Shown: in pieces, positions 1 through 64,000 of the stretch
How the letters are laid out: each line of letters opens with the position of its first letter
How positions within the stretch are numbered: the stretch's first letter is position 1
Source of the DNA: Escherichia phage vB_EcoM_Lh1B
Length of the DNA: 64,000 nt
Sequence record: OK428535.1
Strand: one strand, 5' to 3'
Made by a program: the position numbers and the translations under genes
Notes under the pieces: generated by a model
Told to the model about the DNA's origin: nothing
The model's input: the letters and a program-made list of their open reading frames with translations, nothing else
Databases searched by the model: none

Positions 1-2
1 AA

Positions 3-260
3 ATCTTCATCACCCTCGGCATTGAGCGTCCGAAATCAACCGCATATCCGGTATCGGTTGCCAGCGTTATTCAGGAACTGGGCAAGATGCAGGAGCAGAC
101 CGTCGAAGTGAAAATCGACGAAGAGCAAATGCATATCGTTGCACAGGTACAGAAAACTCTGAACCTGGATAAACTGTACGCGGAAATCCGCAAGCAGCCG
201 AAAAAGAAACGTACTGCTGCCACAATCAAAGCAATGATGCGTGAAATTATCGGCAAGTAA
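3..260 (+). CDS. hypothetical protein, C-terminal fragment (5' end upstream of window)
   Basis: Open frame from window edge (first full codon at 3) to TAA at 258-260, followed by a strong hairpin terminator; absent from ORF track because no in-window start. Confidence 0.5.
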   Translation: MFITLGIERPKSTAYPVSVASVIQELGKMQEQTVEVKIDEEQMHIVAQVQKTLNLDKLYAEIRKQPKKKRTAATIKAMMREIIGK

Positions 261-270
261 TGCGATAAAA

Positions 271-318
271 AATAAAAGCCTACCTACTCCCAAGGGAGTA
301 GGTAGTTCTTTTTTTCTT
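271..318. terminator. bidirectional intrinsic terminator
   Basis: 12-bp stem CTACCTACTCCC / GGGAGTAGGTAG (280-305) flanked by an A-run upstream and T-run downstream, between convergent genes. Confidence 0.6.
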
Positions 319-941
319 TAATTTGTTAACCCGTTATCTTTCAGGATTTTCAACATCGCATCATTCAACGCCTGCAGTTCTTGATTCTGCTTAGTGAGTG
401 TTGCAACTTGTTCTGTCAGAGGAACCTGCTCACGGATTTTGGCTTTACGCACCGCTTCCATTTGCAAGTGTTCTTCTTCCGTCACCGTCCCTTCGTAATC
501 CATCGATGTGATGTCCACACGTGCATCGATTCCTAAACCGCGTTCTAAGATGCTTTTCAGGTCGTTCGTTAGCAGTGTGACATCGACGTATTCGGGTATT
601 AATGCCAGGTCAATAACCACCACATTGCGTCTATAATTTAACCCGTTCAGTCCAGGATACGTCTCAATGTACGTATCAGGCAACTCGTAGACTTGACCGT
701 CCCTCGACTTTAATGTTACAATCGAGGCTTCGACATTAGCGTCGCTGATATAGTCGTCACGAGTTAGGCCGACAGGTTTATAATACTTGTTATAAACGTC
801 AATATTATTACGTTGGAGTTTCGGAAAGTTCTGTACCGCGTCAACACGGTAAATCACTTTATCTGGCAACGTATAAGGTGCCTTAACCTTGAACAACCCC
901 TCAAGGTTAACCTGAGGCGTGTTAGGCAACAGTTGTGCCAT
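318..941 (-). CDS. hypothetical protein
   Basis: 207-aa ORF; GGAGGG SD-like sequence upstream of ATG; directly downstream of the 459-aa ORF on the same strand. Confidence 0.6.
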   Translation of the reverse strand: MAQLLPNTPQVNLEGLFKVKAPYTLPDKVIYRVDAVQNFPKLQRNNIDVYNKYYKPVGLTRDDYISDANVEASIVTLKSRDGQVYELPDTYIETYPGLNGLNYRRNVVVIDLALIPEYVDVTLLTNDLKSILERGLGIDARVDITSMDYEGTVTEEEHLQMEAVRKAKIREQVPLTEQVATLTKQNQELQALNDAMLKILKDNGLTN

Positions 942-951
942 TTAACCCTCC

Positions 952-2331
952 TTAGGCTTCTGGCTCTGCCNCAGGGACATCCCAAACAGCTTTGCGGGCC
1001 AAGACACGATACTCCACGTTATCGAATTCGAAGACGTAGAAGTAAACGTTAGGATCGACGTCGTCTACGAGCTTCACGATATCCAGCGGGGTGGAATGTG
1101 GGTGATACTCTTCCGCTGCGATTAACGCCTGGAAGAACAAGTCCAGCCACTCGGTGGTTTTCTTCGACATTCTCGCAATATCTGCATTGTTAGTGCCGAT
1201 TAATGCGTAGTCGGGAATCGTATCATGCAGGGTCGTTTTGCGTGAATCGTTTTCAGGGCCCGCGATAACTACAGCGTTTAGTGATTTATAGATGGACGGT
1301 AAATCCGTTACATCGGTAGTTGGAGTTGAGATTGCTCCACTATTTTTTTCCGTAATGGTTTGAACAGTCCACTCCCCAAATCGGGAGATTGCTTTGACCC
1401 AGAAATCATATGGGAGAATCGGCGAGTATAATGCCGCAACGTCTTCCTCATTTGGAANCCCACNAATTGACCAACCGGGAACAATTGTGAANTTGGNGGT
1501 CGTAAANATTTCTGGGAACACCTTGACACCCAACGCCACAGNAAAACTGGNGTTTNCCAAAATGTAATCACNNAACNCTTGTTTAATCCTGNTCGGGTTA
1601 CGACCCGCGCGTCCGTAGATGATAGCCGACATCGGTATCGGTAAGGTGGAATCAAAGTCTTCCTGGTCGTGCCAAGTATAGATGTTAGTAATCAGGCTAG
1701 TGTACGGATAACCGTCAGCTAATTCGTTAATCTTATTATGGTGATCCGGAAGGTTGAACCCTTCCATTGCCTTTTCGACTACAGATTTCACAGCCAAGAA
1801 AGTATCAACCGGTAATATCGGCATTTGGACTTCAATTTCAAATCCGGTATAGTCCTGATTGAAATCTTCATCAGCAAACCAGAGAATAATCTGGTTATTC
1901 ACATCAGATGGGTCTTCGACTTTATCTGCTGTGGTTTCAAGTTTCCAACTGACCCAACGTGGGAACCAGTTACTGTTAGTCTGAATCATCGCGCCAGACT
2001 GAACACCGCTGATGACACTATTAAATTGCCCCAACAGCAAACGCTGGAATTCAACTTCGTCGTTTCTTAAGTTGCCCAGGATAGACTGTTGGTAGATCCA
2101 TTGGGAAACAGTAAGAACGTGGTCGCTAAAGACGGCCGGGGTCTTAATAGGCAACTCGTCACGTTTAGAAGTAAAAGCAACCAGTTCCACCTGCAGATTT
2201 TCTTTAGTAAAATACTGCTTGCTTTTAGCGAACGAATATGACAGCTCAGACAACTCACCTACCGGAGCGGTGTTGCCAGGGCCATTATCAATCAGAGCCG
2301 CTATTTGAATAAAGCCTTGTAAATCATACAT
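952..2331 (-). CDS. hypothetical protein (possibly structural)
   Basis: 459-aa ORF with GGAG-like RBS; contains several N-derived ambiguous codons but frame is maintained. Confidence 0.6.
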   Translation of the reverse strand: MYDLQGFIQIAALIDNGPGNTAPVGELSELSYSFAKSKQYFTKENLQVELVAFTSKRDELPIKTPAVFSDHVLTVSQWIYQQSILGNLRNDEVEFQRLLLGQFNSVISGVQSGAMIQTNSNWFPRWVSWKLETTADKVEDPSDVNNQIILWFADEDFNQDYTGFEIEVQMPILPVDTFLAVKSVVEKAMEGFNLPDHHNKINELADGYPYTSLITNIYTWHDQEDFDSTLPIPMSAIIYGRAGRNPXRIKQXXXDYILXNXSFXVALGVKVFPEXFTTXXFTIVPGWSIXGXPNEEDVAALYSPILPYDFWVKAISRFGEWTVQTITEKNSGAISTPTTDVTDLPSIYKSLNAVVIAGPENDSRKTTLHDTIPDYALIGTNNADIARMSKKTTEWLDLFFQALIAAEEYHPHSTPLDIVKLVDDVDPNVYFYVFEFDNVEYRVLARKAVWDVPXAEPEA

Positions 2332-2349
2332 AATTAAAAACTCTCCGAG

Positions 2350-2865
2350 GTGAGCATGATAGCATCAGTTTTCAAACTGCTTCCATTCTTACAAATGCTG
2401 TGGGAAGCATTTAAACCGGGCGAGGGGGAGAAAGTAACACGAGCCGGGAAAATAGTGACACTAGTGATAGTGGCACTGATCGCGTTCTCTGCATTTGTCT
2501 CATACGCCTACATTGTTCAATACCACACACTGGTTAGCGTTCAATCGCGTACTCAGTATCTGGAGATATCCTATAAGGAGCTAAAAGAGAAGTCCGATCA
2601 TGGCGAAGTGGAGAACAATAAGTTGTACGATCGTCTCTTCACGTGCCTGGGTTCTCGACCGCCATATGATGGTACCAAATCTCCAACAGGAACAGGCACT
2701 GAGGCCGCGGTTCCGCCTGTANAAANCAANCCNGTAANNCCNCCGGCNCCGTTNAATCCNTCTANCCCNCCNNCCAAGAAATACCNGGCCNCTTCTCNCC
2801 CGGTAGGGTCGCAGGAGGCAAATGATTTCCGACAGGAGATTATCAGTACGCTTAATAATCCATGA
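2350..2865 (+). CDS. membrane protein, candidate i-spanin-like
   Basis: 171 aa; one hydrophobic segment (IVTLVIVALIAFSAFVSYAYIV) followed by a charged helical stretch and Pro/Gly-rich C-terminus; immediately precedes a lipoprotein gene. Confidence 0.35.
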   Translation: MSMIASVFKLLPFLQMLWEAFKPGEGEKVTRAGKIVTLVIVALIAFSAFVSYAYIVQYHTLVSVQSRTQYLEISYKELKEKSDHGEVENNKLYDRLFTCLGSRPPYDGTKSPTGTGTEAAVPPVXXXXVXXPXPXNXSXXXXKKYXAXSXPVGSQEANDFRQEIISTLNNP

Positions 2866-2874
2866 GGAGCATAC

Positions 2875-3354
2875 ATGAAGTTATTTTTGGTGGCGATACT
2901 GGTGCTATTGTTGACAGGATGCCCTGGAGCCATCCGTCACGTAGACCCAGATTACTCCTCAACCGGAGATTGGCCTTTTCGTCCTTTAGAACACCCACCA
3001 GTTTATGCTGGTGGGAACAGTCCTGAGGCGAAAAAGCTGGCAGGGAAAATGTTTGTTGCGGATGTGAACGCTTATGCTTATTACGTTTATCTGTACGCTA
3101 AGTCGTTGAACAATTACGCAGAAGCTAAGGGGTGGCGCACCCCGATGGCCGCACCGCTTTGTGAAGAGTTTATTCGCCCCACTCTTCATGATATACCCTC
3201 CGGGATATATCTCGACCCTGGTTCTCGTAGCCCTCAAGACATTAGTCGTGATTTGTCACGACAGATTAAGTCNCTCATTCGCAGCTATCGCGAAGACAGA
3301 GAGTCTTTTAATCATGCCTACGAACGGCACAAAAGTAGTTGCCTTGTGCAATGA
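2875..3354 (+). CDS. putative lipoprotein, candidate o-spanin-like
   Basis: N-terminal signal peptide MKLFLVAILVLLLTGC with lipobox L-T-G-C; 159 aa, longer than typical o-spanins. Confidence 0.45.
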   Translation: MKLFLVAILVLLLTGCPGAIRHVDPDYSSTGDWPFRPLEHPPVYAGGNSPEAKKLAGKMFVADVNAYAYYVYLYAKSLNNYAEAKGWRTPMAAPLCEEFIRPTLHDIPSGIYLDPGSRSPQDISRDLSRQIKXLIRSYREDRESFNHAYERHKSSCLVQ

Positions 3355-3358
3355 AAAC

Positions 3359-3397
3359 TCCCTCTTACCTTCGGGTAAGAGGGGATTTCCTTTTTTA
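3359..3397 (+). terminator. intrinsic terminator
   Basis: Stem CCTCTTACC / GGTAAGAGG with TTCG loop followed by T-tract, directly after stop of 2875..3354. Confidence 0.6.
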
Positions 3398-3413
3398 NNT
3401 TAATANTCAATAN

Positions 3414-3426
3414 TGTGATATATAAT
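3414..3426 (+). promoter_or_regulatory. candidate extended -10-like promoter element
   Basis: TGTGATATATAAT about 17 nt upstream of the 3443 start, downstream of a terminator; contains N calls nearby. Confidence 0.3.
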
Positions 3427-3442
3427 CTCNTGGNGAGTTGAA

Positions 3443-4162
3443 ATGACATATCCTAAAATTCTGCCTGTTTTAACGCCCACCGTTGTTGTTGGGACGGACT
3501 TAGAGACCCTGGCTTTACGTCCAGATGCCTACATCTTAACGTTGGCAAACGTGGCATTCGATGTTCCGACAATGAAAATGATCGGTTCATGTTACCACAA
3601 AATCGACCCCAATGATGCAAAAGCAAAAGAAATCTTCTACATCGATCCACAAACGGTCGGTTATTGGGAAGGTAAAGGCGACCCCGAATACGCACCGAGC
3701 GAGAAAGCACGTATTGAAGCGTTTTCTGGGACCACTCCACTGCCAGAAGCACTGTGGGCGGCCAAAAAATGGTTGGATGATCTGGGCAACGTGAAAATGG
3801 TTATCACCATGCGCGGTCCCGATTTCGATGCTCCAATTCTGATGAACGCATTCGCGCAGTGCGATATCCCGCCGGGCAAGTACCGCAAGTTTTCTATATT
3901 GGACTCTGACCGGACTGCAGAACGTATTGCATATGCGTTTGGCCTGGAACCGAACTGGCACGCAGAAGCGCACCATTGGACCCGTGGCAAAGAAGCGTAC
4001 GAGCATAACGCTAGCTTCGATGCTGCGAAGGAAGCGTATTCTACGGCACGCATCTATCATTTGGCCCTGGTCGCGCGTACGTACGGCTTCGAACGCATGT
4101 TAGAAGCCCACCGCGAAATGTGCACAGGTGAATACATTCCACCGCAGTTGCGAGGAGAATAA
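3443..4162 (+). CDS. DnaQ-like DEDDh 3'-5' exonuclease
   Basis: 239 aa; N-terminal VVVGTDLETLA (Exo I D-x-E) and C-terminal HNASFDA (Exo III H-x4-D) in the expected order. Confidence 0.6.
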   Translation: MTYPKILPVLTPTVVVGTDLETLALRPDAYILTLANVAFDVPTMKMIGSCYHKIDPNDAKAKEIFYIDPQTVGYWEGKGDPEYAPSEKARIEAFSGTTPLPEALWAAKKWLDDLGNVKMVITMRGPDFDAPILMNAFAQCDIPPGKYRKFSILDSDRTAERIAYAFGLEPNWHAEAHHWTRGKEAYEHNASFDAAKEAYSTARIYHLALVARTYGFERMLEAHREMCTGEYIPPQLRGE

Positions 4163-5676
4163 TGAAAGACGTCGACGTAGCGGTTATTTATACCGATGGT
4201 AGTCATACTGAGTCCCCGAAAGGTTCGGGGGCTGGTATTCATGGTTATTTATTCAACAACGGAGATTTGGAAGACAGTCAGGCTTATAGCCATCCGGGTG
4301 TTTCANAANGGATTACCACTGTTGGATANAAAAAAGNGCCGCAGGNTGNGAAGTGTCCGGNGTTGCCGGACACCGTTNAATTTNTNGACGCCGTTNTTCC
4401 CGTTCCNAAANAGTTNTNCNCAGATGTGGGNGNGTTAATCNCCTTCATCACGTTNTTTGAGAACGCGCCCTTCCGCGCGAAGAACTATATCATCTACGTG
4501 GATGCCAGTTACGTTGTAAACACTTTTAACGAGTGGATAGACGGCTGGCATAAACGTGGTTGGGTTCGTGCTGACGGTACTCCGCTGGCGAACAAAGAAC
4601 TTATTGTTCGTATCTGGGAAATCAAACAGCAGATGAAAAAAGAAGGACGGGGTGTTAAGGTTATCAAAATCAAAGGACACTCCGGCCACTACGGTAACGA
4701 CCGGGCGGACGAATTGGCTAGAAAAGGTTCAGCCATCACAGCGACCAACGACGGCGTTCCATATCAGCCGTACTGGTCGAAGGATGAGTTGCCTGCATCC
4801 GCGGAACCCGAGCCCATCGCCGCTGGGATGAACCTTGCGGCATATCCGCCTATTTGTACGGTTAAATATTGCTATCCGTTGGTGAACGAGGACCATCCTA
4901 CTGTAAAAGTGAAAGATGAAACTTTCTATTACATGTTTGGTGGCAACCATGCAAAGAACAAGGACGACTTGGTGTTTATTGGGAAAATGATTCCTGATGC
5001 ACACTTTTCCGTAATGTTCACTAAACAACCGTGGGATAACATCTACACGATTGTAAATACCCACGCCGCCCTGGCATGGAAAGATACACCGAAGATGCGG
5101 CAGTATGATCCAATCGGTGTTGTTAACAATGAGTTCGTTAAACGTAAGAAGTTCGTTGATGTGGCAGGTGATGGATTACCGGCAGACAAGATGCATTTCA
5201 GTGGAGAAGATTCCAATGTCTGGTTCTTTGAAGACCTGGCCATCTCCAGAATGCTTCGCCCGCCCTTATTGTCGTACCGTGCGCTGGATATTCGTGATGA
5301 ACTCGCTACAACGTTGCGAGATGTTCTGCATCAGGAAAAGGGTTACGTCTTAAACGACATTACCGACTTGCTATTCGACGACAAAGGTAAACCTGTCAAG
5401 GAATACTACCGTAGCGTCGATAAGTCAATAACGTTAAAGATTGACTTTCCGATGGGTAAACGACCTGTCTCGGTTATTTTGACTCGCGGTATCGATATTC
5501 CATCACGTACGGAAATCAACCGTATTAAAGAACCCGAAGGCCGTTATTACATCGCGGTGTGTCGTCCTGAAAAATACTACATCCGTTACTTCTTAATCTA
5601 TATCGGTAAAGAGTATCATGGGTTGTGGTGTGCGTATTACGCAAACCGTCGCATACTGCGAGAAGAAGAGGTGTAA
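4162..5676 (+). CDS. RNase HI-domain protein with large C-terminal extension
   Basis: 504 aa; N-terminal VAVIYTDGSH...GSGAGIHGYLF and KIKGHSGHYGNDRADELARKG match RNase HI catalytic blocks; about 350 aa of unknown function follow; N calls inside the RNase H domain. Confidence 0.65.
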   Translation: MKDVDVAVIYTDGSHTESPKGSGAGIHGYLFNNGDLEDSQAYSHPGVSXXITTVGXKKXPQXXKCPXLPDTVXFXDAVXPVXKXXXXDVXXLIXFITXFENAPFRAKNYIIYVDASYVVNTFNEWIDGWHKRGWVRADGTPLANKELIVRIWEIKQQMKKEGRGVKVIKIKGHSGHYGNDRADELARKGSAITATNDGVPYQPYWSKDELPASAEPEPIAAGMNLAAYPPICTVKYCYPLVNEDHPTVKVKDETFYYMFGGNHAKNKDDLVFIGKMIPDAHFSVMFTKQPWDNIYTIVNTHAALAWKDTPKMRQYDPIGVVNNEFVKRKKFVDVAGDGLPADKMHFSGEDSNVWFFEDLAISRMLRPPLLSYRALDIRDELATTLRDVLHQEKGYVLNDITDLLFDDKGKPVKEYYRSVDKSITLKIDFPMGKRPVSVILTRGIDIPSRTEINRIKEPEGRYYIAVCRPEKYYIRYFLIYIGKEYHGLWCAYYANRRILREEEV

Positions 5677-5677
5677 C

Positions 5678-6418
5678 ATGTTGCGAGTCGTGAGTGAATC
5701 GCTCACGCTCCACACACAAAGTCTGATTAACTGTGTGGAGCAATACGGATGGATGTCGTGGATGGCAACGAACCGTGAGTTTGGTGCTGCGCCCATGGAA
5801 GATTACGACGTGTTGTACAAGTGGGGATTTGAAGCGGCTTGTGATGTTGTGGCAGAGCTGGTTACCGAAACAATTGCGCGTTACAACGCAAGATGTGATG
5901 AACCGATGCCTAAACAAGTCCCGCCGCAAATACCTCCGCTACCGACAATCGATCGTGAGCATTGTCGAATCTGGACAATGGAAGAGTTGTACGACGAACA
6001 CGTTAGAATGCTGAAACCGAACGAGCTAATAACCGGTGCGTTGAACTGGTTCTTACATCGTTTCTGGACAGAGTTGGTCGATGTGGCGGGTGACGAAGAT
6101 AATTGTTCTCAGGTTATTTGGTACGATCGAGCGATGTTTCATCGCAGTCTTAAAGATCGTAGTCTCTGCAACCTGTATATTGTTGACCCGTGTGAAGACA
6201 TTGTAAAGGTTGCAGAAGGTAACTCTTATTCCGACTTGGTGATGCCCGTGGTAGAAAAACCGATGGGTATTTTCCTGCAGGGNGACGNTTGGGTTTTAAC
6301 GGATGATATCTCGGGCTACCTGCTGGACCCGGATGACATTCACTCGGACGAACCTGATACCATCGAGTATTTTCACTTTACAGAACAGGCAGCACGCTTC
6401 TTGCATCTCTTAAAGTAA
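5678..6418 (+). CDS. hypothetical protein
   Basis: In-frame ATG at 5678 two bases after the upstream stop with GAAGAGG SD-like sequence; preferred over the ORF-track start at 5618, which overlaps the upstream gene. Confidence 0.55.
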   Translation: MLRVVSESLTLHTQSLINCVEQYGWMSWMATNREFGAAPMEDYDVLYKWGFEAACDVVAELVTETIARYNARCDEPMPKQVPPQIPPLPTIDREHCRIWTMEELYDEHVRMLKPNELITGALNWFLHRFWTELVDVAGDEDNCSQVIWYDRAMFHRSLKDRSLCNLYIVDPCEDIVKVAEGNSYSDLVMPVVEKPMGIFLQXDXWVLTDDISGYLLDPDDIHSDEPDTIEYFHFTEQAARFLHLLK

Positions 6419-6421
6419 TCT

Positions 6422-6439
6422 GAGATAGATATTATCTAC
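6422..6439 (+). promoter_or_regulatory. candidate phage promoter motif (AT-rich TATATTAC-like family)
   Basis: GAGATAGATATTATCTAC about 33 nt upstream of 6472 start; related motifs at 14951..14978 and 46607..46634. Confidence 0.35.
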
Positions 6440-6471
6440 AGGGACGTAACCTTAAGGAGAATTTATTCACG

Positions 6472-7206
6472 ATGCTTAAAGTCGAAGTGCCAGTGCTTTT
6501 AAACCTCACGCCCCAGTTCTTTGAAGCGTTGTTCGAAAAGCATTGGCCCGCGTTCGCGAAGAACGAACTAAAGGATAACCCACAGTGGTATCCACTGCGC
6601 GATGAATTCAAGTACACAGCCATCAACGTCTGTATAGAAGTCTTCACTGCGTGGTTACAAGAGATGTACGACTGCATCAACACCGAACGGTTGTTCACGC
6701 TAGAACATGTAGAGATTAATGTTGTTGACGTCTACGAAGGTTACACCTACGAAGAAGGCATTACTGCCACGGGGTTAAGCCAACAAGACGTTGAAGAACA
6801 AATCTTTGCGTGGATCGAGTGGTTCACGGAAAAGTTGATGCTGGCTGATTTTGTCACGCAGGTGGAAGATGTATTCATCCCAATGTACGAGCGGTTAGCT
6901 GAGATACGTCGTAACCATCGTCTGCTCGGTTACTGGTATGACACTTATACCACCTCCTCAACATTGTGGTCTTCCGCTACTGCCGCATTTGGCATAACTG
7001 AAGGCGATTACGATGTCATTCATTCCGGCCCTTGGCAGTATGGTTTCGGCACCCTGTGGCACGAGCTGACCGATGCCATGTGCCTGGACTTTTATCTGTG
7101 TGGAGGTAAGTTTTACACGGATAACTGCGTGAGCCAAATTCCGAATGGTGCGATGGTGGTGATGTGTCGCATCCGTAAAGAAGTCGCTGAGAAACTAAAC
7201 TACTGA
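6472..7206 (+). CDS. hypothetical protein
   Basis: 244-aa ORF with AAGGAG RBS. Confidence 0.6.
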   Translation: MLKVEVPVLLNLTPQFFEALFEKHWPAFAKNELKDNPQWYPLRDEFKYTAINVCIEVFTAWLQEMYDCINTERLFTLEHVEINVVDVYEGYTYEEGITATGLSQQDVEEQIFAWIEWFTEKLMLADFVTQVEDVFIPMYERLAEIRRNHRLLGYWYDTYTTSSTLWSSATAAFGITEGDYDVIHSGPWQYGFGTLWHELTDAMCLDFYLCGGKFYTDNCVSQIPNGAMVVMCRIRKEVAEKLNY

Positions 7207-7219
7207 AGGAGTATTTAAA

Positions 7220-7591
7220 ATGACGCAAGACGAATTTGAAACGATGGTAAAACAGTATTACAAAGAAGGGACTATTCTGTACATAGTCGCACCCGAGAGC
7301 GAAAACTGGTTGACGTTATCGTCGCGGGTAACCACCCTACGCGGCCCAGTTTCTCAAGAAATAAGACAGATGGCTCGTATAGTTCGAGATACCGCCATCC
7401 AGGGCGGTAAAGTCGTCAGCTTCTCCCACCTCTCTCCGATCGGCCACTCTAACTTAGAAACCGAAGTTGATGTCGTTGCTACTGTTGGTTTTGATTTAGA
7501 TGGCTCTCCAGGCTCGAACCTTGTCGTGATTAAGAAATGGCGTGGATACGATGCAATCCCATCGCCAGGGGTGTGGCCGGCAACCAACTAG
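7220..7591 (+). CDS. hypothetical protein
   Basis: 123-aa ORF with AAGGAG RBS. Confidence 0.55.
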   Translation: MTQDEFETMVKQYYKEGTILYIVAPESENWLTLSSRVTTLRGPVSQEIRQMARIVRDTAIQGGKVVSFSHLSPIGHSNLETEVDVVATVGFDLDGSPGSNLVVIKKWRGYDAIPSPGVWPATN

Positions 7592-7601
7592 AGGGGTCGC
7601 T

Positions 7602-8009
7602 ATGTTAAAGGTGTATAGCGAGTCATTGATGGACTTGCAAGAGTATCTAAAGCATGTGGAAATTAACGGCAACCGTGGAATGATATACTCCATGGTTGTC
7701 GAGATTTTAATTAAAATCGTGCTTGTTTCATTCCACGTAGCAGAAAATGGCACTGCTGTACCAGGAGATGTTTATAAAGGCGTTATTAAGCATCTTAGCG
7801 AGCGCTACAGTTGTTTACGTGAACCGGATATCTTTAATGAGGTGCAGCGTGTTGTGTTGCTTATCCTCGACAACCGTGAAGACTTGGCGTACAAGCTTGC
7901 GCATGAATTGGCAGACACGTCACAGCACGGTGGACAACTGAAATATAACGTTGTGGATCTCGTAGCGTGCAGATACTGGTATACGCAGCCCGAGGTAAGT
8001 AACTTTTAA
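7602..8009 (+). CDS. hypothetical protein
   Basis: In-frame ATG at 7602 with AGGGG SD-like sequence just after the upstream stop; preferred over the overlapping ORF-track start at 7542. Confidence 0.5.
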   Translation: MLKVYSESLMDLQEYLKHVEINGNRGMIYSMVVEILIKIVLVSFHVAENGTAVPGDVYKGVIKHLSERYSCLREPDIFNEVQRVVLLILDNREDLAYKLAHELADTSQHGGQLKYNVVDLVACRYWYTQPEVSNF

Positions 8010-8019
8010 GGAGCATTAG

Positions 8020-8559
8020 ATGCAAATCGTAATTGACTTCGCTCTGTCGGAGTCGAGACGTCAGCTAGATGAAATTCTGTTAGGATTAAAACGTGACGTG
8101 GAATTTGAACTTCACGATGCGTTGGCCGTCCACGAAAATCGTTTGTCTGACGAAATAGGTTCGGGTGTAGATGTGGCTATCTGTGACACTGGGGATATGG
8201 TAAATCAGCTTATTGAACGTATGTTCACGCGGCTGCGTAACATTCTGAACTATCCCCATCGTTTTGAACTGGTAGAAGGGACGGACCAAATCACCGACTT
8301 ATTGAGTGAAGCCTTTGATAAGGTTGGTGAATCTCTGGCGGGGTTACATCAAGAGAACCTGGGCGAGACATATGTTGCTGTGGTCATTAACGGGCAAACG
8401 TCGAACGTTACGGATACGGTAACATGGTCCGATATCGTTGACCAGCCAATCATTGACAAAATCACCAAGCTGTATCNTGAGGCGGAGATGAAGGTGCTGG
8501 CTATCTGTCGTCGCGAACTGCTCTATCTCGGCGAGAAATATGGGAAACCTGTTGAATGA
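8020..8559 (+). CDS. hypothetical protein
   Basis: 179-aa ORF with AAGGAG RBS. Confidence 0.55.
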   Translation: MQIVIDFALSESRRQLDEILLGLKRDVEFELHDALAVHENRLSDEIGSGVDVAICDTGDMVNQLIERMFTRLRNILNYPHRFELVEGTDQITDLLSEAFDKVGESLAGLHQENLGETYVAVVINGQTSNVTDTVTWSDIVDQPIIDKITKLYXEAEMKVLAICRRELLYLGEKYGKPVE

Positions 8560-9098
8560 AAATATTCATTGATTTACTCGATGACGAATTTCGTGAAATA
8601 TTTCCAGCGGCGTTGTTCGAGTTTAAGCGTAAGTGTGAAGACTATCTGATACCGAAGAATATCGATCGTCAACACCTCGCTGGACTTATCTCTGCGGCGT
8701 ACGTCAATATCGCGGTAAATGAAGTTCATCAACTCGCGCAACGTATTGCGTGTTTCGAATACAACGACGAAGACATTGAAGACGGCTTCCTGCAGTCTAA
8801 GATGGGTCGCTTCTCACTCGAACTCAAGACCGATGAGGTTATTGATAAGGTCGGTAAAGCCTTTGATGAAATGAAGGACATCGAAATGATGATTAAGATG
8901 TCTGGACCGGAAGCAGGCCCATTGAAAGAAGCGTGGGAACATCTCAACCGCGACGAGTATAAAGAGATGTACATGGGTGAGTTCACCACCATGCTACGTC
9001 ACCTCGAAGCACAGGTCTGGGAGCATATCGTTTCACGTCTGAAAGAAATACTGATTGTGATTGAGCCAATGCAGCCACTCGCTATTAGTAAATTCTAG
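8556..9098 (+). CDS. hypothetical protein
   Basis: 180-aa ORF; start overlaps upstream stop (ATGA), suggesting translational coupling. Confidence 0.55.
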   Translation: MKIFIDLLDDEFREIFPAALFEFKRKCEDYLIPKNIDRQHLAGLISAAYVNIAVNEVHQLAQRIACFEYNDEDIEDGFLQSKMGRFSLELKTDEVIDKVGKAFDEMKDIEMMIKMSGPEAGPLKEAWEHLNRDEYKEMYMGEFTTMLRHLEAQVWEHIVSRLKEILIVIEPMQPLAISKF

Positions 9099-9102
9099 TT
9101 AA

Positions 9103-9137
9103 ACGGACACTCTTCGGGGTGTCCGTAGTTTTATTTT
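9103..9137 (+). terminator. intrinsic terminator
   Basis: Stem ACGGACAC / GTGTCCGT with TTCG-containing loop, then T-tract. Confidence 0.6.
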
Positions 9138-9149
9138 AATCGACCATTA
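9136..9149 (+). promoter_or_regulatory. conserved upstream element TTAATCGACCATTA
   Basis: Same 14-mer (one variant) found at 46657..46670 and 47536..47549, each 17-19 nt upstream of an ATG with AAGGA(G) RBS between. Confidence 0.3.
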
Positions 9150-9166
9150 ATCTAAAGGAGTATTAA

Positions 9167-10090
9167 ATGGACAGCTTTCTTTTTGATTTGGCAGAATCGG
9201 TAAATGTAGATGTAATCGGTATGCGCGAATCCCCGAGTAATTTCTTAAACGGTCTTACTAAAATCGACGAACGTGTGAAATCCAGAAGTGGAGATCCCGC
9301 CATCATCGAGCAATACGCAATAGCCCATTGTGGCGAGATAGGCCAGCACTTTATACCGATTGAGGCGTTCCTAAAGAACTGCTTCGCCGAAGAATGCACC
9401 GCAGACTTCCTGTCTCTTGCCTACGGCTGGCGATACGGGGGTATCCAAATGGAATTTGATCTTAATATTTTTGAACAAGTTCTACTTGGCGACGTTCTCA
9501 CTGAGATACCACGCAGCTGGATAGACAAGATTCCCGGTTGGGCCGTCTCCTTTTCAGTGTGCTATCGCGCTAAAGATATCGGTATCCAAGAAAAGACTTA
9601 CGTTTTCGGTCGGCGAATGTTTAAAGGGAAAGATTGTTTAACAATGATGATTTTTGGAAAACGTATCGAGGGGGAAACCTTTGAAATCGTGGACGTGGGT
9701 GACGGCTTTGTATCCTTGCGTGTGGCGGAAACTGGTACGCCGGCCAATGAGAAAACGTTACGCATTGTCGGCGCTACCATGTTTACATTCTCACTGATCC
9801 CGCACAACCCTACACCCGTCAAACTGAGACAATTAACTGGAAAGAAACGTATCGCCAATTACCACATTGAACCAAAATCTAAACCGACTGTCCTCTCCAC
9901 CGTAAAAGCACAAAGCGAGTATCTTGAAGAATTTGATACTGATACGGAGAAAAGAACACAAGGTAGCAGATGTGCGCATATGCGTCGTGCACACTGGTGT
10001 ACTTACTGGCTCGGTCCACGTGACGGGAATCGGACAAAGATTTTGAAATGGATACCGCCGACATTTGTCAACGGTTCTAAATGCAAATAA
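9167..10090 (+). CDS. hypothetical protein
   Basis: 307-aa ORF with AAGGAG RBS. Confidence 0.6.
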   Translation: MDSFLFDLAESVNVDVIGMRESPSNFLNGLTKIDERVKSRSGDPAIIEQYAIAHCGEIGQHFIPIEAFLKNCFAEECTADFLSLAYGWRYGGIQMEFDLNIFEQVLLGDVLTEIPRSWIDKIPGWAVSFSVCYRAKDIGIQEKTYVFGRRMFKGKDCLTMMIFGKRIEGETFEIVDVGDGFVSLRVAETGTPANEKTLRIVGATMFTFSLIPHNPTPVKLRQLTGKKRIANYHIEPKSKPTVLSTVKAQSEYLEEFDTDTEKRTQGSRCAHMRRAHWCTYWLGPRDGNRTKILKWIPPTFVNGSKCK

Positions 10091-10092
10091 AA

Positions 10093-10141
10093 TAAAGCCT
10101 ACCCACTCCCGTAAGGGGAGTGGGTACTGCTTACTTNNTNT
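10093..10141. terminator. bidirectional intrinsic terminator
   Basis: Stem TACCCACTCCC / GGGAGTGGGTA with GTAAG loop, A-run before and T-run after; near-copy of the 271..318 terminator. Confidence 0.6.
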
Positions 10142-10897
10142 TTATTTTTTGTTTGCTTTCAGGGTCTTGAGGCGATCACCGGTTACGTTCAGACATTCTG
10201 TCAGTTCATTAATCTGTTTCATAAACAGTCCGAACAGCTCAACCCAGTCAGCACCCATGTCAGCCATTTTCACTAACTCTGCCGCCACATTAGGATGGAC
10301 TTGTGAATTAGAGATAATGTCTACAGAGACGTTGATGCTTTCAACTGTACGGTCAATACCTTTCTGGAGTTTCTTAGTCACTTCCAGGTTCAGCGCTTTG
10401 GCACGATTAAACGCAACGTCAATCTCACCTGCACTGTGGTAGGTCTTTTCAATCGCACGCTGGTCGATCACATTGTTGGTGTACGACTTCGCCAGTTTTT
10501 CAACCAGGTCTTTCGGATTGATGTTTTTCAGTGGATAGTTCAGGTCTTTGAACTTAAACCNAATCGNNNGAGTTAACATGCCCNGGTCGTGTGTCATCGC
10601 GCCGAAACGTTTGTCGATGGGACTTAAAACCCCTTCCTGAATCTTCTGGAGCACAGCCCATACAGATTCCAACCGTTCTATGTGGTCCATCACATACGTG
10701 TTGAAGCCCGGTGGTACGGGTACAAGCATTCCGGTAAAGTTTAAAAACTTCTCTTGCTGCATCCACTTGGACACATCAGACATGTCGTCATAGGTGGTCA
10801 GCGCGAGTTCCTGTTGAGAGCCGCTGAAGGCTTTAGGCAGAATCGTGGATGCTTTGGCAACAAAGCCCGACAACGCTGCAAGTGGATTAACATTCAT
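10142..10897 (-). CDS. hypothetical protein
   Basis: 251-aa ORF on the opposite strand to its neighbours, bounded by a bidirectional terminator. Confidence 0.55.
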   Translation of the reverse strand: MNVNPLAALSGFVAKASTILPKAFSGSQQELALTTYDDMSDVSKWMQQEKFLNFTGMLVPVPPGFNTYVMDHIERLESVWAVLQKIQEGVLSPIDKRFGAMTHDXGMLTXXIXFKFKDLNYPLKNINPKDLVEKLAKSYTNNVIDQRAIEKTYHSAGEIDVAFNRAKALNLEVTKKLQKGIDRTVESINVSVDIISNSQVHPNVAAELVKMADMGADWVELFGLFMKQINELTECLNVTGDRLKTLKANKK

Positions 10898-10995
10898 TCT
10901 ATCAACCTCGAATATATAAGGGATTGGGCTACATAGTAAGTCTTTTACGTATCACCCAAACCTTATGTACGAGAACTGCAAAAAGGTAACACCTG

Positions 10996-11295
10996 ATGAA
11001 AATCAAATTACTGACTCGTGCTTTAACCTCTCGTATCGAACCTGAGATTTACACCACCCCGACGAAGAAGAATACCGATGGTAGTCCGATCGTGGTTGGT
11101 AAAATCCTGAACGTGACCACACGTGCTGATGGTCAACGCGTTCTGGAAATCGAAATCGACGAACGTAACCGTAACCGCTTCAAAAGCATTTCTAACATCA
11201 ATCCTAAGGATGACAACCAAGTCACCGAGTGGGCAGAAGTGCATTTCGAAGTTTGGCATAAACGTCGTCTGTTACTCCCACTGAAAAAACGCTAA
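10996..11295 (+). CDS. hypothetical protein
   Basis: 99-aa ORF, basic C-terminus; no clear SD (TAACACCTG precedes ATG). Confidence 0.5.
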   Translation: MKIKLLTRALTSRIEPEIYTTPTKKNTDGSPIVVGKILNVTTRADGQRVLEIEIDERNRNRFKSISNINPKDDNQVTEWAEVHFEVWHKRRLLLPLKKR

Positions 11296-11310
11296 TTGAC
11301 GGNGCGNTAA

Positions 11311-12804
11311 ATGGCAGGTCCAGCTAAACAAGTCATGGGTGAAGTGATTCGCCCTCGTTTTAACGTATATACCATCATGGACCACGCTCTCGGTAACTAC
11401 GAGCGCGGGGAAGATGGTTTGTACTACCTCAACGGTGGTTTTGCCCACATCATGGGCTTCGCAGGTCGTGGGAATACCTTTAAGTCTACCTTATTGGACT
11501 TCTGTATTTTCATGATTCTGCAACGTTATAATGCAGCCTGGGGATCGAAATACGATACCGAAGTTACGGCAGCATTAAGTCGTCTGGAAACGGGGTACAT
11601 TTCCGCAGCGAAAGCAAACGGATTAGAAGTATCGCCAACAGGCGGCGTGCTGGACCTGATCCACGAAGGTCGTTACAACATGGTTGGCTCGGATATCATG
11701 GCGGGTGAGGAGTATTACTCTGCTTATATCCGTGACGAAGTCGAAAAACGTTTCAAAGAGTATATGGCTGGTAAGGCACGTGAAACACCGTTCCCGGACC
11801 CAATCCGTCGCTCTGCGAAAAAGATTCTCGACCCGTGGTTGTACTCGATTGACTCCCTGTCCGAATGGCACACCTCTTCCCTGGAAGAGAAACACGCCAA
11901 ATCAGAAGTCGGTGATTCTGAACAGAACATCCTGAACGCCCACGATGCGCTGCAGAAATCGAACATGATGAGCCGTTGGCCGTCTGCGTTTGCGCGTGGT
12001 GGTTTCTATATGGGCTTCGTTGCTCAGTTGGCCGACGATGCGGGNAAAGCAATGGCGGCAGGTGGCCGGGGTGGACCGAAGGCGAACGGTAAACTGTTGG
12101 ACGATGCAGGCGATGATCTGAAGTTTGCGGGTATCCCGCGCCGTCAGTTGTCGTTCTTAACTAACTCCCTGCTGGTTGCAACCAAGTCTGGTGAGTTGAA
12201 GCAGGATCAGACTTACAACGCGAAGACCGGTGTAAACGAAGAGAAATACCCGACTGCGCGTTCGAAAGCAATGAATGCTTCGGTGAACGACCTGAAAGAA
12301 ATTGTTTTCACGCAGTACCGTGCGAAGGGTGGTCACACAGGCGTTAAGTTCAAAATGGTCTTCTCGCAGGAGATGGGTCTGCTTTATCACCTCTCTCTGT
12401 GGCATTACCTGAGCGACACACTGAAAGATGAATGGGGCTACAAACGTAGTGGTGCTAACTATACCCTCGATTTGCTACCTGGTACATCTTTCATGCGTAC
12501 CACGATTCGCGACATGTGTGACAGCAACCCGCGTTTGCGCCGTGCGTTGGAAATCACCGCCGCACTAGCGTACATGCAGAATAACTACCACCGACTGGAA
12601 ATGAAGTACCATCTCTCACCGGCGGAGCTTTATAAAGTTATCGACGAAAAGTGGGACTGGAATGAAATTCTGGACAATACAGTGGAATACTGGATGTTCA
12701 AGGATCAGGAAGTCAAAGGTGGTAAGCGTTGCTTAACAGCAATGTCATTACTGGCGATGGCCGTGGATGGTCTGGAACCTAAGTTCTTGACTAAGAAGAA
12801 ATAA
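11311..12804 (+). CDS. hypothetical protein
   Basis: 497-aa ORF; GFAGRGNTFKST is not a canonical P-loop, so no function assigned. Confidence 0.6.
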   Translation: MAGPAKQVMGEVIRPRFNVYTIMDHALGNYERGEDGLYYLNGGFAHIMGFAGRGNTFKSTLLDFCIFMILQRYNAAWGSKYDTEVTAALSRLETGYISAAKANGLEVSPTGGVLDLIHEGRYNMVGSDIMAGEEYYSAYIRDEVEKRFKEYMAGKARETPFPDPIRRSAKKILDPWLYSIDSLSEWHTSSLEEKHAKSEVGDSEQNILNAHDALQKSNMMSRWPSAFARGGFYMGFVAQLADDAXKAMAAGGRGGPKANGKLLDDAGDDLKFAGIPRRQLSFLTNSLLVATKSGELKQDQTYNAKTGVNEEKYPTARSKAMNASVNDLKEIVFTQYRAKGGHTGVKFKMVFSQEMGLLYHLSLWHYLSDTLKDEWGYKRSGANYTLDLLPGTSFMRTTIRDMCDSNPRLRRALEITAALAYMQNNYHRLEMKYHLSPAELYKVIDEKWDWNEILDNTVEYWMFKDQEVKGGKRCLTAMSLLAMAVDGLEPKFLTKKK

Positions 12805-12807
12805 GCA

Positions 12808-12834
12808 TGGGCGGGGCAACCCGCCTGTTTTTTC
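12808..12834 (+). terminator. intrinsic terminator
   Basis: Stem GGCGGG / CCCGCC with GCAA loop followed by TGTTTTTT. Confidence 0.5.
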
Positions 12835-12849
12835 CCCTNAGGATTAGCG

Positions 12850-13125
12850 ATGCGTTATCAGAAAGATATTGTAGAGCGTCTGTGTCTGGGTCTCGCTGGT
12901 ATTAGCCAGGAACTTAGCACCGCGTTCCATAACGAGTTCTCAGCACCGCGACATGCACTGTCTGAATTTAGTCATCAGGTAAATGCCCATTACGGCAACC
13001 TGATTAATGATAAACCGAAGGTTGATGCGGTCGGTGTGCCTGAACACAATGAAGATATCCCGTACTGGATTGAAGACCTGGAACGTGTGGTTCTTCCAGT
13101 GCTCCGTGAGAGGATGAAAAAATGA
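12850..13125 (+). CDS. hypothetical protein
   Basis: 91-aa ORF. Confidence 0.45.
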   Translation: MRYQKDIVERLCLGLAGISQELSTAFHNEFSAPRHALSEFSHQVNAHYGNLINDKPKVDAVGVPEHNEDIPYWIEDLERVVLPVLRERMKK

Positions 13126-13790
13126 GATTAGACCCGGCACGGCGAAAAAAAGCAGAAGCTTATGCTTTACAGTTACTGAACTTAGTTGACCCGACCGGGA
13201 TTAACGCGGAAGCTGCCAAGCGCGCTTTCTCACGAATGTCTGACGAAGAGTTCAATCGTCTGCGCGAAGGGTTGCCTGTTTACAACCCAACTGGTGNCAA
13301 GGTCAAAATTGACCATATGCGCAATATTAAAATTTGCGAAGCGATGGGACTGAACTTGTGTCAGCGCCTGTGGCTCACGGAACCGAAAACCGGTATCCTG
13401 CAGCGTACCCGTTACCCCCATTTAGTCTTCCGCCTGCCTGCACGTCGCCAGACGCAGATGCAAGAGAAGAAAATGGCGGTGGCGAAGAACGATAAAGTCC
13501 GCGATAAACTCTCAGGTCAGGTAGTAGGGCCTTCCAAAGCTTCGGGTGTTTCGTTTCCAGAAGCGTACATCATGTACTCGGATGGACACGACTCAACGCT
13601 CCAGGAGTTCCTGTGGGCGCGTGGTGGTAACGATACGTTACAACGTGCGTTCTATCAATCGCTACGGCAAACCGGTAAAGGTCGCATCAACCTGGAAGGG
13701 GCTGAGCGTACCAGTTCAAAAGCGCCGCGTACATGGTCTTCGTACTTTAAAGCAATGCACATCGGTAACAACTTAGGACGCCCGGAATGA
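13122..13790 (+). CDS. hypothetical protein
   Basis: 222-aa ORF; ATGA start/stop overlap with upstream gene. Confidence 0.55.
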   Translation: MRLDPARRKKAEAYALQLLNLVDPTGINAEAAKRAFSRMSDEEFNRLREGLPVYNPTGXKVKIDHMRNIKICEAMGLNLCQRLWLTEPKTGILQRTRYPHLVFRLPARRQTQMQEKKMAVAKNDKVRDKLSGQVVGPSKASGVSFPEAYIMYSDGHDSTLQEFLWARGGNDTLQRAFYQSLRQTGKGRINLEGAERTSSKAPRTWSSYFKAMHIGNNLGRPE

Positions 13791-14515
13791 GATTAGGACG
13801 CCGTTTCTTAGTCGATATCGACACAATCTTCGATACACGAATTGGTTGGGCGAAAGTGTTGCAGCCTGATGTATTAGAGAAGCTTGATTTAGAAGTGTAT
13901 CGGATGCGGTTCACGGATGCGTGGGCCGAAGTGGTAGGAATTCAGGACTGGAATAAAAAGTTCGCGGAGCGTGATAAACGCGCGTTGCAGAACGCGCAGC
14001 CAACAGAAATGTTGCTTACGCTAAAGAACGAAGTACAGGCAATGTTAATGACGATACAGATGCACGCTCCTATCGAGCGACCAGTCTTAACGTTTAACCT
14101 GTGGCCGTACGCCGATCTCGATGATGAAGAACGTCATGCGTTTTTGGAAGAACTGCGTTACTACTATAACGAAGTGCAAGTAGACGTCGTTGTTATTCCT
14201 CACAGCGATCTTACACCAGGACGACTTGCTTCGGCGTGGGACGGTTGGATAATGTACGACTGGTACCCGTGGATAGAACAACACGCGGGCCATTTCCAGA
14301 AACCGATTCCGGACTTCACTATTACCCGACCGAGTATGCTGACCAGCGAATTAACGGAAGAAGCCATCGCGCAAATAAAAAGAGATAAGGTGAACCCCTT
14401 TAAGGAGTCCACCCGTTTTCTTGCTCAGTACGTCGGTACTGACGTAAAGGACACTGCGCTGTTTAGTCTTCGTCGTCATCAGCAGGACGACGACTCGCAA
14501 ACGCAGACGCCATGA
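13787..14515 (+). CDS. hypothetical protein
   Basis: 242-aa ORF; ATGA overlap with upstream gene. Confidence 0.55.
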   Translation: MRLGRRFLVDIDTIFDTRIGWAKVLQPDVLEKLDLEVYRMRFTDAWAEVVGIQDWNKKFAERDKRALQNAQPTEMLLTLKNEVQAMLMTIQMHAPIERPVLTFNLWPYADLDDEERHAFLEELRYYYNEVQVDVVVIPHSDLTPGRLASAWDGWIMYDWYPWIEQHAGHFQKPIPDFTITRPSMLTSELTEEAIAQIKRDKVNPFKESTRFLAQYVGTDVKDTALFSLRRHQQDDDSQTQTP

Positions 14516-14933
14516 TCTGGTCAACGTCAATCTTTTCGCCTACTGGTGCCAACTCACCTTCTTTCGGAGGCCGTACTGCGGCAATCTGTGGGACGGTGGG
14601 TTGGTATCCGTTATTTAAATCTTCTTCATCGTCGTGACGTTTGATACCAACGCCAGCACGGGTCATTAAGAAGCCGTTTAAACTGTTGGCCAAATNTTGA
14701 GTCGCCTCAGCGCCTTTCNCAGCAGCTTTAATTTTCCGCTTCGTCATGACCTGTTTGTCGATGCCGTTGATTAGGCGTTCGATTCGGTCGACGGCTTTTA
14801 AGTCTTTGTGTACTTCACCGTCGTTCACCATATCCGTGACGAGCTTAACGCGTAGCTGTTGTGTTTGGCGGAGAAGCGAATCTTCGTTGTCCACATCTCC
14901 GTCGAACGCTTGGTATTTCACTTCTTCGCTCAT
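14463..14933 (-). CDS. hypothetical acidic protein
   Basis: 156-aa ORF on the minus strand whose 3' end overlaps the 3' end of 13787..14515 by about 50 bp. Confidence 0.45.
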   Translation of the reverse strand: MSEEVKYQAFDGDVDNEDSLLRQTQQLRVKLVTDMVNDGEVHKDLKAVDRIERLINGIDKQVMTKRKIKAAXKGAEATQXLANSLNGFLMTRAGVGIKRHDDEEDLNNGYQPTVPQIAAVRPPKEGELAPVGEKIDVDQIMASAFASRRPADDDED

Positions 14934-14950
14934 GGGATAACCTCATCTCA

Positions 14951-14978
14951 AAAAGAACTCAGACAGATATTATCTATC
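14951..14978 (+). promoter_or_regulatory. candidate phage promoter motif (AT-rich family)
   Basis: AAAAGAACTCAGACAGATATTATCTATC, near-identical in its first half to 46607..46634. Confidence 0.35.
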
Positions 14979-15009
14979 CGAGACAACATCTCATAATAGG
15001 ATAACACCT

Positions 15010-15540
15010 ATGCTTTTTAAATGGCTTTCAACACTCCTGCGTCGTAAGGCTGTAGAAGCTCGCAGACGCTCTTTGGAGGCTGAGTTTCATAAGAATACCC
15101 ATAACACCCTACACAGAGTGATGGTGGGCTTAGAACTCATTACAGAGCCTCTGGAATATAATGGGAAAGAATACCTTCCTTTTTCATTGCGTGGACAACT
15201 CGAATTACGTATTCGAGATTTTGACACGTTGGTGGAGCGATTGGAATTCTTCATTTCTGAGTATAACCGTGTATCCAGTAGCAACATTCCCAATCAACGT
15301 TGGTTAGAGTTGCCTGAGGCAATCGATAGAAAAGGAGAGAGTTCAGAACCACGATGGCTTGATCATTATTTCGGTGCATCCGATCCTGAAGTCGCGCGCG
15401 AAAAACTGCGCACAGTCTTCGCTATGTTAGAACTGTATCAGCGTGCATTTGATAAACAAACACCCGAACAGGATACGCTGTTTAATCAAACCGCACATAT
15501 CTTCCGCGAGTTAGAAGTGATAGTGGAACACTATCTCTAA
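15010..15540 (+). CDS. hypothetical protein
   Basis: 176-aa ORF. Confidence 0.55.
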   Translation: MLFKWLSTLLRRKAVEARRRSLEAEFHKNTHNTLHRVMVGLELITEPLEYNGKEYLPFSLRGQLELRIRDFDTLVERLEFFISEYNRVSSSNIPNQRWLELPEAIDRKGESSEPRWLDHYFGASDPEVAREKLRTVFAMLELYQRAFDKQTPEQDTLFNQTAHIFRELEVIVEHYL

Positions 15541-15573
15541 CTTTTAATCTATTCCCTTGTAACAAGGTGATGT

Positions 15574-16452
15574 ATGGATGATGAGAAAAAGCCGCCGCTG
15601 AATAGCACACGCGAGCAAATTTGGCACGGTACGCCACCGGCGTCAGATTCCAGCTACCCGTTAAGGAAAGCTTATTGGAATCTGGTTAAGTTGATGGGTA
15701 TTAGCGACGGGATATGGAAAGACCTTATCCGTCAACATGTCAACGACCCGGAGTATCTGAAACAGTTTCGCGACAGCAAACTGACCACGATGACCGACCG
15801 CGTTAACCGGCTGAACACCTCACTTACGGGTGGTTCGGTACGTAACCTGACAGTCGATTTTACGTGGAAACGTTTCATCGAGGGATTAGTTATCCTGGAG
15901 ATGCAAACGCTAACAGTCACCCTGCTGACTAAGCGGGGAAGCTTTGACACGAAGTGTTTTGTATTCGACAGTACGTTTGTGCGTGAGGACTTCATTAAGA
16001 ACTTACGTAATGAGAACAGGAAGAAACGTAAAGAGCGTTTCGAGCATCCTGCATCTCACGACGTTAACGAGTATGTCGCGAATATCGACCACACTATCGA
16101 ACATGTGATGAAGCACATTCTCCTGCGTTTAATCTACAAAGTTATTCGTGGGTATAAAATCGATGGTGATAAACTGGAACGGTGGACGACGAACTACGTC
16201 AACAACCCTAAGTTGTGCCCAGGCACATCATCCAAACGTGGGGACAGACGAAACAACATGAAACAGGCGATGCGTCACACCGAGGCAATCACCTGGCGTT
16301 GGTTTCTAATAATCTTACAAGCGCTGGACGTACGTGAGTTCGAAATCACTTTCAAAGTTCGTCATCGTAGTGGTAGAGAATATGAGGTCAGCGACGACGT
16401 TCCGTTAGCGACGTATAGATTCTGGAGTTCCAATGAAACTGAACAACCTTGA
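15574..16452 (+). CDS. hypothetical protein
   Basis: 292-aa ORF with AAGGTGA SD-like sequence. Confidence 0.55.
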   Translation: MDDEKKPPLNSTREQIWHGTPPASDSSYPLRKAYWNLVKLMGISDGIWKDLIRQHVNDPEYLKQFRDSKLTTMTDRVNRLNTSLTGGSVRNLTVDFTWKRFIEGLVILEMQTLTVTLLTKRGSFDTKCFVFDSTFVREDFIKNLRNENRKKRKERFEHPASHDVNEYVANIDHTIEHVMKHILLRLIYKVIRGYKIDGDKLERWTTNYVNNPKLCPGTSSKRGDRRNNMKQAMRHTEAITWRWFLIILQALDVREFEITFKVRHRSGREYEVSDDVPLATYRFWSSNETEQP

Positions 16453-17707
16453 TGGGATTACCAACCAGATAAGCAGCACAACGGGCGCAATAGAGAACAA
16501 AGTTAACGATGTTCAAAACCGTGTCCAGTCAACGATTGGTAATGCCGAGCGCGGTATTGAAAGTGCTCAAAATTTGTACAATAACGTAACCGCCAAAGCA
16601 GGGGAAACTTTCGACAAGATCTCCAACATTGGCAACACGATAAGTGAAAAATTTGGTAACGTGTTCGGGGGCGGCGACCAAGTCACGGTAGGTGGTAAAA
16701 AGGCAGCAGGTTCAGCGGCTTCCGGAGTATCGCCGCCACAACGTGTGCCTACTTTTGCTTCCAACACGAAAGAAGCGCTGCCAGTTATCGATCCACAGAA
16801 GCGCGATGTGTCTGAACCCTTTCAGAAGGTAAACCAGGAAGGGAAAACTGCACTGAGCTATCTCTCACCGGGCGGCGCAGGTAGTCTGTTAAGTAAGGGA
16901 TGGGATACACTGACTGATCTTCGCGATAGTGCTTTAAGCGCGGTCGGGACAGATTATGCGTCAGTGAAAGCTCGCCTGGAGTCCACGATGAACATCGCGG
17001 GACAGCTTGCCAAACTACCTGGTGAGGTACAGCGTGAAATCGGTAACTACGTCGATATGGCCAATAGCGCCAAGTGGCAAGTCACCGCACTGATTGACGA
17101 TGTTACGCACACGTTTGATAGCTTTAAGGACCTGGACGACTTCTTGTCTATCGACGGGATCATTGATAGCTTTACGGGCGGGAGTGGGAATTTCTCCTCG
17201 CTGGATATCAACACCTCGTCTGCGTTGATATACGGTATGTCCACAAAGCTCAATCAATACGGTCTGCCGAATCGCATCGATCCGATGATTCAGGCTATCA
17301 CCGATCCTATTGCACAACAAGCGTTGTACGGCGAACTGATGATACAGGCTGCGGCTGCGGGCAATCTCAATTCTGTTGAGTATTACTTGCCTAAACTACA
17401 GCCAGGTCAAGGTGCTGAGATTGCAGATACTGTTATTCAGAATCTTCTGATGAACCTTAACGTTGAGCCGGGGGTGGGTTACAGCACCTACGGTCAGCGA
17501 CTGTTGACGTTGTTTAATGCGCTTAATCCAAACTGGGATATCTCTAAAACGAATCCTGGAATGGTTGAGCTTAAGCTTTACACGTACGCCAACAGTAATG
17601 CGATTCAAGCACTCCTGACCACCGAGAAACGTCCGTACGTTATCGCCGGTGGTAGTGTCCAATATCAGTCTGCCAGTACGCTGGTGCAGAGCTATTTCGC
17701 CTTGTAA
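16433..17707 (+). CDS. hypothetical protein
   Basis: 424-aa ORF, Gly/Ser-rich middle, overlapping upstream gene end by 20 nt. Confidence 0.55.
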   Translation: MKLNNLDGITNQISSTTGAIENKVNDVQNRVQSTIGNAERGIESAQNLYNNVTAKAGETFDKISNIGNTISEKFGNVFGGGDQVTVGGKKAAGSAASGVSPPQRVPTFASNTKEALPVIDPQKRDVSEPFQKVNQEGKTALSYLSPGGAGSLLSKGWDTLTDLRDSALSAVGTDYASVKARLESTMNIAGQLAKLPGEVQREIGNYVDMANSAKWQVTALIDDVTHTFDSFKDLDDFLSIDGIIDSFTGGSGNFSSLDINTSSALIYGMSTKLNQYGLPNRIDPMIQAITDPIAQQALYGELMIQAAAAGNLNSVEYYLPKLQPGQGAEIADTVIQNLLMNLNVEPGVGYSTYGQRLLTLFNALNPNWDISKTNPGMVELKLYTYANSNAIQALLTTEKRPYVIAGGSVQYQSASTLVQSYFAL

Positions 17708-17716
17708 GGTACCTCT

Positions 17717-18568
17717 ATGTCGAAAGATGAAGGTAAGTTTTTGCGTAGTGCGTTGGAACGTCTACGTGTCGATGGTGCATCGGTGGATGCTTTGGCGGCT
17801 GCTTTTGGGTTTACGTTGCCCGCCTCGGTAGAAGCCACATATCCTGTTTTACGTCCCATCCTACCACCAGAAGAAAAGGAAGCCTTTGTACGCTATTTAC
17901 TGCGTATGGGTTACCAGAGTACCTTGGTGGATATCACGCCGTCTACAGACGGTCTGAATCACTTCAACATCTATTCGCAGGGGCGAACTGAGATAGGTCG
18001 GATGGCGAGTAACTTCTATGCTCGCCCTGGTGAGTATTTTGTTACCCCCCACGGACCTTTCCGGACGCTCGAAGGTTATTATCATTACCTGCGTATTCTG
18101 GATTACTTAATGCGTGAAATTNATAACCGCACTTTGGTGATGGAATTTGATATCATGNNACAGGCAGTGAACACCTGGCCTGATATTGAGAAGTTGCGTG
18201 CACTAGATGGCACCGACTGTATCCGGCTAGGTCGTAATCTGAAAGCGGAAATCTACGGAGGAACCAGTTATAAGCCCGGTTCATTTACCCCGGTTACAGA
18301 AAGCCGCTTTATCCATGCGCTGGTAAATAAACTCTTTATACTGTCGGTCGACGGGACATCGTTAGGTAATGTATTTGCAGAGATTCTGCGAGCACGTATC
18401 CCGCTTAAGCATTATTACATGATGCAAGGGCGTAAGATATTCCCAGCACACTGGGACTGGCTACCAAATCTGATTGAGATGATAGCTGAACATATCGATC
18501 CTGAGGACAGTACGTTTGATCGAACCGAACTTTTGAAGAAACTAGGAATCGATGATGGGACTATTTGA
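17717..18568 (+). CDS. hypothetical protein
   Basis: 283-aa ORF. Confidence 0.55.
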   Translation: MSKDEGKFLRSALERLRVDGASVDALAAAFGFTLPASVEATYPVLRPILPPEEKEAFVRYLLRMGYQSTLVDITPSTDGLNHFNIYSQGRTEIGRMASNFYARPGEYFVTPHGPFRTLEGYYHYLRILDYLMREIXNRTLVMEFDIMXQAVNTWPDIEKLRALDGTDCIRLGRNLKAEIYGGTSYKPGSFTPVTESRFIHALVNKLFILSVDGTSLGNVFAEILRARIPLKHYYMMQGRKIFPAHWDWLPNLIEMIAEHIDPEDSTFDRTELLKKLGIDDGTI

Positions 18569-19214
18569 TATTCTCAAAAACTTAGACGAGCAGCAGGAAA
18601 AAGAAGTCATTACTGTTGCGCGTGAGTCCATCTCTACGGAGAAGGAACGTGAGTATTGCATGTGGGTTAAACCCACTGAAGAAGGTTGGCAATGGCTGTT
18701 TGGTCAGACAGGTGAAACGTTCCTGGATGTGATTATGCCGGTCGTTAACGGCAAACGTCGTGTGCGGTTGTCCACCGATAAAACCGCAGTGTTGACGTTA
18801 AAACGGCAAGCATCTGACGGACGTATCGAAGAGAACTCGGATATCGGGTTTGCTTCGGGTCTGACCTTCTACGAAGATGGCAATCTTGCACATCTCGTGC
18901 GTCGTATCAAACTCGAACCAGGTGAACTGGCAGAGCAAGGTGCGAAGCATTGGGATATTGATCTGTTCTTTAAACTGGCAGGTCACCCAGTTATCGAATC
19001 GCAGGCAGGTTTCGAAGACCTTGTCAACGAACTGCGCGACTCCACGACATTCGGCGAGTGGGTAAAAGTCGAACTGGAAGTTGAGCGATTTGAGCTGACG
19101 TCTATCAAGGACGTATTGCCGTTTGCAGTAGAAGACGCTATTCCAGGCAACCCGTCGGATGCTGAAGCCCAGGAAGTCATTCGGAACTACTGGGATAATG
19201 AAACCCGCATCTAA
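18552..19214 (+). CDS. hypothetical protein
   Basis: 220-aa ORF. Confidence 0.55.
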   Translation: MMGLFDILKNLDEQQEKEVITVARESISTEKEREYCMWVKPTEEGWQWLFGQTGETFLDVIMPVVNGKRRVRLSTDKTAVLTLKRQASDGRIEENSDIGFASGLTFYEDGNLAHLVRRIKLEPGELAEQGAKHWDIDLFFKLAGHPVIESQAGFEDLVNELRDSTTFGEWVKVELEVERFELTSIKDVLPFAVEDAIPGNPSDAEAQEVIRNYWDNETRI

Positions 19215-19218
19215 GTCG

Positions 19219-19255
19219 TGCCCTCTCCTTCGGGAGAGGGTATCTTTATTTTTTA
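19219..19255 (+). terminator. intrinsic terminator
   Basis: Stem CCCTCTCC / GGAGAGGG with TTCG loop followed by T-tract. Confidence 0.6.
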
Positions 19256-19272
19256 TCTTAAGGAGTATGTAA

Positions 19273-19635
19273 ATGCAAATCGGCTTCTTCTTTAATCGTC
19301 ACGGAATCGTGTTTGTTTGTGGTGTTCCGGATAGTGACGGGAGACGTGTACNCANNTTAGAACTCGACGAAACATCTATGGTNGNGTGGAAAGAGAAACT
19401 TGCNCCCTTCGCAGAAGGTAAGTTTCAACTATTGCAACTCTACACGCAAGCTGCGTCGCCACGCGTGGCTTTCTCTAGGCTTGGGGACAGTGAAGACACC
19501 ACACACCTGGTTATCTTCAGTGGGCAGCCTGGTCGTGTATTGAGCGAATTATTGATGGGATTCAACCCGCCTAGCAAGCCCAGGATGAATACGTACAATG
19601 TGCACGACAGTAGTCAAATTCTTATTCTTCGATAA
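19273..19635 (+). CDS. hypothetical protein
   Basis: 120-aa ORF with AAGGAG RBS. Confidence 0.5.
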   Translation: MQIGFFFNRHGIVFVCGVPDSDGRRVXXLELDETSMXXWKEKLXPFAEGKFQLLQLYTQAASPRVAFSRLGDSEDTTHLVIFSGQPGRVLSELLMGFNPPSKPRMNTYNVHDSSQILILR

Positions 19636-19683
19636 TTTACGGCCACGGCTGTACGTATGTAAAAGACCTCAAGGAGAACTATA

Positions 19684-20103
19684 ATGAACAATATCGCGTT
19701 TGAAAAAGGCGTTGGCTTACTTCTGAACAACACCATCGTCGCTGGCACTAATAACGCNAACTGGGAAGCGTTAGCACAACGTCTCAAAGACAAGCCGGTG
19801 AAAATCGTGGTGACGAGCGAGTTACCGTTAAACGGCACAATGGCAAACTGTGGTCCAATGTTTGCAGCGTTTAATGTCGACTATGATTGCGGCTCCGCTT
19901 TCTTACAAAACGCCGCGTTACGTAGCCGTCTGTACAGCTGGCGTTTACTAGGTCCGGTAAGTAAAGCCGCAGGTCAAATGGTTAACCAGGGAACACCGAT
20001 GTCGGGTGTAGAAGACCAGACTATCGCCGTTGTCGTTTCTCGCGCAACCGGCCAGCTTAACTTTGCAATCTGCTACGCGTATCAGGAGGAGGAGTATGTT
20101 TAG
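19684..20103 (+). CDS. hypothetical protein
   Basis: 139-aa ORF with AAGGAGA RBS. Confidence 0.5.
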   Translation: MNNIAFEKGVGLLLNNTIVAGTNNXNWEALAQRLKDKPVKIVVTSELPLNGTMANCGPMFAAFNVDYDCGSAFLQNAALRSRLYSWRLLGPVSKAAGQMVNQGTPMSGVEDQTIAVVVSRATGQLNFAICYAYQEEEYV

Positions 20104-20956
20104 TATCATTCAGCAAGTTCAAGCGGTCGAAGAGTGGTTTCGGCAAGCGGATATTTACCAATACGGGACACGCGAGCAGCAGCTAGCCAAGTTCTATCGC
20201 ACATTAGGCGACGTCGCTGAAGGTGTGCAGAAGATGGACAACTTGAAAGTGGCGGCGGCCATGGGTCGCTCTCTTTGGGCGTTCGTTGGTCTGTTGCACT
20301 TCGGCAAGCACACGAACGTGGGAGATTTCGTTATTCCACTGGATGCAGCTATAAAAGACCGCACCACGGGAAACACCAAAGAGTTCCGTCTTCATAACCT
20401 TTTTGTTGTTGCCACCGAAGTGGTTGGACTCATATTGCAAGATGAGCACGAGCCCCACAGCTACGTTACCGAGCTGCATAGTTTGGCGCGACAATACCGA
20501 ATGTTGGCGCGTATCTGCGGCCTGGAATTCGGCCGTGTAATATACAACGGACATCGTGTGCTAATCAACACGAAAGGTGAAATGAACGGCATCGGGTTGT
20601 TTGTTCCCGCGTCTGATGATTTTACTGGCGATAAATTGCCTGGTTCTAGACAGATGTCTGGGCCAGCCATCTGTCTGATGTTCCAGACTGTCCTGGACAG
20701 TTGTGTCGCTACGCACCTTGCGCCCTATTGCCACCGGCCGTTTAAACGCGACGAGTTGCCGACAATCAATGCTGCACTCGCAACTACGTTAAACGAACTG
20801 CTGGACAAATATGTTCGTGACTCAGTGCGCTGGAATCGTATCCTGTTCGAACGTGTACCTGAAATAACCGCAGCCTACACAGATGGCGGTGTGAATGTGG
20901 TGATGAATGATGATCTACTTTACTTATTTGAAAGCTTAAAGAGGGATAGTATCTAA
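20096..20956 (+). CDS. hypothetical protein, translationally coupled to thymidylate synthase
   Basis: In-frame ATG at 20096 preceded by AGGAGGAGG; its stop overlaps the thyA start (TAATG). Confidence 0.55.
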
Positions 20957-21987
20957 TGAAACAGTATCTTGAAATGATGCAGAATATTCTGGATGAAGGG
21001 CATGTTAAAGGCGATCGTACTGGGACAGGGACGCTCTCCGTCTTTGGTCGCCAAATGCGTTTTGATTTGCGCAAAGGTTTCCCGTTAGTCACGACTAAGA
21101 AACTCCACCTGCGTTCTATTATTCACGAACTGCTGTGGTTCCTTAGTGGCGATACCAACACCAAATATCTGGAAGATAACGGCGTTACCATTTGGCGGGA
21201 GTGGCAAGATGAAAATGGGAACCTTGGCCCCCTGTATGGGGAACAGTGGAGACGTTGGAAAGATGTGAAACTGGTGCCTAAGAAAAATGCAGCTTTACTC
21301 GAGAAACTGCAAGATGCTGGATACGTGGATTATGGCGACGCGGACGACGGTTCACAAATGTTCGATGCGCGTGTACTTCTGAAACTACACGACCAAATCT
21401 CTAAGGTGATTGACCAACTGCGTAACGATCCTGACAGTCGCCGTATTATTGTCAGCGCATGGAATGTGGGTGAGTTGGATCAAATGGCGTTAGCGCCGTG
21501 TCATGCTTTCTTCCAATTTTACACTCGTGAGCTGTCTATCGACGAGCGGGTGAATTGGGCAGAAGATAACGATAACGAACTCTGGTCTGATTATGTCCAC
21601 AGCACGTACGTACCCGCACCTAAGCGATTAGAGTGGTTGGATAAAGCCAACGTGCCAACCCGTATGTTGTCATGTCAGCTGTATGCACGTTCCCAAGACT
21701 TCTTCCTGGGAACACCGTTCAACATCGCGTCTTACGCATTACTCGTACACATGGTAGCTCAGCAAGTTAACATGGTCCCGGGCGATTTCGTTTGGAGTGG
21801 TGGTGACGTACATCTGTACTCCAACCATCTGGAACAGGCTAAATTGCAGCTGACGCGCCAACCTTTACCTTTACCGAAACTGGTCATCAAGCGTAAACCG
21901 GATTCTATCTTCGATTATAAGTTCGAAGATTTCGAAATCCGGGATCACGTATCCCATGAAAAAATATCTGCACCTGTCGCTATCTAA
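20956..21987 (+). CDS. thyA: thymidylate synthase (ThyA-type) with two insertions
   Basis: 343 aa; [15 protein letters not shown]...[48 protein letters not shown], active-site [27 protein letters not shown] and C-terminal KISAPVAI all match bacterial ThyA blocks in order. Confidence 0.95.
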
Positions 21988-21999
21988 TTAGGAGCGTTT

Positions 22000-22536
22000 A
22001 TGGCTGACAACGTCGTTCCATTCAAACCTAAAGTGGCGGTTGCTACGGACGAACCGCCGTTTATTCCTGTCAATGGACAGAAGATCATCGAGTTTCCAGA
22101 CGAACATCGTGGACAATTGCACGTTCCACAACCGGACGGGACGATGAAAGCTATCGGTTTCCCGATAGCTGAACAAGAATGGTGGACGCTTCTGGCCATC
22201 CAGATGATGTCGCGTGGTCTGGGTGTGTCTACGGAACCTGTCGTTCGCATTAATACCGACCCGTATATCCACGAACAAGGCAGTTGGATGGAACGACGTC
22301 GGACAATGGAGATGCAGATTAGCAAAGAAACGCTTTTGCAAATCGCAGAATCCACACCTTTCATCCTGACCTCATCTTTTAACGGGGATATGGATGAAGA
22401 CCTCTACATGCACCTTTCAGGCTTAGCAGCTGAGCACCGTATTGCAGAAGAAGAGCCTATCTATACCGAAGCGATGATTATCCATCCGACCGGCTTAGAA
22501 GGTAATACCTTTAAACTGATTTGGGTGGAGCTATGA
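22000..22536 (+). CDS. hypothetical protein
   Basis: 178-aa ORF. Confidence 0.5.
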   Translation: MADNVVPFKPKVAVATDEPPFIPVNGQKIIEFPDEHRGQLHVPQPDGTMKAIGFPIAEQEWWTLLAIQMMSRGLGVSTEPVVRINTDPYIHEQGSWMERRRTMEMQISKETLLQIAESTPFILTSSFNGDMDEDLYMHLSGLAAEHRIAEEEPIYTEAMIIHPTGLEGNTFKLIWVEL

Positions 22537-22784
22537 CTGACCGACTTACTAAAACAATTCGACTACCACAAGAGCGTAATGTTCGCAAAGGCGTTGTTTT
22601 AACGGGGGAACAACGGGTTGAATTAAAGGCCCTGTTCCCGGAACAAACCGATTATCATGTCGACCAAACGGNATTAAAAGAGTTTGCAAAGAACGCTCCT
22701 GAAATGCTGCTGCGTAAGAAAGAAGAAGAACTGAATATGCTCCGTAACAGCGTAGACGTTCTCTTTAAAACAATGGAGAAATAA
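22521..22784 (+). CDS. hypothetical protein
   Basis: 87-aa ORF. Confidence 0.45.
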   Translation: MGGAMTDRLTKTIRLPQERNVRKGVVLTGEQRVELKALFPEQTDYHVDQTXLKEFAKNAPEMLLRKKEEELNMLRNSVDVLFKTMEK

Positions 22785-22785
22785 G

Positions 22786-23553
22786 ATGATGAAGCTCTTT
22801 GCGTTCTCCGATGAATTCTACACAGTGGAATTCGACGACTACGAATACGGGTTATTAGGGGCCGTCGACATGGAAGACGCTAAACGGCAGCTTCCCACTA
22901 GCGAAATAGAAATCATTGAGATTGGGGAAACTAATCTTAGTGGTATTTTGATGCTGGGGCGGCGACCNCGNCCTGNGGAACCNGNGNNGGAAAAANAGNA
23001 AANGNNANNGNTTTTTTTGGTTTTTGAGCCGAAAGACCCCGCAGCGATAGCGAAGGTAGTCGATACGTTACGGCCACAGATTGGCGTCGCGATTGAAAAT
23101 TATCGNTGGGCTCGTTTCTCAGGCGACACGCCGATATTTTCGAATAAGCACTGGTTGTTATGTATCAACAACGACACGATAATGGTACCGTTAACAGGGG
23201 AGAAGAATTTTGAAGATAACTTCGTCCCTGGCGAAGAGTCTGTTATCTTCGAGTATACCCATGTCATCGGAAAGCCGAGCTTCTACCAAGTTCTGATTGA
23301 TGTCTTGACTCACGTCGGTCGAACCATCGAATACCACTACTGGGCACGCCAGGCGCGTTCTAAATGGTTCTCGTTGACGTACGTCGAAGGTTGGGAACGT
23401 GTTGTTGAAAAGATTGACGGGCGCTATGAGCAGATTTGGTTCCTGAACCCGGCTTTCCGTGAAGAATTACCCGCATGGGTAAAAGAAGAGGCGAGCAAGC
23501 TGACGGTTGGCTTTACTAAGCAGGGCGCGCCGTATATGGTTAACTACAAATAA
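22786..23553 (+). CDS. hypothetical protein
   Basis: 255-aa ORF; contains an N-rich homopolymer-like stretch (22968-23011) without frame loss. Confidence 0.55.
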   Translation: MMKLFAFSDEFYTVEFDDYEYGLLGAVDMEDAKRQLPTSEIEIIEIGETNLSGILMLGRRXXPXEXXXEKXXXXXXFLVFEPKDPAAIAKVVDTLRPQIGVAIENYXWARFSGDTPIFSNKHWLLCINNDTIMVPLTGEKNFEDNFVPGEESVIFEYTHVIGKPSFYQVLIDVLTHVGRTIEYHYWARQARSKWFSLTYVEGWERVVEKIDGRYEQIWFLNPAFREELPAWVKEEASKLTVGFTKQGAPYMVNYK

Positions 23554-23564
23554 GGTGAAAACAG

Positions 23565-24044
23565 ATGTCTATAACTCGGATCGATTATCGTGCCGTAGTA
23601 AAAGAACTGTCCAAAGGTCTTATCGAACTGGACTCCGATGAAGCCCGCAACTGTGGCTTCCTGCCACACATTGCACTGAGTGAGTTCCGTACCATCCGTT
23701 ACGGTGCCGGTCGTCAGAAGGGCGTTACAACACACACCGTTGATATGTCAGCAAAGTTCCACGGCAGCGTTCTGTATCTGGTCCACAATGAATCGTTACG
23801 AAACGAAGTAGTGGAGAAGTTCCATGAAAAGGCTGCCGGGAACGGTTGGTTGACCGTGCACTGTAACTACTTGCCTGAGGGTTGGAAACGCGCGACAGGT
23901 GCTGGTATATCCGGCTACGAGAAATTCGGCTTGGTTATTGTCGACGAAGCGGGTTTCTTCTTCAACAAGTTCAGTTACGATAAAATCTATCGCAGTCTGG
24001 TTGACGTAGTAACGCCAGACGTTGTGATTCACCTGATTAATTAA
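23565..24044 (+). CDS. hypothetical protein
   Basis: 159-aa ORF. Confidence 0.5.
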   Translation: MSITRIDYRAVVKELSKGLIELDSDEARNCGFLPHIALSEFRTIRYGAGRQKGVTTHTVDMSAKFHGSVLYLVHNESLRNEVVEKFHEKAAGNGWLTVHCNYLPEGWKRATGAGISGYEKFGLVIVDEAGFFFNKFSYDKIYRSLVDVVTPDVVIHLIN

Positions 24045-24056
24045 GTAGAGGAAAAT

Positions 24057-24245
24057 ATGGCTGGAGAACTCGGTCGTGGGCAAGCCACAACGTTCATGTA
24101 TCGTGATGGGTTAGGTGCGGATGTAAACATGTCTCCGGATGACGAGATGGTTATCCCTGGACTTGACCCCGACGCAGGTGTGGAAGGTGGCGTTGACCCG
24201 TCGAAAGACGACGACAACTGCACTGGTGGTGCGTGCAAGATTTAA
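24057..24245 (+). CDS. hypothetical small acidic protein
   Basis: 62-aa ORF followed directly by a terminator. Confidence 0.4.
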   Translation: MAGELGRGQATTFMYRDGLGADVNMSPDDEMVIPGLDPDAGVEGGVDPSKDDDNCTGGACKI

Positions 24246-24255
24246 AATACGTATT

Positions 24256-24290
24256 AGGGTGTCCATATGGACACCCTACTTATTTTTTTG
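24256..24290 (+). terminator. intrinsic terminator
   Basis: Stem AGGGTGTCC / GGACACCCT with ATAT loop followed by T-tract. Confidence 0.6.
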
Positions 24291-24307
24291 TTTAAGGAGC
24301 TATCAAA

Positions 24308-25249
24308 ATGGGCGAACGTTTCATTATCCAGATTCCGTATAACGTTATTGTTGAACCTAATCAGTACCTGGCACAGATTAATGAGCTTCTGGCTGGATTC
24401 TGCCAACGTCAGTTTGTTAAACCGNGGTCCTTTGANAAACTNTACACCCTNTGCGNGAACAGNGAAACCGGTCACACTTACGTCGAAGGTAAAGTCTTCA
24501 NAGGCNACCAGCGTTTGGAAANAAATGATTTCGAAATGCCGTGGACGTTGGAGGGTGTCGAATATCGTGGTACGGTTGATCGCCCGCGTTACGTGCCTTT
24601 GTACACCATCCCACAATGTATTACTAACGTTATGGGTTGGTCTAAAGCGCGTGGTATTCTGGATAACGGCGTCTGGTATAGCCAAGCCACCAAACTCTAC
24701 GAAGAAGACGGTGAAGCAGCAACCGGCATCAGCAAAACCAAAGAACGTCTTATCATGGACGGCCTAGGCGATGCAATGGTGGTACTGGTTAACTTGATGG
24801 AACTCATTAAGTTTGACTCAACCGATATCACCACATACGTCAACGACGCACGTTCAAAGAAACCACACGCCGGGAACAGTCATTACCTGTTCCACAAAAT
24901 GCGTTTCCATCTTACTTGTGCAGTTGATTATATCTGGGATCAGGCAGGCATCGACTCAGCTAAGCAACTCGAATATAAACACTTCGAGAACAGCGACGCG
25001 GTAATGATCGAATGTCACTTCGCGCAGATGGTCGAATACGCCAATGCGCTGGCTAATGCGTACAACATTACCCTGGAACAGTGCTTCTCACTGGCTTGGG
25101 ATGAAATCAAAGACCGTAAGGGTTTCCTGAACGCGGACGGTATCTTCGTTAAAGAAGCAGACATGACCGCTGCTGAAATCGAAGTAAACGGTTCCCTTAC
25201 TGTAAAAGATGAGGCGCTTACCGATGGCGAAGAAACTGTTCACGGTTGA
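24308..25249 (+). CDS. hypothetical protein
   Basis: 313-aa ORF with AAGGAG RBS. Confidence 0.55.
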   Translation: MGERFIIQIPYNVIVEPNQYLAQINELLAGFCQRQFVKPXSFXKXYTXCXNXETGHTYVEGKVFXGXQRLEXNDFEMPWTLEGVEYRGTVDRPRYVPLYTIPQCITNVMGWSKARGILDNGVWYSQATKLYEEDGEAATGISKTKERLIMDGLGDAMVVLVNLMELIKFDSTDITTYVNDARSKKPHAGNSHYLFHKMRFHLTCAVDYIWDQAGIDSAKQLEYKHFENSDAVMIECHFAQMVEYANALANAYNITLEQCFSLAWDEIKDRKGFLNADGIFVKEADMTAAEIEVNGSLTVKDEALTDGEETVHG

Positions 25250-25646
25250 TTACGATGAATACGTTGATCGTTTACTGGTCAACAATATCGTCTGGGAAGA
25301 CCACGGTCTAATGCCATGGCATCTGAAACTCCTAGCGGAGCGTTCAGAACAATGCGGTGGTTTGGAGTTCGTACTCACCGACACACCAATTCCGGTACCT
25401 CATATTGCGCCGGTAGAAAATCTGTACTTCTTCGATGCTAATGTGAAGTTATTACAGCAGGTACTCTATACGCATGACTGGCGTGGTGGTTGTCAGTTCC
25501 CAGAGAACGTTCTAAAGCTCTCTGAGCGCTTCGGCACCGACATTGCATACTGTCAAACGTTCCCAAAAGACTTGGGACGAAACAGCGTGGTACTGTGGTA
25601 TTACCCTCCGGTAAAAGACATCGTGAAAGTGATTATCGAACGCTAA
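25209..25646 (+). CDS. hypothetical protein (start may be 25224)
   Basis: 145-aa ORF; a second in-frame ATG at 25224 has a GAGG SD-like sequence. Confidence 0.5.
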   Translation: MRRLPMAKKLFTVDYDEYVDRLLVNNIVWEDHGLMPWHLKLLAERSEQCGGLEFVLTDTPIPVPHIAPVENLYFFDANVKLLQQVLYTHDWRGGCQFPENVLKLSERFGTDIAYCQTFPKDLGRNSVVLWYYPPVKDIVKVIIER

Positions 25647-25701
25647 AAAATAAAAGCAAACGAGTACCCCGTAAGGGGTACTCGCGTTACTTATTTTTTT
25701 T
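25647..25701. terminator. bidirectional intrinsic terminator
   Basis: Stem GAGTACCCC / GGGGTACTC with GTAA loop, A-run before and T-run after, at a convergent junction. Confidence 0.6.
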
Positions 25702-25702
25702 G

Positions 25703-26254
25703 TTACGCTTGAGTCATGTCGGAGATGTCATAAACCAGACCGTTCAACTCAGTAACGGTGATCAGTTTACTGATATCGACACCATCGCTCGGAACTTCGG
25801 TCAAATAAACTTCAACCGTACCCGTCCACGCCAGTGACTTTCCATTGAAACGCAAATTGTGTTTCGTGGAAGACGTCATTGACTCGTTTGCGTAGATCTC
25901 CGATACGTCAATCATCCAGTTATACTTAGCCTGCAATAACGGGACAAGATCAGCAGCAGTAGATGCGCTACTACCGTCCACAGACAGCACCACGTTTTCA
26001 AACAGGTGGGCTACGTCCAATCGACGGTAAGTAAGACCCATCTTACCAAACGTACCTTTCTCAACGATACCAGAAACATCGAGACTGGTGTTCAGTCTGG
26101 TGTACTGTTCTGGGTCAGGATCGGCTGCGGTGATGTGCGACGGGTTACCGAACGACAATTTATCGATGGTCACGCCCTTACCAGTCAGTCCGGGATTCTG
26201 GGACACGATAAGATCGTAAACCAACTCTTTTGCGGTCTTTCCAAATAAACTCAT
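25703..26254 (-). CDS. hypothetical protein, likely virion-associated
   Basis: 183-aa ORF, last gene of the minus-strand block containing the giant SLT protein. Confidence 0.5.
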   Translation of the reverse strand: MSLFGKTAKELVYDLIVSQNPGLTGKGVTIDKLSFGNPSHITAADPDPEQYTRLNTSLDVSGIVEKGTFGKMGLTYRRLDVAHLFENVVLSVDGSSASTAADLVPLLQAKYNWMIDVSEIYANESMTSSTKHNLRFNGKSLAWTGTVEVYLTEVPSDGVDISKLITVTELNGLVYDISDMTQA

Positions 26255-26276
26255 AATGCGCTACCTCTGTGGTGTA

Positions 26277-28499
26277 TTATCGCGCTTGTGGTAGGAAAAT
26301 GTTCGCGATTTGTCGTGCCGGTATGATATCTAACGCGGCGTTGACGATGCTGCCCTGTGACCAGGNACTTGCCCNNTTCTNCGCCCAGATAGACGCGTTG
26401 ATTTTAGCCTGCGCGATACCGTTGGTACGCTCGTAAAGCGTGGCAGCACCCAACACAGACATAAATTCACTGAACTTGTTATCATCATCAAACACACCAA
26501 TATCAGTTACAATCGGCATGTACATAACACGCGACAGGTCGCGAATAGTTACCTGTATATCACACGACAACGGCAGACCGTCAGCACGCCACCCTAACCC
26601 ACCTGTACCAAACTGGAGACTCAAGTTAGTTACCATGGCATTACGCATGGAATAACGACCACGAGAATAACACTCCAGATAGAACGGGTGCGTAAACGAT
26701 TGTTTACCGGTTGCTAACGGGCAAACTGCCGCTAACCAGAACGACAACGGGACAATCAGATCCTGGAACACATCTAAGTCGTTACCCGACCAACAGCGAA
26801 GAGGAATGCTTAGCGAGATATCGTCACCTGAGGTGTCTGAGGAGTCCCACACTTCCGGGAAGTCAATCACTGACGAGTTGTACAGCGACATAATCCCTGA
26901 TAAATGCAAGAAATCGAGTGCGCCTGTAAAGGCGGACTTCAACCCAGTAATGAGACCATCGACTGCGTCGAAACCAGTCTTACCACCAGAGAGGTTTACT
27001 TCCAAAGAACGTGCTTTCTGTGTGGCGGAGTTAACCGTGCCAGAGATTTCAGGTTCTTTGGTGGTGTTGGAGAACGAACGCCCTACGGTATCACGTCCAT
27101 CAACACGCCAAGTAATCCACTGCGAACCATTGCGTATCTCCGAAGCGATGTTCGAAGTTAACCCATCCATAGCGCCTTCTAAAATATCGATATAGTCTTT
27201 GAAGACGCTACCGACAGATTCTTTCTGGCCTTGGTCCATCCAGTTTTCAATCTTCCCAATGTCGAGATTATTCTCATCCATTGAGTTTGCTTCGGTCTGA
27301 CTTTTAGCAACCTGAGCCTGGTTCTTTTCAACCTGTGCCATACGCTCGGCAAGCTCTTTACGTTGCGCATCACCTTCGTTTTCGAAGTTTTCAGCTTTAC
27401 CTCCTTGTGACTGAGCATCCTGAATGCTTCCGTTCATCCCTGCTACCAGTTCGTCTTCTTTGTTATCGACGTTTTCAAAACCGGCATCGTACCCTTTACC
27501 GGCTTTGGCTACGTATTCAAGGTTACGTAAAGAAACCTCGTACTGCGCAGCTTTCTCCAAATGGGTTGTTGAGTACGTCGCTTCCAGATAGAAGTTTCGC
27601 AAACGTCGAGCCATGTCCTCTTCGTTACTCGACTCTTTACGAATTTTATCGATGGTTTTCGCCTGGTAGTTGGCTAATGTTTGGTAGCGGTTAATCATTC
27701 GATAGATATCGAACTCACCATCAGCTGTCCAGATTTCTGGCAGCATGGAGTACCACTCTTTGCGGTCGCCGTTGTACTTATTAGCAGTACCGCCTTTCTC
27801 AGACCCATCTACAGCATTAGCAAGCTGGAAAGTCCCTAACACACCCGTTGGTACCAATCGGCGATAAACTAACTGGGTGTTGACCATATTCTGCACAGCG
27901 CGCAGATACAAGTGCATTGTCGGTTTCACGTAGTAGTAGCGAGAAGTCTGCTTGTTCAGCACCATCTTCAACATACGTGGTGTAATTAGAATAACCGCAA
28001 AGGCAACCGTACCTACCGCGGCCCATATTGCTGCGGCGGCAACATACGTCCCCATCGCACGTAACATACCTGGGTAGTCACCTGTGCGCGCCAGATACGC
28101 TAGGTTGGAATCGTACATATTCGCGAAGAATGCAGCGACCCCGATATATCGAGGTTTACCGAAACGACAATGAAGATAAAAACTGTTTTGGTTAATAGCT
28201 TCGTAATAGAAAGTACCTAGACGATAGGAACCACGTTGGTCTTGACCTTTAACGTACTTTGAGTACGAGCCACGACCTGCATCAGGTTGTGCAAAAGCAC
28301 CTGTTGAACTCGGATCAGCAAACATCGTAAACTGCGGCGGCGCATTTAACGCTTGCGAACCACCCATCGTGGTATCTTCAAACGAGAGCATCGCGTTAGA
28401 GTAACGACGCAAACCCAGGAAACGCTCATCGCGTTGTGCGGTTGTACCGCCAAACAGGCCGGTTACCCANCCNNAATCTTTTAGTTGTCTTGCTTCCAT
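26277..28499 (-). CDS. large membrane-associated protein, probable virion/ejection protein
   Basis: About 740 aa from in-frame ATG at 28497-28499 with GAGAGG RBS (ORF track uses a GTG at 28538); hydrophobic segment TYVAAAAIWAAVGTVAFAVILI and a charged coiled-coil-like middle. Confidence 0.6.
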   Translation of the reverse strand: MEARQLKDXXWVTGLFGGTTAQRDERFLGLRRYSNAMLSFEDTTMGGSQALNAPPQFTMFADPSSTGAFAQPDAGRGSYSKYVKGQDQRGSYRLGTFYYEAINQNSFYLHCRFGKPRYIGVAAFFANMYDSNLAYLARTGDYPGMLRAMGTYVAAAAIWAAVGTVAFAVILITPRMLKMVLNKQTSRYYYVKPTMHLYLRAVQNMVNTQLVYRRLVPTGVLGTFQLANAVDGSEKGGTANKYNGDRKEWYSMLPEIWTADGEFDIYRMINRYQTLANYQAKTIDKIRKESSNEEDMARRLRNFYLEATYSTTHLEKAAQYEVSLRNLEYVAKAGKGYDAGFENVDNKEDELVAGMNGSIQDAQSQGGKAENFENEGDAQRKELAERMAQVEKNQAQVAKSQTEANSMDENNLDIGKIENWMDQGQKESVGSVFKDYIDILEGAMDGLTSNIASEIRNGSQWITWRVDGRDTVGRSFSNTTKEPEISGTVNSATQKARSLEVNLSGGKTGFDAVDGLITGLKSAFTGALDFLHLSGIMSLYNSSVIDFPEVWDSSDTSGDDISLSIPLRCWSGNDLDVFQDLIVPLSFWLAAVCPLATGKQSFTHPFYLECYSRGRYSMRNAMVTNLSLQFGTGGLGWRADGLPLSCDIQVTIRDLSRVMYMPIVTDIGVFDDDNKFSEFMSVLGAATLYERTNGIAQAKINASIWAXXXASXWSQGSIVNAALDIIPARQIANIFLPQAR

Positions 28500-28547
28500 G
28501 TAAAACCTCTCTGTAAGATGATTAGGGGGTGTTGCCACCCCCTACGA

Positions 28548-31500
28548 TTAGCTTGCTTTCCGACTTACGTTTAACGACGGTGTCGGTTGGGTTATTTCCT
28601 GCCTACGTGCAGCTGAGCCCGGAGGAGGCACATTTGCCGCTTGCTGGATACTACCACCCCGTGTGTCGTTTGCCGCTCTTGGATTTGATTTCAAAATATC
28701 ACGAATCTCTTTCAAGTAATCGCGAGACTGAATCAGTACCTTGAGCTGCTGAACATCTATCGGGTCACCATTCAGCGTTGGCGTCGATGCTGTAGCATCA
28801 GAAGTTGGGGCGGCAATTGGACGAGCTGCTGCGTTAACCTGCGCTTCCGCGCCTGCTTTCACTTTAGCAACATCCGTCNCAGACAATCCTTCTGCTGCAG
28901 CTTGCGACGCTACGGTTTCGGCCGTTGTTGAGGCATCGGATGTTCCGGTACCGCCTGTGGTTGGNGTAGGTGCTGCTGGTCCTACATTACCTGCGGCGGT
29001 AGCCATTGCATCTTGTGCCGCCATGGCCCCTTTCTGCGTCAATGCGTCATCACGACGATTAGCATTATCTGCTGGCAGGTTATCTGCNGGCGACAGACTC
29101 GGGTCATTAGCGGCCGGTGCACCCATTGCCGCTGCCGGGTTAGTTGGTGAATTAGGCGACAATCCTGCAACCATATCCTTCGTCTTGCTCGGAACGGCAG
29201 CGACTTCGTTGGCGGAAATTGCGCCCATGCGGCGGTTCAGTTCCTGAATAACCCCGTCTACGCTACGTATACGACCGTTGCTGTAGAAGACGTTGGCATT
29301 CCCTCTCAGTATTGCGGATGTAATCCCAGGAGCACTCGATGCCGCCATATTCGGATTACGCTTCCATGCTTCCAGGAATTTCTTACCGCCGCCTGCACCC
29401 AGGAAGTGGTACAGATAAGCCACGGCTGGNGGNGGTGCTTTACCACCCAGGTCACGTTGTGCTTTTTGGATGTTGTCACGAATGAACTGTACACCCAAAA
29501 TANCATNCNCCCNCGGGNCCNTCTGGTTAACACGCGGAANACCNAACTTCCNCGAANACCCCTTCATCATCCCGTCCCACGNGCCGTTAACAAACTGGAA
29601 CAACCCAGATGCCGAAGCATACGGGTTTTTAGCGGTGTAGTTAAATCCGGACTCCNCCTTAGCCATTGCTAACGCCACTGCAGGTGGCACGCCCATCATG
29701 TTCGCTGCATCGGTAATCAATGCTTTGATATTCGGAACGTTCAACGCACCCTTTCTACCCAACATTTCTATCGGGTATTTTTCAGCCAGTGACTTATAAT
29801 CACCGTCTTTCACTTCACTCAGGTTAATCGAAGACGAACCAGTGGTCATTGCAGCGTAGTTCCGCACACCGCCAACCGCATCGACGACTTGACCCAAGTT
29901 ACCCGGCACACCACCACTCGTACCCGATGGAATGTAGCCTGAGGCGCGAGCACCGTCAGATGACAAAGAATCTCCCGAACTGATGTTCGAGTCTTCTTCA
30001 TCTTCACCGGTAACTTCCAGAGAACTGCGGTTCTTGTTACGATCCTTCCAGCGTGCACGCTTGCCATTATTTTTAATGGCTTTAATCATGTTACGCACGG
30101 CAAGGTCAGCTTCTTTTGACAACAGCTTCAGCGTTTCCAGCTCGGCTTTGATAGACGATGGGTTCGTGTTAGCATCGCCCCCTAGTGGGTTGATGTTCAC
30201 TTCCCACACCGACTGTCTTATACCGCCTTTCAGGCTGTAGGCAGTTGACATCATCAGACTGATTTCGTACAGGTAGCCGCCGGTCAGTTTCAAGTTCAGC
30301 GGATCGGCTGTTGGCAGGTAACGCTTCACCCCAACCAAATACGTCATGAATACCGGTAAGAAGCGGTCAAAGAACCACCGTTTCAAACGATCTTCTTTCG
30401 GTGTGCCGATAGCGTCTGGAACCATCGAGGCGATGGCTTTCTTCCAGTCACCTTTATAGCTTGCGGTTTTCACGTCGATGTCTTTGATGACGTTCTTCTC
30501 GAATACCGTAATCAACGTGCGTGTGGCGTTGTCGATGGTGGTAAAACCATAAGTCTTCCAACGCACCGACTCCATCGCATTCATGTCTTTCTGGTCGAGC
30601 ACCGCGTTCCAGTCTACCTGAATCTGAACCTGCTCTGTTCCGTCTTCCCAACCTTCTACCTTCGCCAGATTTTTATTACGTTCGTTATCCAACTGTCCAA
30701 GTTTGTTGATAGCTTCATCAACACCCGCGGACTTAATCCCCTCCACGGCCGGTGCCATTCCGTACTTACGNGCTTTCTTATCGTCCATTCTGAACTTGAT
30801 TGCACNCNCGACTTCATTCTGCACTTCCATAACCTCTTCACCGCTCAAAAACTCCTTCGGTGTAAAGGTTACAACGTCCCAGGCTTTCGAGAAGAAGCCT
30901 TGGTTGACTTTGCGTGGGTCTGTTAACGAAGAGAACGCTTTTGCATCCTTAGTCATCTTCATTTTGTTGAAGAGTGTCTGCATGTCCTCTTTCGATACTT
31001 TCTTAGCATCGCCGACGTCAGCCAACTGGATACTATTCGGCATTGATTTCAGTGCCGNAATCCAGCGGAGATAAATCGGAATAAAGCGCTGAAGCATAAA
31101 CGCTTGGAAGGCCAACATCTCGCCTTTTTCCTCGACGTTAATACCGAACCCTTCAGCTAACTTCTGAACGTCTTTTCCACCTAGCCCACGGAGACTGGCT
31201 TGGCCATCTTCCGCGTAAGACACATACTCACGCAATGCGTCTTCTAAGTAACGCGCTTTCGCCCCGTCATCCGACGACCACTTATCGTAATCACGGAAAC
31301 CGTACTGAGCTAAACGCATCTTATCCAGGTACTGGGTATAGGTAGTCGTTGCGATCTTGTACNCGGCGTAACCNNCCNCGGNGNNCNCNCCACCGATAAG
31401 AATTGCCGGCCAACCCACCGCAGTCACGACGGCAGAGGCCCCGGTTCCCACNNCGGNCACCNCGGGTGCCNCCAAACGGGTTACTGCGAACTTACCAACA

Positions 31501-34500
31501 TTCCACGCAGCCTTACCTAAAAGACCTACGGGTTTTAACACACCCCATTTCGTGATAGAACCGAGTATATTACCCACAGTTCCCAAGATACTGACGATGG
31601 GGCCGATGATAGGTAAGCCTTTCACCATATCCCACAGACCGCCAGATTTCCCTTTGGAGCCCTGCNCTTTCTCTTTCTTCNCCTTNCNTTTCNCACNCCA
31701 ACNTTTGAAGAAGTTAAAGTAGTCGCGTTTTTCATCACCTTCAGGCGGCTTGTTACGTTTACCGAACTTCGCAAACATGGTACGAATAATACCATCGTCG
31801 CCACCTGCACGGGATACTGATTCGCGCATGGTGTTAAACCACGACATCTCTTGCAAGCCAATCATTCGGTCCAAGCGTTCGAATAACCTTGCACCTGCTG
31901 ACTTGGCGGCATTCTTCCCTTTGTTGATAACCCTCCCTGCTGCATCACGGGCGGTCTCAAGGTCTTCCTTCGCATCGCCGTAGACTTTACGGCCAGAAAG
32001 GCCACCTTTCGCGTTCAAATGGCTGCGATAAAACTCAGCAACATCGTCATCGCGTCCAGCCAACCGACGTTCAACTTCGTAACGTGTAGCAATGTCGTGT
32101 CGTGCTCCACGATATCCATCGAGCATATCCCCAGCCCGGCCTCGGAAACCACTGAACCAACCNCGCAGGCNGTCGCGTCCACGACCAAAGAACGCTTTTG
32201 TTCTTGACCAACGTCCACCAAAACGTTCAGACAATGACGATTTCGCACGATCATACGCCCCGCGTACTGCACGACCGATCGTACTACCGCCACCCCCGAC
32301 GCCCTTCTCCATTTCCTCTGTCCAACTTTCGTCTTCCGGATCTCCCGGTAAACGTTGGTTCAACAGTTTATAGATACGGATAAGGATGTGGTTGGTTTTC
32401 TTGCCGGTTGATGAGAAGAGACTGAAACCACCACCCCCACCATCTTTACGGCCTTTCCACCAACGCGTCAGTGGGTTGTCGGTAANCATGTCTTTCAGAC
32501 GATCGACACCACGTTTCGCAAAACCGAGCACTTTACCCGGTAAGCTCGTTACACGGTTGAACGCTTTCTGGAGACGTGTCTTTTCTTCGCCTTCCGGAAT
32601 CTCGTTCAGCCAGTCCTTAATCTTACCAACGATGCTGCCTGCTTTCGGTGACAGGAAATCCAGGAACCGCTTCGGTAGCTTAGCCACCTTATTAAAGCCT
32701 AAGCCAATCTTACTGGCCAGACCTTGGGTCAGTGCTTGGATTTTCCCGCCTTTATAGTAGCGGAGTTTACCCGCAGCGGCTAAGTCAGCGGCTGCTAATA
32801 CCAGATTACCTGCGGAGTCAACAATATCACTCCCCAGTTTGATGTCGTCCAGCGTTTTCAGCTGAACCATTTTACCATCAATGACCTGATAGTATTCTCC
32901 AGCTTCCAGACGTGCACCTTGCAGAACAACGTTACCGTGGTCATCGTAAACATCGCGGATACCCAGTAGTCCTTTACCGAAGGAACTTACCGCTTCAAAA
33001 CCACCACGGACACTACCACTGATAAGGCCACGCATCCGGGTTAAGAAACCAGGACCTTCGCCACCTCCCATGCCTGCGACTTTACCGCGTGCCCAACCAC
33101 CGAACTGGTTCAGTTTATTCCAGGCACCCTTAACACCACGTTTCGCAAAGCCGCCGATTCCTGCTGCGGTGTCGAACAANACACCGCCCCAACGACGAAT
33201 AAGCCCATCCTCACCGATGATAATACGACGGCGTCTACCGCCACCGCTACCACCACCAGGGCGAGGCGGACCCATTTCTTCATCACCAGAACCAGCACCC
33301 CCTGCTAACGAAGCCAGAAGAACCCCTTCTTCGTCCATACTTCTGACGTGTTCCAGAATTTTCTGGAGGGTGTCACTGTTGTTGTTACCACGAATCGCTT
33401 CGATGATACCGTCAAAGTTATTCCGTGGTGCTTCTTCGCCGCGGTTACGTTGACTCAACAATTCAACAAAGTTAGTCGAGGTTTTACCGTAGAGAACTGC
33501 GGCTAACTGCCGAGGCGACATTCCGCGGCCTTTACCACCGCCACGTAAANCNGGNGGTAACGACGTGTCATCGGCACCACCACTTGCCCCTTGGTTCATT
33601 CGGCGCAGATAGTCGCCTAACGCCGAACCATTTTGCAGCTTACGTTGAATCTCCTGGTCACGAGTCAATGCGCGCCCGCTGCGTGTCTTACCCATCGCCA
33701 AGTCATTAAACAAGGTATAGGGATCGGACAGGTCTTTATCCACGCCGAAGGTGTCACTCTTCGCGTCGTAGTTAAAGATACCCGCATCACGCAACGCTCG
33801 CTCGCCGTAAATATTCACCGCCTCGTCGATAATTGCCTGACGTTGGGTGATAGATGACTGCACTGTGGAGATTTTGCGAGCCAGTTCGTTACTTAATTCG
33901 TTGCTACCACCGAGTAAGCTGTCTGAATGCCCCTGTAACGCTTCCTTAATGCGTTCTGCGGCGTTTCCTGGCATATACCGATGAAGATGCATCGGGTCTT
34001 TCAGAATCGCTTCTACGTCGAATGCGCGGCCCTGCGAGGCACGTGACTCGATATAGTCGGCAAGATGCTGTCGATCCTTCTGCGAGAGCGTTTTGCCACG
34101 GTCAACAAAATCCACAGTGCTGTTAATGGAATTTTGGAGACGCAGGCGCTGCTCATCGTTTGCAACCGCTTTGCGTACACGGTTACCGACCACTTTGCGG
34201 TCTACGAAACCACGACTGGTGATGTCGTATTCCAGATCGGCATGTTCGCCATAGCCACGACGAACAGATTTGTTAATCTCTGCCAGCCAGGCAGGAATAA
34301 CTTCAACCAGGCTAAGATACGCTTTACGGTCAAACTTCGCCGAACGACTTAACGTTTCGCCATTACGCTCATCGAGGAAGGCTTTCTCACGGTTTAACGG
34401 TTGGACAATACCGAGTTCATTCAGTACCCGGAACAAATCCGCCAACGGTCCTTGTGTTTCGCCTGCGATAGCTGAGTTCGAGATAGAGGAAAGATTACCA

Positions 34501-35522
34501 AAGGTGAACGCGCCCTTCTGCAGGCGTTTCATGACCTCTGGATTTTTCTCCATCTCCTCACGAGTCCATTTCTGGAGTTTCTCGATTTGTGGGCCGAGTA
34601 GTTTCTTCGCAAGGAATCCGCTACCCCATGCAGTTGCTTTATCGCGAGCATTTGTTTTGCGACGTTCGGCAGTCAACGAAGAGCTGTCGCTCATGCCGAA
34701 ATCGTCTTCAACACCCATGCCGAGAACAGACTCTAACAAACCACGACCTTCGCCAAATATACCAGAAATTTTCTTCTTGGTATTTTCGCGAATCATGTCC
34801 ATAAACCCGTCAGCATAACGCAANGGGTTCATCCATTCCGCAGCCTGGCGTTTAACGTTTGCCCAACGGACTTCTGAGAAATCTTCCTTCGCGTAGTCTG
34901 GCAGCGCCGTGTTCTTCACGATGGCTTCTAAAGCAGGCGTGTTACGATCGAACTCCGACTGCTTCATCTTCACGATGTCTTGAATGGCGAACAGGGTACG
35001 GTATTGCAATTCGAGTTTCTTACGCTCGATGTTTAAGAATACCCCACGGCTTAACCCGGTTAGCAGGTTAATGTCTTTCGCCATCCCAATCATGGTTTGG
35101 TGCATTGCATCCGCGCGCATCTCTTTGATGCTGTCGCGGAGCTTATCCTCTACCATGCGGTCCTGCAGTTGACGTTGTTCGTCGGCGTCCTTTGGCACGC
35201 CTGAGAAAACGTCGCCCAGTTCACGATCCATCAATGCCTGATTAGGATCGTAATTTTGGTAATCCAACTGGTCAGATTTTGACCACTTGTCGATGCGCTT
35301 AGTAACTGCATCCGGCAAGTATTTCTTCATCGTCGGACCGAGTTGGCGCGCTTGCATCTTCAGCGTGCGCTCGGTCTTCTCAAGCTCCCCTTTCGTATGG
35401 GCGTAAATGTCCTTTGCTGCAGCTGCCGCTGACTGATAACCCTCGTATGCATCAGCTGCCGGCTTAGGCATCCCCTTGAGGATAACTTGGTCGCGTTTCC
35501 CTTCTGGCCAGATAGTTGACAT
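28548..35522 (-). CDS. giant virion protein with lytic transglycosylase (SLT) domain
   Basis: About 2,324 aa from ATG at 35520-35522 (AGGAAG RBS); SLT signature AVALAMAK-x-ESGFNYTAKNPYASASGLFQF at about 29550-29700; Gly-rich linkers, hydrophobic segments and Ala/Pro-rich C-terminal tail. Confidence 0.8.
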   Translation of the reverse strand: MSTIWPEGKRDQVILKGMPKPAADAYEGYQSAAAAAKDIYAHTKGELEKTERTLKMQARQLGPTMKKYLPDAVTKRIDKWSKSDQLDYQNYDPNQALMDRELGDVFSGVPKDADEQRQLQDRMVEDKLRDSIKEMRADAMHQTMIGMAKDINLLTGLSRGVFLNIERKKLELQYRTLFAIQDIVKMKQSEFDRNTPALEAIVKNTALPDYAKEDFSEVRWANVKRQAAEWMNXLRYADGFMDMIRENTKKKISGIFGEGRGLLESVLGMGVEDDFGMSDSSSLTAERRKTNARDKATAWGSGFLAKKLLGPQIEKLQKWTREEMEKNPEVMKRLQKGAFTFGNLSSISNSAIAGETQGPLADLFRVLNELGIVQPLNREKAFLDERNGETLSRSAKFDRKAYLSLVEVIPAWLAEINKSVRRGYGEHADLEYDITSRGFVDRKVVGNRVRKAVANDEQRLRLQNSINSTVDFVDRGKTLSQKDRQHLADYIESRASQGRAFDVEAILKDPMHLHRYMPGNAAERIKEALQGHSDSLLGGSNELSNELARKISTVQSSITQRQAIIDEAVNIYGERALRDAGIFNYDAKSDTFGVDKDLSDPYTLFNDLAMGKTRSGRALTRDQEIQRKLQNGSALGDYLRRMNQGASGGADDTSLXXXLRGGGKGRGMSPRQLAAVLYGKTSTNFVELLSQRNRGEEAPRNNFDGIIEAIRGNNNSDTLQKILEHVRSMDEEGVLLASLAGGAGSGDEEMGPPRPGGGSGGGRRRRIIIGEDGLIRRWGGXLFDTAAGIGGFAKRGVKGAWNKLNQFGGWARGKVAGMGGGEGPGFLTRMRGLISGSVRGGFEAVSSFGKGLLGIRDVYDDHGNVVLQGARLEAGEYYQVIDGKMVQLKTLDDIKLGSDIVDSAGNLVLAAADLAAAGKLRYYKGGKIQALTQGLASKIGLGFNKVAKLPKRFLDFLSPKAGSIVGKIKDWLNEIPEGEEKTRLQKAFNRVTSLPGKVLGFAKRGVDRLKDMXTDNPLTRWWKGRKDGGGGGFSLFSSTGKKTNHILIRIYKLLNQRLPGDPEDESWTEEMEKGVGGGGSTIGRAVRGAYDRAKSSLSERFGGRWSRTKAFFGRGRDXLXGWFSGFRGRAGDMLDGYRGARHDIATRYEVERRLAGRDDDVAEFYRSHLNAKGGLSGRKVYGDAKEDLETARDAAGRVINKGKNAAKSAGARLFERLDRMIGLQEMSWFNTMRESVSRAGGDDGIIRTMFAKFGKRNKPPEGDEKRDYFNFFKXWXXKXKXKKEKXQGSKGKSGGLWDMVKGLPIIGPIVSILGTVGNILGSITKWGVLKPVGLLGKAAWNVGKFAVTRLXAPXVXXVGTGASAVVTAVGWPAILIGXXXXXXGYAXYKIATTTYTQYLDKMRLAQYGFRDYDKWSSDDGAKARYLEDALREYVSYAEDGQASLRGLGGKDVQKLAEGFGINVEEKGEMLAFQAFMLQRFIPIYLRWIXALKSMPNSIQLADVGDAKKVSKEDMQTLFNKMKMTKDAKAFSSLTDPRKVNQGFFSKAWDVVTFTPKEFLSGEEVMEVQNEVXXAIKFRMDDKKXRKYGMAPAVEGIKSAGVDEAINKLGQLDNERNKNLAKVEGWEDGTEQVQIQVDWNAVLDQKDMNAMESVRWKTYGFTTIDNATRTLITVFEKNVIKDIDVKTASYKGDWKKAIASMVPDAIGTPKEDRLKRWFFDRFLPVFMTYLVGVKRYLPTADPLNLKLTGGYLYEISLMMSTAYSLKGGIRQSVWEVNINPLGGDANTNPSSIKAELETLKLLSKEADLAVRNMIKAIKNNGKRARWKDRNKNRSSLEVTGEDEEDSNISSGDSLSSDGARASGYIPSGTSGGVPGNLGQVVDAVGGVRNYAAMTTGSSSINLSEVKDGDYKSLAEKYPIEMLGRKGALNVPNIKALITDAANMMGVPPAVALAMAKXESGFNYTAKNPYASASGLFQFVNGXWDGMMKGXSXKXGXPRVNQXXPXXXXILGVQFIRDNIQKAQRDLGGKAXXPAVAYLYHFLGAGGGKKFLEAWKRNPNMAASSAPGITSAILRGNANVFYSNGRIRSVDGVIQELNRRMGAISANEVAAVPSKTKDMVAGLSPNSPTNPAAAMGAPAANDPSLSXADNLPADNANRRDDALTQKGAMAAQDAMATAAGNVGPAAPXPTTGGTGTSDASTTAETVASQAAAEGLSXTDVAKVKAGAEAQVNAAARPIAAPTSDATASTPTLNGDPIDVQQLKVLIQSRDYLKEIRDILKSNPRAANDTRGGSIQQAANVPPPGSAARRQEITQPTPSLNVSRKAS

Positions 35523-35698
35523 CGCCGACTTCCTGGCAACATTCAGGGTACTGAGTATCGGGCTTCGTTTTTTCTCGTCTTTGGGACGGGGNGGTTCNCC
35601 NAAANCNTCCCANTCGTCGANTNTATCTAAATCNATATCATCNAAACCNTCTTTNCCTCTTTTTGCCNTAANNTTTNTTCCAATTNAGGAGNTTAAAA

Positions 35699-37312
35699 AT
35701 GACAAAGCTAAAATGGGTTNACTTTTACTTGTTAAACNNCAACAAGTCCCTGGTGTCGCATTTAAAACCAGTTACAACAACAGACACCTTTCAGGGACTG
35801 ACGAAAAACTTTCACCCTGAAGGACTGTATTCAACCGAAATTTTTGGCCTCACAGGGAGCGAAGCACGAGACTCAACGTTCTCGTACATTGATATCAAAC
35901 TGGATATCATTTCGCCGACCGTTTGTTTGGCATTGTTCCAGCTGAAACAGCTGTACGAAGAAATCTGTTCCGGGAAGCGATTCGCTATCTGGAATGAGAA
36001 AGAAAAAGATTTCGAGCCGGCTCTGCCCAGTGATAAAGGTGCAGACACCGGCTTCAACTTCTTCCTACGCTACTACGAACAACTGACACCGGGACGCAAC
36101 GAATCGATGCGTCGCGACGAGACAGTCGATTTCTTCAATAAGTTCCGTCCGGTCAGTCTCAGCCGCTATGTGCTGGTTCTGCCTGCGGGATTACGTGATT
36201 TGGTCATTCGTCAGGATGGCCGCGACCAAGAAGAAGAGATTGGCGGACTCTACCGTCGTCTGATTTCTCTGGCGCGTGCAATCCCCGACCGCAGTACGCG
36301 AACGGAACTGACTGACCCGGTTCGCTGGAAGCTCCAACAAACCTTTAATGATATCTGGATGTACTTCTTCAACATCCAGGATGGTAAAGGTGGTTTTGCA
36401 CGTCGTAAAGTGACGTCACGTAAGTTAATGAACGGTACGCGTAACGTACTGTCTTCATTCTCAACCGGTTCCAAGGTCATGGGTCGCGAAGATGCGATTC
36501 GTCCAACGGATACCCGTATCGGTTTGTACCAAACCCTGAAGGCATTACTGCCTGTGGCTCAATACCACATCCGTGAACGTTACCTCAGTAACATCCGGGC
36601 AGGGGACGGCAACTTATACGGCGTTAACACCAAAACACTCAAGCGTGAGTTCCTGGAAGTCTCCGGGCGGGTGTATGACCTTTTCACTACCGACGATGGC
36701 ATCGAAACACTCATCAACAGAATGGAAGCGCGCGAGCTTCGACATAAACCGCTGATGATTGATCCGGACCATTACGTGGCATTAATCTACCAGGACAAAC
36801 GCAGCTTCAAAATCTTTTACGATATTGAAGACCTGCCGGAAGGACGTGACCGCAAGCTTGTCCGCGGACTGAGCTTAGCAGAACTCCTCTATTTGTCAGG
36901 TTACGATATTTGGAATGACTACTTCTCGTTCATCACGCGTTATCCGGTTACGGGACGCGGTTCGACTTACTCCTCGACCATAAGATTGGAGACCACCACC
37001 TCTTCCCTCTATTTGCATGAACTGGAAGACGATTGGGNCACGTTAAAAGANAAGGGNGCAATTNGNTTCCCTGACCGTACCGTGAAAACNTTTGTGGAAT
37101 CCATGGCACCACATCCANCCCNATTAGGGGGNTTGGGNGGNGACNACGANGGNGACACCGGCNCANCAAANAGCCCGATGTCAACCGAAGCGCTCGNGGA
37201 AAATCGGAAGTGGGTCAGTTCGAAAAACTACTGGTTTGCAACAGACGGCAGTTTCAAAATCAATCCGGTTAACAACGTGATTAAAAGAACGACTGCTGCG
37301 CTGTTGAAATGA
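35699..37312 (+). CDS. RNA polymerase beta-prime-like subunit, N-terminal-half homologue
   Basis: 537 aa; ordered blocks VLVLPAGLRDLV, GGLYRRLI, GKGGFARRKVTSRKLMNGTRNVL, ITRYPVTGRGS, K.AI.FP and GGD-x-[D/E]-GDTG (37142..37156) match beta-prime lid/rudder/DPBB/catalytic-loop blocks; AGGAG RBS. Confidence 0.6.
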   Translation: MTKLKWVXFYLLNXNKSLVSHLKPVTTTDTFQGLTKNFHPEGLYSTEIFGLTGSEARDSTFSYIDIKLDIISPTVCLALFQLKQLYEEICSGKRFAIWNEKEKDFEPALPSDKGADTGFNFFLRYYEQLTPGRNESMRRDETVDFFNKFRPVSLSRYVLVLPAGLRDLVIRQDGRDQEEEIGGLYRRLISLARAIPDRSTRTELTDPVRWKLQQTFNDIWMYFFNIQDGKGGFARRKVTSRKLMNGTRNVLSSFSTGSKVMGREDAIRPTDTRIGLYQTLKALLPVAQYHIRERYLSNIRAGDGNLYGVNTKTLKREFLEVSGRVYDLFTTDDGIETLINRMEARELRHKPLMIDPDHYVALIYQDKRSFKIFYDIEDLPEGRDRKLVRGLSLAELLYLSGYDIWNDYFSFITRYPVTGRGSTYSSTIRLETTTSSLYLHELEDDWXTLKXKXAIXFPDRTVKXFVESMAPHPXXLGXLXXDXXXDTGXXXSPMSTEALXENRKWVSSKNYWFATDGSFKINPVNNVIKRTTAALLK

Positions 37313-37330
37313 TACCCATAAGGCACATGT

Positions 37331-40300
37331 ATGATTTTTCTGAAACAGTTTAACCAGCGCTTTACCGTGCGCAAGACCGATGAGTTCGGTCGTCCGCGTA
37401 TTATCCCGCTGGAGAAGCTCCAGCTCCCACGTGGTTCTATCTACCACACCATCGATTTAGACCAGGTGGTTTTAGCACCACCGTTAACTACACCGTNTTT
37501 TGNCCNGGTGGAAAAACCGGCGATGATTCGCCACCACTTCCAGCTGCCTGAAGACGGCATTATTGGCCACCCGCGTAAGAAACCGGTTGTTGGCCAAGAA
37601 CGTCAAATCTTCCAGTACCATCGTAACAATCGTCGTATTCGTCGCATGATTGAAGACGGCGTGGTACGTTCCGATCCGAAAGTGCTGCTCATCGAAAACT
37701 ACACCCCGATGCTGCCGCATTATTTCTACCCTGATACTCTGATGTCCTGGTACGAACGTCTGCACAACATTCAGCTGCTGATAACTAACCAGATGAAAAC
37801 TGACTCACGTGAGTACATGCGTCAGAACTACTACATCATCGAACTGGGTAACGTACTGCCTTCTTTCGATCGTTTTAAAATGACGTATAACGATCGTGTT
37901 AAAACCAAACTGGAGCGCTTTAAAGACTTTAACCTGCTGTGGTTACTGGAGTTGTTCGGTTGGGTGTACGGCGATCAGCAAGCAACACTGTTTGACGGTA
38001 TGGACATGAACCAGCTGTCACGTGTGAACTTTATCTTCACACACAACGGTGGTTTTACATCCATGAACATGGGTGTAATTGAAAGAATGCGTAAGTCTGC
38101 CGGTGGTCGTTTGACTGACGTGCAGATGGGCAGAATGTTCTACCGTACACTGACTACTGTGATGACCACACCGCCGTCTACCGACTACGAAGATGACGAG
38201 TTCGTTACACCGGAAGGGGATGAACGCGTACATCTGGGAGAGGACGACGATGCTGTTGAAACCGTTGCCAGTAAACCGGAAGAAAGCCTCGATATCGTCG
38301 ACGATGAAGCAACACAAAGCGACAACGTTGACGATACATTGAACGATCATGAGTTCGATGAGAAAGAAGATCTGGTCATCGAAGCGCCGAAAGAAGATGT
38401 CAAACCAACCACCATCGTCGTAGAACGCACCATCCCACACGATGCTGTGATTAAACAAGAAGTTGAGCGCCTGGCNGAAGCGGGCCGCGTCACCGCCAAA
38501 GCGTATCAGTTCCTGAACGAATCTTCTAAACGTTTCGTAAACTTACCCAACCCGTACAATCCTAAAGAGACGTACGGCGAAGGTCTGACCATCGATCCGA
38601 AGAAACTCGAAGTTAAAGCCGAGCCTAAGAAGATTGAACGCTTAGTTACGGATGAAGCCTGGGCGGAAAATACCACCGACCAAATCATTCGTCAGTACAA
38701 CCAGGAAATCTTCCCGAAAGATATTCTGGGGGCAGTAGCGTCATCTCAGCGTCTCGGTTTGGCGATTCACAATCACACTGTTNAGAAAGAGATTTCCGTT
38801 ACCGGGAATATCGAACACCACACGTTGCGTATTCAGCCGATTGGCGGAGAACCAACCACGGTACGTTTCTCAATTCCTGCATTAACCGAAGACGGTACTT
38901 GGGTTGCGAATGGTGTGGAATATACAATGCGTCGTCAGCGTGTTGATCTTCCCATCCGTAAAGTGTCCCACGATACTGTAGCGTTAACCACTGCCTACGG
39001 GAAGAACTTTGTCCGTCGCAGTGATAAAGTCGTCAATGATTACGGACGTTGGCTCACTAACGCGATTATTACTCGCGCGGTCGATCCAAAGAACACCGAA
39101 ATCACTGATGCAAAACTGGCGAATGTGTTCGATCCGCTGTCTAAACTGCCGCGTCAGTACACCGAGGTGGCACGTCGTGTAGCAGCATTCAACGCAATTG
39201 GGTACCAATGGAACTTTGACATTAAACAGAAAGCGGCATTCTTTAACGAAGGGCAACTGGCAGATGCGGACCGTGTCGAGCTGGTACCTGTGGCGAAGAA
39301 ACCGCGGAGTCATGTCATCGTCGGTATGGATAAAAACTCCCAGCTTTATCGAGTGGATAAGGATAAGACCGAACCACTGGGTACACTCGCCGAGGTCTTT
39401 GGCGTGGACACCTCTAAGGCTCCACGTGAAATGACCGAACTGTCACTGATGGGCAAATCAATCTCGCTGGGCTTTGTGTTTGCGTACTATCTCGGATTAA
39501 CCGGGATGTTGAAACACTTTGGTATCAGTTACGAGGTTCTCTCTGTCGGACAACGTATCGATAAAGGTCAGTTCGACTCCATTATTCGTCTCCAGGATGC
39601 GAAAATTGCAATTGTCTGCGAGAACGATCAACAGAGGATGATTGTCAACGGCTTAGACCGTTACATTAAACACTTTACCACGTATACCGAGTCGGAAGTT
39701 GACCGGGAAGACATTTACCTGAACCTGTTACGTGATGCAGATGGGCTAACACCACGCTACATCAAAGAGCTGAAACTGATGCGGACCGCATTTGTTGACG
39801 ACATGCACGCGCGTATCCTCAGGAAAATGGGCGAGCCGGNAACCTTTATCGGCTTACTGGAGCGTTCTAACGAACTGCTGCAGACGGACCACACGTTACC
39901 GGAAATTAACGGTGACGAAATGATGTTCATCGGGAACCAACGTATTTCGTATCACATCTACACCGCGATGGTGCGGGCGATGCGTAACTACAACAACGCG
40001 CCTAACTCGAATCGTAAGTTTGAGTTGACGCAGGACATGGTCTGGGGTGCAATTAACTCCGACCCGTCTGTTCTACTGGCTCCTGGTGCAAACCCGGTAC
40101 AGAACATCAAAGAAAAAGATGTTGTTACCATGGGCGGTACAGGTGGTCGTAACCGCAAGACCATGGTCTACAGTACCCGTGAATTCCAACCGAGCGACCT
40201 GGGGATTGTCTCCGGTAACACGGTCGATAACGGCGATGTAGGTATCACCGCCTTTGCAACAAACAATCCGCGTTACGACACCGTGGACGGCACGACCTTT

Positions 40301-41536
40301 AAAAAGGACCTCGATAAACTGAAGCCAGGTGAGGCACTGTCATTTATTGATGGCTTGGTGCCGGATACCCTGATGGACGATGCTAAGCGTCAGAACTTCG
40401 TTGGGATTCAATTCGGTTCTGCGACCAGTTGTGTTGGCGCAACCACCACACCGTATCGTACCGAGCAAGAAAAGTTCGTGGCACACCGTACTTCTGTGAA
40501 GCACGCACGCGTAATCGATAAACCTGGCAAGATTGTGGAGGTTCTTAACGACCACGTTAAAATCAAATACGACGACGGAGAGGAAGAAGCTTTCCCACTG
40601 GGCCGTTGGTTCGGTCCGCACGAAGGGACTTACTACCCACACACCCTGGTAACGAAATGGAAGCGCGGAGATAAACTCCCTGCCGGTGCCGTTATCACGT
40701 ACAACGAACAACACTTTGAACCAGACATCTACGATCCAACGCAGGTCAGTTTTAAAAACGGGATACTGGCAACTGTCGCTTTGATTGAAGGGGAAGAAGT
40801 AATTGAGGACTCCAACGCCATTAGTGAGCGGTTCGCTGCTAAGGCTGAAGCCGATGTTACCAAACTCAAAGAAGTCACAATGACGTTTACCCAGAACCTG
40901 TTGGAGATGGTAAAAGAAGGGGACCACGTAGACGTGGATTCAATTCTATGCACCTTCACCGACAACCTGACCGGCGATATGAGCGGGTTCAGTAAAGAAG
41001 CAGCGGAAACGCTGCGTGAGTTAAGCTCCTTTGCACCACGCTCTGGTGTTCGTGGGTTTATCGACAAAATCGAAGTGGTTTACCACGGCGAGGTGGAAGA
41101 TATGACCCCGTCTTTGGCGGAGATGGTTCGTAAATACGACCGTATACGTCGGAAGACTGCGCTGGCTCTCAAACGTGACGAGCCGAAGGATGGTCGAGTC
41201 AACGGTGATTTTCGTGTTGAGGGGGTGCCGTTAGCGTACAATAGCCTGTGTGTCCGATTCTACATCACACACCGGGTAGAGATGGCAGCAGCGGATAAGA
41301 TGGTTATTGCTAACCAGCTGAAAACGACGGTTCAGGAAGTGATGTATGGAACCAACAAAACGGAAGACGGGCAGGAACTCGACATTATCTTTGGTCGTGA
41401 TTCCGTCGACGCACGTATCGTAGGTTCTATCATGCGCATCGGAACCACCAACGCTGTCGGGTATCGTGGTGGGGAGAATATCGGACGCATCTTAGATGGT
41501 GAAGACGTCCCAGCCTTGCCGGCTAAAATCAACTAA
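37331..41536 (+). CDS. large protein, possible partner RNAP subunit (unconfirmed)
   Basis: 1,401-aa ORF in the same frame as the upstream gene, separated by TGA and TAA; only weak RNAP-like blocks (GAVASSQRLG, VVTMGGTGGRNRKTMV); acidic low-complexity insert. Confidence 0.55.
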   Translation: MIFLKQFNQRFTVRKTDEFGRPRIIPLEKLQLPRGSIYHTIDLDQVVLAPPLTTPXFXXVEKPAMIRHHFQLPEDGIIGHPRKKPVVGQERQIFQYHRNNRRIRRMIEDGVVRSDPKVLLIENYTPMLPHYFYPDTLMSWYERLHNIQLLITNQMKTDSREYMRQNYYIIELGNVLPSFDRFKMTYNDRVKTKLERFKDFNLLWLLELFGWVYGDQQATLFDGMDMNQLSRVNFIFTHNGGFTSMNMGVIERMRKSAGGRLTDVQMGRMFYRTLTTVMTTPPSTDYEDDEFVTPEGDERVHLGEDDDAVETVASKPEESLDIVDDEATQSDNVDDTLNDHEFDEKEDLVIEAPKEDVKPTTIVVERTIPHDAVIKQEVERLXEAGRVTAKAYQFLNESSKRFVNLPNPYNPKETYGEGLTIDPKKLEVKAEPKKIERLVTDEAWAENTTDQIIRQYNQEIFPKDILGAVASSQRLGLAIHNHTVXKEISVTGNIEHHTLRIQPIGGEPTTVRFSIPALTEDGTWVANGVEYTMRRQRVDLPIRKVSHDTVALTTAYGKNFVRRSDKVVNDYGRWLTNAIITRAVDPKNTEITDAKLANVFDPLSKLPRQYTEVARRVAAFNAIGYQWNFDIKQKAAFFNEGQLADADRVELVPVAKKPRSHVIVGMDKNSQLYRVDKDKTEPLGTLAEVFGVDTSKAPREMTELSLMGKSISLGFVFAYYLGLTGMLKHFGISYEVLSVGQRIDKGQFDSIIRLQDAKIAIVCENDQQRMIVNGLDRYIKHFTTYTESEVDREDIYLNLLRDADGLTPRYIKELKLMRTAFVDDMHARILRKMGEPXTFIGLLERSNELLQTDHTLPEINGDEMMFIGNQRISYHIYTAMVRAMRNYNNAPNSNRKFELTQDMVWGAINSDPSVLLAPGANPVQNIKEKDVVTMGGTGGRNRKTMVYSTREFQPSDLGIVSGNTVDNGDVGITAFATNNPRYDTVDGTTFKKDLDKLKPGEALSFIDGLVPDTLMDDAKRQNFVGIQFGSATSCVGATTTPYRTEQEKFVAHRTSVKHARVIDKPGKIVEVLNDHVKIKYDDGEEEAFPLGRWFGPHEGTYYPHTLVTKWKRGDKLPAGAVITYNEQHFEPDIYDPTQVSFKNGILATVALIEGEEVIEDSNAISERFAAKAEADVTKLKEVTMTFTQNLLEMVKEGDHVDVDSILCTFTDNLTGDMSGFSKEAAETLRELSSFAPRSGVRGFIDKIEVVYHGEVEDMTPSLAEMVRKYDRIRRKTALALKRDEPKDGRVNGDFRVEGVPLAYNSLCVRFYITHRVEMAAADKMVIANQLKTTVQEVMYGTNKTEDGQELDIIFGRDSVDARIVGSIMRIGTTNAVGYRGGENIGRILDGEDVPALPAKIN

Positions 41537-41583
41537 TGTAGGGCGGGTCGCTCCCGCCCGGTAAATAAACTCCGGAGTTAATA

Positions 41584-41877
41584 ATGGGAATTTTAGATAC
41601 GCTCAAGCAGCAGCATGGGATTCCGGTGGGTCGTAATAGCACGAATCCGGAAACGGAAGGTTATTCCCCACAGCAACGCATGAACTTTGTTGTTCTGGGC
41701 AATGCGGTTGAATTGGCCACCGAAATTATTCACGGACTGCTGAAGGGCAGCAATGGCCTGTCTGACCGCATGGGCGATCAGCGTTTGCTGAAACGAGACA
41801 TCGCTGATATGGTGGGTGCGCGTATTACTGGTCGCATCCAGGATTCTATCAGCACCAAAAACGGGGGTCAGGCATGA
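41584..41877 (+). CDS. hypothetical protein
   Basis: 97-aa ORF. Confidence 0.45.
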   Translation: MGILDTLKQQHGIPVGRNSTNPETEGYSPQQRMNFVVLGNAVELATEIIHGLLKGSNGLSDRMGDQRLLKRDIADMVGARITGRIQDSISTKNGGQA

Positions 41878-43349
41878 TCAACTTATATTCACTTAATGCT
41901 GTCACCAACGCAATGAAACTGGCGAAACAACACCAGGTTCGTTTGGAAGCTGACGTTGACAGTCCTGTTGGTCTACTGACAAAAGCGACTACGCAGCAGA
42001 GCGTTTTCGATACGCAGATAACTGACGAAGAGTTCTTCCAGTCTCTGCCGGATATCACTGCACTGAAAACACCACAATCTGGCACGGGCGAAGCGTCTGT
42101 AATCGCAGATACTGCAGCGGGTCCAGAAACGCTGAACGTCGAAGACCACGAACCGACACTGTTCGAACTGAAACGTATGGCTATCCAACGTTGTCAGGGT
42201 ATGCTTGACTTTGCCCGTAACGTTATTCAGCCGTTTGTTCAACTGGTTATCCAAAACAACCAGGGTATTGAAAACCNGGCNGTTNGNGAANAATGGGNAC
42301 TTGTGCCTGCAGGTATGGACCCGGCGTTGAACTCCCCGGTGGTACAGGCATTAATTGATTCGGTAGAAAACCCGCTGGGCAATGGTACTACGCACCCTGC
42401 AGTTAAAGCCAACGTCCCTGCTGATATCGAACTGCCAGAAACCGGCAGCAAAGCTTACGACGATCTGGTTAAAGAACTGTTGAATGCGCTGGGTTGGAAT
42501 ATCAACGAAGCCGTTCGCAACATGCTCGAAGGGAACATGCTCTCTCCGGTAAGCGACCAGGCACCACACAACCTGAAACGCAACATTCTGTTTATGCTNC
42601 TTTCTGGCTNCTACCTGGAAATGCCGTGGAAAGACTCTGGTCTGAATAGCGGGCAGTGGAAAGCACAGATGCTGCCGTTGCATTACAGCTATATCGGTTG
42701 GGTTTACGCCTACACCCAGAACATCGTTACCCGCATCAAGACCGGTAACATTGTCTTCGGATACGACAACGTTGAGAAGAAAGTGTATATCTGTCAGGAA
42801 GTGATGGACGACTATCTGGAAAAAGGCGGTAGCGTTGAAGCGTTACTGGGCGCTATCTACCAGCTGGACGAAGGTGACACCAATGTCTCCACGCGTGTAG
42901 CTTCACTGTTGGAAAAACAGAAAGACTACATCGCTGCCTGGGGCCACCGTTCTGCGATTCAGCGTGCTAAGCTCGACAGCAGTTGGGTAACACGCAATCG
43001 CCAGTCACTGAAACAAGCGTTTAACGTGGCTATCGATGCGACCGATCCTGAACTGTTCTGGCGTGGACAGGACGGTCAGGTAGCAACGCCGGAGTTCGTT
43101 AAGAAATCAACGGCAAGCTTCATCGATTCGTTCTTCACCACCGACACCACAGACATCACTGAGTTCGTTATCAAGGTCTCCGCGACTGAGGTCTTCGGTG
43201 AATACGAACTGTCCAAGCTGATGCTGGATATTCATCGTGGTATGATTGCTAACCGTCAACCTGACGAGGTGGCAACCGACTGGATGATTAACTACGTCCT
43301 GGATTGGATTTGTGGCGGTGTGGTTATTTCTGTACCGAGCAAAGTTTAA
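41874..43349 (+). CDS. hypothetical protein
   Basis: 491-aa ORF; ATGA overlap with upstream gene. Confidence 0.55.
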   Translation: MINLYSLNAVTNAMKLAKQHQVRLEADVDSPVGLLTKATTQQSVFDTQITDEEFFQSLPDITALKTPQSGTGEASVIADTAAGPETLNVEDHEPTLFELKRMAIQRCQGMLDFARNVIQPFVQLVIQNNQGIENXXVXEXWXLVPAGMDPALNSPVVQALIDSVENPLGNGTTHPAVKANVPADIELPETGSKAYDDLVKELLNALGWNINEAVRNMLEGNMLSPVSDQAPHNLKRNILFMXLSGXYLEMPWKDSGLNSGQWKAQMLPLHYSYIGWVYAYTQNIVTRIKTGNIVFGYDNVEKKVYICQEVMDDYLEKGGSVEALLGAIYQLDEGDTNVSTRVASLLEKQKDYIAAWGHRSAIQRAKLDSSWVTRNRQSLKQAFNVAIDATDPELFWRGQDGQVATPEFVKKSTASFIDSFFTTDTTDITEFVIKVSATEVFGEYELSKLMLDIHRGMIANRQPDEVATDWMINYVLDWICGGVVISVPSKV

Positions 43350-43358
43350 TAAAGAGAG

Positions 43359-44087
43359 GTGGTCATGAGCGCCATTGAAACAGCACGTCGTGACGCGACG
43401 AAAATTCATGCAGATTTAGTGGACCAAGGCACGGCCACCATCACCAAAGGGGGATGTTACATTTACATCCCTGTTGGCTTCGTGGCTAAAGAGCTGGCGG
43501 TAATTTCTTCGCAAGTCGAAATCGTCGGCATTTTCGCTATCTCCACTGACCGCAAAACCTACGGGGTATCGAACGTCACGACGTTCATTGAAATTACCCC
43601 GTCGGCGTTTGAGGAAATTGACGTTCAGGGTGTGCCGTATTACGAGTTCCGTTTTGACCCCGGCACGGTGGTGTTCCCCAACCGAATGCTGCAAGTGCTA
43701 TCCTCGCCAGTCTACAACATCGCTTCGTACATCTACGACTTCGGAAACCGGCCTTTCTGGTACACCGCAGTAGATGACGCTGAGCTATTGTCTGACACTA
43801 AGACGTGGAACGGCTTTACGGTCTTTAACGACCAGATCACCGCTGACTGTTATGCTGCCCACACACAGCGTAAGGTTGGCGACCCGCGGACGTATTTCCG
43901 CTACACCCTGAAAAAAGACAGCGATTTGATGAATCGGGTGCAGTTTATTCCGCTGCGTTCAGGTTCATTGAACAAAACTTCCCGGTTGGCCAAGATTGCA
44001 GATGTGGAACTGAAACAGGGTATCCGTTCTGCACTCCAGGTCGATCCGGTACGTGCAGAGCCACTCGAGGATTTGTATATGAGGTAA
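43359..44087 (+). CDS. hypothetical protein
   Basis: 242-aa ORF with GAGAGG RBS. Confidence 0.55.
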   Translation: MVMSAIETARRDATKIHADLVDQGTATITKGGCYIYIPVGFVAKELAVISSQVEIVGIFAISTDRKTYGVSNVTTFIEITPSAFEEIDVQGVPYYEFRFDPGTVVFPNRMLQVLSSPVYNIASYIYDFGNRPFWYTAVDDAELLSDTKTWNGFTVFNDQITADCYAAHTQRKVGDPRTYFRYTLKKDSDLMNRVQFIPLRSGSLNKTSRLAKIADVELKQGIRSALQVDPVRAEPLEDLYMR

Positions 44088-44149
44088 CTGAGGTAGGGTT
44101 ATTGTACGTCCCCAATAACCCGCTTCGGTAATAACAACTGGGGAAACCA

Positions 44150-44953
44150 ATGGAAAACTTGTCACTACGTTATAACTGCGTGGCACTCGCTGGGGTCAAT
44201 AAAGGGGCAACGCTAAAGAAAGATGCGGACGGATATTACTACGTCCTGTTAGGTGCATTGAATATTTTCAACTCTGAGAATATTTACTACGCCTATAACG
44301 AGTCAAAACATGTCTTCGAGCGCTCTAACGTTTTCATGCGTAAAGTTTTGGCGGGGAATCTCTTCGGTGAAGAAGACCATCCGCAATACGAACAAGGCAT
44401 GAGCGAAGCCCAGTGGATCGAACGTAACGAATGGATCGAAACGCGTAACGTGTGTATGCACATTCGCGAAGTAGAAGTGAAGCCGACCGACCAGATGTGT
44501 AACGGTCTGCCGGTGATGGAAATTTGGGGTTGGATTAAACCTAACCGTGAACGTGGTCCGCTTCTGGCGGAAGCACTAGAGAACCCACATCAGAACGTGT
44601 GTTTCTCACTGCGTGCTATCGTTCGTGAAGGTCGTCTGGGTACGACAATCGTACGCCGCATCGATAAACTGGTCACCTTTGACTGGGTTATTGAAGATGG
44701 TCTGCAAATCTGTAACAAATACTCTGCGATTCAACGCGGTAGTAAAGTGGCACAGGAATCCACTCGCACTTACGTCGACCGTCCTATTAGTCGTCAGGTG
44801 CTGGAAGACATCCTGTACAATCCGACAACGACCAGCGCTGTTGCCACTGAGTCCCGTCGTGGCGCTCTCCAGCAACTCGCGCAGGAATACCTGCAGCTGG
44901 CTCCGAAAGTGTCCAATCTGCGGGTAATGGGCATGGGTGTAAGGAGCTGGTAA
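44150..44953 (+). CDS. hypothetical protein
   Basis: 267-aa ORF. Confidence 0.55.
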   Translation: MENLSLRYNCVALAGVNKGATLKKDADGYYYVLLGALNIFNSENIYYAYNESKHVFERSNVFMRKVLAGNLFGEEDHPQYEQGMSEAQWIERNEWIETRNVCMHIREVEVKPTDQMCNGLPVMEIWGWIKPNRERGPLLAEALENPHQNVCFSLRAIVREGRLGTTIVRRIDKLVTFDWVIEDGLQICNKYSAIQRGSKVAQESTRTYVDRPISRQVLEDILYNPTTTSAVATESRRGALQQLAQEYLQLAPKVSNLRVMGMGVRSW

Positions 44954-44956
44954 AAA

Positions 44957-45586
44957 ATGGCAGAACATGTCGACCCGTCATTAGAGCGGTGGTGTGAACG
45001 CCAGATGCCGCACGTCGCCAAAAAGTTGACGTTACGTAAACTGACTGAACAGCCGCTGCATTTAAGCAAGTGTAAGATACCGACGTTTTCGCCGCGTATC
45101 CCACTTTCGTGCGCGCCAGATGAAGACAAGACCGTGCCCAGGATTTGCTGCTCGGTAGATTTAGAGCGAGCGATTAAGGGTGCACGTCACAACTTCTCTG
45201 CAATCGAAATACCCACACGATTGTATCTTTACGGTTTTGATGAACGTGATGTAGCGCAGCCTTCGGTCAACCTGACACAGGAACCGAATCGGGCGGGTGA
45301 AGTATGGATTGTACCACACCGCATGTCGAACTGGGATATCAAACCGATTTACCTGGGCGAGATGCGATTGTCAGAACTTCGCAACGGTGGTCATGTTTTT
45401 GTCTATCACTTAAGTTTCGGACAAGATGTGCGCCTGTCTACCAGTCAACTGCTGAAAGCCGGCGAGTTTTATCGGCTGATTATCAGCGTCAACTGGGAGC
45501 GCGGTGAAGTTAAGGTCTCGGAGGCGGTCGCCACTGCGCGTACTGCTTTTGATAACGCACTGAACGAATACGTCGTTTCACCGTAG
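44957..45586 (+). CDS. hypothetical protein
   Basis: 209-aa ORF with AAGGAG RBS. Confidence 0.5.
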   Translation: MAEHVDPSLERWCERQMPHVAKKLTLRKLTEQPLHLSKCKIPTFSPRIPLSCAPDEDKTVPRICCSVDLERAIKGARHNFSAIEIPTRLYLYGFDERDVAQPSVNLTQEPNRAGEVWIVPHRMSNWDIKPIYLGEMRLSELRNGGHVFVYHLSFGQDVRLSTSQLLKAGEFYRLIISVNWERGEVKVSEAVATARTAFDNALNEYVVSP

Positions 45587-45641
45587 TGCCTAGTTCGTGG
45601 TCTGCAAATCACAACTAAAAACCACTACAGTAGGGGGACGC

Positions 45642-45941
45642 ATGAAGGTCGTTAACATCGCAATACCTCCGACCCTTCGTTGTTTGACGCCGGAAGAACT
45701 GAAAGCGTTAGCGATCTACGCTATCCAAGGAAAGGCTGGTAAAGAAGTGCTTGCCGAAATCTTATCGAAACGTTTTGATACAAAACGCAAGGTTAATAAC
45801 ATTATCTCCGGAATCGCGTCGCTAGATATCATGGCACTCTATTGCGACATTAAAGAGGCTGGAGTGACAATCGACTATCGCCGTACTTACTTTCTACTCA
45901 CTGAGCCGTATCGTTCGAATATGGCAATAAAGCAGATGTAA
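45642..45941 (+). CDS. hypothetical protein
   Basis: In-frame ATG at 45642 preceded by AGGGGGA; preferred over the ORF-track start at 45597. Confidence 0.45.
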   Translation: MKVVNIAIPPTLRCLTPEELKALAIYAIQGKAGKEVLAEILSKRFDTKRKVNNIISGIASLDIMALYCDIKEAGVTIDYRRTYFLLTEPYRSNMAIKQM

Positions 45942-45994
45942 TTTTTTACATGACGTTGGTTTCATGTGTTGGGGAACAAAATAAGGACAAGAAA

Positions 45995-46543
45995 ATGTTT
46001 TATCTGGATAGCGATGGCGTTTTTGCACGCTGGCGTAAATACGTTTTATCCACACATTTTCCCGGAANGACGATTAAAGAGTTTAACGCATTACCTGAAC
46101 TCCGCCGTCGTAGTTTGGTTCGTTCGATGTATCAGAACGATCCTGACTTGTTTTACAAACTCGAACCAATTGAGGGTGTAGAGCGAATCCTGGAAACGGT
46201 AGATAGACTTTGCGACAGTTGGGCAATACTCACCTCTGGGTCAGAAGATCACTACGACCACCAATTGGTTGTGGATTCAAAACAACGGTGGTTCATGAAG
46301 CACTTTGGGGTACCAGCTGACAAAGTCATCGTCACCGAAAGTTCAGGGCAGAAGAAAGCTTACGCCTCGCGAGGTAATTTGCTTGTCGACGATTATGGTC
46401 GTAACTGTCGAGAATGGATTTTGCAAGGTGGTGCGGCGATATGGTCGCGAACTGAAGAACCGAACATTGATGGCATTTGCCTCCAGTGTGAAGCGTTCTA
46501 CAATGACCCGATTACTCACTCGGGGACACTACTGCAAGTCTAA
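45995..46543 (+). CDS. HAD-superfamily nucleotidase-like protein (candidate 5'(3')-deoxyribonucleotidase)
   Basis: N-terminal FYLDSDGV matches HAD motif I (hhhDxDG[TV]); in-frame ATG at 45995 with AAGGA RBS. Confidence 0.45.
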   Translation: MFYLDSDGVFARWRKYVLSTHFPGXTIKEFNALPELRRRSLVRSMYQNDPDLFYKLEPIEGVERILETVDRLCDSWAILTSGSEDHYDHQLVVDSKQRWFMKHFGVPADKVIVTESSGQKKAYASRGNLLVDDYGRNCREWILQGGAAIWSRTEEPNIDGICLQCEAFYNDPITHSGTLLQV

Positions 46544-46552
46544 GCTCTACTA

Positions 46553-46596
46553 GGCTCATCCTATCTTCGGATACGGGTGAGCCTTTTTATTTTATT
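46553..46596 (+). terminator. intrinsic terminator
   Basis: Long hairpin GGCTCATCC-TATC-TTCG-GATA-C-GGGTGAGCC followed by TTTTTATTTTATT. Confidence 0.6.
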
Positions 46597-46606
46597 AATT
46601 GCATTC

Positions 46607-46634
46607 AAAAAGAACTGAGATATATATTACTTAG
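46607..46634 (+). promoter_or_regulatory. candidate phage promoter motif containing TATATTAC
   Basis: AAAAAGAACTGAGATATATATTACTTAGG between a terminator and the next gene. Confidence 0.4.
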
Positions 46635-46656
46635 GTGAGCGTTACACGTTAACGCT

Positions 46657-46670
46657 TTAATCGACTATTA
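46657..46670 (+). promoter_or_regulatory. conserved upstream element TTAATCGACTATTA
   Basis: Variant of the 14-mer at 9136 and 47536; 19 nt upstream of ATG with AAGGAG between. Confidence 0.3.
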
Positions 46671-46689
46671 CCCAGAAGGAGTATTTACA

Positions 46690-47088
46690 ATGACTAACCA
46701 ACTACGCCAAGACCCGTTTGTTGCCATGATGCTTTGTGCTAAAGCCGAGAGCAACGAAGCCGATTTAATTCGTCTGTTGACTGATGACGAATACCTTATC
46801 TCTGAACGTGATAAACGTTTAGAAGAACTCTATAAGCCAGAAACCGGTGAATCGCTCGGTAATCAAAACGCCTGGAAATTTCTTATTCTCGTAGCTGATG
46901 AAAAATGGCGAGCAGAAAATCCCATCGTCTGCGATATTACAGACTTACCGTACAAATACGGCGGACTCATCACTAGCGACCTGCATCTTAAAGCGTTCTT
47001 TGCTGGTGAAGCAATTCAAGAACTGCAAGATGTTCTTGTTACAGCAACAAACACTTTGAGACGTTTACGCGCTGAGCAGCTAATCTGA
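46690..47088 (+). CDS. hypothetical protein
   Basis: 132-aa ORF with AAGGAG RBS. Confidence 0.5.
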   Translation: MTNQLRQDPFVAMMLCAKAESNEADLIRLLTDDEYLISERDKRLEELYKPETGESLGNQNAWKFLILVADEKWRAENPIVCDITDLPYKYGGLITSDLHLKAFFAGEAIQELQDVLVTATNTLRRLRAEQLI

Positions 47089-47142
47089 TCCCTCAAAAAT
47101 AACGAATCGTACAAATCCTTTGACTGTGTAGGAAGGAATAAA

Positions 47143-47532
47143 ATGAAAATCGCAGAGGGGTTAGTAGATGCGTGCAGAGACCCATTCACGCTATGGGTTC
47201 TTTGTGGCTTGCGCCGAGACGATCGTTTCGGTGAGTTTGTTCGAAATCCAGATGCTTTACTAAGCTTCGTAGAAAGCGAGGAGAAGCGTTTAGAGGAGAT
47301 TAAAGAGGAAAGTAGTACCCTTACACCAGATATGGTGGTTTATAGCCGTATGACGTCACACAGGTGGCGTACGACCCATCGGCTGAAGGGAACCTCAATG
47401 AAGGAATTGATTGAAGGGTTATCAAAGGCGCTTTCGTCTGATAACATTATCTGGCCGGTGGTGTATACCAACGAAGACCATTCTGATAACGTGAAGGTTA
47501 CACTGACACGTTGTTATCACACATTCTCGTAG
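47143..47532 (+). CDS. hypothetical protein
   Basis: 129-aa ORF. Confidence 0.5.
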   Translation: MKIAEGLVDACRDPFTLWVLCGLRRDDRFGEFVRNPDALLSFVESEEKRLEEIKEESSTLTPDMVVYSRMTSHRWRTTHRLKGTSMKELIEGLSKALSSDNIIWPVVYTNEDHSDNVKVTLTRCYHTFS

Positions 47533-47535
47533 TAG

Positions 47536-47549
47536 TTAATCGACCATTA
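47536..47549 (+). promoter_or_regulatory. conserved upstream element TTAATCGACCATTA
   Basis: Identical 14-mer to 9136..9149; 17 nt upstream of ATG. Confidence 0.3.
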
Positions 47550-47566
47550 TCGTAAGGAATATTTAC

Positions 47567-48238
47567 ATGCAGGGCACTGAACTCAACAAACTTTGGGAAA
47601 AACTGGTTCGTCAATTCCGCGACTTCTATCGTTATACCGATAGTGCGCATCGCATGGATCACATCAACTCAGTTAAATCAAATGCGATTCGTATCGCGTA
47701 TATGCTTGGGCAAACCGAACACCTGAAGCTGATACTGATTGCGGTGGCAGCTCACGATATCTTCTCTACCAAAGAAGACCGTGCGTCGCACCACATCAAA
47801 GGGTATAGCTGGATACTGGATAACAAGCCAGTGCTCAAACGTAAGTATAAACTTACCGATGATGAATGTTTGACGATTGCCCATGCAGTCTTAGAACACC
47901 GCAGTTCTCACAAAGGGAACTACAACGGGATTGTCTCTGAGATAGTTGCCGCAGCTGACCGTGGCATACCGTCTGTAGATGACGTGAGTAATTACATGCA
48001 CCGTTCTTATCTGTTTGCCCGTGAACAGGGTAAAAGTAAAGGCGATGCAAAATTCCATGCCGTTGGTCACGTCCAACAGAAGTTCGGACGCAACGGTGTT
48101 AGTAATATCCCTAGTTGGTACGGTACGCTCTTCGCAGAGCGCATTCTGGAACGCAGGGATTTCGTGGAGCAGCTAGATATTAGCTATTTCACAGATACCA
48201 TTATCGATGACCTCGAAGCTCGTCTTTCTCATAACTGA
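47567..48238 (+). CDS. HD-domain phosphohydrolase
   Basis: 223 aa; H...HD...H...D pattern (HRMDHINSV, AVAAHDIFS, AHAVLEHR, AAADRG). Confidence 0.5.
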   Translation: MQGTELNKLWEKLVRQFRDFYRYTDSAHRMDHINSVKSNAIRIAYMLGQTEHLKLILIAVAAHDIFSTKEDRASHHIKGYSWILDNKPVLKRKYKLTDDECLTIAHAVLEHRSSHKGNYNGIVSEIVAAADRGIPSVDDVSNYMHRSYLFAREQGKSKGDAKFHAVGHVQQKFGRNGVSNIPSWYGTLFAERILERRDFVEQLDISYFTDTIIDDLEARLSHN

Positions 48239-48258
48239 TCATAGGGAGTTTACCGAAA

Positions 48259-48753
48259 ATGAAAATGGCACAAGTAACATCTATTAAAGAATTGAACAAA
48301 ATGATTGCTGAATTAGAATCTCCGGCAGCAACTCTTTCAGACGATCTTGCGCTCAATGCTGAGCCGCTCGTCGAGCTATATACTTCCACGCTCCCCGTAA
48401 CGAAAGTGGGCGATGTGGACTATCGTTTCACGCTGGAAGACGCGGATGCGCTGCGTCAGCACGACGCAAACTTCACTGAACTGTTTGGTGGTGTTGCCGG
48501 TGGTCTGATTGCCGAACGTGCAAAAGCGGACAGCGATGTCGGTGCACTGGACTTAACGCTCGATATCGGCAACGCAGCATTCTCTACCGTGTTCTCTCGC
48601 CCGGTTACTGAAAACCCAACTCAGAAAGAATGGGCAGCGTCCATCTCTTACGGTTTCGGTTCTCCGAAGNNTAAGGNGTTGGAAGGCAAACNGCGTAAAG
48701 AGTTTGCCAAATCCATGATGGCAACTGATGAAGAAGACGAAGACGACGAATAA
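48259..48753 (+). CDS. hypothetical protein with acidic C-terminus
   Basis: 164-aa ORF with AGGGAG RBS. Confidence 0.5.
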   Translation: MKMAQVTSIKELNKMIAELESPAATLSDDLALNAEPLVELYTSTLPVTKVGDVDYRFTLEDADALRQHDANFTELFGGVAGGLIAERAKADSDVGALDLTLDIGNAAFSTVFSRPVTENPTQKEWAASISYGFGSPKXKXLEGKXRKEFAKSMMATDEEDEDDE

Positions 48754-48956
48754 TGATTCCGTCCAGCCCAAAGGAACTCGCTGAGCTACTCGGGGCTAAA
48801 GTGGAGTGCCATCCTAATGTGAATCCGGCTACTGGGTTACGTTGGGATGGTACCATTGCGCCACACGAGGAAATCGGTCTCACCGTCACCTTCCCTAAAC
48901 CCATGCCGAAGCCGCTGCAGTTAGAAGGGCTTGCTTCGCTATACGGTCGGAAGTAG
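48753..48956 (+). CDS. hypothetical small protein
   Basis: 67-aa ORF overlapping upstream stop. Confidence 0.4.
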   Translation: MIPSSPKELAELLGAKVECHPNVNPATGLRWDGTIAPHEEIGLTVTFPKPMPKPLQLEGLASLYGRK

Positions 48957-48964
48957 TAAACAAT

Positions 48965-48998
48965 GGGGTGGTCTTATGACTGCCCTATTTTTTTTTTG
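48965..48998 (+). terminator. probable intrinsic terminator
   Basis: Imperfect hairpin with two wobble pairs followed by a 10-nt T-run. Confidence 0.45.
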
Positions 48999-49012
48999 AT
49001 TTTGGAGCTACA

Positions 49013-49555
49013 ATGAAGCAACTTAATACTCTCGGTCAGGATGATATCAAACCGATTCCATCTGATATGAAACGTGAAGACATTATTCGCCACATCAATC
49101 AGATCGGTGACGTGTTTACGTTGTCCATGAAAGCTATACTGGAAGATGCTTTCGAAACCATTGCCGAATATCCGGTTGAGATTATTCCGCACACCATCAA
49201 CGGCTACCAGCGTTTTCTCGACACGATCACCAAAGGTAGTAGCGGTCGTATTATCGCGGGCTTTATCATCCGCTTTAAGTGCCTGTTGCAAGTAGAGCTG
49301 GGTGACGATGTACTCCGTCGGCTGGAACACGAACTCATTAGCATGTCCGCCAACGACATTCTCGCGGCAGAATCAGGACAAGGTTATAAAGACGGGATGT
49401 CTCTCTGGAAGATTGCCCACCCTGACTTGGGCGATGTTCAACCGCCGTCTGAATTCGATGTGCTTGTAACTTATCTGTTATTGCTGCAAATCAAGAACTT
49501 GTTGATTCGTGCCAATGCGCAGCGTGAAATCGATGCTGGTCAACCGAAAAAATAA
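49013..49555 (+). CDS. hypothetical protein
   Basis: 180-aa ORF. Confidence 0.5.
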   Translation: MKQLNTLGQDDIKPIPSDMKREDIIRHINQIGDVFTLSMKAILEDAFETIAEYPVEIIPHTINGYQRFLDTITKGSSGRIIAGFIIRFKCLLQVELGDDVLRRLEHELISMSANDILAAESGQGYKDGMSLWKIAHPDLGDVQPPSEFDVLVTYLLLLQIKNLLIRANAQREIDAGQPKK

Positions 49556-49603
49556 AACGTACCTCTCTCCAAATGGAGAGAGGTAACGCTTGTTTTTTTT
49601 TTG
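49556..49603. terminator. bidirectional intrinsic terminator
   Basis: Perfect 10-bp stem ACCTCTCTCC / GGAGAGAGGT with AAAT loop, A-run before and 11-nt T-run after. Confidence 0.65.
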
Positions 49604-49605
49604 TC

Positions 49606-50481
49606 TTAGCGCATCTGGTTGGCCATCTGCTCGTCGGAGACAGAGTTGTAGCCACCTGGGGTTGCGTTGACGTCCGGGTTGATACCATCGGTCTGCTGAG
49701 ACGGAGTAAGCCACAGTTTGCGTTCGTAAGGACGCAGACCGTACAGCTTCATACGATCCAGCTCTTTCGCAGCGGCCTGCATCGGACCCCAACCTGTCCA
49801 TTGCTGGGNGGTAAAGGCGATTGACAGTTCGTTAATCTGCGGACCGGTGTTGGTTTCACGCTCACCNATATCCTGGCCAGCGGTTTCCGGAATCATGTTC
49901 GTTAACCACCACGCGTTCTGCGGTTTACGCTGATACGCATCTGGCTCGATGAACAGCACGGTCATGCTGTACATATCCGGCAGGTGGTCAGGAACGTTCG
50001 GGTTGATTGCGGCCAGGCCTGGGTGACCAGTCTGGGGATCACAAACACCGTAAACCAGCCACGCCCACAGCATGTTTTGGTACACCTTCCCGAGTTTATC
50101 CGGGGTGGTGAAGGTAACAGAGGACAGTGCTTCCGTTACCAGACCAGCTTCATACTGGGTACGGTTGTTACGACCCTGCTGAGTTTCAACAGCCGCATGG
50201 CTCAGGGTTTTATCCAGGCCAGTAATCTCGGAGTGAACCTCGATAAAGGACTTGATAGCCTGACGCCACATCTGCGGGTTCGGCATGTAATCCACCCAAC
50301 GAGGGAATTCCATGACGCGCGCGATGACGTTACGACGCAGACGAGAGGCGTTAGTAACGAACTTGCCAACCTGTCCAACCGGGCCGTTTTGGCCCGAGGA
50401 GAACGCGTTGACCATATCGTACTGGCCGCCGTCGACGTGCAGACCCTGATCAGGCAAAATGAGACGATCTTTGATTGCCAT
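49606..50481 (-). CDS. structural protein, possibly tail tube-like
   Basis: 291-aa ORF immediately downstream of the 681-aa major structural gene; assignment is by gene order and size only. Confidence 0.55.
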   Translation of the reverse strand: MAIKDRLILPDQGLHVDGGQYDMVNAFSSGQNGPVGQVGKFVTNASRLRRNVIARVMEFPRWVDYMPNPQMWRQAIKSFIEVHSEITGLDKTLSHAAVETQQGRNNRTQYEAGLVTEALSSVTFTTPDKLGKVYQNMLWAWLVYGVCDPQTGHPGLAAINPNVPDHLPDMYSMTVLFIEPDAYQRKPQNAWWLTNMIPETAGQDXGERETNTGPQINELSIAFTXQQWTGWGPMQAAAKELDRMKLYGLRPYERKLWLTPSQQTDGINPDVNATPGGYNSVSDEQMANQMR

Positions 50482-50484
50482 CTA

Positions 50485-52530
50485 TTAGCTCTCCCGACGG
50501 TAAACTTTGATAGTGGTGTTGAACTGGGTGAGCAGCACACCGCCTTCAGCGATCAGGTCCAGCGTCACAGAGTAACCATTGGATTTATCGTCTGCAGTGA
50601 AGTACGCCTTCGGAGTGACGACAGCAACGTTATCGAGACGGCCTTCCAGACGTTCGATAATTTTGTTCTCAATCATCTTCGCACGTTCATCATCCGTCAT
50701 GGCCGCTTCGCCAGACATGTCCGCCCATACACGGTCGGAAACACGATAGACGTAGGTCATCATGAAGTTGAACAGGGCGTTGTTCAGTACAGAACGATCT
50801 TCGCTGTAGATTGACTGAATCGCCGGAATGAACAAGCGATAGTAGTCGTAGGAACGGGCAGTGATCAGCGACACATCCCAGTCAGACGCATACACTTCGT
50901 TGCCTTTCCACGGCATACTCAGGTCAGTCAGATCTTCGATAATCGTCAGTTCGCCACGGCTGAAACGATAAGCCGGTTTTGCACGACCGTCGCCTGCACC
51001 CAGGTACTTCGAGAAGAAGTTCGCCAGGGAGTAGTTCATCGGAACAGGCTTCTTGTAGGAAGAGTTCTTGATGAACGCCGATTGGCCGGTGACCATACCA
51101 CGTGCAGCCGGAGTGCCGTAATAGGCAGATTCCGGTACCGCTGTGATCAATTCGATCAGGGCGATTTTTGNACTTTCTTCTGTCTGCTCATCGTTACGGC
51201 CTTGGCTGTAAACGTGAGTCGCCAGCGTCAAGAAGGTGTTACGTGAACGACCGATGAAGTTCACGAGCGCAGCTTTAGTATCGAAGCTAAAGCCAGAGTC
51301 CCAGAAACAACCCAGCGAGTATTTCAGCTCGTTGTCGTAACGGACTTTACCGCCATCCGGGAACAGCAGCATTTCACGGCGAACGAGTTCGTCGTAAACG
51401 TCGTTGTTCATGGTACCATCGCTACCACCTTGCAGGTAGTGGATGTTGGATGCGGAGAACACAACTTTACCGGTTTCAGTAGCCGGGTTTACCTGAAGAC
51501 CATCGTAAGGCTGGCCCAGTAAATCATAGCCGCCAAAGATGTCAACCATATACGGGTCAGCAGGCGCATCAGTTGTGATAGCGGCCTGAGCCAAGCCCAG
51601 TACAGTTTCCAGGTTCTCGCGATACAGATAGAACTGCTCGAAAGGACCATAATCTGGCAGCTCGCCAATGTCAGGCATCGTCTGACGATATGCATCCGCA
51701 ACAACAACTTCGAAGTCGAGTTGCGTTCTCATCGGCTGATAGTATGCATCGGGCTTAAAGCTAAAATTGATGCTACTCATGCCAGTGAGAGTTTTCCACA
51801 CTACCGGAGAAGTCACGCCTGCCAGGGTTTCGAACCATTGCAGGGTGTAAACACGACCACCGACTTCATTTTGATAGGAGGAGGTCAGAGCCGGGCTGGA
51901 TTTCTCGCTGAGTGGGATCAGTTTGAAACCGAAACCGTTGACGTCAGCACCCGCATACGGGCCTGCGATATCGAACAACGGATACAGCTTCGATTTCGTG
52001 CCGCCTTCGCCAGTCATCGTCCCCTCGATAACCACACCTGCGCCGATGGCCGGGGTAGTTTCGTCGATTACGACAGAACGGAAGACGATTACCAAACCGT
52101 CAACTTGTTCTTTGATCTTGGGCTTGCCCGAGTTGTCGTACTGAACGATCCCGTTGCTGTCGCGTTCGTAGGACGGAACTTTCGTTTCGAGTACGTCGGC
52201 GAATACGCGAACACTTGCGGTTTTCGCATCTTCAGGGATCAAGCGCTGATACATACACTCGTTTGCGTTAGCGTTGAACATCGCCTGATAGGGCGTGTTG
52301 AACGTCGCGTAGGGGCCTCGCAAGTCAAAGACATTGCGACCAAGCAGAGACAGTGCATTATCCCCGGTTAACGGGAACGCCTCGTTGTCTACCCCGCGCG
52401 CGGCAAAGGTGAAGATCAGCGGCTTATGAATTGCGTCACCCGTAGGGGTACGCNCAAGCTCGGGGACAGAGTTATCCTGCCAACCTTGCTTGTTATTCAA
52501 CGGCGCGCCGTTTCGTGGAATAAAAGTCAT
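50485..52530 (-). CDS. major structural protein, possibly tail sheath-like (or capsid)
   Basis: 681-aa ORF, no enzyme motifs, followed by a ~290-aa partner as in sheath/tube pairs; sheath versus capsid not resolved. Confidence 0.6.
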   Translation of the reverse strand: MTFIPRNGAPLNNKQGWQDNSVPELXRTPTGDAIHKPLIFTFAARGVDNEAFPLTGDNALSLLGRNVFDLRGPYATFNTPYQAMFNANANECMYQRLIPEDAKTASVRVFADVLETKVPSYERDSNGIVQYDNSGKPKIKEQVDGLVIVFRSVVIDETTPAIGAGVVIEGTMTGEGGTKSKLYPLFDIAGPYAGADVNGFGFKLIPLSEKSSPALTSSYQNEVGGRVYTLQWFETLAGVTSPVVWKTLTGMSSINFSFKPDAYYQPMRTQLDFEVVVADAYRQTMPDIGELPDYGPFEQFYLYRENLETVLGLAQAAITTDAPADPYMVDIFGGYDLLGQPYDGLQVNPATETGKVVFSASNIHYLQGGSDGTMNNDVYDELVRREMLLFPDGGKVRYDNELKYSLGCFWDSGFSFDTKAALVNFIGRSRNTFLTLATHVYSQGRNDEQTEESXKIALIELITAVPESAYYGTPAARGMVTGQSAFIKNSSYKKPVPMNYSLANFFSKYLGAGDGRAKPAYRFSRGELTIIEDLTDLSMPWKGNEVYASDWDVSLITARSYDYYRLFIPAIQSIYSEDRSVLNNALFNFMMTYVYRVSDRVWADMSGEAAMTDDERAKMIENKIIERLEGRLDNVAVVTPKAYFTADDKSNGYSVTLDLIAEGGVLLTQFNTTIKVYRRES

Positions 52531-52587
52531 GGAACGTCTCCATATATTCGTCTTAAAGACCTGATGGTCATACTAAGGATCATACTC

Positions 52588-53493
52588 ATGGCACTCGAAA
52601 ACGCTTACAGCGGTAATCCCTTTAATGCACTTGACCTTACTCGCACCAAGGCAGACCTGGAATTAGCCCGTAAACTTAACCAAACTGTCGCACAGTCCGA
52701 TGAAGTTCATTACGTTGTTGAGACCGCTGATGTAAAACCGTTTCCTTTGCCGATTGTTATCGGCGACGACGTTTATGTATACGCAGCCACGTTTACCACG
52801 CTGGATAAGACCAACGAGCTAAAAATACGAAACCCAGTCGAACACGCATTGCGTCTCGACCAGGCTCGCTGGGAATTGGTGTGGAAACGGAGTAATGGTA
52901 AGCTTGCTGCACTGATGGCACAGATGCCCTACCACCATGAGATTTTCAGCAAATGGGTGTCGGATGCGATTACCCACACGTTTGCACTTGCTCCATATCA
53001 AAGTGGGCAAATCAAAGCGTTGGCTGCATTGTTCTCTGTGGGACAGTTCTATAATCACGTCGAAGATGATGTGAAAGCTTTACGTTTGCAGCAGATGCTG
53101 GAGCAACAATTAGGCTTACCTGCGGAACTGTTTGAATCAGTGACAGGCCACACAGAATATCTTTTCCCGCGTAATATCGCAGAATTCGTCGAAATGGTGC
53201 AGGCTGCAGATATCACTCCGCGGGTGCGTGACCTGAGCATTCTGTCTCTGCAGCAGATGTTGAATACCAGCTTCTTCGGGGTGAGTTATGAAAAACAACT
53301 CGCTACTAGCGCCATCGAATATCCGCCTAGTCTCTTCGTTATGATTAAGGCTTGTCTGGATAATAACATGTTTAACCGCAGTCGGTTAGGTGGGATTGTG
53401 AAGAAGTCAGACACCGCTAAGAAACGCGATAAGTTTGAATTCACCTACAACCTTCTGATGAATCAAAACACCAAACCACTGAACATCAAGTAA
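52588..53493 (+). CDS. hypothetical protein
   Basis: In-frame ATG at 52588 with AAGGA RBS; the ORF-track start at 52426 would overlap the divergent gene. Confidence 0.5.
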   Translation: MALENAYSGNPFNALDLTRTKADLELARKLNQTVAQSDEVHYVVETADVKPFPLPIVIGDDVYVYAATFTTLDKTNELKIRNPVEHALRLDQARWELVWKRSNGKLAALMAQMPYHHEIFSKWVSDAITHTFALAPYQSGQIKALAALFSVGQFYNHVEDDVKALRLQQMLEQQLGLPAELFESVTGHTEYLFPRNIAEFVEMVQAADITPRVRDLSILSLQQMLNTSFFGVSYEKQLATSAIEYPPSLFVMIKACLDNNMFNRSRLGGIVKKSDTAKKRDKFEFTYNLLMNQNTKPLNIK

Positions 53494-53503
53494 GAGGCCC
53501 ACT

Positions 53504-56017
53504 ATGGAGAACTGGCTGGTCGCTCACGCCGTTAAAAATGCGTGGCAGCGTCCGTACCTCGATGGGGTGTTGAACATTGCGCCTTTTCGATTAACTGAAA
53601 AGACCGGAGCGATCGGGTTTTTCAAGCACGGGCGTAATCCGATTCCTTNACNGGGCGNGGGGTGGTGGNACGCGTTTGTAATTGACAAGCTCCACCTCAA
53701 CTACGGCAACTTGAGTATCCCTCCTGAGCGCTGGAAGAAACTTACTACGTGTGTAAATAACTTCCATGCGTGGATGCAGGTGTACAACGAAGATGGGACA
53801 ATTATCCCGTCGAACTCTGTGTATTTCTGGCGGACACTCTCTGGTCAGATTTACATGGCGATTCCGCAAACGGAACGCTACAAGTGGTTAGACGACACGC
53901 CGTGTTATCTACGCATTTATGCTGGTAATGATGGCGGCGAAAACGCTCCTGTTGTTAAACCGACGTTCATCGAACCGTATAATCCGCCGAACCCACAACA
54001 GATCCAGATCGTCTTAGACCGTTATAATCTGTTGAAAGGCCAGAAAATCGGCTATGTCGATTTCTGGGTAAACGGAAAGATGATTGCTGATCCTAAGCCC
54101 GCGGATATCAAAGCATGGGATGATGTTGAAATTCGTGTCGACGGCCGCATTCGTCGTGTAATTGAATACCGTTGTGGGGATTTGCAAACGTTCTACTCAA
54201 CGCTTGACCAAACACGAAAATACCTGCTGCACATTCCAAAAGGGGATGGCATTTGGATTTTCAACAACGACTGTGAAATTCAGTTGTTGTGGAAAGGCGA
54301 AGGGCGTTACTACCACCGCCACCGTCATCAGGCCGTGCGTCAATTGACGTGGAACGATATATCGATTCCGTCGATGCGGATTTCGAAATACCGCACCGCT
54401 TTCACTAACCCAATGAATGATATCGACGAACTAACGATTCGTTTATTGATACGTGACGATTTCCTTGACCTGAAGCCGTTGTATAACTCCACCCACACAC
54501 ATGACCTCTATCGTCTTAGTGACGAGCAGATCATCGGTGCGATGGTGGGGGCAAACTCCAACGTACCAGAGTGGACCGCAGCAGCGCTCGAGGAATCGGC
54601 AGCGAATCGGTTAGCGGCAGCCAAACTCCGGAACATCACACGCGATCTCTGCACTGATGCGTACGGCTACAATGCCGCCGCACGTTACAGTGCCGACACT
54701 CCACAGCGTCTGGAACTTACATCCGGTGGCTATCGCGGTACTTTGCCCGACTTACTGGCAACGCTGTCAACTGTATACGAGTACGATGCCGATGGGTTGC
54801 TGTTAGAACATCACCGTAATGCAGGCTACGATGTTTACATCCCTCGCAATCCAGAAGCACGAATCATCGAGGCTATTGCGGGTGAAGTCTCGGATGCGGT
54901 GAAGATTGTTGACAACGCTCCTGACTTTGAAATTGAGCCAGGTTCAAACGTTGGGTTGTGGATTCGAATGGTCATCGGGGAAGTTCCAACCAACGACTAC
55001 TACAAAGCCGAGGAAGGAACGGATTATACTCGCGACGGAAATAAAATCACCTGGACCGTAGATCGGACACGACGTCACCCGACAGTGATTTACGACGACT
55101 TCCATCTGTTCTTCGAAGTGGATGTTAAGGTGTCGGAAGGTCAGATACGTATTCCGATTGTAGCACGCAACCAAGACGGGCAGCAGCGCACGCTGTGGCT
55201 ACCGATGGAAACGGTTGAAGTGTGGTTGAACAACCACCCACTGGTGCACGGTATCGATTACCACACCCGCTGGCCGGAAATTGTGGNGGTTTGTAAAGCG
55301 TGGATGGCGGACGGGGATACAAATAAAGTCTCAGTGCGTTGTCGTGGCGTGACCGGTGAACTCCGTATTCCTAAACATGGTTTCGTGTCAAGCGGACTGC
55401 TGTCTAATAACAGCCAGTTTGATTGCCGTGACGACAAAGTGATTCGTGTCGTGGGTGGCGGCTCACTGCTATTGCGTGACGAAGTCGTGTTCCGTGAAGA
55501 CAACACTGTAGGTGTTGACATCGTGCAAGACGGGTTCCCATACTCGGTCGACGATCCGACTATTCCGTTGCGGACGCTGGTAAGCGGCGATACGTACGAC
55601 TTGCGCGACACNNCCCGTNNTTTNGNCACNCNCGTCGAGGCTTACCTGTCTAACTGGTTCCCGACACCTCCGCCGGTTAACCCGGTACCGTTGCCGTATC
55701 TGTATCACCTCTATTCGCCAACCCTGAACAAAATCTTGTGGGACTACTTGCAAGGTATTCTGATTCTGCGGGAAGACGATCCGGAGTATCGTATCTCGAC
55801 ATCACAGCTGGATGACATCATGGAGCGTTATAAAGACCTCCTGCCGTTTGACCCGGCCTATATCGGTTACGATAAAGCGTTTGTGAAACTGCATCCGCAT
55901 GTGAAGTACGAAACGGTAGAAATCAACGAACTTGGCTTTGCCTTCTTAGACCGCGTCAATGAACGTTATCTGAATGGCGAAGTGCAGCTTAATCAGTATC
56001 TGATAATCAAGGGTTAA
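53504..56017 (+). CDS. hypothetical large protein, likely structural
   Basis: 837-aa ORF with AAGAGG RBS. Confidence 0.6.
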   Translation: MENWLVAHAVKNAWQRPYLDGVLNIAPFRLTEKTGAIGFFKHGRNPIPXXGXGWWXAFVIDKLHLNYGNLSIPPERWKKLTTCVNNFHAWMQVYNEDGTIIPSNSVYFWRTLSGQIYMAIPQTERYKWLDDTPCYLRIYAGNDGGENAPVVKPTFIEPYNPPNPQQIQIVLDRYNLLKGQKIGYVDFWVNGKMIADPKPADIKAWDDVEIRVDGRIRRVIEYRCGDLQTFYSTLDQTRKYLLHIPKGDGIWIFNNDCEIQLLWKGEGRYYHRHRHQAVRQLTWNDISIPSMRISKYRTAFTNPMNDIDELTIRLLIRDDFLDLKPLYNSTHTHDLYRLSDEQIIGAMVGANSNVPEWTAAALEESAANRLAAAKLRNITRDLCTDAYGYNAAARYSADTPQRLELTSGGYRGTLPDLLATLSTVYEYDADGLLLEHHRNAGYDVYIPRNPEARIIEAIAGEVSDAVKIVDNAPDFEIEPGSNVGLWIRMVIGEVPTNDYYKAEEGTDYTRDGNKITWTVDRTRRHPTVIYDDFHLFFEVDVKVSEGQIRIPIVARNQDGQQRTLWLPMETVEVWLNNHPLVHGIDYHTRWPEIVXVCKAWMADGDTNKVSVRCRGVTGELRIPKHGFVSSGLLSNNSQFDCRDDKVIRVVGGGSLLLRDEVVFREDNTVGVDIVQDGFPYSVDDPTIPLRTLVSGDTYDLRDXXRXXXXXVEAYLSNWFPTPPPVNPVPLPYLYHLYSPTLNKILWDYLQGILILREDDPEYRISTSQLDDIMERYKDLLPFDPAYIGYDKAFVKLHPHVKYETVEINELGFAFLDRVNERYLNGEVQLNQYLIIKG

Positions 56018-56019
56018 TC

Positions 56020-57663
56020 ATGGCGAAGATTGCGTCCAAATTAATCGACAAGGATCGCGGGTTCGAAGTCTGGGACCCGAGTGAATTGTACGAACCAAAC
56101 AAACCAACAGGTTACGTACCTAACCCACGTGACCTTATCGTGAACGACATGACCTCCGGCTTTGACCGCGTGGTTAGCGTAAACTATTCGGTACCGTCGT
56201 GGGAAACAGAACCGTTCGGTGGCGTTGGTGTGGCAAACCAAGACGGGCGTCTTAATGGTCACTACCCACTACGCTCTGACAGATATCGCGTCTACGTGGA
56301 CAGCACCAAACTTCCACCGACGATGGTTATCGATGATGCCGTCACTTTCAACGGTCCCGATATCGACGGTGTGCGTATCCTGCGTGGGTCATCTGTAAAC
56401 GATGATGCGGAAATCCTGTCTGGTTATTACAAAGACGGGGTTCTGAAAAAGAACTATCTGCCGGTGCAGACTATCAGTGCGGCTGACGCAGAAACTGTGG
56501 TGAAACAAGCGATTCCTGGGAGCTGTCTGGCTGAAGTCAGTAACGGTGAAGAGTGTACTTTCCTGGTTTACTCTGACACCGGTAACGTTGTTCAGATCGC
56601 CCACGGTCACATCATCAAGACCAATCTGGTGATGGCGCAAGAGACTCCGTCTCGCACTGTGCTAGGTATTAAACTGGTTTCACCGTTCCTGGTAGACGAC
56701 AATGGTACTACGCTGACGCTGCCGATTAACATCCCGCTGGAATCTATTCCGCTGTGGTGTGACATCCAGTACAGCGACGGAACCAAACGCCTACCTATCG
56801 ATGGTTCGCGTGTGAAGTTTAACGGTCTGCGTAACTCTGGTGCACATGACACGTTTTACATCGCTTCAAATGCCGGTAATGAGTTACCTTGCCAGTTAAG
56901 CTATCAGTTGGCTCGCGGTGAAACCTACGGTGGTACTGACATTGTTAAAGATACAATTGTCAAAGACTACACCGCTGTAACCGAAACAGTCGATGGTGCT
57001 TATTCCATGAAGCTGTTTGTGGTTCCGCGTTGGTTGGATGCGAACCGTGGTTATCGTCTGTCGTTCCTGCTGTACAACCTGACACGCGGCCAAGTCTACG
57101 ACGCGACCGCAAACATCCAGTACACCACAGGGACTACATTCGACCCACTATTGATGGGTGTGAAACAGCGTCTGAATGTGCAGGTGGATATCAGCAAAGT
57201 AAATCCACAATTCCGCGCTTTCATCCAGGCGCAGTCTTTCGCCATCACGTTAGTGAACCCAGGTAACGAGTTGAATACCAACTTCCTTATCGAATACCTG
57301 CCTGATGGGCTGGTCTACGGTAATGAAATTTGGGCGGAGTTCAAATACTCTAACGTCAACTACTCCACGCTGAACCTTCGTTGTGGTTGTGCCTCTAAAG
57401 CCGAGTGGCTTAAAGCGTTGTACGAGCCGATTTATCCGCTCTACGATCGTCGTAATGAATCTGAGGCTCCCGAGCCTACACACTTTGAGGTGCATGTCGG
57501 TGGTAAGGTTTACACCCACAGCATCGATGAGTGGTTAAATGAGCAAACGGTAGATTATCGTATCGCTCTGGACGATTCGTTAGTTATTCGCTGGATTCGT
57601 CGCACTCCTACGGATACGCTTAACCTCGCGGCTACGCCAATGCTGGCGCACCACATCGAGTAA
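56020..57663 (+). CDS. hypothetical protein, likely structural
   Basis: 547-aa ORF directly upstream of terminase large subunit. Confidence 0.6.
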   Translation: MAKIASKLIDKDRGFEVWDPSELYEPNKPTGYVPNPRDLIVNDMTSGFDRVVSVNYSVPSWETEPFGGVGVANQDGRLNGHYPLRSDRYRVYVDSTKLPPTMVIDDAVTFNGPDIDGVRILRGSSVNDDAEILSGYYKDGVLKKNYLPVQTISAADAETVVKQAIPGSCLAEVSNGEECTFLVYSDTGNVVQIAHGHIIKTNLVMAQETPSRTVLGIKLVSPFLVDDNGTTLTLPINIPLESIPLWCDIQYSDGTKRLPIDGSRVKFNGLRNSGAHDTFYIASNAGNELPCQLSYQLARGETYGGTDIVKDTIVKDYTAVTETVDGAYSMKLFVVPRWLDANRGYRLSFLLYNLTRGQVYDATANIQYTTGTTFDPLLMGVKQRLNVQVDISKVNPQFRAFIQAQSFAITLVNPGNELNTNFLIEYLPDGLVYGNEIWAEFKYSNVNYSTLNLRCGCASKAEWLKALYEPIYPLYDRRNESEAPEPTHFEVHVGGKVYTHSIDEWLNEQTVDYRIALDDSLVIRWIRRTPTDTLNLAATPMLAHHIE

Positions 57664-57671
57664 CAAACCTT

Positions 57672-57695
57672 CCTCCACCCCTTCGGGGGTGGAGG
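57672..57695 (+). promoter_or_regulatory. GC-rich stem-loop occluding the terL Shine-Dalgarno
   Basis: Perfect 10-bp stem CCTCCACCCC / GGGGTGGAGG with TTCG loop, no T-tract; right arm contains the GGAGG 12 nt before the terL ATG. Confidence 0.4.
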
Positions 57696-57707
57696 TATGG
57701 AGATTGT

Positions 57708-59819
57708 ATGATACTGCGAAAAAACGATTGGCGACACTATCCGGGGGCGATTGTTGACGACGTCACACCAAACGTGCACTTCCTTCAATTCGCCACAACA
57801 CTACAAGGATTAGGTGTCCAGCATTGGTACGTCCACCTGGCATTACACAATCCCGAACTCCGTGGTGTTGATCCGTTTAGCCCGGATTTAACACTCGAAC
57901 AAAAAGCGATGATTGTTACGGAGTGTGCGGAAAACCCATGGTACTTCTTCCGTGAGTGTGTCCGGGTCCCTGCGGATGGTGTAAAGAACGGGATGCCGTT
58001 TCGTCTAGACCGCGGTAACTTTTCGATGTATTGGATTTTCTTCAACAACATCGACGCCGCTATCGAGTTTCTCCGTCAGCATGGTAAGACTGTCGGGATG
58101 TCCGCATTGCTATTGTGGCTGATGCGCTTCCTGGAGAACTCACGTACGATTCTTATCACGAAGGGTCCTGCCCTGCGTGAAGAAACTATCAACAAAATGA
58201 AACAACTGCGTAACGCGTTACCGGATTATCTCTGGCCTCATCACCCGGACGATCCTGATAACCGTGAGACATTTGCATGTCTAGCGNAGGGTAACAAACT
58301 TATCACCGGCATCGGTCAAAACGATAAGGAAGCTGCGAACGGGGTAGGCCGTGGACTCACAGCCGGACGCCTGTTCTCGGATGAAGGACCGTTTACCAAC
58401 AACATCCACCATATCCTCCCTGCTGCACTAGCATCGGGTACCGCGGCGCGTCGTATTAACGAAGCCGAAGGTGTTCCATACGGCAACGTCTTCGCAACAA
58501 CGCCTGGGGATTTGGCGACAGAAGAAGGCGAGTACATGTACAGCCTGATGACGTCGGGGATTTCGTGGGATGAACGGTATATCGACATTCCGACTCGTGC
58601 ACAACTGATTGACATGATTCGCAAAGGCTCTACTGCGAAGATTCCACGTATCATGTTCTACGTGAAATACAACCACCGCCAACTCGGTACCACGGACGAA
58701 GAACTCGCAGATATGATTGCGAACGCCCCAGGTACACCAGACCAAATCCGCCGTGACTTCGGTGGTGAATGGACAACCGGTGGTTACAACAAACCGTTCT
58801 CAGGCGATGATGCAAGACGTATGAACGCCTCGCGTATTCGGGCAGCACAGAAAATTATCTCTGCTTCCAACTACGTAACGGATTGGTATTACACCGAAGA
58901 ACAGATGCTGGTTAAAATGCAAGACCGCCACATCATCGGTTTGGATACTTCCGAAGCCGTGGGACGTGACGCCATTGCCATGTCAATCGTCAACTCTGTC
59001 ACTGCCGAATATGCCGGCAAGCTCACCGTGAACGAAACAAACGTCATCGGGTTTGCGATTCACCTAGCAGACTTCATGATCGAATATCCGAACACGGTAC
59101 TCATTCTGGAACGACGGTCTACCGGCTCCTCGGTAGCAGATGCCATCATACTGCAGCTGCAATCTAAGGTTCGCGATTTGCATCGTCGTTTGTACGTGAA
59201 AGTGACCCAGGATTACTCAAGGAACGATGAACTTTACAAAGAGTTCCATCGTGGCCCTGTGGGCAGTCCAGAGCGCTTCTGGGACAAATTCCGTAAATAC
59301 ATCGGTTTCTCAACCGACCAGGATAAACGCCGTAAGTTGTATGGTGAAGTATTTACCACGGCGTTGCGTCTTTCTGCGGACTTACTGCGGTCAGGCGAAT
59401 TGATCGACCAAATCCTCGGTCTCGTCGAACGAAACGGGCGCATAGACCACCGTGCATCCGGTCACGATGACCTGGTAATATCCTGGCTCCTGGCAATGTG
59501 GTTACTTCTGTTCGGCAACAACTTAGGCCACTACGGTATAAGTAACAGCCGACTGATGATGCGCAACCGCAATATGCTCGGGGGCACGGCAGGTGAATTC
59601 GATGAAGAGGCTGCAGTCGAGGAAGAAGAAAAGCAACAACAACTGATGGGGCAAATTGAAACGATGATTAGGCAGAGTCAAGTTGTAGCCGACCCGGTAC
59701 AACAGCTCATGTACAAGAATCGTATTCAAGCGCTCGTCTCTCAACTCAACACTGACGTTCGTAACGTCGCATCGATGGAAAGCTTGAAAGAGCTAATCCA
59801 ACGACAGAGGATGAAGTGA
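57708..59819 (+). CDS. terminase large subunit
   Basis: 703 aa; deviant Walker A LRQHGKT (as I recall, T4 gp17 has SRQLGKT), C-terminal RNase H-like nuclease blocks IIGLDTSEAVGRDAIAMSIV and GHDDLVISWLLA. Confidence 0.8.
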   Translation: MILRKNDWRHYPGAIVDDVTPNVHFLQFATTLQGLGVQHWYVHLALHNPELRGVDPFSPDLTLEQKAMIVTECAENPWYFFRECVRVPADGVKNGMPFRLDRGNFSMYWIFFNNIDAAIEFLRQHGKTVGMSALLLWLMRFLENSRTILITKGPALREETINKMKQLRNALPDYLWPHHPDDPDNRETFACLAXGNKLITGIGQNDKEAANGVGRGLTAGRLFSDEGPFTNNIHHILPAALASGTAARRINEAEGVPYGNVFATTPGDLATEEGEYMYSLMTSGISWDERYIDIPTRAQLIDMIRKGSTAKIPRIMFYVKYNHRQLGTTDEELADMIANAPGTPDQIRRDFGGEWTTGGYNKPFSGDDARRMNASRIRAAQKIISASNYVTDWYYTEEQMLVKMQDRHIIGLDTSEAVGRDAIAMSIVNSVTAEYAGKLTVNETNVIGFAIHLADFMIEYPNTVLILERRSTGSSVADAIILQLQSKVRDLHRRLYVKVTQDYSRNDELYKEFHRGPVGSPERFWDKFRKYIGFSTDQDKRRKLYGEVFTTALRLSADLLRSGELIDQILGLVERNGRIDHRASGHDDLVISWLLAMWLLLFGNNLGHYGISNSRLMMRNRNMLGGTAGEFDEEAAVEEEEKQQQLMGQIETMIRQSQVVADPVQQLMYKNRIQALVSQLNTDVRNVASMESLKELIQRQRMK

Positions 59820-60058
59820 TGACTCAACTCTACTACGCAATCGTGCTGGTAATGTGGATTTGCCTATACTTTGGCTTACGCCACACCATCGAAGTAATAC
59901 GCATACACGCACAAAGCCACGATGTCTGCACACGCACAATGCGGCTCGGACAGATTATCTGTAGCTTTGGCGTATTGCTTATCGGTGGACTATCAACCGC
60001 GGGGCTACACGTTGTGTATACCCTACATCAAGTTGCCGTATCGGGAGCACTCGCCTGA
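59816..60058 (+). CDS. small two-pass membrane protein
   Basis: 80 aa with two hydrophobic segments; start overlaps terL stop (ATGA). Confidence 0.4.
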   Translation: MMTQLYYAIVLVMWICLYFGLRHTIEVIRIHAQSHDVCTRTMRLGQIICSFGVLLIGGLSTAGLHVVYTLHQVAVSGALA

Positions 60059-60071
60059 ATCAACTTTAACT

Positions 60072-60130
60072 CGAAAAAATACGACGTAGCCACCTCTCCG
60101 AAACTGGAGAGGTGGCATTTTATTTTATTT
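60072..60130. terminator. bidirectional intrinsic terminator
   Basis: 11-bp stem GCCACCTCTCC / GGAGAGGTGGC with GAAACT loop, A-run before and ATTTTATTTTATTT after. Confidence 0.65.
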
Positions 60131-61501
60131 CTGCAAAGAGCGGATCAAGAAGTACAACAGTAACGCATTACGTAAGGCAGCCAGAGCGGCCTCATGACGG
60201 ATGTGTGTTTCCCGTGCGGCCAGTTTCTCAATCCGTTCACGCAACGATAACACGTATGGGTTAGGGGACTTCGAAGCCTGGTACAACGAACGCATACGCA
60301 GTAGAACCGTACTCGCATCGTTAAAGTTCAGACGAGAGGTAACAATTTCATCGAACGCGTGCGATAGCGTGTCCTCCATGATAGCGTTAATCTCATCACG
60401 CTTTTTGCCAAGCGGTAGACTTGCAATATACGCCAGCAAAGTTTTCAGTGCCGCGGGAGATGCTTTGGGTACTAGCTCCAACACCACTTTTGCTAATTGC
60501 TCTTTGTAAAGATTGTTGATATCGTAAGACGCATCGAACAGATTCTGCTTAGCGATATCCAGCGCACCCACTTTGTCACGAATAATCGATTCGCCGTCTA
60601 ACTCTATACGAGTTGACTGCGTAATCACACGGCTATTATCGCGACGTACTTTGTCCAGTACCGCGTAATAGTCCTTCACGGTTTGTTTGGTACGGGTGTT
60701 CAAGTCGGTGATGAAGCGCAGCACCAAATCCGGCGTATCGAAGCGTTTAACCGCATCGTAGTTTGGGTACTCTGGGGAACAGAAGTATTCTGAACGCTCC
60801 TGCATGTGCAAGCCCCAGTTACCTAAACGTCGAATATCGAACTTTAACGACAGCATTGAATACGCAGCGTCGGCGGCGGCCATGTCGACCGGCTTGGGGA
60901 AGAAGTGGTAATATATACTGGAGTAGAATTTGAATTGCAGAAGCGTTACTAACGATACAGCCGCGGCGTGGATTTCACGATCGGCGAATTTCGACATCAT
61001 TCGATGTAGAGTATACACCGTAGAGAGGTTATACGGATCACCCGCCACTGCCCAGTCGGTGTTAATCGTGCCCGATTCTTTAATCATCTCGAACAGATAG
61101 TCTTCGTCGACTTTCAAGACATCTTCAAAAAAGCGGTTACGGTCAGAATCGTAGAAACGAATGGTGTGGACGCCTAATAGATTAGACCCTAGCCACTCCA
61201 CATTGCCTTCACGTTTAAGGATGTTGTCTACGTGAAGTTGAATTTGCTTTGCAAAACGACGATCGATGACGACGTGTTTAAAGCATTCGTCAAACACTTT
61301 ACGTAATCGGTCATTCTTCATGGCTTCTGCAGCAACCACCAGTCCCATCGGGACGTAGCCGCCAAAACCATAGTCGTAATACAAGCCCGTAGAATACGTG
61401 TCATCGTCGAAGAATGGGTCACGTCCGAATGATTCGACGGCAACCTTCACTCCGGTATCACGATAACAACCGGCACTGAAATCATAAACCAGTTCAGACA
61501 T
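60125..61501 (-). CDS. hypothetical protein
   Basis: 458-aa ORF on minus strand. Confidence 0.6.
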   Translation of the reverse strand: MSELVYDFSAGCYRDTGVKVAVESFGRDPFFDDDTYSTGLYYDYGFGGYVPMGLVVAAEAMKNDRLRKVFDECFKHVVIDRRFAKQIQLHVDNILKREGNVEWLGSNLLGVHTIRFYDSDRNRFFEDVLKVDEDYLFEMIKESGTINTDWAVAGDPYNLSTVYTLHRMMSKFADREIHAAAVSLVTLLQFKFYSSIYYHFFPKPVDMAAADAAYSMLSLKFDIRRLGNWGLHMQERSEYFCSPEYPNYDAVKRFDTPDLVLRFITDLNTRTKQTVKDYYAVLDKVRRDNSRVITQSTRIELDGESIIRDKVGALDIAKQNLFDASYDINNLYKEQLAKVVLELVPKASPAALKTLLAYIASLPLGKKRDEINAIMEDTLSHAFDEIVTSRLNFNDASTVLLRMRSLYQASKSPNPYVLSLRERIEKLAARETHIRHEAALAALRNALLLYFLIRSLQK

Positions 61502-61573
61502 GGCACTAAACCTCTAAAAATTTACGGATATATGTTATCATACTGAGAGTATACCTGAAGGAGATTTTACCCA

Positions 61574-62707
61574 ATGATGAACTATGAACGTAAGCACGCG
61601 TGGCAAGAAAAGCTACGCACGGGGCAGATACATTCTGCCCAACAAGTGAAGATGTGGGTGCTGCCGCACGGCGTCATCTGCGAAATGGTCCAGGTCGGGG
61701 GATTACCTATTCTTCGAAATGGCAAATACGATTCGATGAACACGGTACTCGCGCGCTTGCTGGCCGATGCAGGCATAATGGGTACCGTGATTTTATATTC
61801 AACCGCAACGATTCCTCAGAACCTTTCTCGCTGGTTAACACATTGGCTTTCCAATGACCCTAGCGAGGACGATCCGTGGCTACGTTCGATGACAGTGACA
61901 ACAATGGGTCAACGGCCGACGAAACCCCTCCCATTCCAGGTCAATGTAATTGAACCAGCTATTCTGGAAGCGGGTGAAGTGTTTGAAGCAATCAAACATC
62001 GATCTCGCGATGTTAGCATCAGTCAGTTTCTTATCGAAGCGAATGATGTGACTTACCGGCTGGAGCCTGTACGACGTATGGACGCTCGTATCGTCGACTG
62101 CACAGAGTTCGGTTATGTCTTGCGTACACAGGGCAACCATACCTTCCTGGCATCGATGCTCTCTCGCCGCGTGCAGGGACAGTTAGCACACTACAAAGTG
62201 TCCCCTGCTGACCTCGTCGGTACCGACGTTAAGGTCGAATACACAATGTTTACCGAAGGGAATCGACTGTGTAATTTTAAGTCTCCGGTAGTCTATCGGA
62301 GTAAGGCACTTGATGCCTTAGGCGACCAGAATGTCCCGACATACGATGGCCCCTATCCGTTTAAATCGCAAGCATCTGCAAACCGTGCGCTCCTTACGGT
62401 AACTCGGTGTAAACGCGCAGCGATCACGCGGACCGACGGGGAAATTTATGGTAAGGACACTGAGTCTGACGCAAAACTCTTTTCGTTCCGGCGTGGTGTG
62501 AAACCTGGATTGTATGCCGCGACGTTTGAAAAGGGGGATGACGTCGAGTTCTGGCAGTTCGACAGCGATTTTGCAGTAGATGCGATTGACCCAGATGCGT
62601 TAGTGAGTGTCATCACAGACCAAATCTTTTACGCGACGGGTATGAGCCTGCTGGAAATCTTTTTAATGTACGATGCCAGATTACCTTCACAGTCAGTCAA
62701 AACGTAA
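61574..62707 (+). CDS. hypothetical protein
   Basis: 377-aa ORF with GAAGGAG RBS. Confidence 0.55.
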   Translation: MMNYERKHAWQEKLRTGQIHSAQQVKMWVLPHGVICEMVQVGGLPILRNGKYDSMNTVLARLLADAGIMGTVILYSTATIPQNLSRWLTHWLSNDPSEDDPWLRSMTVTTMGQRPTKPLPFQVNVIEPAILEAGEVFEAIKHRSRDVSISQFLIEANDVTYRLEPVRRMDARIVDCTEFGYVLRTQGNHTFLASMLSRRVQGQLAHYKVSPADLVGTDVKVEYTMFTEGNRLCNFKSPVVYRSKALDALGDQNVPTYDGPYPFKSQASANRALLTVTRCKRAAITRTDGEIYGKDTESDAKLFSFRRGVKPGLYAATFEKGDDVEFWQFDSDFAVDAIDPDALVSVITDQIFYATGMSLLEIFLMYDARLPSQSVKT

Positions 62708-62717
62708 GGAGCCTCCT

Positions 62718-63227
62718 ATGTTTACTGCGCCAACCGTGCAGGTGGGGCAAGGTCTTAACCTGGTGGTACACGACCAGCGGTTAATCGACCTCTGCGACAC
62801 AAGCATAATTACTGCGATGATGGACCATAACCCTTTAGGTGACTACGGAAATACCAGCGAGATTTTGGCTGTTGCTGCCGTCCTCCGTCGTATTTACGGT
62901 CAAATAACCATCGTAGATCTCTGTAACTTCATTGACAACCACAGAGATTTAACTAAAGGGTTGGTCGCACTTACTCAAGATGGGGTGTCAAGTTTTGACA
63001 GTTCTCTTGGTAATTTCCTAGACATCGGTTCCGGGTTCGACTCCGGGCTAATGTTCATCACTCGTGAACGCTACGTCGCCGTCTGGGAATTTCTGCAACG
63101 CATGGGTGTGCATGTTCCTGCAAAGATCATGCATTACCAAACTTACGACCTGAATATTTTCGGGGAGCCAGGGTTATGGATAAAACCAGTACACCTTGGC
63201 CTTGATGGCTACACCATCAAGTGTTAA
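62718..63227 (+). CDS. hypothetical protein
   Basis: In-frame ATG at 62718 with AAGGAG RBS; preferred over ORF-track start 62673. Confidence 0.5.
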   Translation: MFTAPTVQVGQGLNLVVHDQRLIDLCDTSIITAMMDHNPLGDYGNTSEILAVAAVLRRIYGQITIVDLCNFIDNHRDLTKGLVALTQDGVSSFDSSLGNFLDIGSGFDSGLMFITRERYVAVWEFLQRMGVHVPAKIMHYQTYDLNIFGEPGLWIKPVHLGLDGYTIKC

Positions 63228-63236
63228 GTCACTAGG

Positions 63237-63290
63237 CGTACTCTCTTCGGGGAGTACNCCAATNTTNTTTTTTTTGTTTTTTTAACCAAC
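63237..63290 (+). terminator. intrinsic terminator
   Basis: Stem GTACTCTC / GGGAGTAC with TTCG loop followed by a long T-tract (contains N calls). Confidence 0.55.
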
Positions 63291-63872
63291 CGGTTAAAGG
63301 GGTCTGGGAAGCATCAGAAAACGATTAGGTGGTATCGACGTAGGGTAGCTCGTTTTTGGCAGTTTATCGTTTTCTAGGGTCAGTTACGTGCGTTTTAGAG
63401 GGGGTTATGTATCGAGACAGAGAATTTATTTTTGTCGGGGCGAGGAAATTCAGGGAATGGGGATTCAGGATTGTATGTTTTTTAACCAGTTATTAAAAAC
63501 GCTCTAGAAAGCGCTAGAACGAGATTTGTACCAGACCCAGTACACTTGGGTTCCCCCTACCGGAAAATCGCGCCAGCGGGCCGCTGAGAGCGCGAGAGTG
63601 CCATTCCCGTTTCGGTTCCGAGGTGACGGTCGCGGCCGGCGACGACGATCACACGTTGGGTAGCACTTCGTGCCATGTCTGGGTGAAAACTGGATCGTTC
63701 TGTAACCGACACACACTGTCGGTTACTTACGAGTTCTTTGGGTTGTTTAACTCGCTCTAAAATCCCCCTTAGGGGATAATTTAATCTAATTCTCAAAATT
63801 TCTTTTTAAAACAATCACTTAGATTGTTTTTTAGATTGATCCTGTGGATCGGGTCGAAGACCCTTTCCTTAT

Positions 63873-64000
63873 ACGCGTGCGCGTGCGCACACCCGTATCC
63901 TCCAGGATCTTTTAAAATATATAATAATATTAAATATAATAATACCTTTAGGTATTATATTTAATTATTATAATTATTTATATAAATAAATATATTAATA
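63873..64000. other. alternating purine-pyrimidine tract followed by an extremely AT-rich region
   Basis: ACGCGTGCGCGTGCGCACAC (63873-63892) then about 85 bp almost entirely A/T with short inverted repeats, running to the window edge; no coding potential. Confidence 0.4.

Follow-up and report, generated by a model that had tools for sequence, protein, structure and literature searches.

A conserved tail-less, terminator-like stem-loop between a virion protein gene and terL in an SPN3US-like jumbo phage

Bacterial operons contain intercistronic stem-loops that stabilize mRNA, such as the REP elements in malEFG and the hairpins of the puf operon. Hairpins with the extra-stable C(UUCG)G tetraloop were reportedly first noted in the intercistronic regions of phage T4, by Tuerk et al. 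in 1988. In the jumbo phages phiKZ and 201phi2-1, terminator hairpins have been mapped by ONT-cappable-seq (PMC10914365, PMC11512511), and a terminator motif, BCCYCCCCHWWDGGGRRGGBYTTATKYYGT, has been derived from experiments on phiKZ (PMC10914365, Putzeys et al. 2024). Classical terminators, with a hairpin followed by a U-tract, account for only 52 of the 132 mapped 3' ends in 201phi2-1 (PMC11512511).

Here, we analysed a stretch of 64,000 nucleotides from Escherichia phage vB_EcoM_Lh1B (OK428535.1), referred to below as the window, and in particular the junction between a virion protein gene and the gene for the large terminase subunit, terL. A 4-kb region around this junction shares 97.8 to 99.8% identity with SPN3US, SPLA1a and the SPFM phages (Seoulvirus), which identifies the window, as judged by sequence, as that of an SPN3US-like jumbo phage of this genus. 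The window contains 247 single scattered N bases (for example around 35590-35700, 55200-55630 and 10137-10141) that give X residues in several translations, and this pattern points to ambiguous base calls in a consensus, or to masking, and not to biology. The junction has the following features, of which the hairpin parts are direct readings of the sequence.

56020-57663, plus strand: gene for a 547-aa protein, annotated as a virion structural protein in SPN3US
57661-57663, plus strand: TAA stop codon of this gene
57672-57695, plus strand: hairpin with a 10-bp perfect stem and a C(UUCG)G loop, without a U-tail
57672-57681, plus strand: 5' arm of the hairpin, CCTCCACCCC (RNA CCUCCACCCC)
57682-57685, plus strand: loop, TTCG (RNA UUCG)
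57686-57695, plus strand: 3' arm, GGGGTGGAGG (RNA GGGGUGGAGG)
57691-57695, plus strand: GGAGG within the 3' arm, Shine-Dalgarno (SD)-like, fully paired, 12 nt from the ATG
57696-57699, plus strand: TATG abutting the stem, resembling the phiKZ late-promoter core and unconserved outside SPN3US-type genomes
57699-57702, plus strand: free GGAG outside the stem, 5 nt upstream of the ATG, likely the functional SD of terL
57708-59819, plus strand: terL, terminase large subunit, 703 aa, with the start as annotated in SPN3US

Between the stop codon and the stem lies an 8-nt spacer (caaacctt), and downstream of 57695 the sequence reads TATGGAGATTGT (tatggagattgt) before the ATG of terL at 57708, leaving a gap of 12 nt between stem and start codon. 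The initial annotation had described a perfect 10-bp stem with a UUCG loop, lacking a U-tract, between the upstream stop and the terL start, with GGAGG in its 3' arm, and both sequence and folding bear this out. Eight of the ten pairs are G-C, the isolated 24-nt hairpin has a predicted folding energy of -21.6 kcal/mol, and it is retained in both the minimum free energy and the centroid structure when folded within a context of 101 nt. Such structures are rare by chance: the window contains 10 perfect stems of at least 10 bp with loops of 3 to 8 nt, compared to a mean of 0.5 and a maximum of 3 in 30 dinucleotide shuffles. No U-run follows the hairpin on its 3' side, where the tail reads UAUGGAGAUUGU. 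Compared to a canonical intrinsic terminator, the element thus has the GC-rich stem-loop but neither the U-tract nor, apparently, the position at the end of a transcription unit. The stem is also short for an RNase III site of the T7 type, which requires about 20 bp or more of double-stranded RNA and usually has an internal loop, as an extended fold adds only a few weak pairs to the 10 bp, and a scan of 57400-57900 against the covariance models of Rfam 15 gave nothing at E<=1.

To follow the element through related phages, we extracted the homologous junction from 20 GenBank phages and 22 IMG/VR contigs. A strong hairpin is present at the junction in every member of Seoul-, Erskine-, Machina-, Wellington- and Derbicusvirus examined (about 40 genomes in five genera), and a U-tract is absent from it throughout all five genera. 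MAFFT and RNAalifold, applied unguided to the 17 alignable sequences, predicted 8 pairs, of which 3 show double-sided changes (for example A-U to U-A and C-G to U-A) and none is broken. When 14 distinct stems were instead anchored on their structure, 97.9% of the cells were paired and 9 of the 10 pairs had double changes, although these 24-mers were picked as the best hairpin per locus and the count is therefore biased towards structure. The pairing in this set was matched by none of 500 shuffles, and sliding the partner columns made the signal drop sharply. The 17-sequence unguided alignment is the cleaner test of covariation; it and the separate stem-anchored set were used because an alignment of all 23 junctions misaligned replaced stems and degraded the consensus.

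Two genera carry stems of unrelated sequence at the same site, GUACCCCCGGCC-AAAA-GGUCGGGGGUAC in Wellingtonvirus and AGGUCUAGGGG-GCAA-CCCCUAGACCU in Derbicusvirus. Together with the compensatory changes, these replaced stems argue that the structure itself and not its sequence is under selection, so that the selected trait appears to be a stable hairpin. The loops vary as well (UUCG, GAAA, GCAA, AAAA, GGYY and others), which suggests that any stable loop suffices. The C(UUCG)G hairpins of T4 share with the hairpin at terL the identical loop and closing pair and the intercistronic phage location, but differ in that the UUCG loop is not conserved among the relatives studied here. Seoul-, Erskine- and Machinavirus all share an unchanged outer CCUCC/GGAGG segment of the stem, and this could hint at a sequence-specific role that our preferred model leaves unexplained.

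The more distant relatives indicate which of the two flanking genes the hairpin belongs to. In the phiKZ-like phages PA7, Yaphecito, Xoo-sp14 and RAY, a strong hairpin with a U/UUAU tail begins no more than about 15 nt from the upstream stop codon, while its distance to the ATG of terL ranges from 21 to about 105 nt. The intergenic lengths before terL are as follows.

PA7 (phiKZ-like): 139 nt
Yaphecito: 143 nt
Xoo-sp14: 87 nt
RAY: 66 nt

Since the hairpin is anchored to the stop codon while the distance to terL varies, it belongs to the 3' end of the upstream virion protein gene and not to terL. In the genera related to SPN3US, the spacer has collapsed to 42 to 55 nt and the tail of the hairpin is gone. 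As a separate observation, PA7 (L021, 1356-1494) has two tailed hairpins before terL, and the tail of the second one, TTTATTATGG, contains TATG; in genomes of the phiKZ type, the tail of a terminator and the minimal core of a late promoter may thus share bases.

Within the window, a census of gene 3' ends found about 12 hairpins with a U-rich tail, usually UUUUAUUUU, at operon ends. These include the following.

280-305: tailed hairpin
3360-3383: tailed hairpin
9103-9126: tailed hairpin
10100-10126: tailed hairpin at a convergent junction, with U-rich tails on both strands
12807-12828: tailed hairpin
19221-19240: tailed hairpin with arms CCCUCUCC-UUCG-GGAGAGGG
25661-25684: tailed hairpin at a convergent junction, with U-rich tails on both strands
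46552-46584: tailed hairpin
48962-48989: tailed hairpin, also called by a hairpin-plus-T scan
49560-49585: tailed hairpin at a convergent junction, with U-rich tails on both strands, also called by the scan
60089-60116: tailed hairpin with the tail AUUUUAUUUU at a convergent junction, with U-rich tails on both strands, also called by the scan

The same scan left the plus-strand hairpin at terL uncalled. The positions and stems of the tailed hairpins are conserved, with compensatory changes, in SPAsTU, pEa_SNUABM_29, phiEaH2 and Asesino, and their UUUUAUUUU tails resemble, in sequence, the TTAT tail of the phiKZ terminators. Many of them share CUCC-loop-GGAG arms (for example those at 19221, 49560 and 60089). 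The hairpin part of the phiKZ motif matches 57675-57692 at terL with 3 mismatches, and when up to 3 mismatches are allowed it has 10 matches in the window against 1.9 expected, a number that no shuffle reached. The phiKZ tail YTTATKYYGT has no counterpart at terL, where neither a TTAT nor a U-rich tail is found, although such tails are present at most other terminators of the window. From the motif match and the shared arms, the terL hairpin would therefore be the hairpin module of the terminator of this phage family without its tail module, and the GGAGG arm would be a family trait of the terminator hairpins of the phage. The resemblance to the terminators of phiKZ and 201phi2-1 lies in the related phage group, the C/U-rich 5' arm, the G/A-rich 3' arm, the short loop, the position directly after a stop codon and the matching UUUUAUUUU tail of the other terminators in the window; the terL hairpin differs from them by its missing tail, its location inside an operon and its distance of 12 nt from the next start codon.

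An AT-rich motif, approximately (G)ATAGATATTATCTA, was also seen upstream of plus-strand genes (3417-3428, 6426-6437, 14964-14975, 46621-46632 and about 61526-61540). It is intergenic, often just past a tailed terminator, and resembles the early-promoter type of phiKZ-like virion polymerases; a loose pattern search found 10 motifs of this type against 5.9 expected, which is not significant alone.

The terL hairpin is not the only one in the window that lacks a U-tract. The initial annotation listed similar hairpins near 41541, 44096 and 28523, and by sequence and folding all three are real.

41541-41559, plus strand: hairpin GGGCGGG-UCGCU-CCCGCCC, 7 bp, -14.9 kcal/mol, after the gene for a 1401-aa virion RNAP beta-like protein
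44096-44121, plus strand: hairpin of 9 bp, -21 kcal/mol when extended, before the gene at 44150
28523-28544, minus strand: hairpin of 9 bp, -17.3 kcal/mol, 3 nt after the stop codon of a gene of 2385 aa

All three share a layout in which a stop codon is followed by 3 to 8 nt, a GC-rich hairpin, 12 to 28 nt with its own SD, and an ATG; the hairpin at 28523-28544, for example, is separated by 23 nt from the next ATG (28499), and this start codon comes with a free SD of its own. Four relatives keep the hairpin at 41541-41559 and show compensatory changes in it (GGGCGGG, AGGCGGG, GGGUGGG). The one at 44096-44121 precedes a gene whose counterpart is annotated as a head maturation protease in Erskinevirus; SPAsTU and pEa_SNUABM_29 lack it, and in Erskinevirus another hairpin occupies the site. 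Judged from these genomes, the hairpin at 44096-44121 would be dispensable in some relatives, which counts against the explanation that we prefer for the terL hairpin. Ten nucleotides after the hairpin at 41541-41559, the SD of a small gene at 41584 lies inside a palindrome, CTCCGGAG (41570-41577), that is conserved in four relatives.

The terL hairpin is located in a late operon of five genes.

52588-53493: first gene of the operon
53504-56017: second gene
56020-57663: the virion structural protein gene
57708-59819: terL
59816-60058: an 80-aa hydrophobic ORF with two apparent membrane-spanning segments, overlapping the terL stop codon by ATGA

The junctions measure 10, 2, 44 and -4 nt, so that the 44-nt junction with the hairpin is the only real gap, and the operon probably has its true end, from the sequence, at the tailed terminator 60089-60116. 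The last ORF is conserved in most relatives as a hypothetical protein of about 79 aa and is unannotated in phiEaH2. The 12-nt gap between stem and ATG cannot hold a conventional promoter, and nucleotide conservation across the final 900 nt of the upstream gene showed no block resembling a promoter, with none of unusual conservation in its last 300 nt. There would thus seem to be no promoter either between the hairpin and terL or further upstream, and the transcripts that supply terL must then run through the hairpin. The motif TCATACT, searched for as a late promoter, was not enriched in the window. Late promoters in this phage group are, however, unpredictable (PMC7598289), and a promoter inside the upstream gene or at TATG is therefore possible.

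The explanation that we favor, with slightly better than even confidence, is that the element is a tail-less terminator-type stem-loop inside the late operon that lowers the amount of terminase mRNA relative to that of the virion protein mRNA. Such an element, with its CCUCC-like 5' arm, GGAGG-like 3' arm and stable tetraloop and without a U/UUAU tail, would act on the amount of mRNA rather than on ribosome access. Lacking a U-tail, it could make the phage RNA polymerase pause or, with low efficiency, stop; it could hold back 3'-to-5' exonucleases and so stabilize the upstream virion protein message; or it could do both. In each case terminase mRNA would be less abundant than the mRNA of the structural genes, while terL would be translated from its own unpaired GGAG. 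Such a ratio makes biological sense, because the phage needs large amounts of structural proteins but only catalytic amounts of terminase, and a stop without a tail fits the minority of classical 3' ends in 201phi2-1 (PMC11512511). The literature that we searched contained no data on transcript 3' ends, 5' ends or half-lives in SPN3US, and we therefore infer attenuation or stabilization by analogy. As in malEFG and puf, a stable U-less hairpin that is conserved as a structure stands just 3' of a cistron whose product is needed in larger amounts (the virion protein) and before one needed in small amounts (the terminase), and it could block 3' exonucleases. Unlike the malEFG elements, the hairpin is not a repeated REP sequence and the transcripts are made by a phage multisubunit polymerase. 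The element is thus of an ordinary kind and requires no new kind of mechanism.

Among the alternatives, it is unlikely, but not negligibly so, that the hairpin instead serves terL, either as a protective 5' stem after endonucleolytic processing in the A-rich spacer or as a bridge for re-initiation, in which the upstream stop codon would be brought near the SD of terL so that terminating ribosomes re-initiate. The distance from stem to ATG is 10 to 12 nt in four genera, even where the stem sequence has been replaced, and the distance of about 6 to 12 nt from stop codon to stem would place the stem just past the footprint of a terminating ribosome. However, the 12-nt segment is homologous sequence, and the constant spacing may therefore reflect inheritance rather than constraint. 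In Derbicusvirus, moreover, the distance is 20 to 22 nt, and it is the upstream stop that the hairpin keeps to in the distant relatives.

We consider it quite improbable that the hairpin terminates transcription fully without a U-tract and that the adjoining TATG serves the non-virion RNA polymerase as a late promoter of the phiKZ type, with a start at G57699 that would give a 9-nt leader beginning with the SD. The phiKZ late promoter core is T(-3)ATG(+1), with all four bases required (PMC7598289; PMC5312081), and TATG at 57696-57699 matches it; the phiKZ terminator tail TTATK can also contain TATG, and TATGGAGA is found before the ATG of the tail-sheath gene as well. On the other hand, SPAsTU and pEa_SNUABM_29 have CATG in place of the TATG at terL, Erskinevirus has GTGA, and Machina- and Wellingtonvirus lack the element. 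TATGGAG occurs 4 times in the window, which is no enrichment over the 4.6 expected, TATG follows none of the other three U-less hairpins, and the SPN3US polymerase would need to share the promoter specificity of phiKZ. A related proposal, that U-tail-less GC hairpins are stop signals for the non-canonical multisubunit RNA polymerase and that the one at terL is fused to a TATG(+1) late promoter, seems very doubtful to us; if true, a single 28-nt cassette would end the virion protein transcript and start the terminase mRNA with a 9-nt leader from the SD. The tail-sheath site is of interest in itself: at 52538-52544 on the minus strand, TATGGAGACGTTCC-ATG precedes the tail-sheath gene (50485-52530, minus strand) and is kept as TTATGGAGACGTTCC in Erskinevirus, which makes it a candidate phiKZ-like TATG(+1) late start with a very short leader beginning at the SD.

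The main reading of the initial annotation was that the hairpin sequesters the ribosome-binding site of terL and throttles terminase translation, and we find this highly improbable. The idea has some appeal, as only small amounts of terminase are needed, the GGAGG of the 3' arm is fully paired (with an unpaired probability of 0.002 in the partition function) and the CCUCC/GGAGG part of the stem is the invariant one. As in the operators and coupling hairpins that sequester an SD, of which the MS2 replicase and many 5' UTR switches are examples, an SD-like GGAGG is paired with an anti-SD-like CCUCC arm a short way upstream of a start codon. However, the second GGAG at 57699-57702, overlooked in the initial annotation, lies outside the stem and is invariant in 17 of 17 alignable relatives, and it is likely, from its spacing and predicted accessibility, to be the functional SD. 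The distance from GGAG/GAGG to the start codon across the genes of the window has its mode at 5 to 8 nt (32 of 50 occurrences), and the 12 to 13 nt of the GGAGG in the stem fall in the tail of this distribution, so that this GGAGG, being fully paired as well, is probably not a functional SD. The free GGAG has an unpaired probability of 0.47 and the ATG one of 0.88. Among 60 genes ranked by how open the initiation region (-12 to +3) is, terL comes 46th, and its region is therefore more open than that of the median gene. Each of the roughly 40 related junctions has its own SD outside the stem, which beyond the alignable set reads AGGAG, AGGAGG or GGGAGG, and the stems of Wellingtonvirus and Derbicusvirus have no SD-like 3' arm, yet the hairpin and a separate SD are kept. 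Arms containing GGAG are also found in the terminators at 49560 and 60089, which separate convergent genes and thus have no start codon to control, and in the distant phiKZ-like relatives the hairpin stays at the upstream stop as the distance to terL varies. Unlike in the SD-sequestering operators, the functional, properly spaced SD and the ATG are thus outside the stem and an SD within the stem is not a layout kept in the relatives, there is no alternative fold of comparable stability at the junction, and the upstream ribosome halts too early to open the stem. The initial annotation had also suggested a factor-independent stop or a processing site; that part is plausible and close to our preferred explanation, while the sequestration part was not upheld. 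A four-codon mini-ORF, ATG GAG ATT GTA TGA (57697-57711), has a stop codon that overlaps the ATG of terL (ATGA); it occurs only in Seoulvirus genomes, is not kept in Erskinevirus and is unlikely to be translated, as its ATG is 1 nt from the paired GGAGG.

We give hardly any credence to a role of the other strand or of the DNA, as a terminator for antisense transcripts that enter terL from downstream or an inverted repeat for packaging, even though a consensus scan flags the minus-strand reading as terminator-like (tail AAGGTTTGTT) and the hairpin adjoins the terminase gene, because this T-rich tail is not conserved in relatives, similar hairpins are found at gene ends across the genome, and the G-U pairs in the stems of Asesino and Wellingtonvirus are compatible with pairing in the plus-strand RNA only.

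In conclusion, we find that the hairpin before terL is a clean, covariation-supported example of RNA structure between cistrons in the SPN3US group, and few of the transcription signals of these nucleus-forming-type jumbo phages have been mapped. The genome contains two classes of hairpins: about 12 at operon ends carry a UUUUAUUUU tail, and four inside operons have none. If the terL hairpin does act through termination or stabilization, as we favor, this would explain how terminase is kept low relative to the co-transcribed virion proteins, and it would inform on what the polymerases of these phages require of hairpin and tail.

Follow-up and report, generated by a model that had tools for sequence, protein, structure and literature searches.

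Location of the locus and its neighbouring genes

The window, i.e. the whole stretch of 64,000 nucleotides analysed here (Escherichia phage vB_EcoM_Lh1B, record OK428535.1), forms the terminal part of a record from an SPN3US-like jumbo phage (genus Seoulvirus); with 247 N's in the window, this record is of draft quality. In a database sequence search with the last 800 bases of the window, 34 phage records matched at 90-99% identity, all of them SPN3US-like jumbo phages of this genus with Salmonella and E. coli as hosts. The edge of the window falls in the middle of a gene-free locus, of which the window holds only the first ~780 bp. In the complete relative SPLA1a (240,348 bp), which was used for the genome-wide scans, this gap spans 1.75 kb and is the largest non-coding, unannotated gap of the genome. 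The locus is internal in SPLA1a, SPFM4 and other relatives, where the last gene of the window is followed by the 1.75 kb of unannotated DNA and then by a small variable gene, a gene for an HslV-like peptidase and a tRNA-Trp. The large terminase gene is found ~3.5 kb upstream of the locus. The nearest downstream gene is located ~1 kb past the window edge and differs between phages, so that the refuting condition of the initial annotation, a 5' UTR belonging to such a gene, is not applicable here.

The left edge of the gap is marked by an intrinsic terminator, with a hairpin at 63235-63260 (stem of 11 bp, 7 GC pairs; L001 4036-4061) and a T-run directly after it. The position of this terminator is kept in SPAsTU and SNUABM29, with a different stem. 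Protein-family searches with the neighbouring genes gave nothing informative; the 377-aa product of one neighbour is labelled 'putative DNA ligase' in two records, without Pfam support. The initial annotation saw no convincing open reading frame in the region, and this was borne out: the longest frames encode 79, 70 and 46 aa, none with a Pfam or PHROG match, and a 13-nt indel inside the frames of the gap separates three divergent Seoulvirus lineages. No genes were called in the gap in ten independent assemblies, a tRNA/tmRNA scan of the window found none, nearly all full-length records leave the gap unannotated, and an annotation of its core is absent from every record.

Sequence elements of the gap

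Every sequence element listed in the initial annotation is present, with small corrections of coordinates and lengths only. The features within the window are as follows (strand given where one could be assigned):

63235..63285, plus strand: intrinsic terminator of the last gene in the window (62718/62673-63227), hairpin GGCGTACTCTC-TTCG-GGGAGTACNCC then T-run
63286..63539: left spacer, part 1, not coding, with conserved blocks split by variable stretches
63495..63521, minus strand: terminator-like hairpin with U5, CGTTCTAGCG-CTTT-CTAGAGCG-TTTTT
63540..63720: GC-rich island (GC content 61%), in which the two GATC sites at 63647 and 63693 are conserved
63704..63724: perfect hairpin or palindrome AACCGACA-CACAC-TGTCGGTT, within a near-invariant block of 47 nt
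63762..63777: hairpin ATCCCC-CTTA-GGGGAT
63795..63828: T-rich box AAAATTTCTTTTTAAAACA-n3-ACTTA, single copy in the genome, overlapping the hairpin AACAATC-ACTTA-GATTGTT
63838..63863: left GATC pair in the palindrome GATCC-TGT-GGATC, then hairpin GGGTC-GAA-GACCC
63870..63892: CG-rich alternating purine-pyrimidine tract TATACGCGTGCGCGTGCGCACAC, 23 bp, predicted to be Z-DNA-prone
63898..63913: near-invariant box TCCTnCAGGATCTTTT, present once in the genome, which borders the A/T block on the left and includes the third left GATC (63906)
63910..64000: A/T block, cut by the window edge, candidate DNA-unwinding element with a full length of ~100-115 bp

The first part of the left spacer was examined in an alignment of three Seoulvirus lineages and in a conservation profile, and its conserved blocks comprise two copies of the box TTTTTAACCA as well as GTAGGGTAGC, GTTACGTG and GGAATTTATTTTT. 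The hairpin at 63521-63495 is kept in SPAsTU and SNUABM29, where the stems differ and include two compensatory pairs (consensus-fold columns 282-301). It contains a G.U pair on the minus strand, which corresponds to an A.C mismatch on the plus strand. These properties hint at a leftward transcript that would span the GC-rich island, with the hairpin as its candidate terminator. Within this island, the conserved blocks include GACGATC..ACGTTGGGTAGCAC-TTC-GTGC and a block starting with AAACTGGATCGTTCTGTAACCGACA. The perfect stem-loop AACCGACACACACTGTCGGTT starts at 63704 rather than at 63703, and shows a compensatory change from A-T to T-A in SNUABM29 (ATCCGACA...TGTCGGAT). The stem-loop ATCCCCCTTAGGGGAT was located at 63762; every genus has a hairpin at this place, with differing sequences (CCGGCC.., GCCAGC.., CCCGGC..).

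The core of the locus runs from ~63795 to 64000 in the window and then continues for ~75 bp past its edge. The ACTT of the T-rich box is invariant among the 13 phages that were aligned, and the box is a possible promoter or protein site, judging from its conservation. The short palindrome GATCCTGTGGATC is present at 63838. The alternating purine-pyrimidine tract is present as well, with a length of 23 bp instead of the 20 bp given initially, and is the longest such tract both in the window and in the 240-kb genome. As an alternating run well above ~12 bp that is rich in CG/CA steps, it has the composition expected of DNA that may adopt the Z-form.

The A/T-rich block described as ~85 bp of nearly pure A/T up to the window edge was confirmed (63915-64000 has 5% GC), except that it does not stop at the edge but extends for ~20 bp more in relatives. 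There, a right arm matching the left one comes after the block, which has a GC-rich alternating, Z-prone and palindromic tract and a group of GATC sites on either side. The block harbours the palindrome ATAATACC-TTTA-GGTATTAT, with its core at 63941-63956. The block is the sole 40-mer with at least 90% A+T in the 64-kb window as well as in the complete 240-kb relative, and the sole 80-mer with at least 80% A+T in the latter. The invariant motifs of the core and its borders are all single-copy in the genome.

GATC clusters and the phage Dam methylase

The A/T block of SPLA1a is surrounded by seven GATC sites, three on the left and four on the right (6-8 in relatives), in the hexamers TGATCC, GGATCG and GGATCT on one side and AGATCT, TGATCC, AGATCG and TGATCG on the other. 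This is the densest GATC cluster of the genome, with 7 sites per 250 bp against 4 in the runner-up and a mean of 0.5 (2.0 per kb). GATC is 2.5-fold depleted genome-wide, with 483 sites observed versus ~1205 expected under a Markov model. Within ~230 bp, three genome-wide extremes thus fall together: in A/T content, in the length of an alternating tract and in GATC density. The elements observed here are real and far from chance.

The phage encodes a D12-class adenine methyltransferase of 264 aa (PF02086, 1.7e-52). Its alignments with the GATC-specific enzymes E. coli Dam (2g1p, 2e-53) and M.DpnII extend over the full length, and it scores 240 bits against a cut-off of 115 for the NCBIfam Dam subfamily (TIGR00571). 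A syntenic orthologue is found in every genus having a GATC-flanked core. Going by this homology, the phage Dam would be specific for GATC and would probably methylate the GATC sites of the core.

Conservation across genera

In a distant blastn search, SPAsTU and pEa_SNUABM_29 showed ~70% identity over the entire gap, and conserved islands were recovered in many Erwinia jumbo phages. We aligned 13 phages, comprising Seoulvirus, Erskinevirus phiEaH2, Wellingtonvirus Kwan, Huxley, Caitlin, ChrisDB and five environmental contigs. The environmental contigs were found with the motifs of the core; matches to the left motif in IMG/VR were mostly unrelated chance hits, and were kept only if the right motif was also present or if the contig belonged to a jumbo phage.

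The same order of parts was found in the 13 aligned phages, including the lineages of Huxley/Machina and Caitlin/ChrisDB. It starts with a genus-specific hairpin, the T-rich box and a variable hairpin, followed by one or two GATCs, the CG-rich alternating tract, the near-invariant border box and the A/T block. Past the window edge, the order continues with (AGATCTTAAA)ACGCG...GCGCGTGATCCTTATTA(A/C)GAGATCnnGATC, a GC hairpin, and a box with an invariant TTAC and T(A/G)TG ~15-20 nt further. Paired GATCs at a distance of 9-11 bp are kept in Seoulvirus, Erskinevirus and Wellingtonvirus. The palindromes keep their symmetry across lineages while their sequences change. The alternating tract drifts in relatives and is in most of them still a GC-rich palindrome (CGCGTG-CA-CACGCG, CGCGTAC-GTACGCG, GACGCG-ATCA-CGCGTC).

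Members of the SPN3US species have a nearly invariant 100-bp A/T block, with length differences at its right end only; such near-invariance is unexpected for spacer DNA. In seven of nine lineages, the G and C bases of the block are almost confined to one or two palindromes, whose centres lie ~37 and ~75 bp from the left GATC. These palindromes are genus-specific, as illustrated by ATAATACC-TTTA-GGTATTAT, TATATCCC-GTA-GGGATATA and TAATATC-TTTA-GATATTA. Wellingtonvirus has a shorter A/T block that lacks internal palindromes. The more distant Derbicusvirus (CR5, Phobos, EarlPhillipIV) has a shorter gap in the same syntenic place, with an AT-rich stretch, short direct repeats (AATGAATG, ATGGATAA) and a central palindrome, only two GATCs and no CG tract. 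This suggests that Derbicusvirus may carry an older type of the locus; origins typically diverge in this way.

The core is single-copy, has symmetric arms and palindromes that keep their symmetry, and is conserved base for base in its A/T block within a species. For these reasons we regard it as a cis-acting DNA site rather than a gene. Read from these alignments, the locus is a single-copy, gene-free, cis-acting control region kept across the SPN3US-like group of nucleus-forming jumbo phages that infect Salmonella and Erwinia.

RNA structure and promoter signals on the flanks

The initial annotation also proposed a small structured RNA at 63500-63800, and a scan against Rfam as the way to check it. 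Neither the end of the window nor the whole gap of a relative matched any of the 4227 families at E<=10; the best hits reached 10-19 bits against thresholds of 35-204 (E 0.9-10). Folding z-scores were -1.6 on the plus strand and -2.9 on the minus strand for 63520-63790, and -1.4 and -2.3, respectively, for 63280-63530. In a consensus fold of the minus strand at 63478-63798, made from five sequences that represent only three divergent lineages, the local hairpins were kept with a few compensatory pairs, whereas a global fold was not conserved. Across these lineages a globally folded RNA of the left flank appears rather unlikely, with its long-range helices broken and an unfavourable covariation term of +5.2. 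The left flank is better described as a string of conserved hairpins and blocks, possibly transcribed leftward.

The right flank, ~800 nt beyond the window edge (L001 ~5577-5740), contains an island of ~150 nt that is common to all genera except Derbicusvirus. Its consensus structure has 36 pairs, 16 of which show compensatory double changes, and includes a hairpin with a conserved GNRA loop as well as an 8-pair helix that is almost wholly changed between genera. In this alignment, 95.7% of the cells are paired, compared with 37-47% when the partners are slid, and none of 500 shuffles reached the score. The RNA was assigned to the plus strand because G.U pairs are frequent. On this comparative evidence, the island is a well-supported new structured RNA domain.

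The TTAC...T(A/G)TG box just to the right of the core resembles a box directly upstream of the next gene, and recalls features of the middle and late promoters of phiKZ (PMC7598289). A strict pattern of this kind ('T-run+AC ... TRTRG') occurs at only five distinct sites genome-wide and misses the copy beside the core, so the promoter class is tentative. The recurrent early-promoter-like motif AGATAGATATTATCT of the phage is absent from the gap. Matches to sigma-70 promoters were found only within the A/T block, as its composition predicts, and were rejected as candidates; their relevance is doubtful for a phage with its own RNA polymerases.

The window edge and the ends of database records

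The last base of the window is also the exact end of the records SEGD1, JN03 and EC001. The SPN3US record is split ~200 bp to the left of the window edge, and the records of SPFM2, SPFM16 and SPFM17 are split inside the A/T block. Ten independent assemblies of ~240 kb, among them a metagenome and assemblies made automatically from raw runs, read straight through the locus, which implies that the window edge is a linearisation point of the database and not a physical end. The group has been treated as T4-like headful packagers with permuted genomes and without defined ends; base pair 1 is conventional, and in Erwinia phages was set by alignment to SPN3US (PMC5690319, PMC5694885).

The initial annotation considered a packaging or genome-end region. 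A physical end is not supported by these data, and a pac-type initiation site is possible since the layout of the core resembles the pac site of phage P1. That the block is a physical terminus (cos, or the boundary of a direct terminal repeat) or a mere artefact of assembly or record is very improbable: the window does end inside the block, several records are split there and the draft contains its N's, but more than 20 complete records and the ten independent contigs carry the block at internal, arbitrary positions in continuous sequence, its two arms match each other, and it is conserved across genera with compensatory changes, so it is no artefact.

Discussion

The core of the gap is most likely a start of DNA replication or, less likely, of DNA packaging. 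Among the functions initially proposed, a replication origin is the best-supported reading, through the anatomy and conservation of the locus; the GC skew gave no support. We computed GC skew and AT skew over the complete genome, and both were monotonic, without an origin signal. GC skew is uninformative here because it follows gene orientation. The anatomy is that of an origin in that it combines a unique, easily melted block with GC 'clamps', methylation sites and flanking transcription units. Tentatively, and with somewhat less than an even chance of being right, we read the locus as a phage replication origin, in which a DNA-unwinding element flanked by Dam sites would be activated by flanking transcription.

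From these parts, we infer unwinding, initiation, transcriptional activation and the protein partners as follows. The A/T block would serve as the DNA-unwinding element, and transcription on its flanks would help to open it. On the right, the promoter-like TTAC...T(A/G)TG box would fire rightward into the structured non-coding RNA, while on the left a leftward unit would probably end at the hairpin at 63521-63495. Negative supercoiling between the two divergent units might then bring about the opening, or else an RNA-DNA hybrid like those at T4 and T7 origins. The palindromes and CG tracts may be sites for phage proteins, or sinks of supercoiling that form cruciforms or Z-DNA. The GATC clusters, methylated by the phage Dam, could mark the element as replicated or unreplicated.

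The gene set of the phage includes a DnaB-like helicase, split polymerases and homologues of UvsX, SbcCD and RuvC. By analogy, these genes fit a T4-like scheme, in which an origin would be needed only for the first rounds of replication. A unique origin is not guaranteed, because with UvsX, SbcCD and RuvC homologues these phages may replicate largely by recombination, like late T4. No initiator protein was found. We found no description of an origin for SPN3US-like phages or Chimalliviridae in the searchable literature, and publications on the origin, non-coding region, transcriptome or PhageTerm analysis of SPN3US and phiKZ had nothing specific to this locus.

Transcriptional control as an alternative

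The flanking signals also fit a different function. Two divergent genes for non-coding RNAs could have the core as their common upstream region, with a leftward RNA over the GC island and a rightward RNA of ~800 nt. The A/T block and palindromes of the core would then be promoter, upstream or regulator sites, and its GATCs would provide methylation-sensitive regulation, with no role in replication or packaging. The compensatory pairs and shuffling results for the rightward RNA domain strongly support part of this proposal, and the phiKZ-like box next to the core, the conserved T-rich box, the conserved minus-strand hairpin with its U-run and the better folding of the minus strand than of the plus strand over the GC island (z of -2.9 versus -1.6) point in the same direction. 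However, the left flank lacks a conserved global fold and the gap lacks the early-promoter-like motif; moreover, a unique A/T block, the longest Z-prone tract and the densest GATC cluster go far beyond what the other intergenic regions of this phage require. We therefore consider it rather unlikely that the locus serves transcriptional control only. A control region for the flanking RNAs and an origin are not mutually exclusive.

A P1-like packaging site as an alternative

The GATC clusters, the Dam methylase and the nearby terminase gene would fit a P1-like pac site about as well as they fit an origin. The pac site of P1 spans 161 bp and has seven GATC hexamers in two groups (4+3) on either side of an IHF site and the point of cleavage; adenine methylation regulates the cut, and P1 has its own Dam (PMC10028697, PMC12707154). 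It thus provides a precedent for the gating of a DNA transaction by methylation. By analogy, terminase would recognise the GATC arms and make its first cut in or near the A/T core, followed by headful packaging under the control of Dam. Like P1 pac, the core described here is single-copy, has seven GATCs in two clusters (3+4, around a central A/T region), occurs in a phage with its own Dam and lies not far from terminase genes, in this case ~3.5 kb downstream of the large subunit gene. In addition, the records of SPN3US, SEGD1, JN03, EC001, SPFM2, SPFM16 and SPFM17 start or end in or beside the block. Low coverage of a 100-bp block of pure A/T would, however, also produce such breaks, and the ten independent assemblies break at arbitrary places instead of at the locus.

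The differences from P1 are considerable. P1 pac lies inside pacA and works with PacA/PacB, whereas the core studied here is intergenic and measures ~225 bp, and its centre combines palindromes and Z-prone tracts with a 100-bp stretch of pure A/T. Its hexamers are heterogeneous: rather than a uniform TGATCA/G, only three of the seven are TGATC(C/G), and the set has no common consensus. There is no IHF site between the clusters, and no PacA/PacB or small terminase was identified. Furthermore, the large terminase is T4-like, in line with the description of the group as permuted headful packagers, and related jumbo phages were classified as 'headful without pac' in PhageTerm (PMC6690015). On balance, a pac site appears unlikely, and we retain the replication origin as the preferred reading.

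Comparison with known origins

The 13-mers of the unwinding element of E. coli oriC begin with GATC (consensus GATCTnTTnTTTT), and oriC is under the control of Dam and SeqA. The core has the two hallmarks of an oriC-type region, an A/T-rich unwinding element and a high GATC density, the latter ~10x the genome mean. The A/T-rich region has GATCT at its borders, and the left border GATCTTTTA agrees with the 13-mer consensus at its first nine positions. In contrast to oriC, the A/T block is much longer, carries palindromes, and has no DnaA boxes: no match to TTATNCACA was found in the gap, even with one mismatch, and the five matches in the 8.8-kb locus were all outside the gap and below chance expectation. 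We know of no DnaA-type initiator in these phages, and the phage nucleus probably keeps host proteins out. The IHF consensus WATCAANNNNTTR has no match in the core and a single match in the right spacer (L001 5130-5142).

A lambda-type origin shares with the core an A/T-rich region beside conserved blocks and a palindrome. It differs in its array of direct repeats: no array of at least three direct repeats was found by the A/T block of Seoulvirus, which has only two-copy short repeats and low-complexity A/T periodicities, and short direct repeats occur only in Derbicusvirus. With DnaA boxes, IHF sites and iterons all absent from the core, an oriC-type or lambda-type origin was rejected.

At T4 oriF and oriG and at the primary origin of T7, a promoter reads into an adjacent A/T-rich unwinding element, and the transcript primes or opens the origin. 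The present locus resembles these origins in having promoter-like boxes within ~100 bp of the A/T block, in a phage that has its own RNA polymerases and, as in T4, a UvsX, SbcCD, RuvC and DnaB-like helicase gene set. The T-rich box, a possible promoter of either orientation, lies ~90 bp to the left of the A/T block. The clearer and better-supported promoter-like box, to the right of the block, is directed away from it, unlike the promoters of T4 and T7. The origins of T4 and T7 are not known to be flanked by GATC clusters or CG palindromes.

With GOLLD, ROOL and other Rfam families, the gap shares a long, gene-free and conserved stretch near phage tRNA genes, and a right flank that holds a structured RNA with clear covariation. 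The part within the window differs from these families by its lack of a conserved global fold, and the gap by its lack of a match even at E<=10.

Implications

The nucleus-forming jumbo phages (Chimalliviridae) are an intensively studied group. In the searchable literature, we found no description of where their replication starts or how their packaging is initiated. The parts of the locus are of known kinds, i.e. a DNA-unwinding element, clusters of Dam sites and palindromes; new is their combination in a nucleus-forming phage that carries a Dam methylase and purges GATC from its genome. A specific version of this idea, in which the core would be a methylation-gated, single-copy start of replication or packaging that operates inside the phage nucleus with the phage's own Dam, has a modest probability in our view, well below an even chance. 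Such an element would unite the A/T unwinding block with cruciform- or Z-prone palindromes and with flanking non-coding RNAs, one of them bearing the new structured domain. The suggested task of the phage Dam would lie in a compartment to which host Dam and SeqA probably have no access.

The locus offers a concrete, single-copy and conserved candidate that can be deleted, moved or mapped, using Cas13a selection, marker-frequency sequencing and long-read methylation calling. It is also a region to avoid, or to exploit, in the engineering of these phages. For users of the databases, the 'genome ends' of reference records cut through a candidate functional element. If the proposed methylation-gated function holds true, the Chimalliviridae would have their first defined origin or pac element acting in cis, and the phage Dam would gain a role in a genome that otherwise purges GATC.

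A structured RNA domain to the right of the core

Beyond the core (an A/T block with flanking GATC clusters and CG-rich tracts) lies a structured RNA domain of about 150 nt, which is conserved across the genera that have the core. It occurs as one copy only and in every case lies on the plus strand, 3' of the core. Positions are those of sequence stretches from relatives, of which L001 carries the whole gap:

L001 5577-5740, plus strand: structured RNA domain, about 770-930 nt past the window end
L003 about 4700-4860, L005 about 3370-3540 and L008 about 8915-9070: further loci of the domain

The predicted fold has five helices, with compensatory changes in 16 of the 36 pairs, and includes a hairpin with a GNRA loop; ATCTTGGCGGCTCGGAAAGACGAGAGGGG is an invariant stretch. 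The domain has no match in Rfam. We consider it a candidate for a new phage RNA motif.

The right spacer, also outside the window, contains a stretch (L001 5146-5400) that is 70-88% invariant across three divergent Seoulvirus lineages and more conserved than the adjoining protein-coding gene. Within it, a terminator-like hairpin on the plus strand (L001 5227-5249) is followed by a T-run. This stretch probably belongs to the same long non-coding transcript as the structured RNA.

Gene turnover and neighbouring genes

Directly upstream of the RNA island, ORFs resembling HNH homing endonucleases have been inserted into the right spacer in two separate lineages:

L006 (Kwan) 3403-3912: HNH homing-endonuclease-like ORF
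L071 5241-5777: HNH homing-endonuclease-like ORF

The small gene past the island varies by phage (191, 129 or 104 aa) and is absent from SPN3US. The border of the locus at the RNA island is a hotspot of gene gain and loss.

Upstream of the locus lies the following gene:

Window 61574-62707, plus strand: 377-aa gene, phrog_8136

Its product had no Pfam match; two records (Proteus phage 7 and MET_P1_082_240) annotate the phrog_8136 gene as 'putative DNA ligase'. The gene is kept in Derbicusvirus, down to about 40% identity, and adjoins this locus in all cases.

A second unannotated gap of about 1 kb (13934-14988 in the complete relative SPLA1a) lies about 2.5-3.6 kb beyond the window end and adjoins tRNA genes (tRNA-Trp; tRNA-Tyr in SPAsTU and SNUABM29). 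Gene content is unusually low over the entire 11-15 kb stretch of the genome.

Methylation, promoters and record quality

SPLA1a encodes its own Dam-family methyltransferase, and GATC is depleted 2.5-fold in the same genome. An orthologue is syntenic in every genus with the GATC-flanked core.

SPLA1a 109435-110229 (L054 9435-10229), outside the window: Dam-family methyltransferase gene

An intergenic motif, AGATAGATATTATCT..GTGA, recurs in the window (six matches versus 0.6 expected) and in intergenic regions of L007; the gap around the core has no match. In SPN3US the motif probably serves as the consensus of early promoters, those of the virion RNA polymerase.

Window 6427-6437 and 14965-14975, plus strand: AGATAGATATTATCT..GTGA

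Scattered clusters throughout the window (e.g. 971, 1458-1592, 2722-2798 and 63259-63268) comprise 247 N's, and the record is therefore a draft consensus. Three N's fall inside the terminator and T-run immediately left of the region studied.

The locus in Derbicusvirus

The RNA domain is not present in the Derbicusvirus loci, where the position syntenic with the gap around the core holds an AT-rich stretch of about 120 bp:

L057 2240-2360, L059 2250-2370 and L060 2225-2340: AT-rich stretch

Direct repeats (AATGAATG, ATGGATAA) surround a central palindrome (TAATTGAT...ATCAATTA), with GGGGGGATCAAGGGGGGAT before the stretch and an early-promoter-like box after it. The Derbicusvirus stretch appears to be another form of this type of locus.
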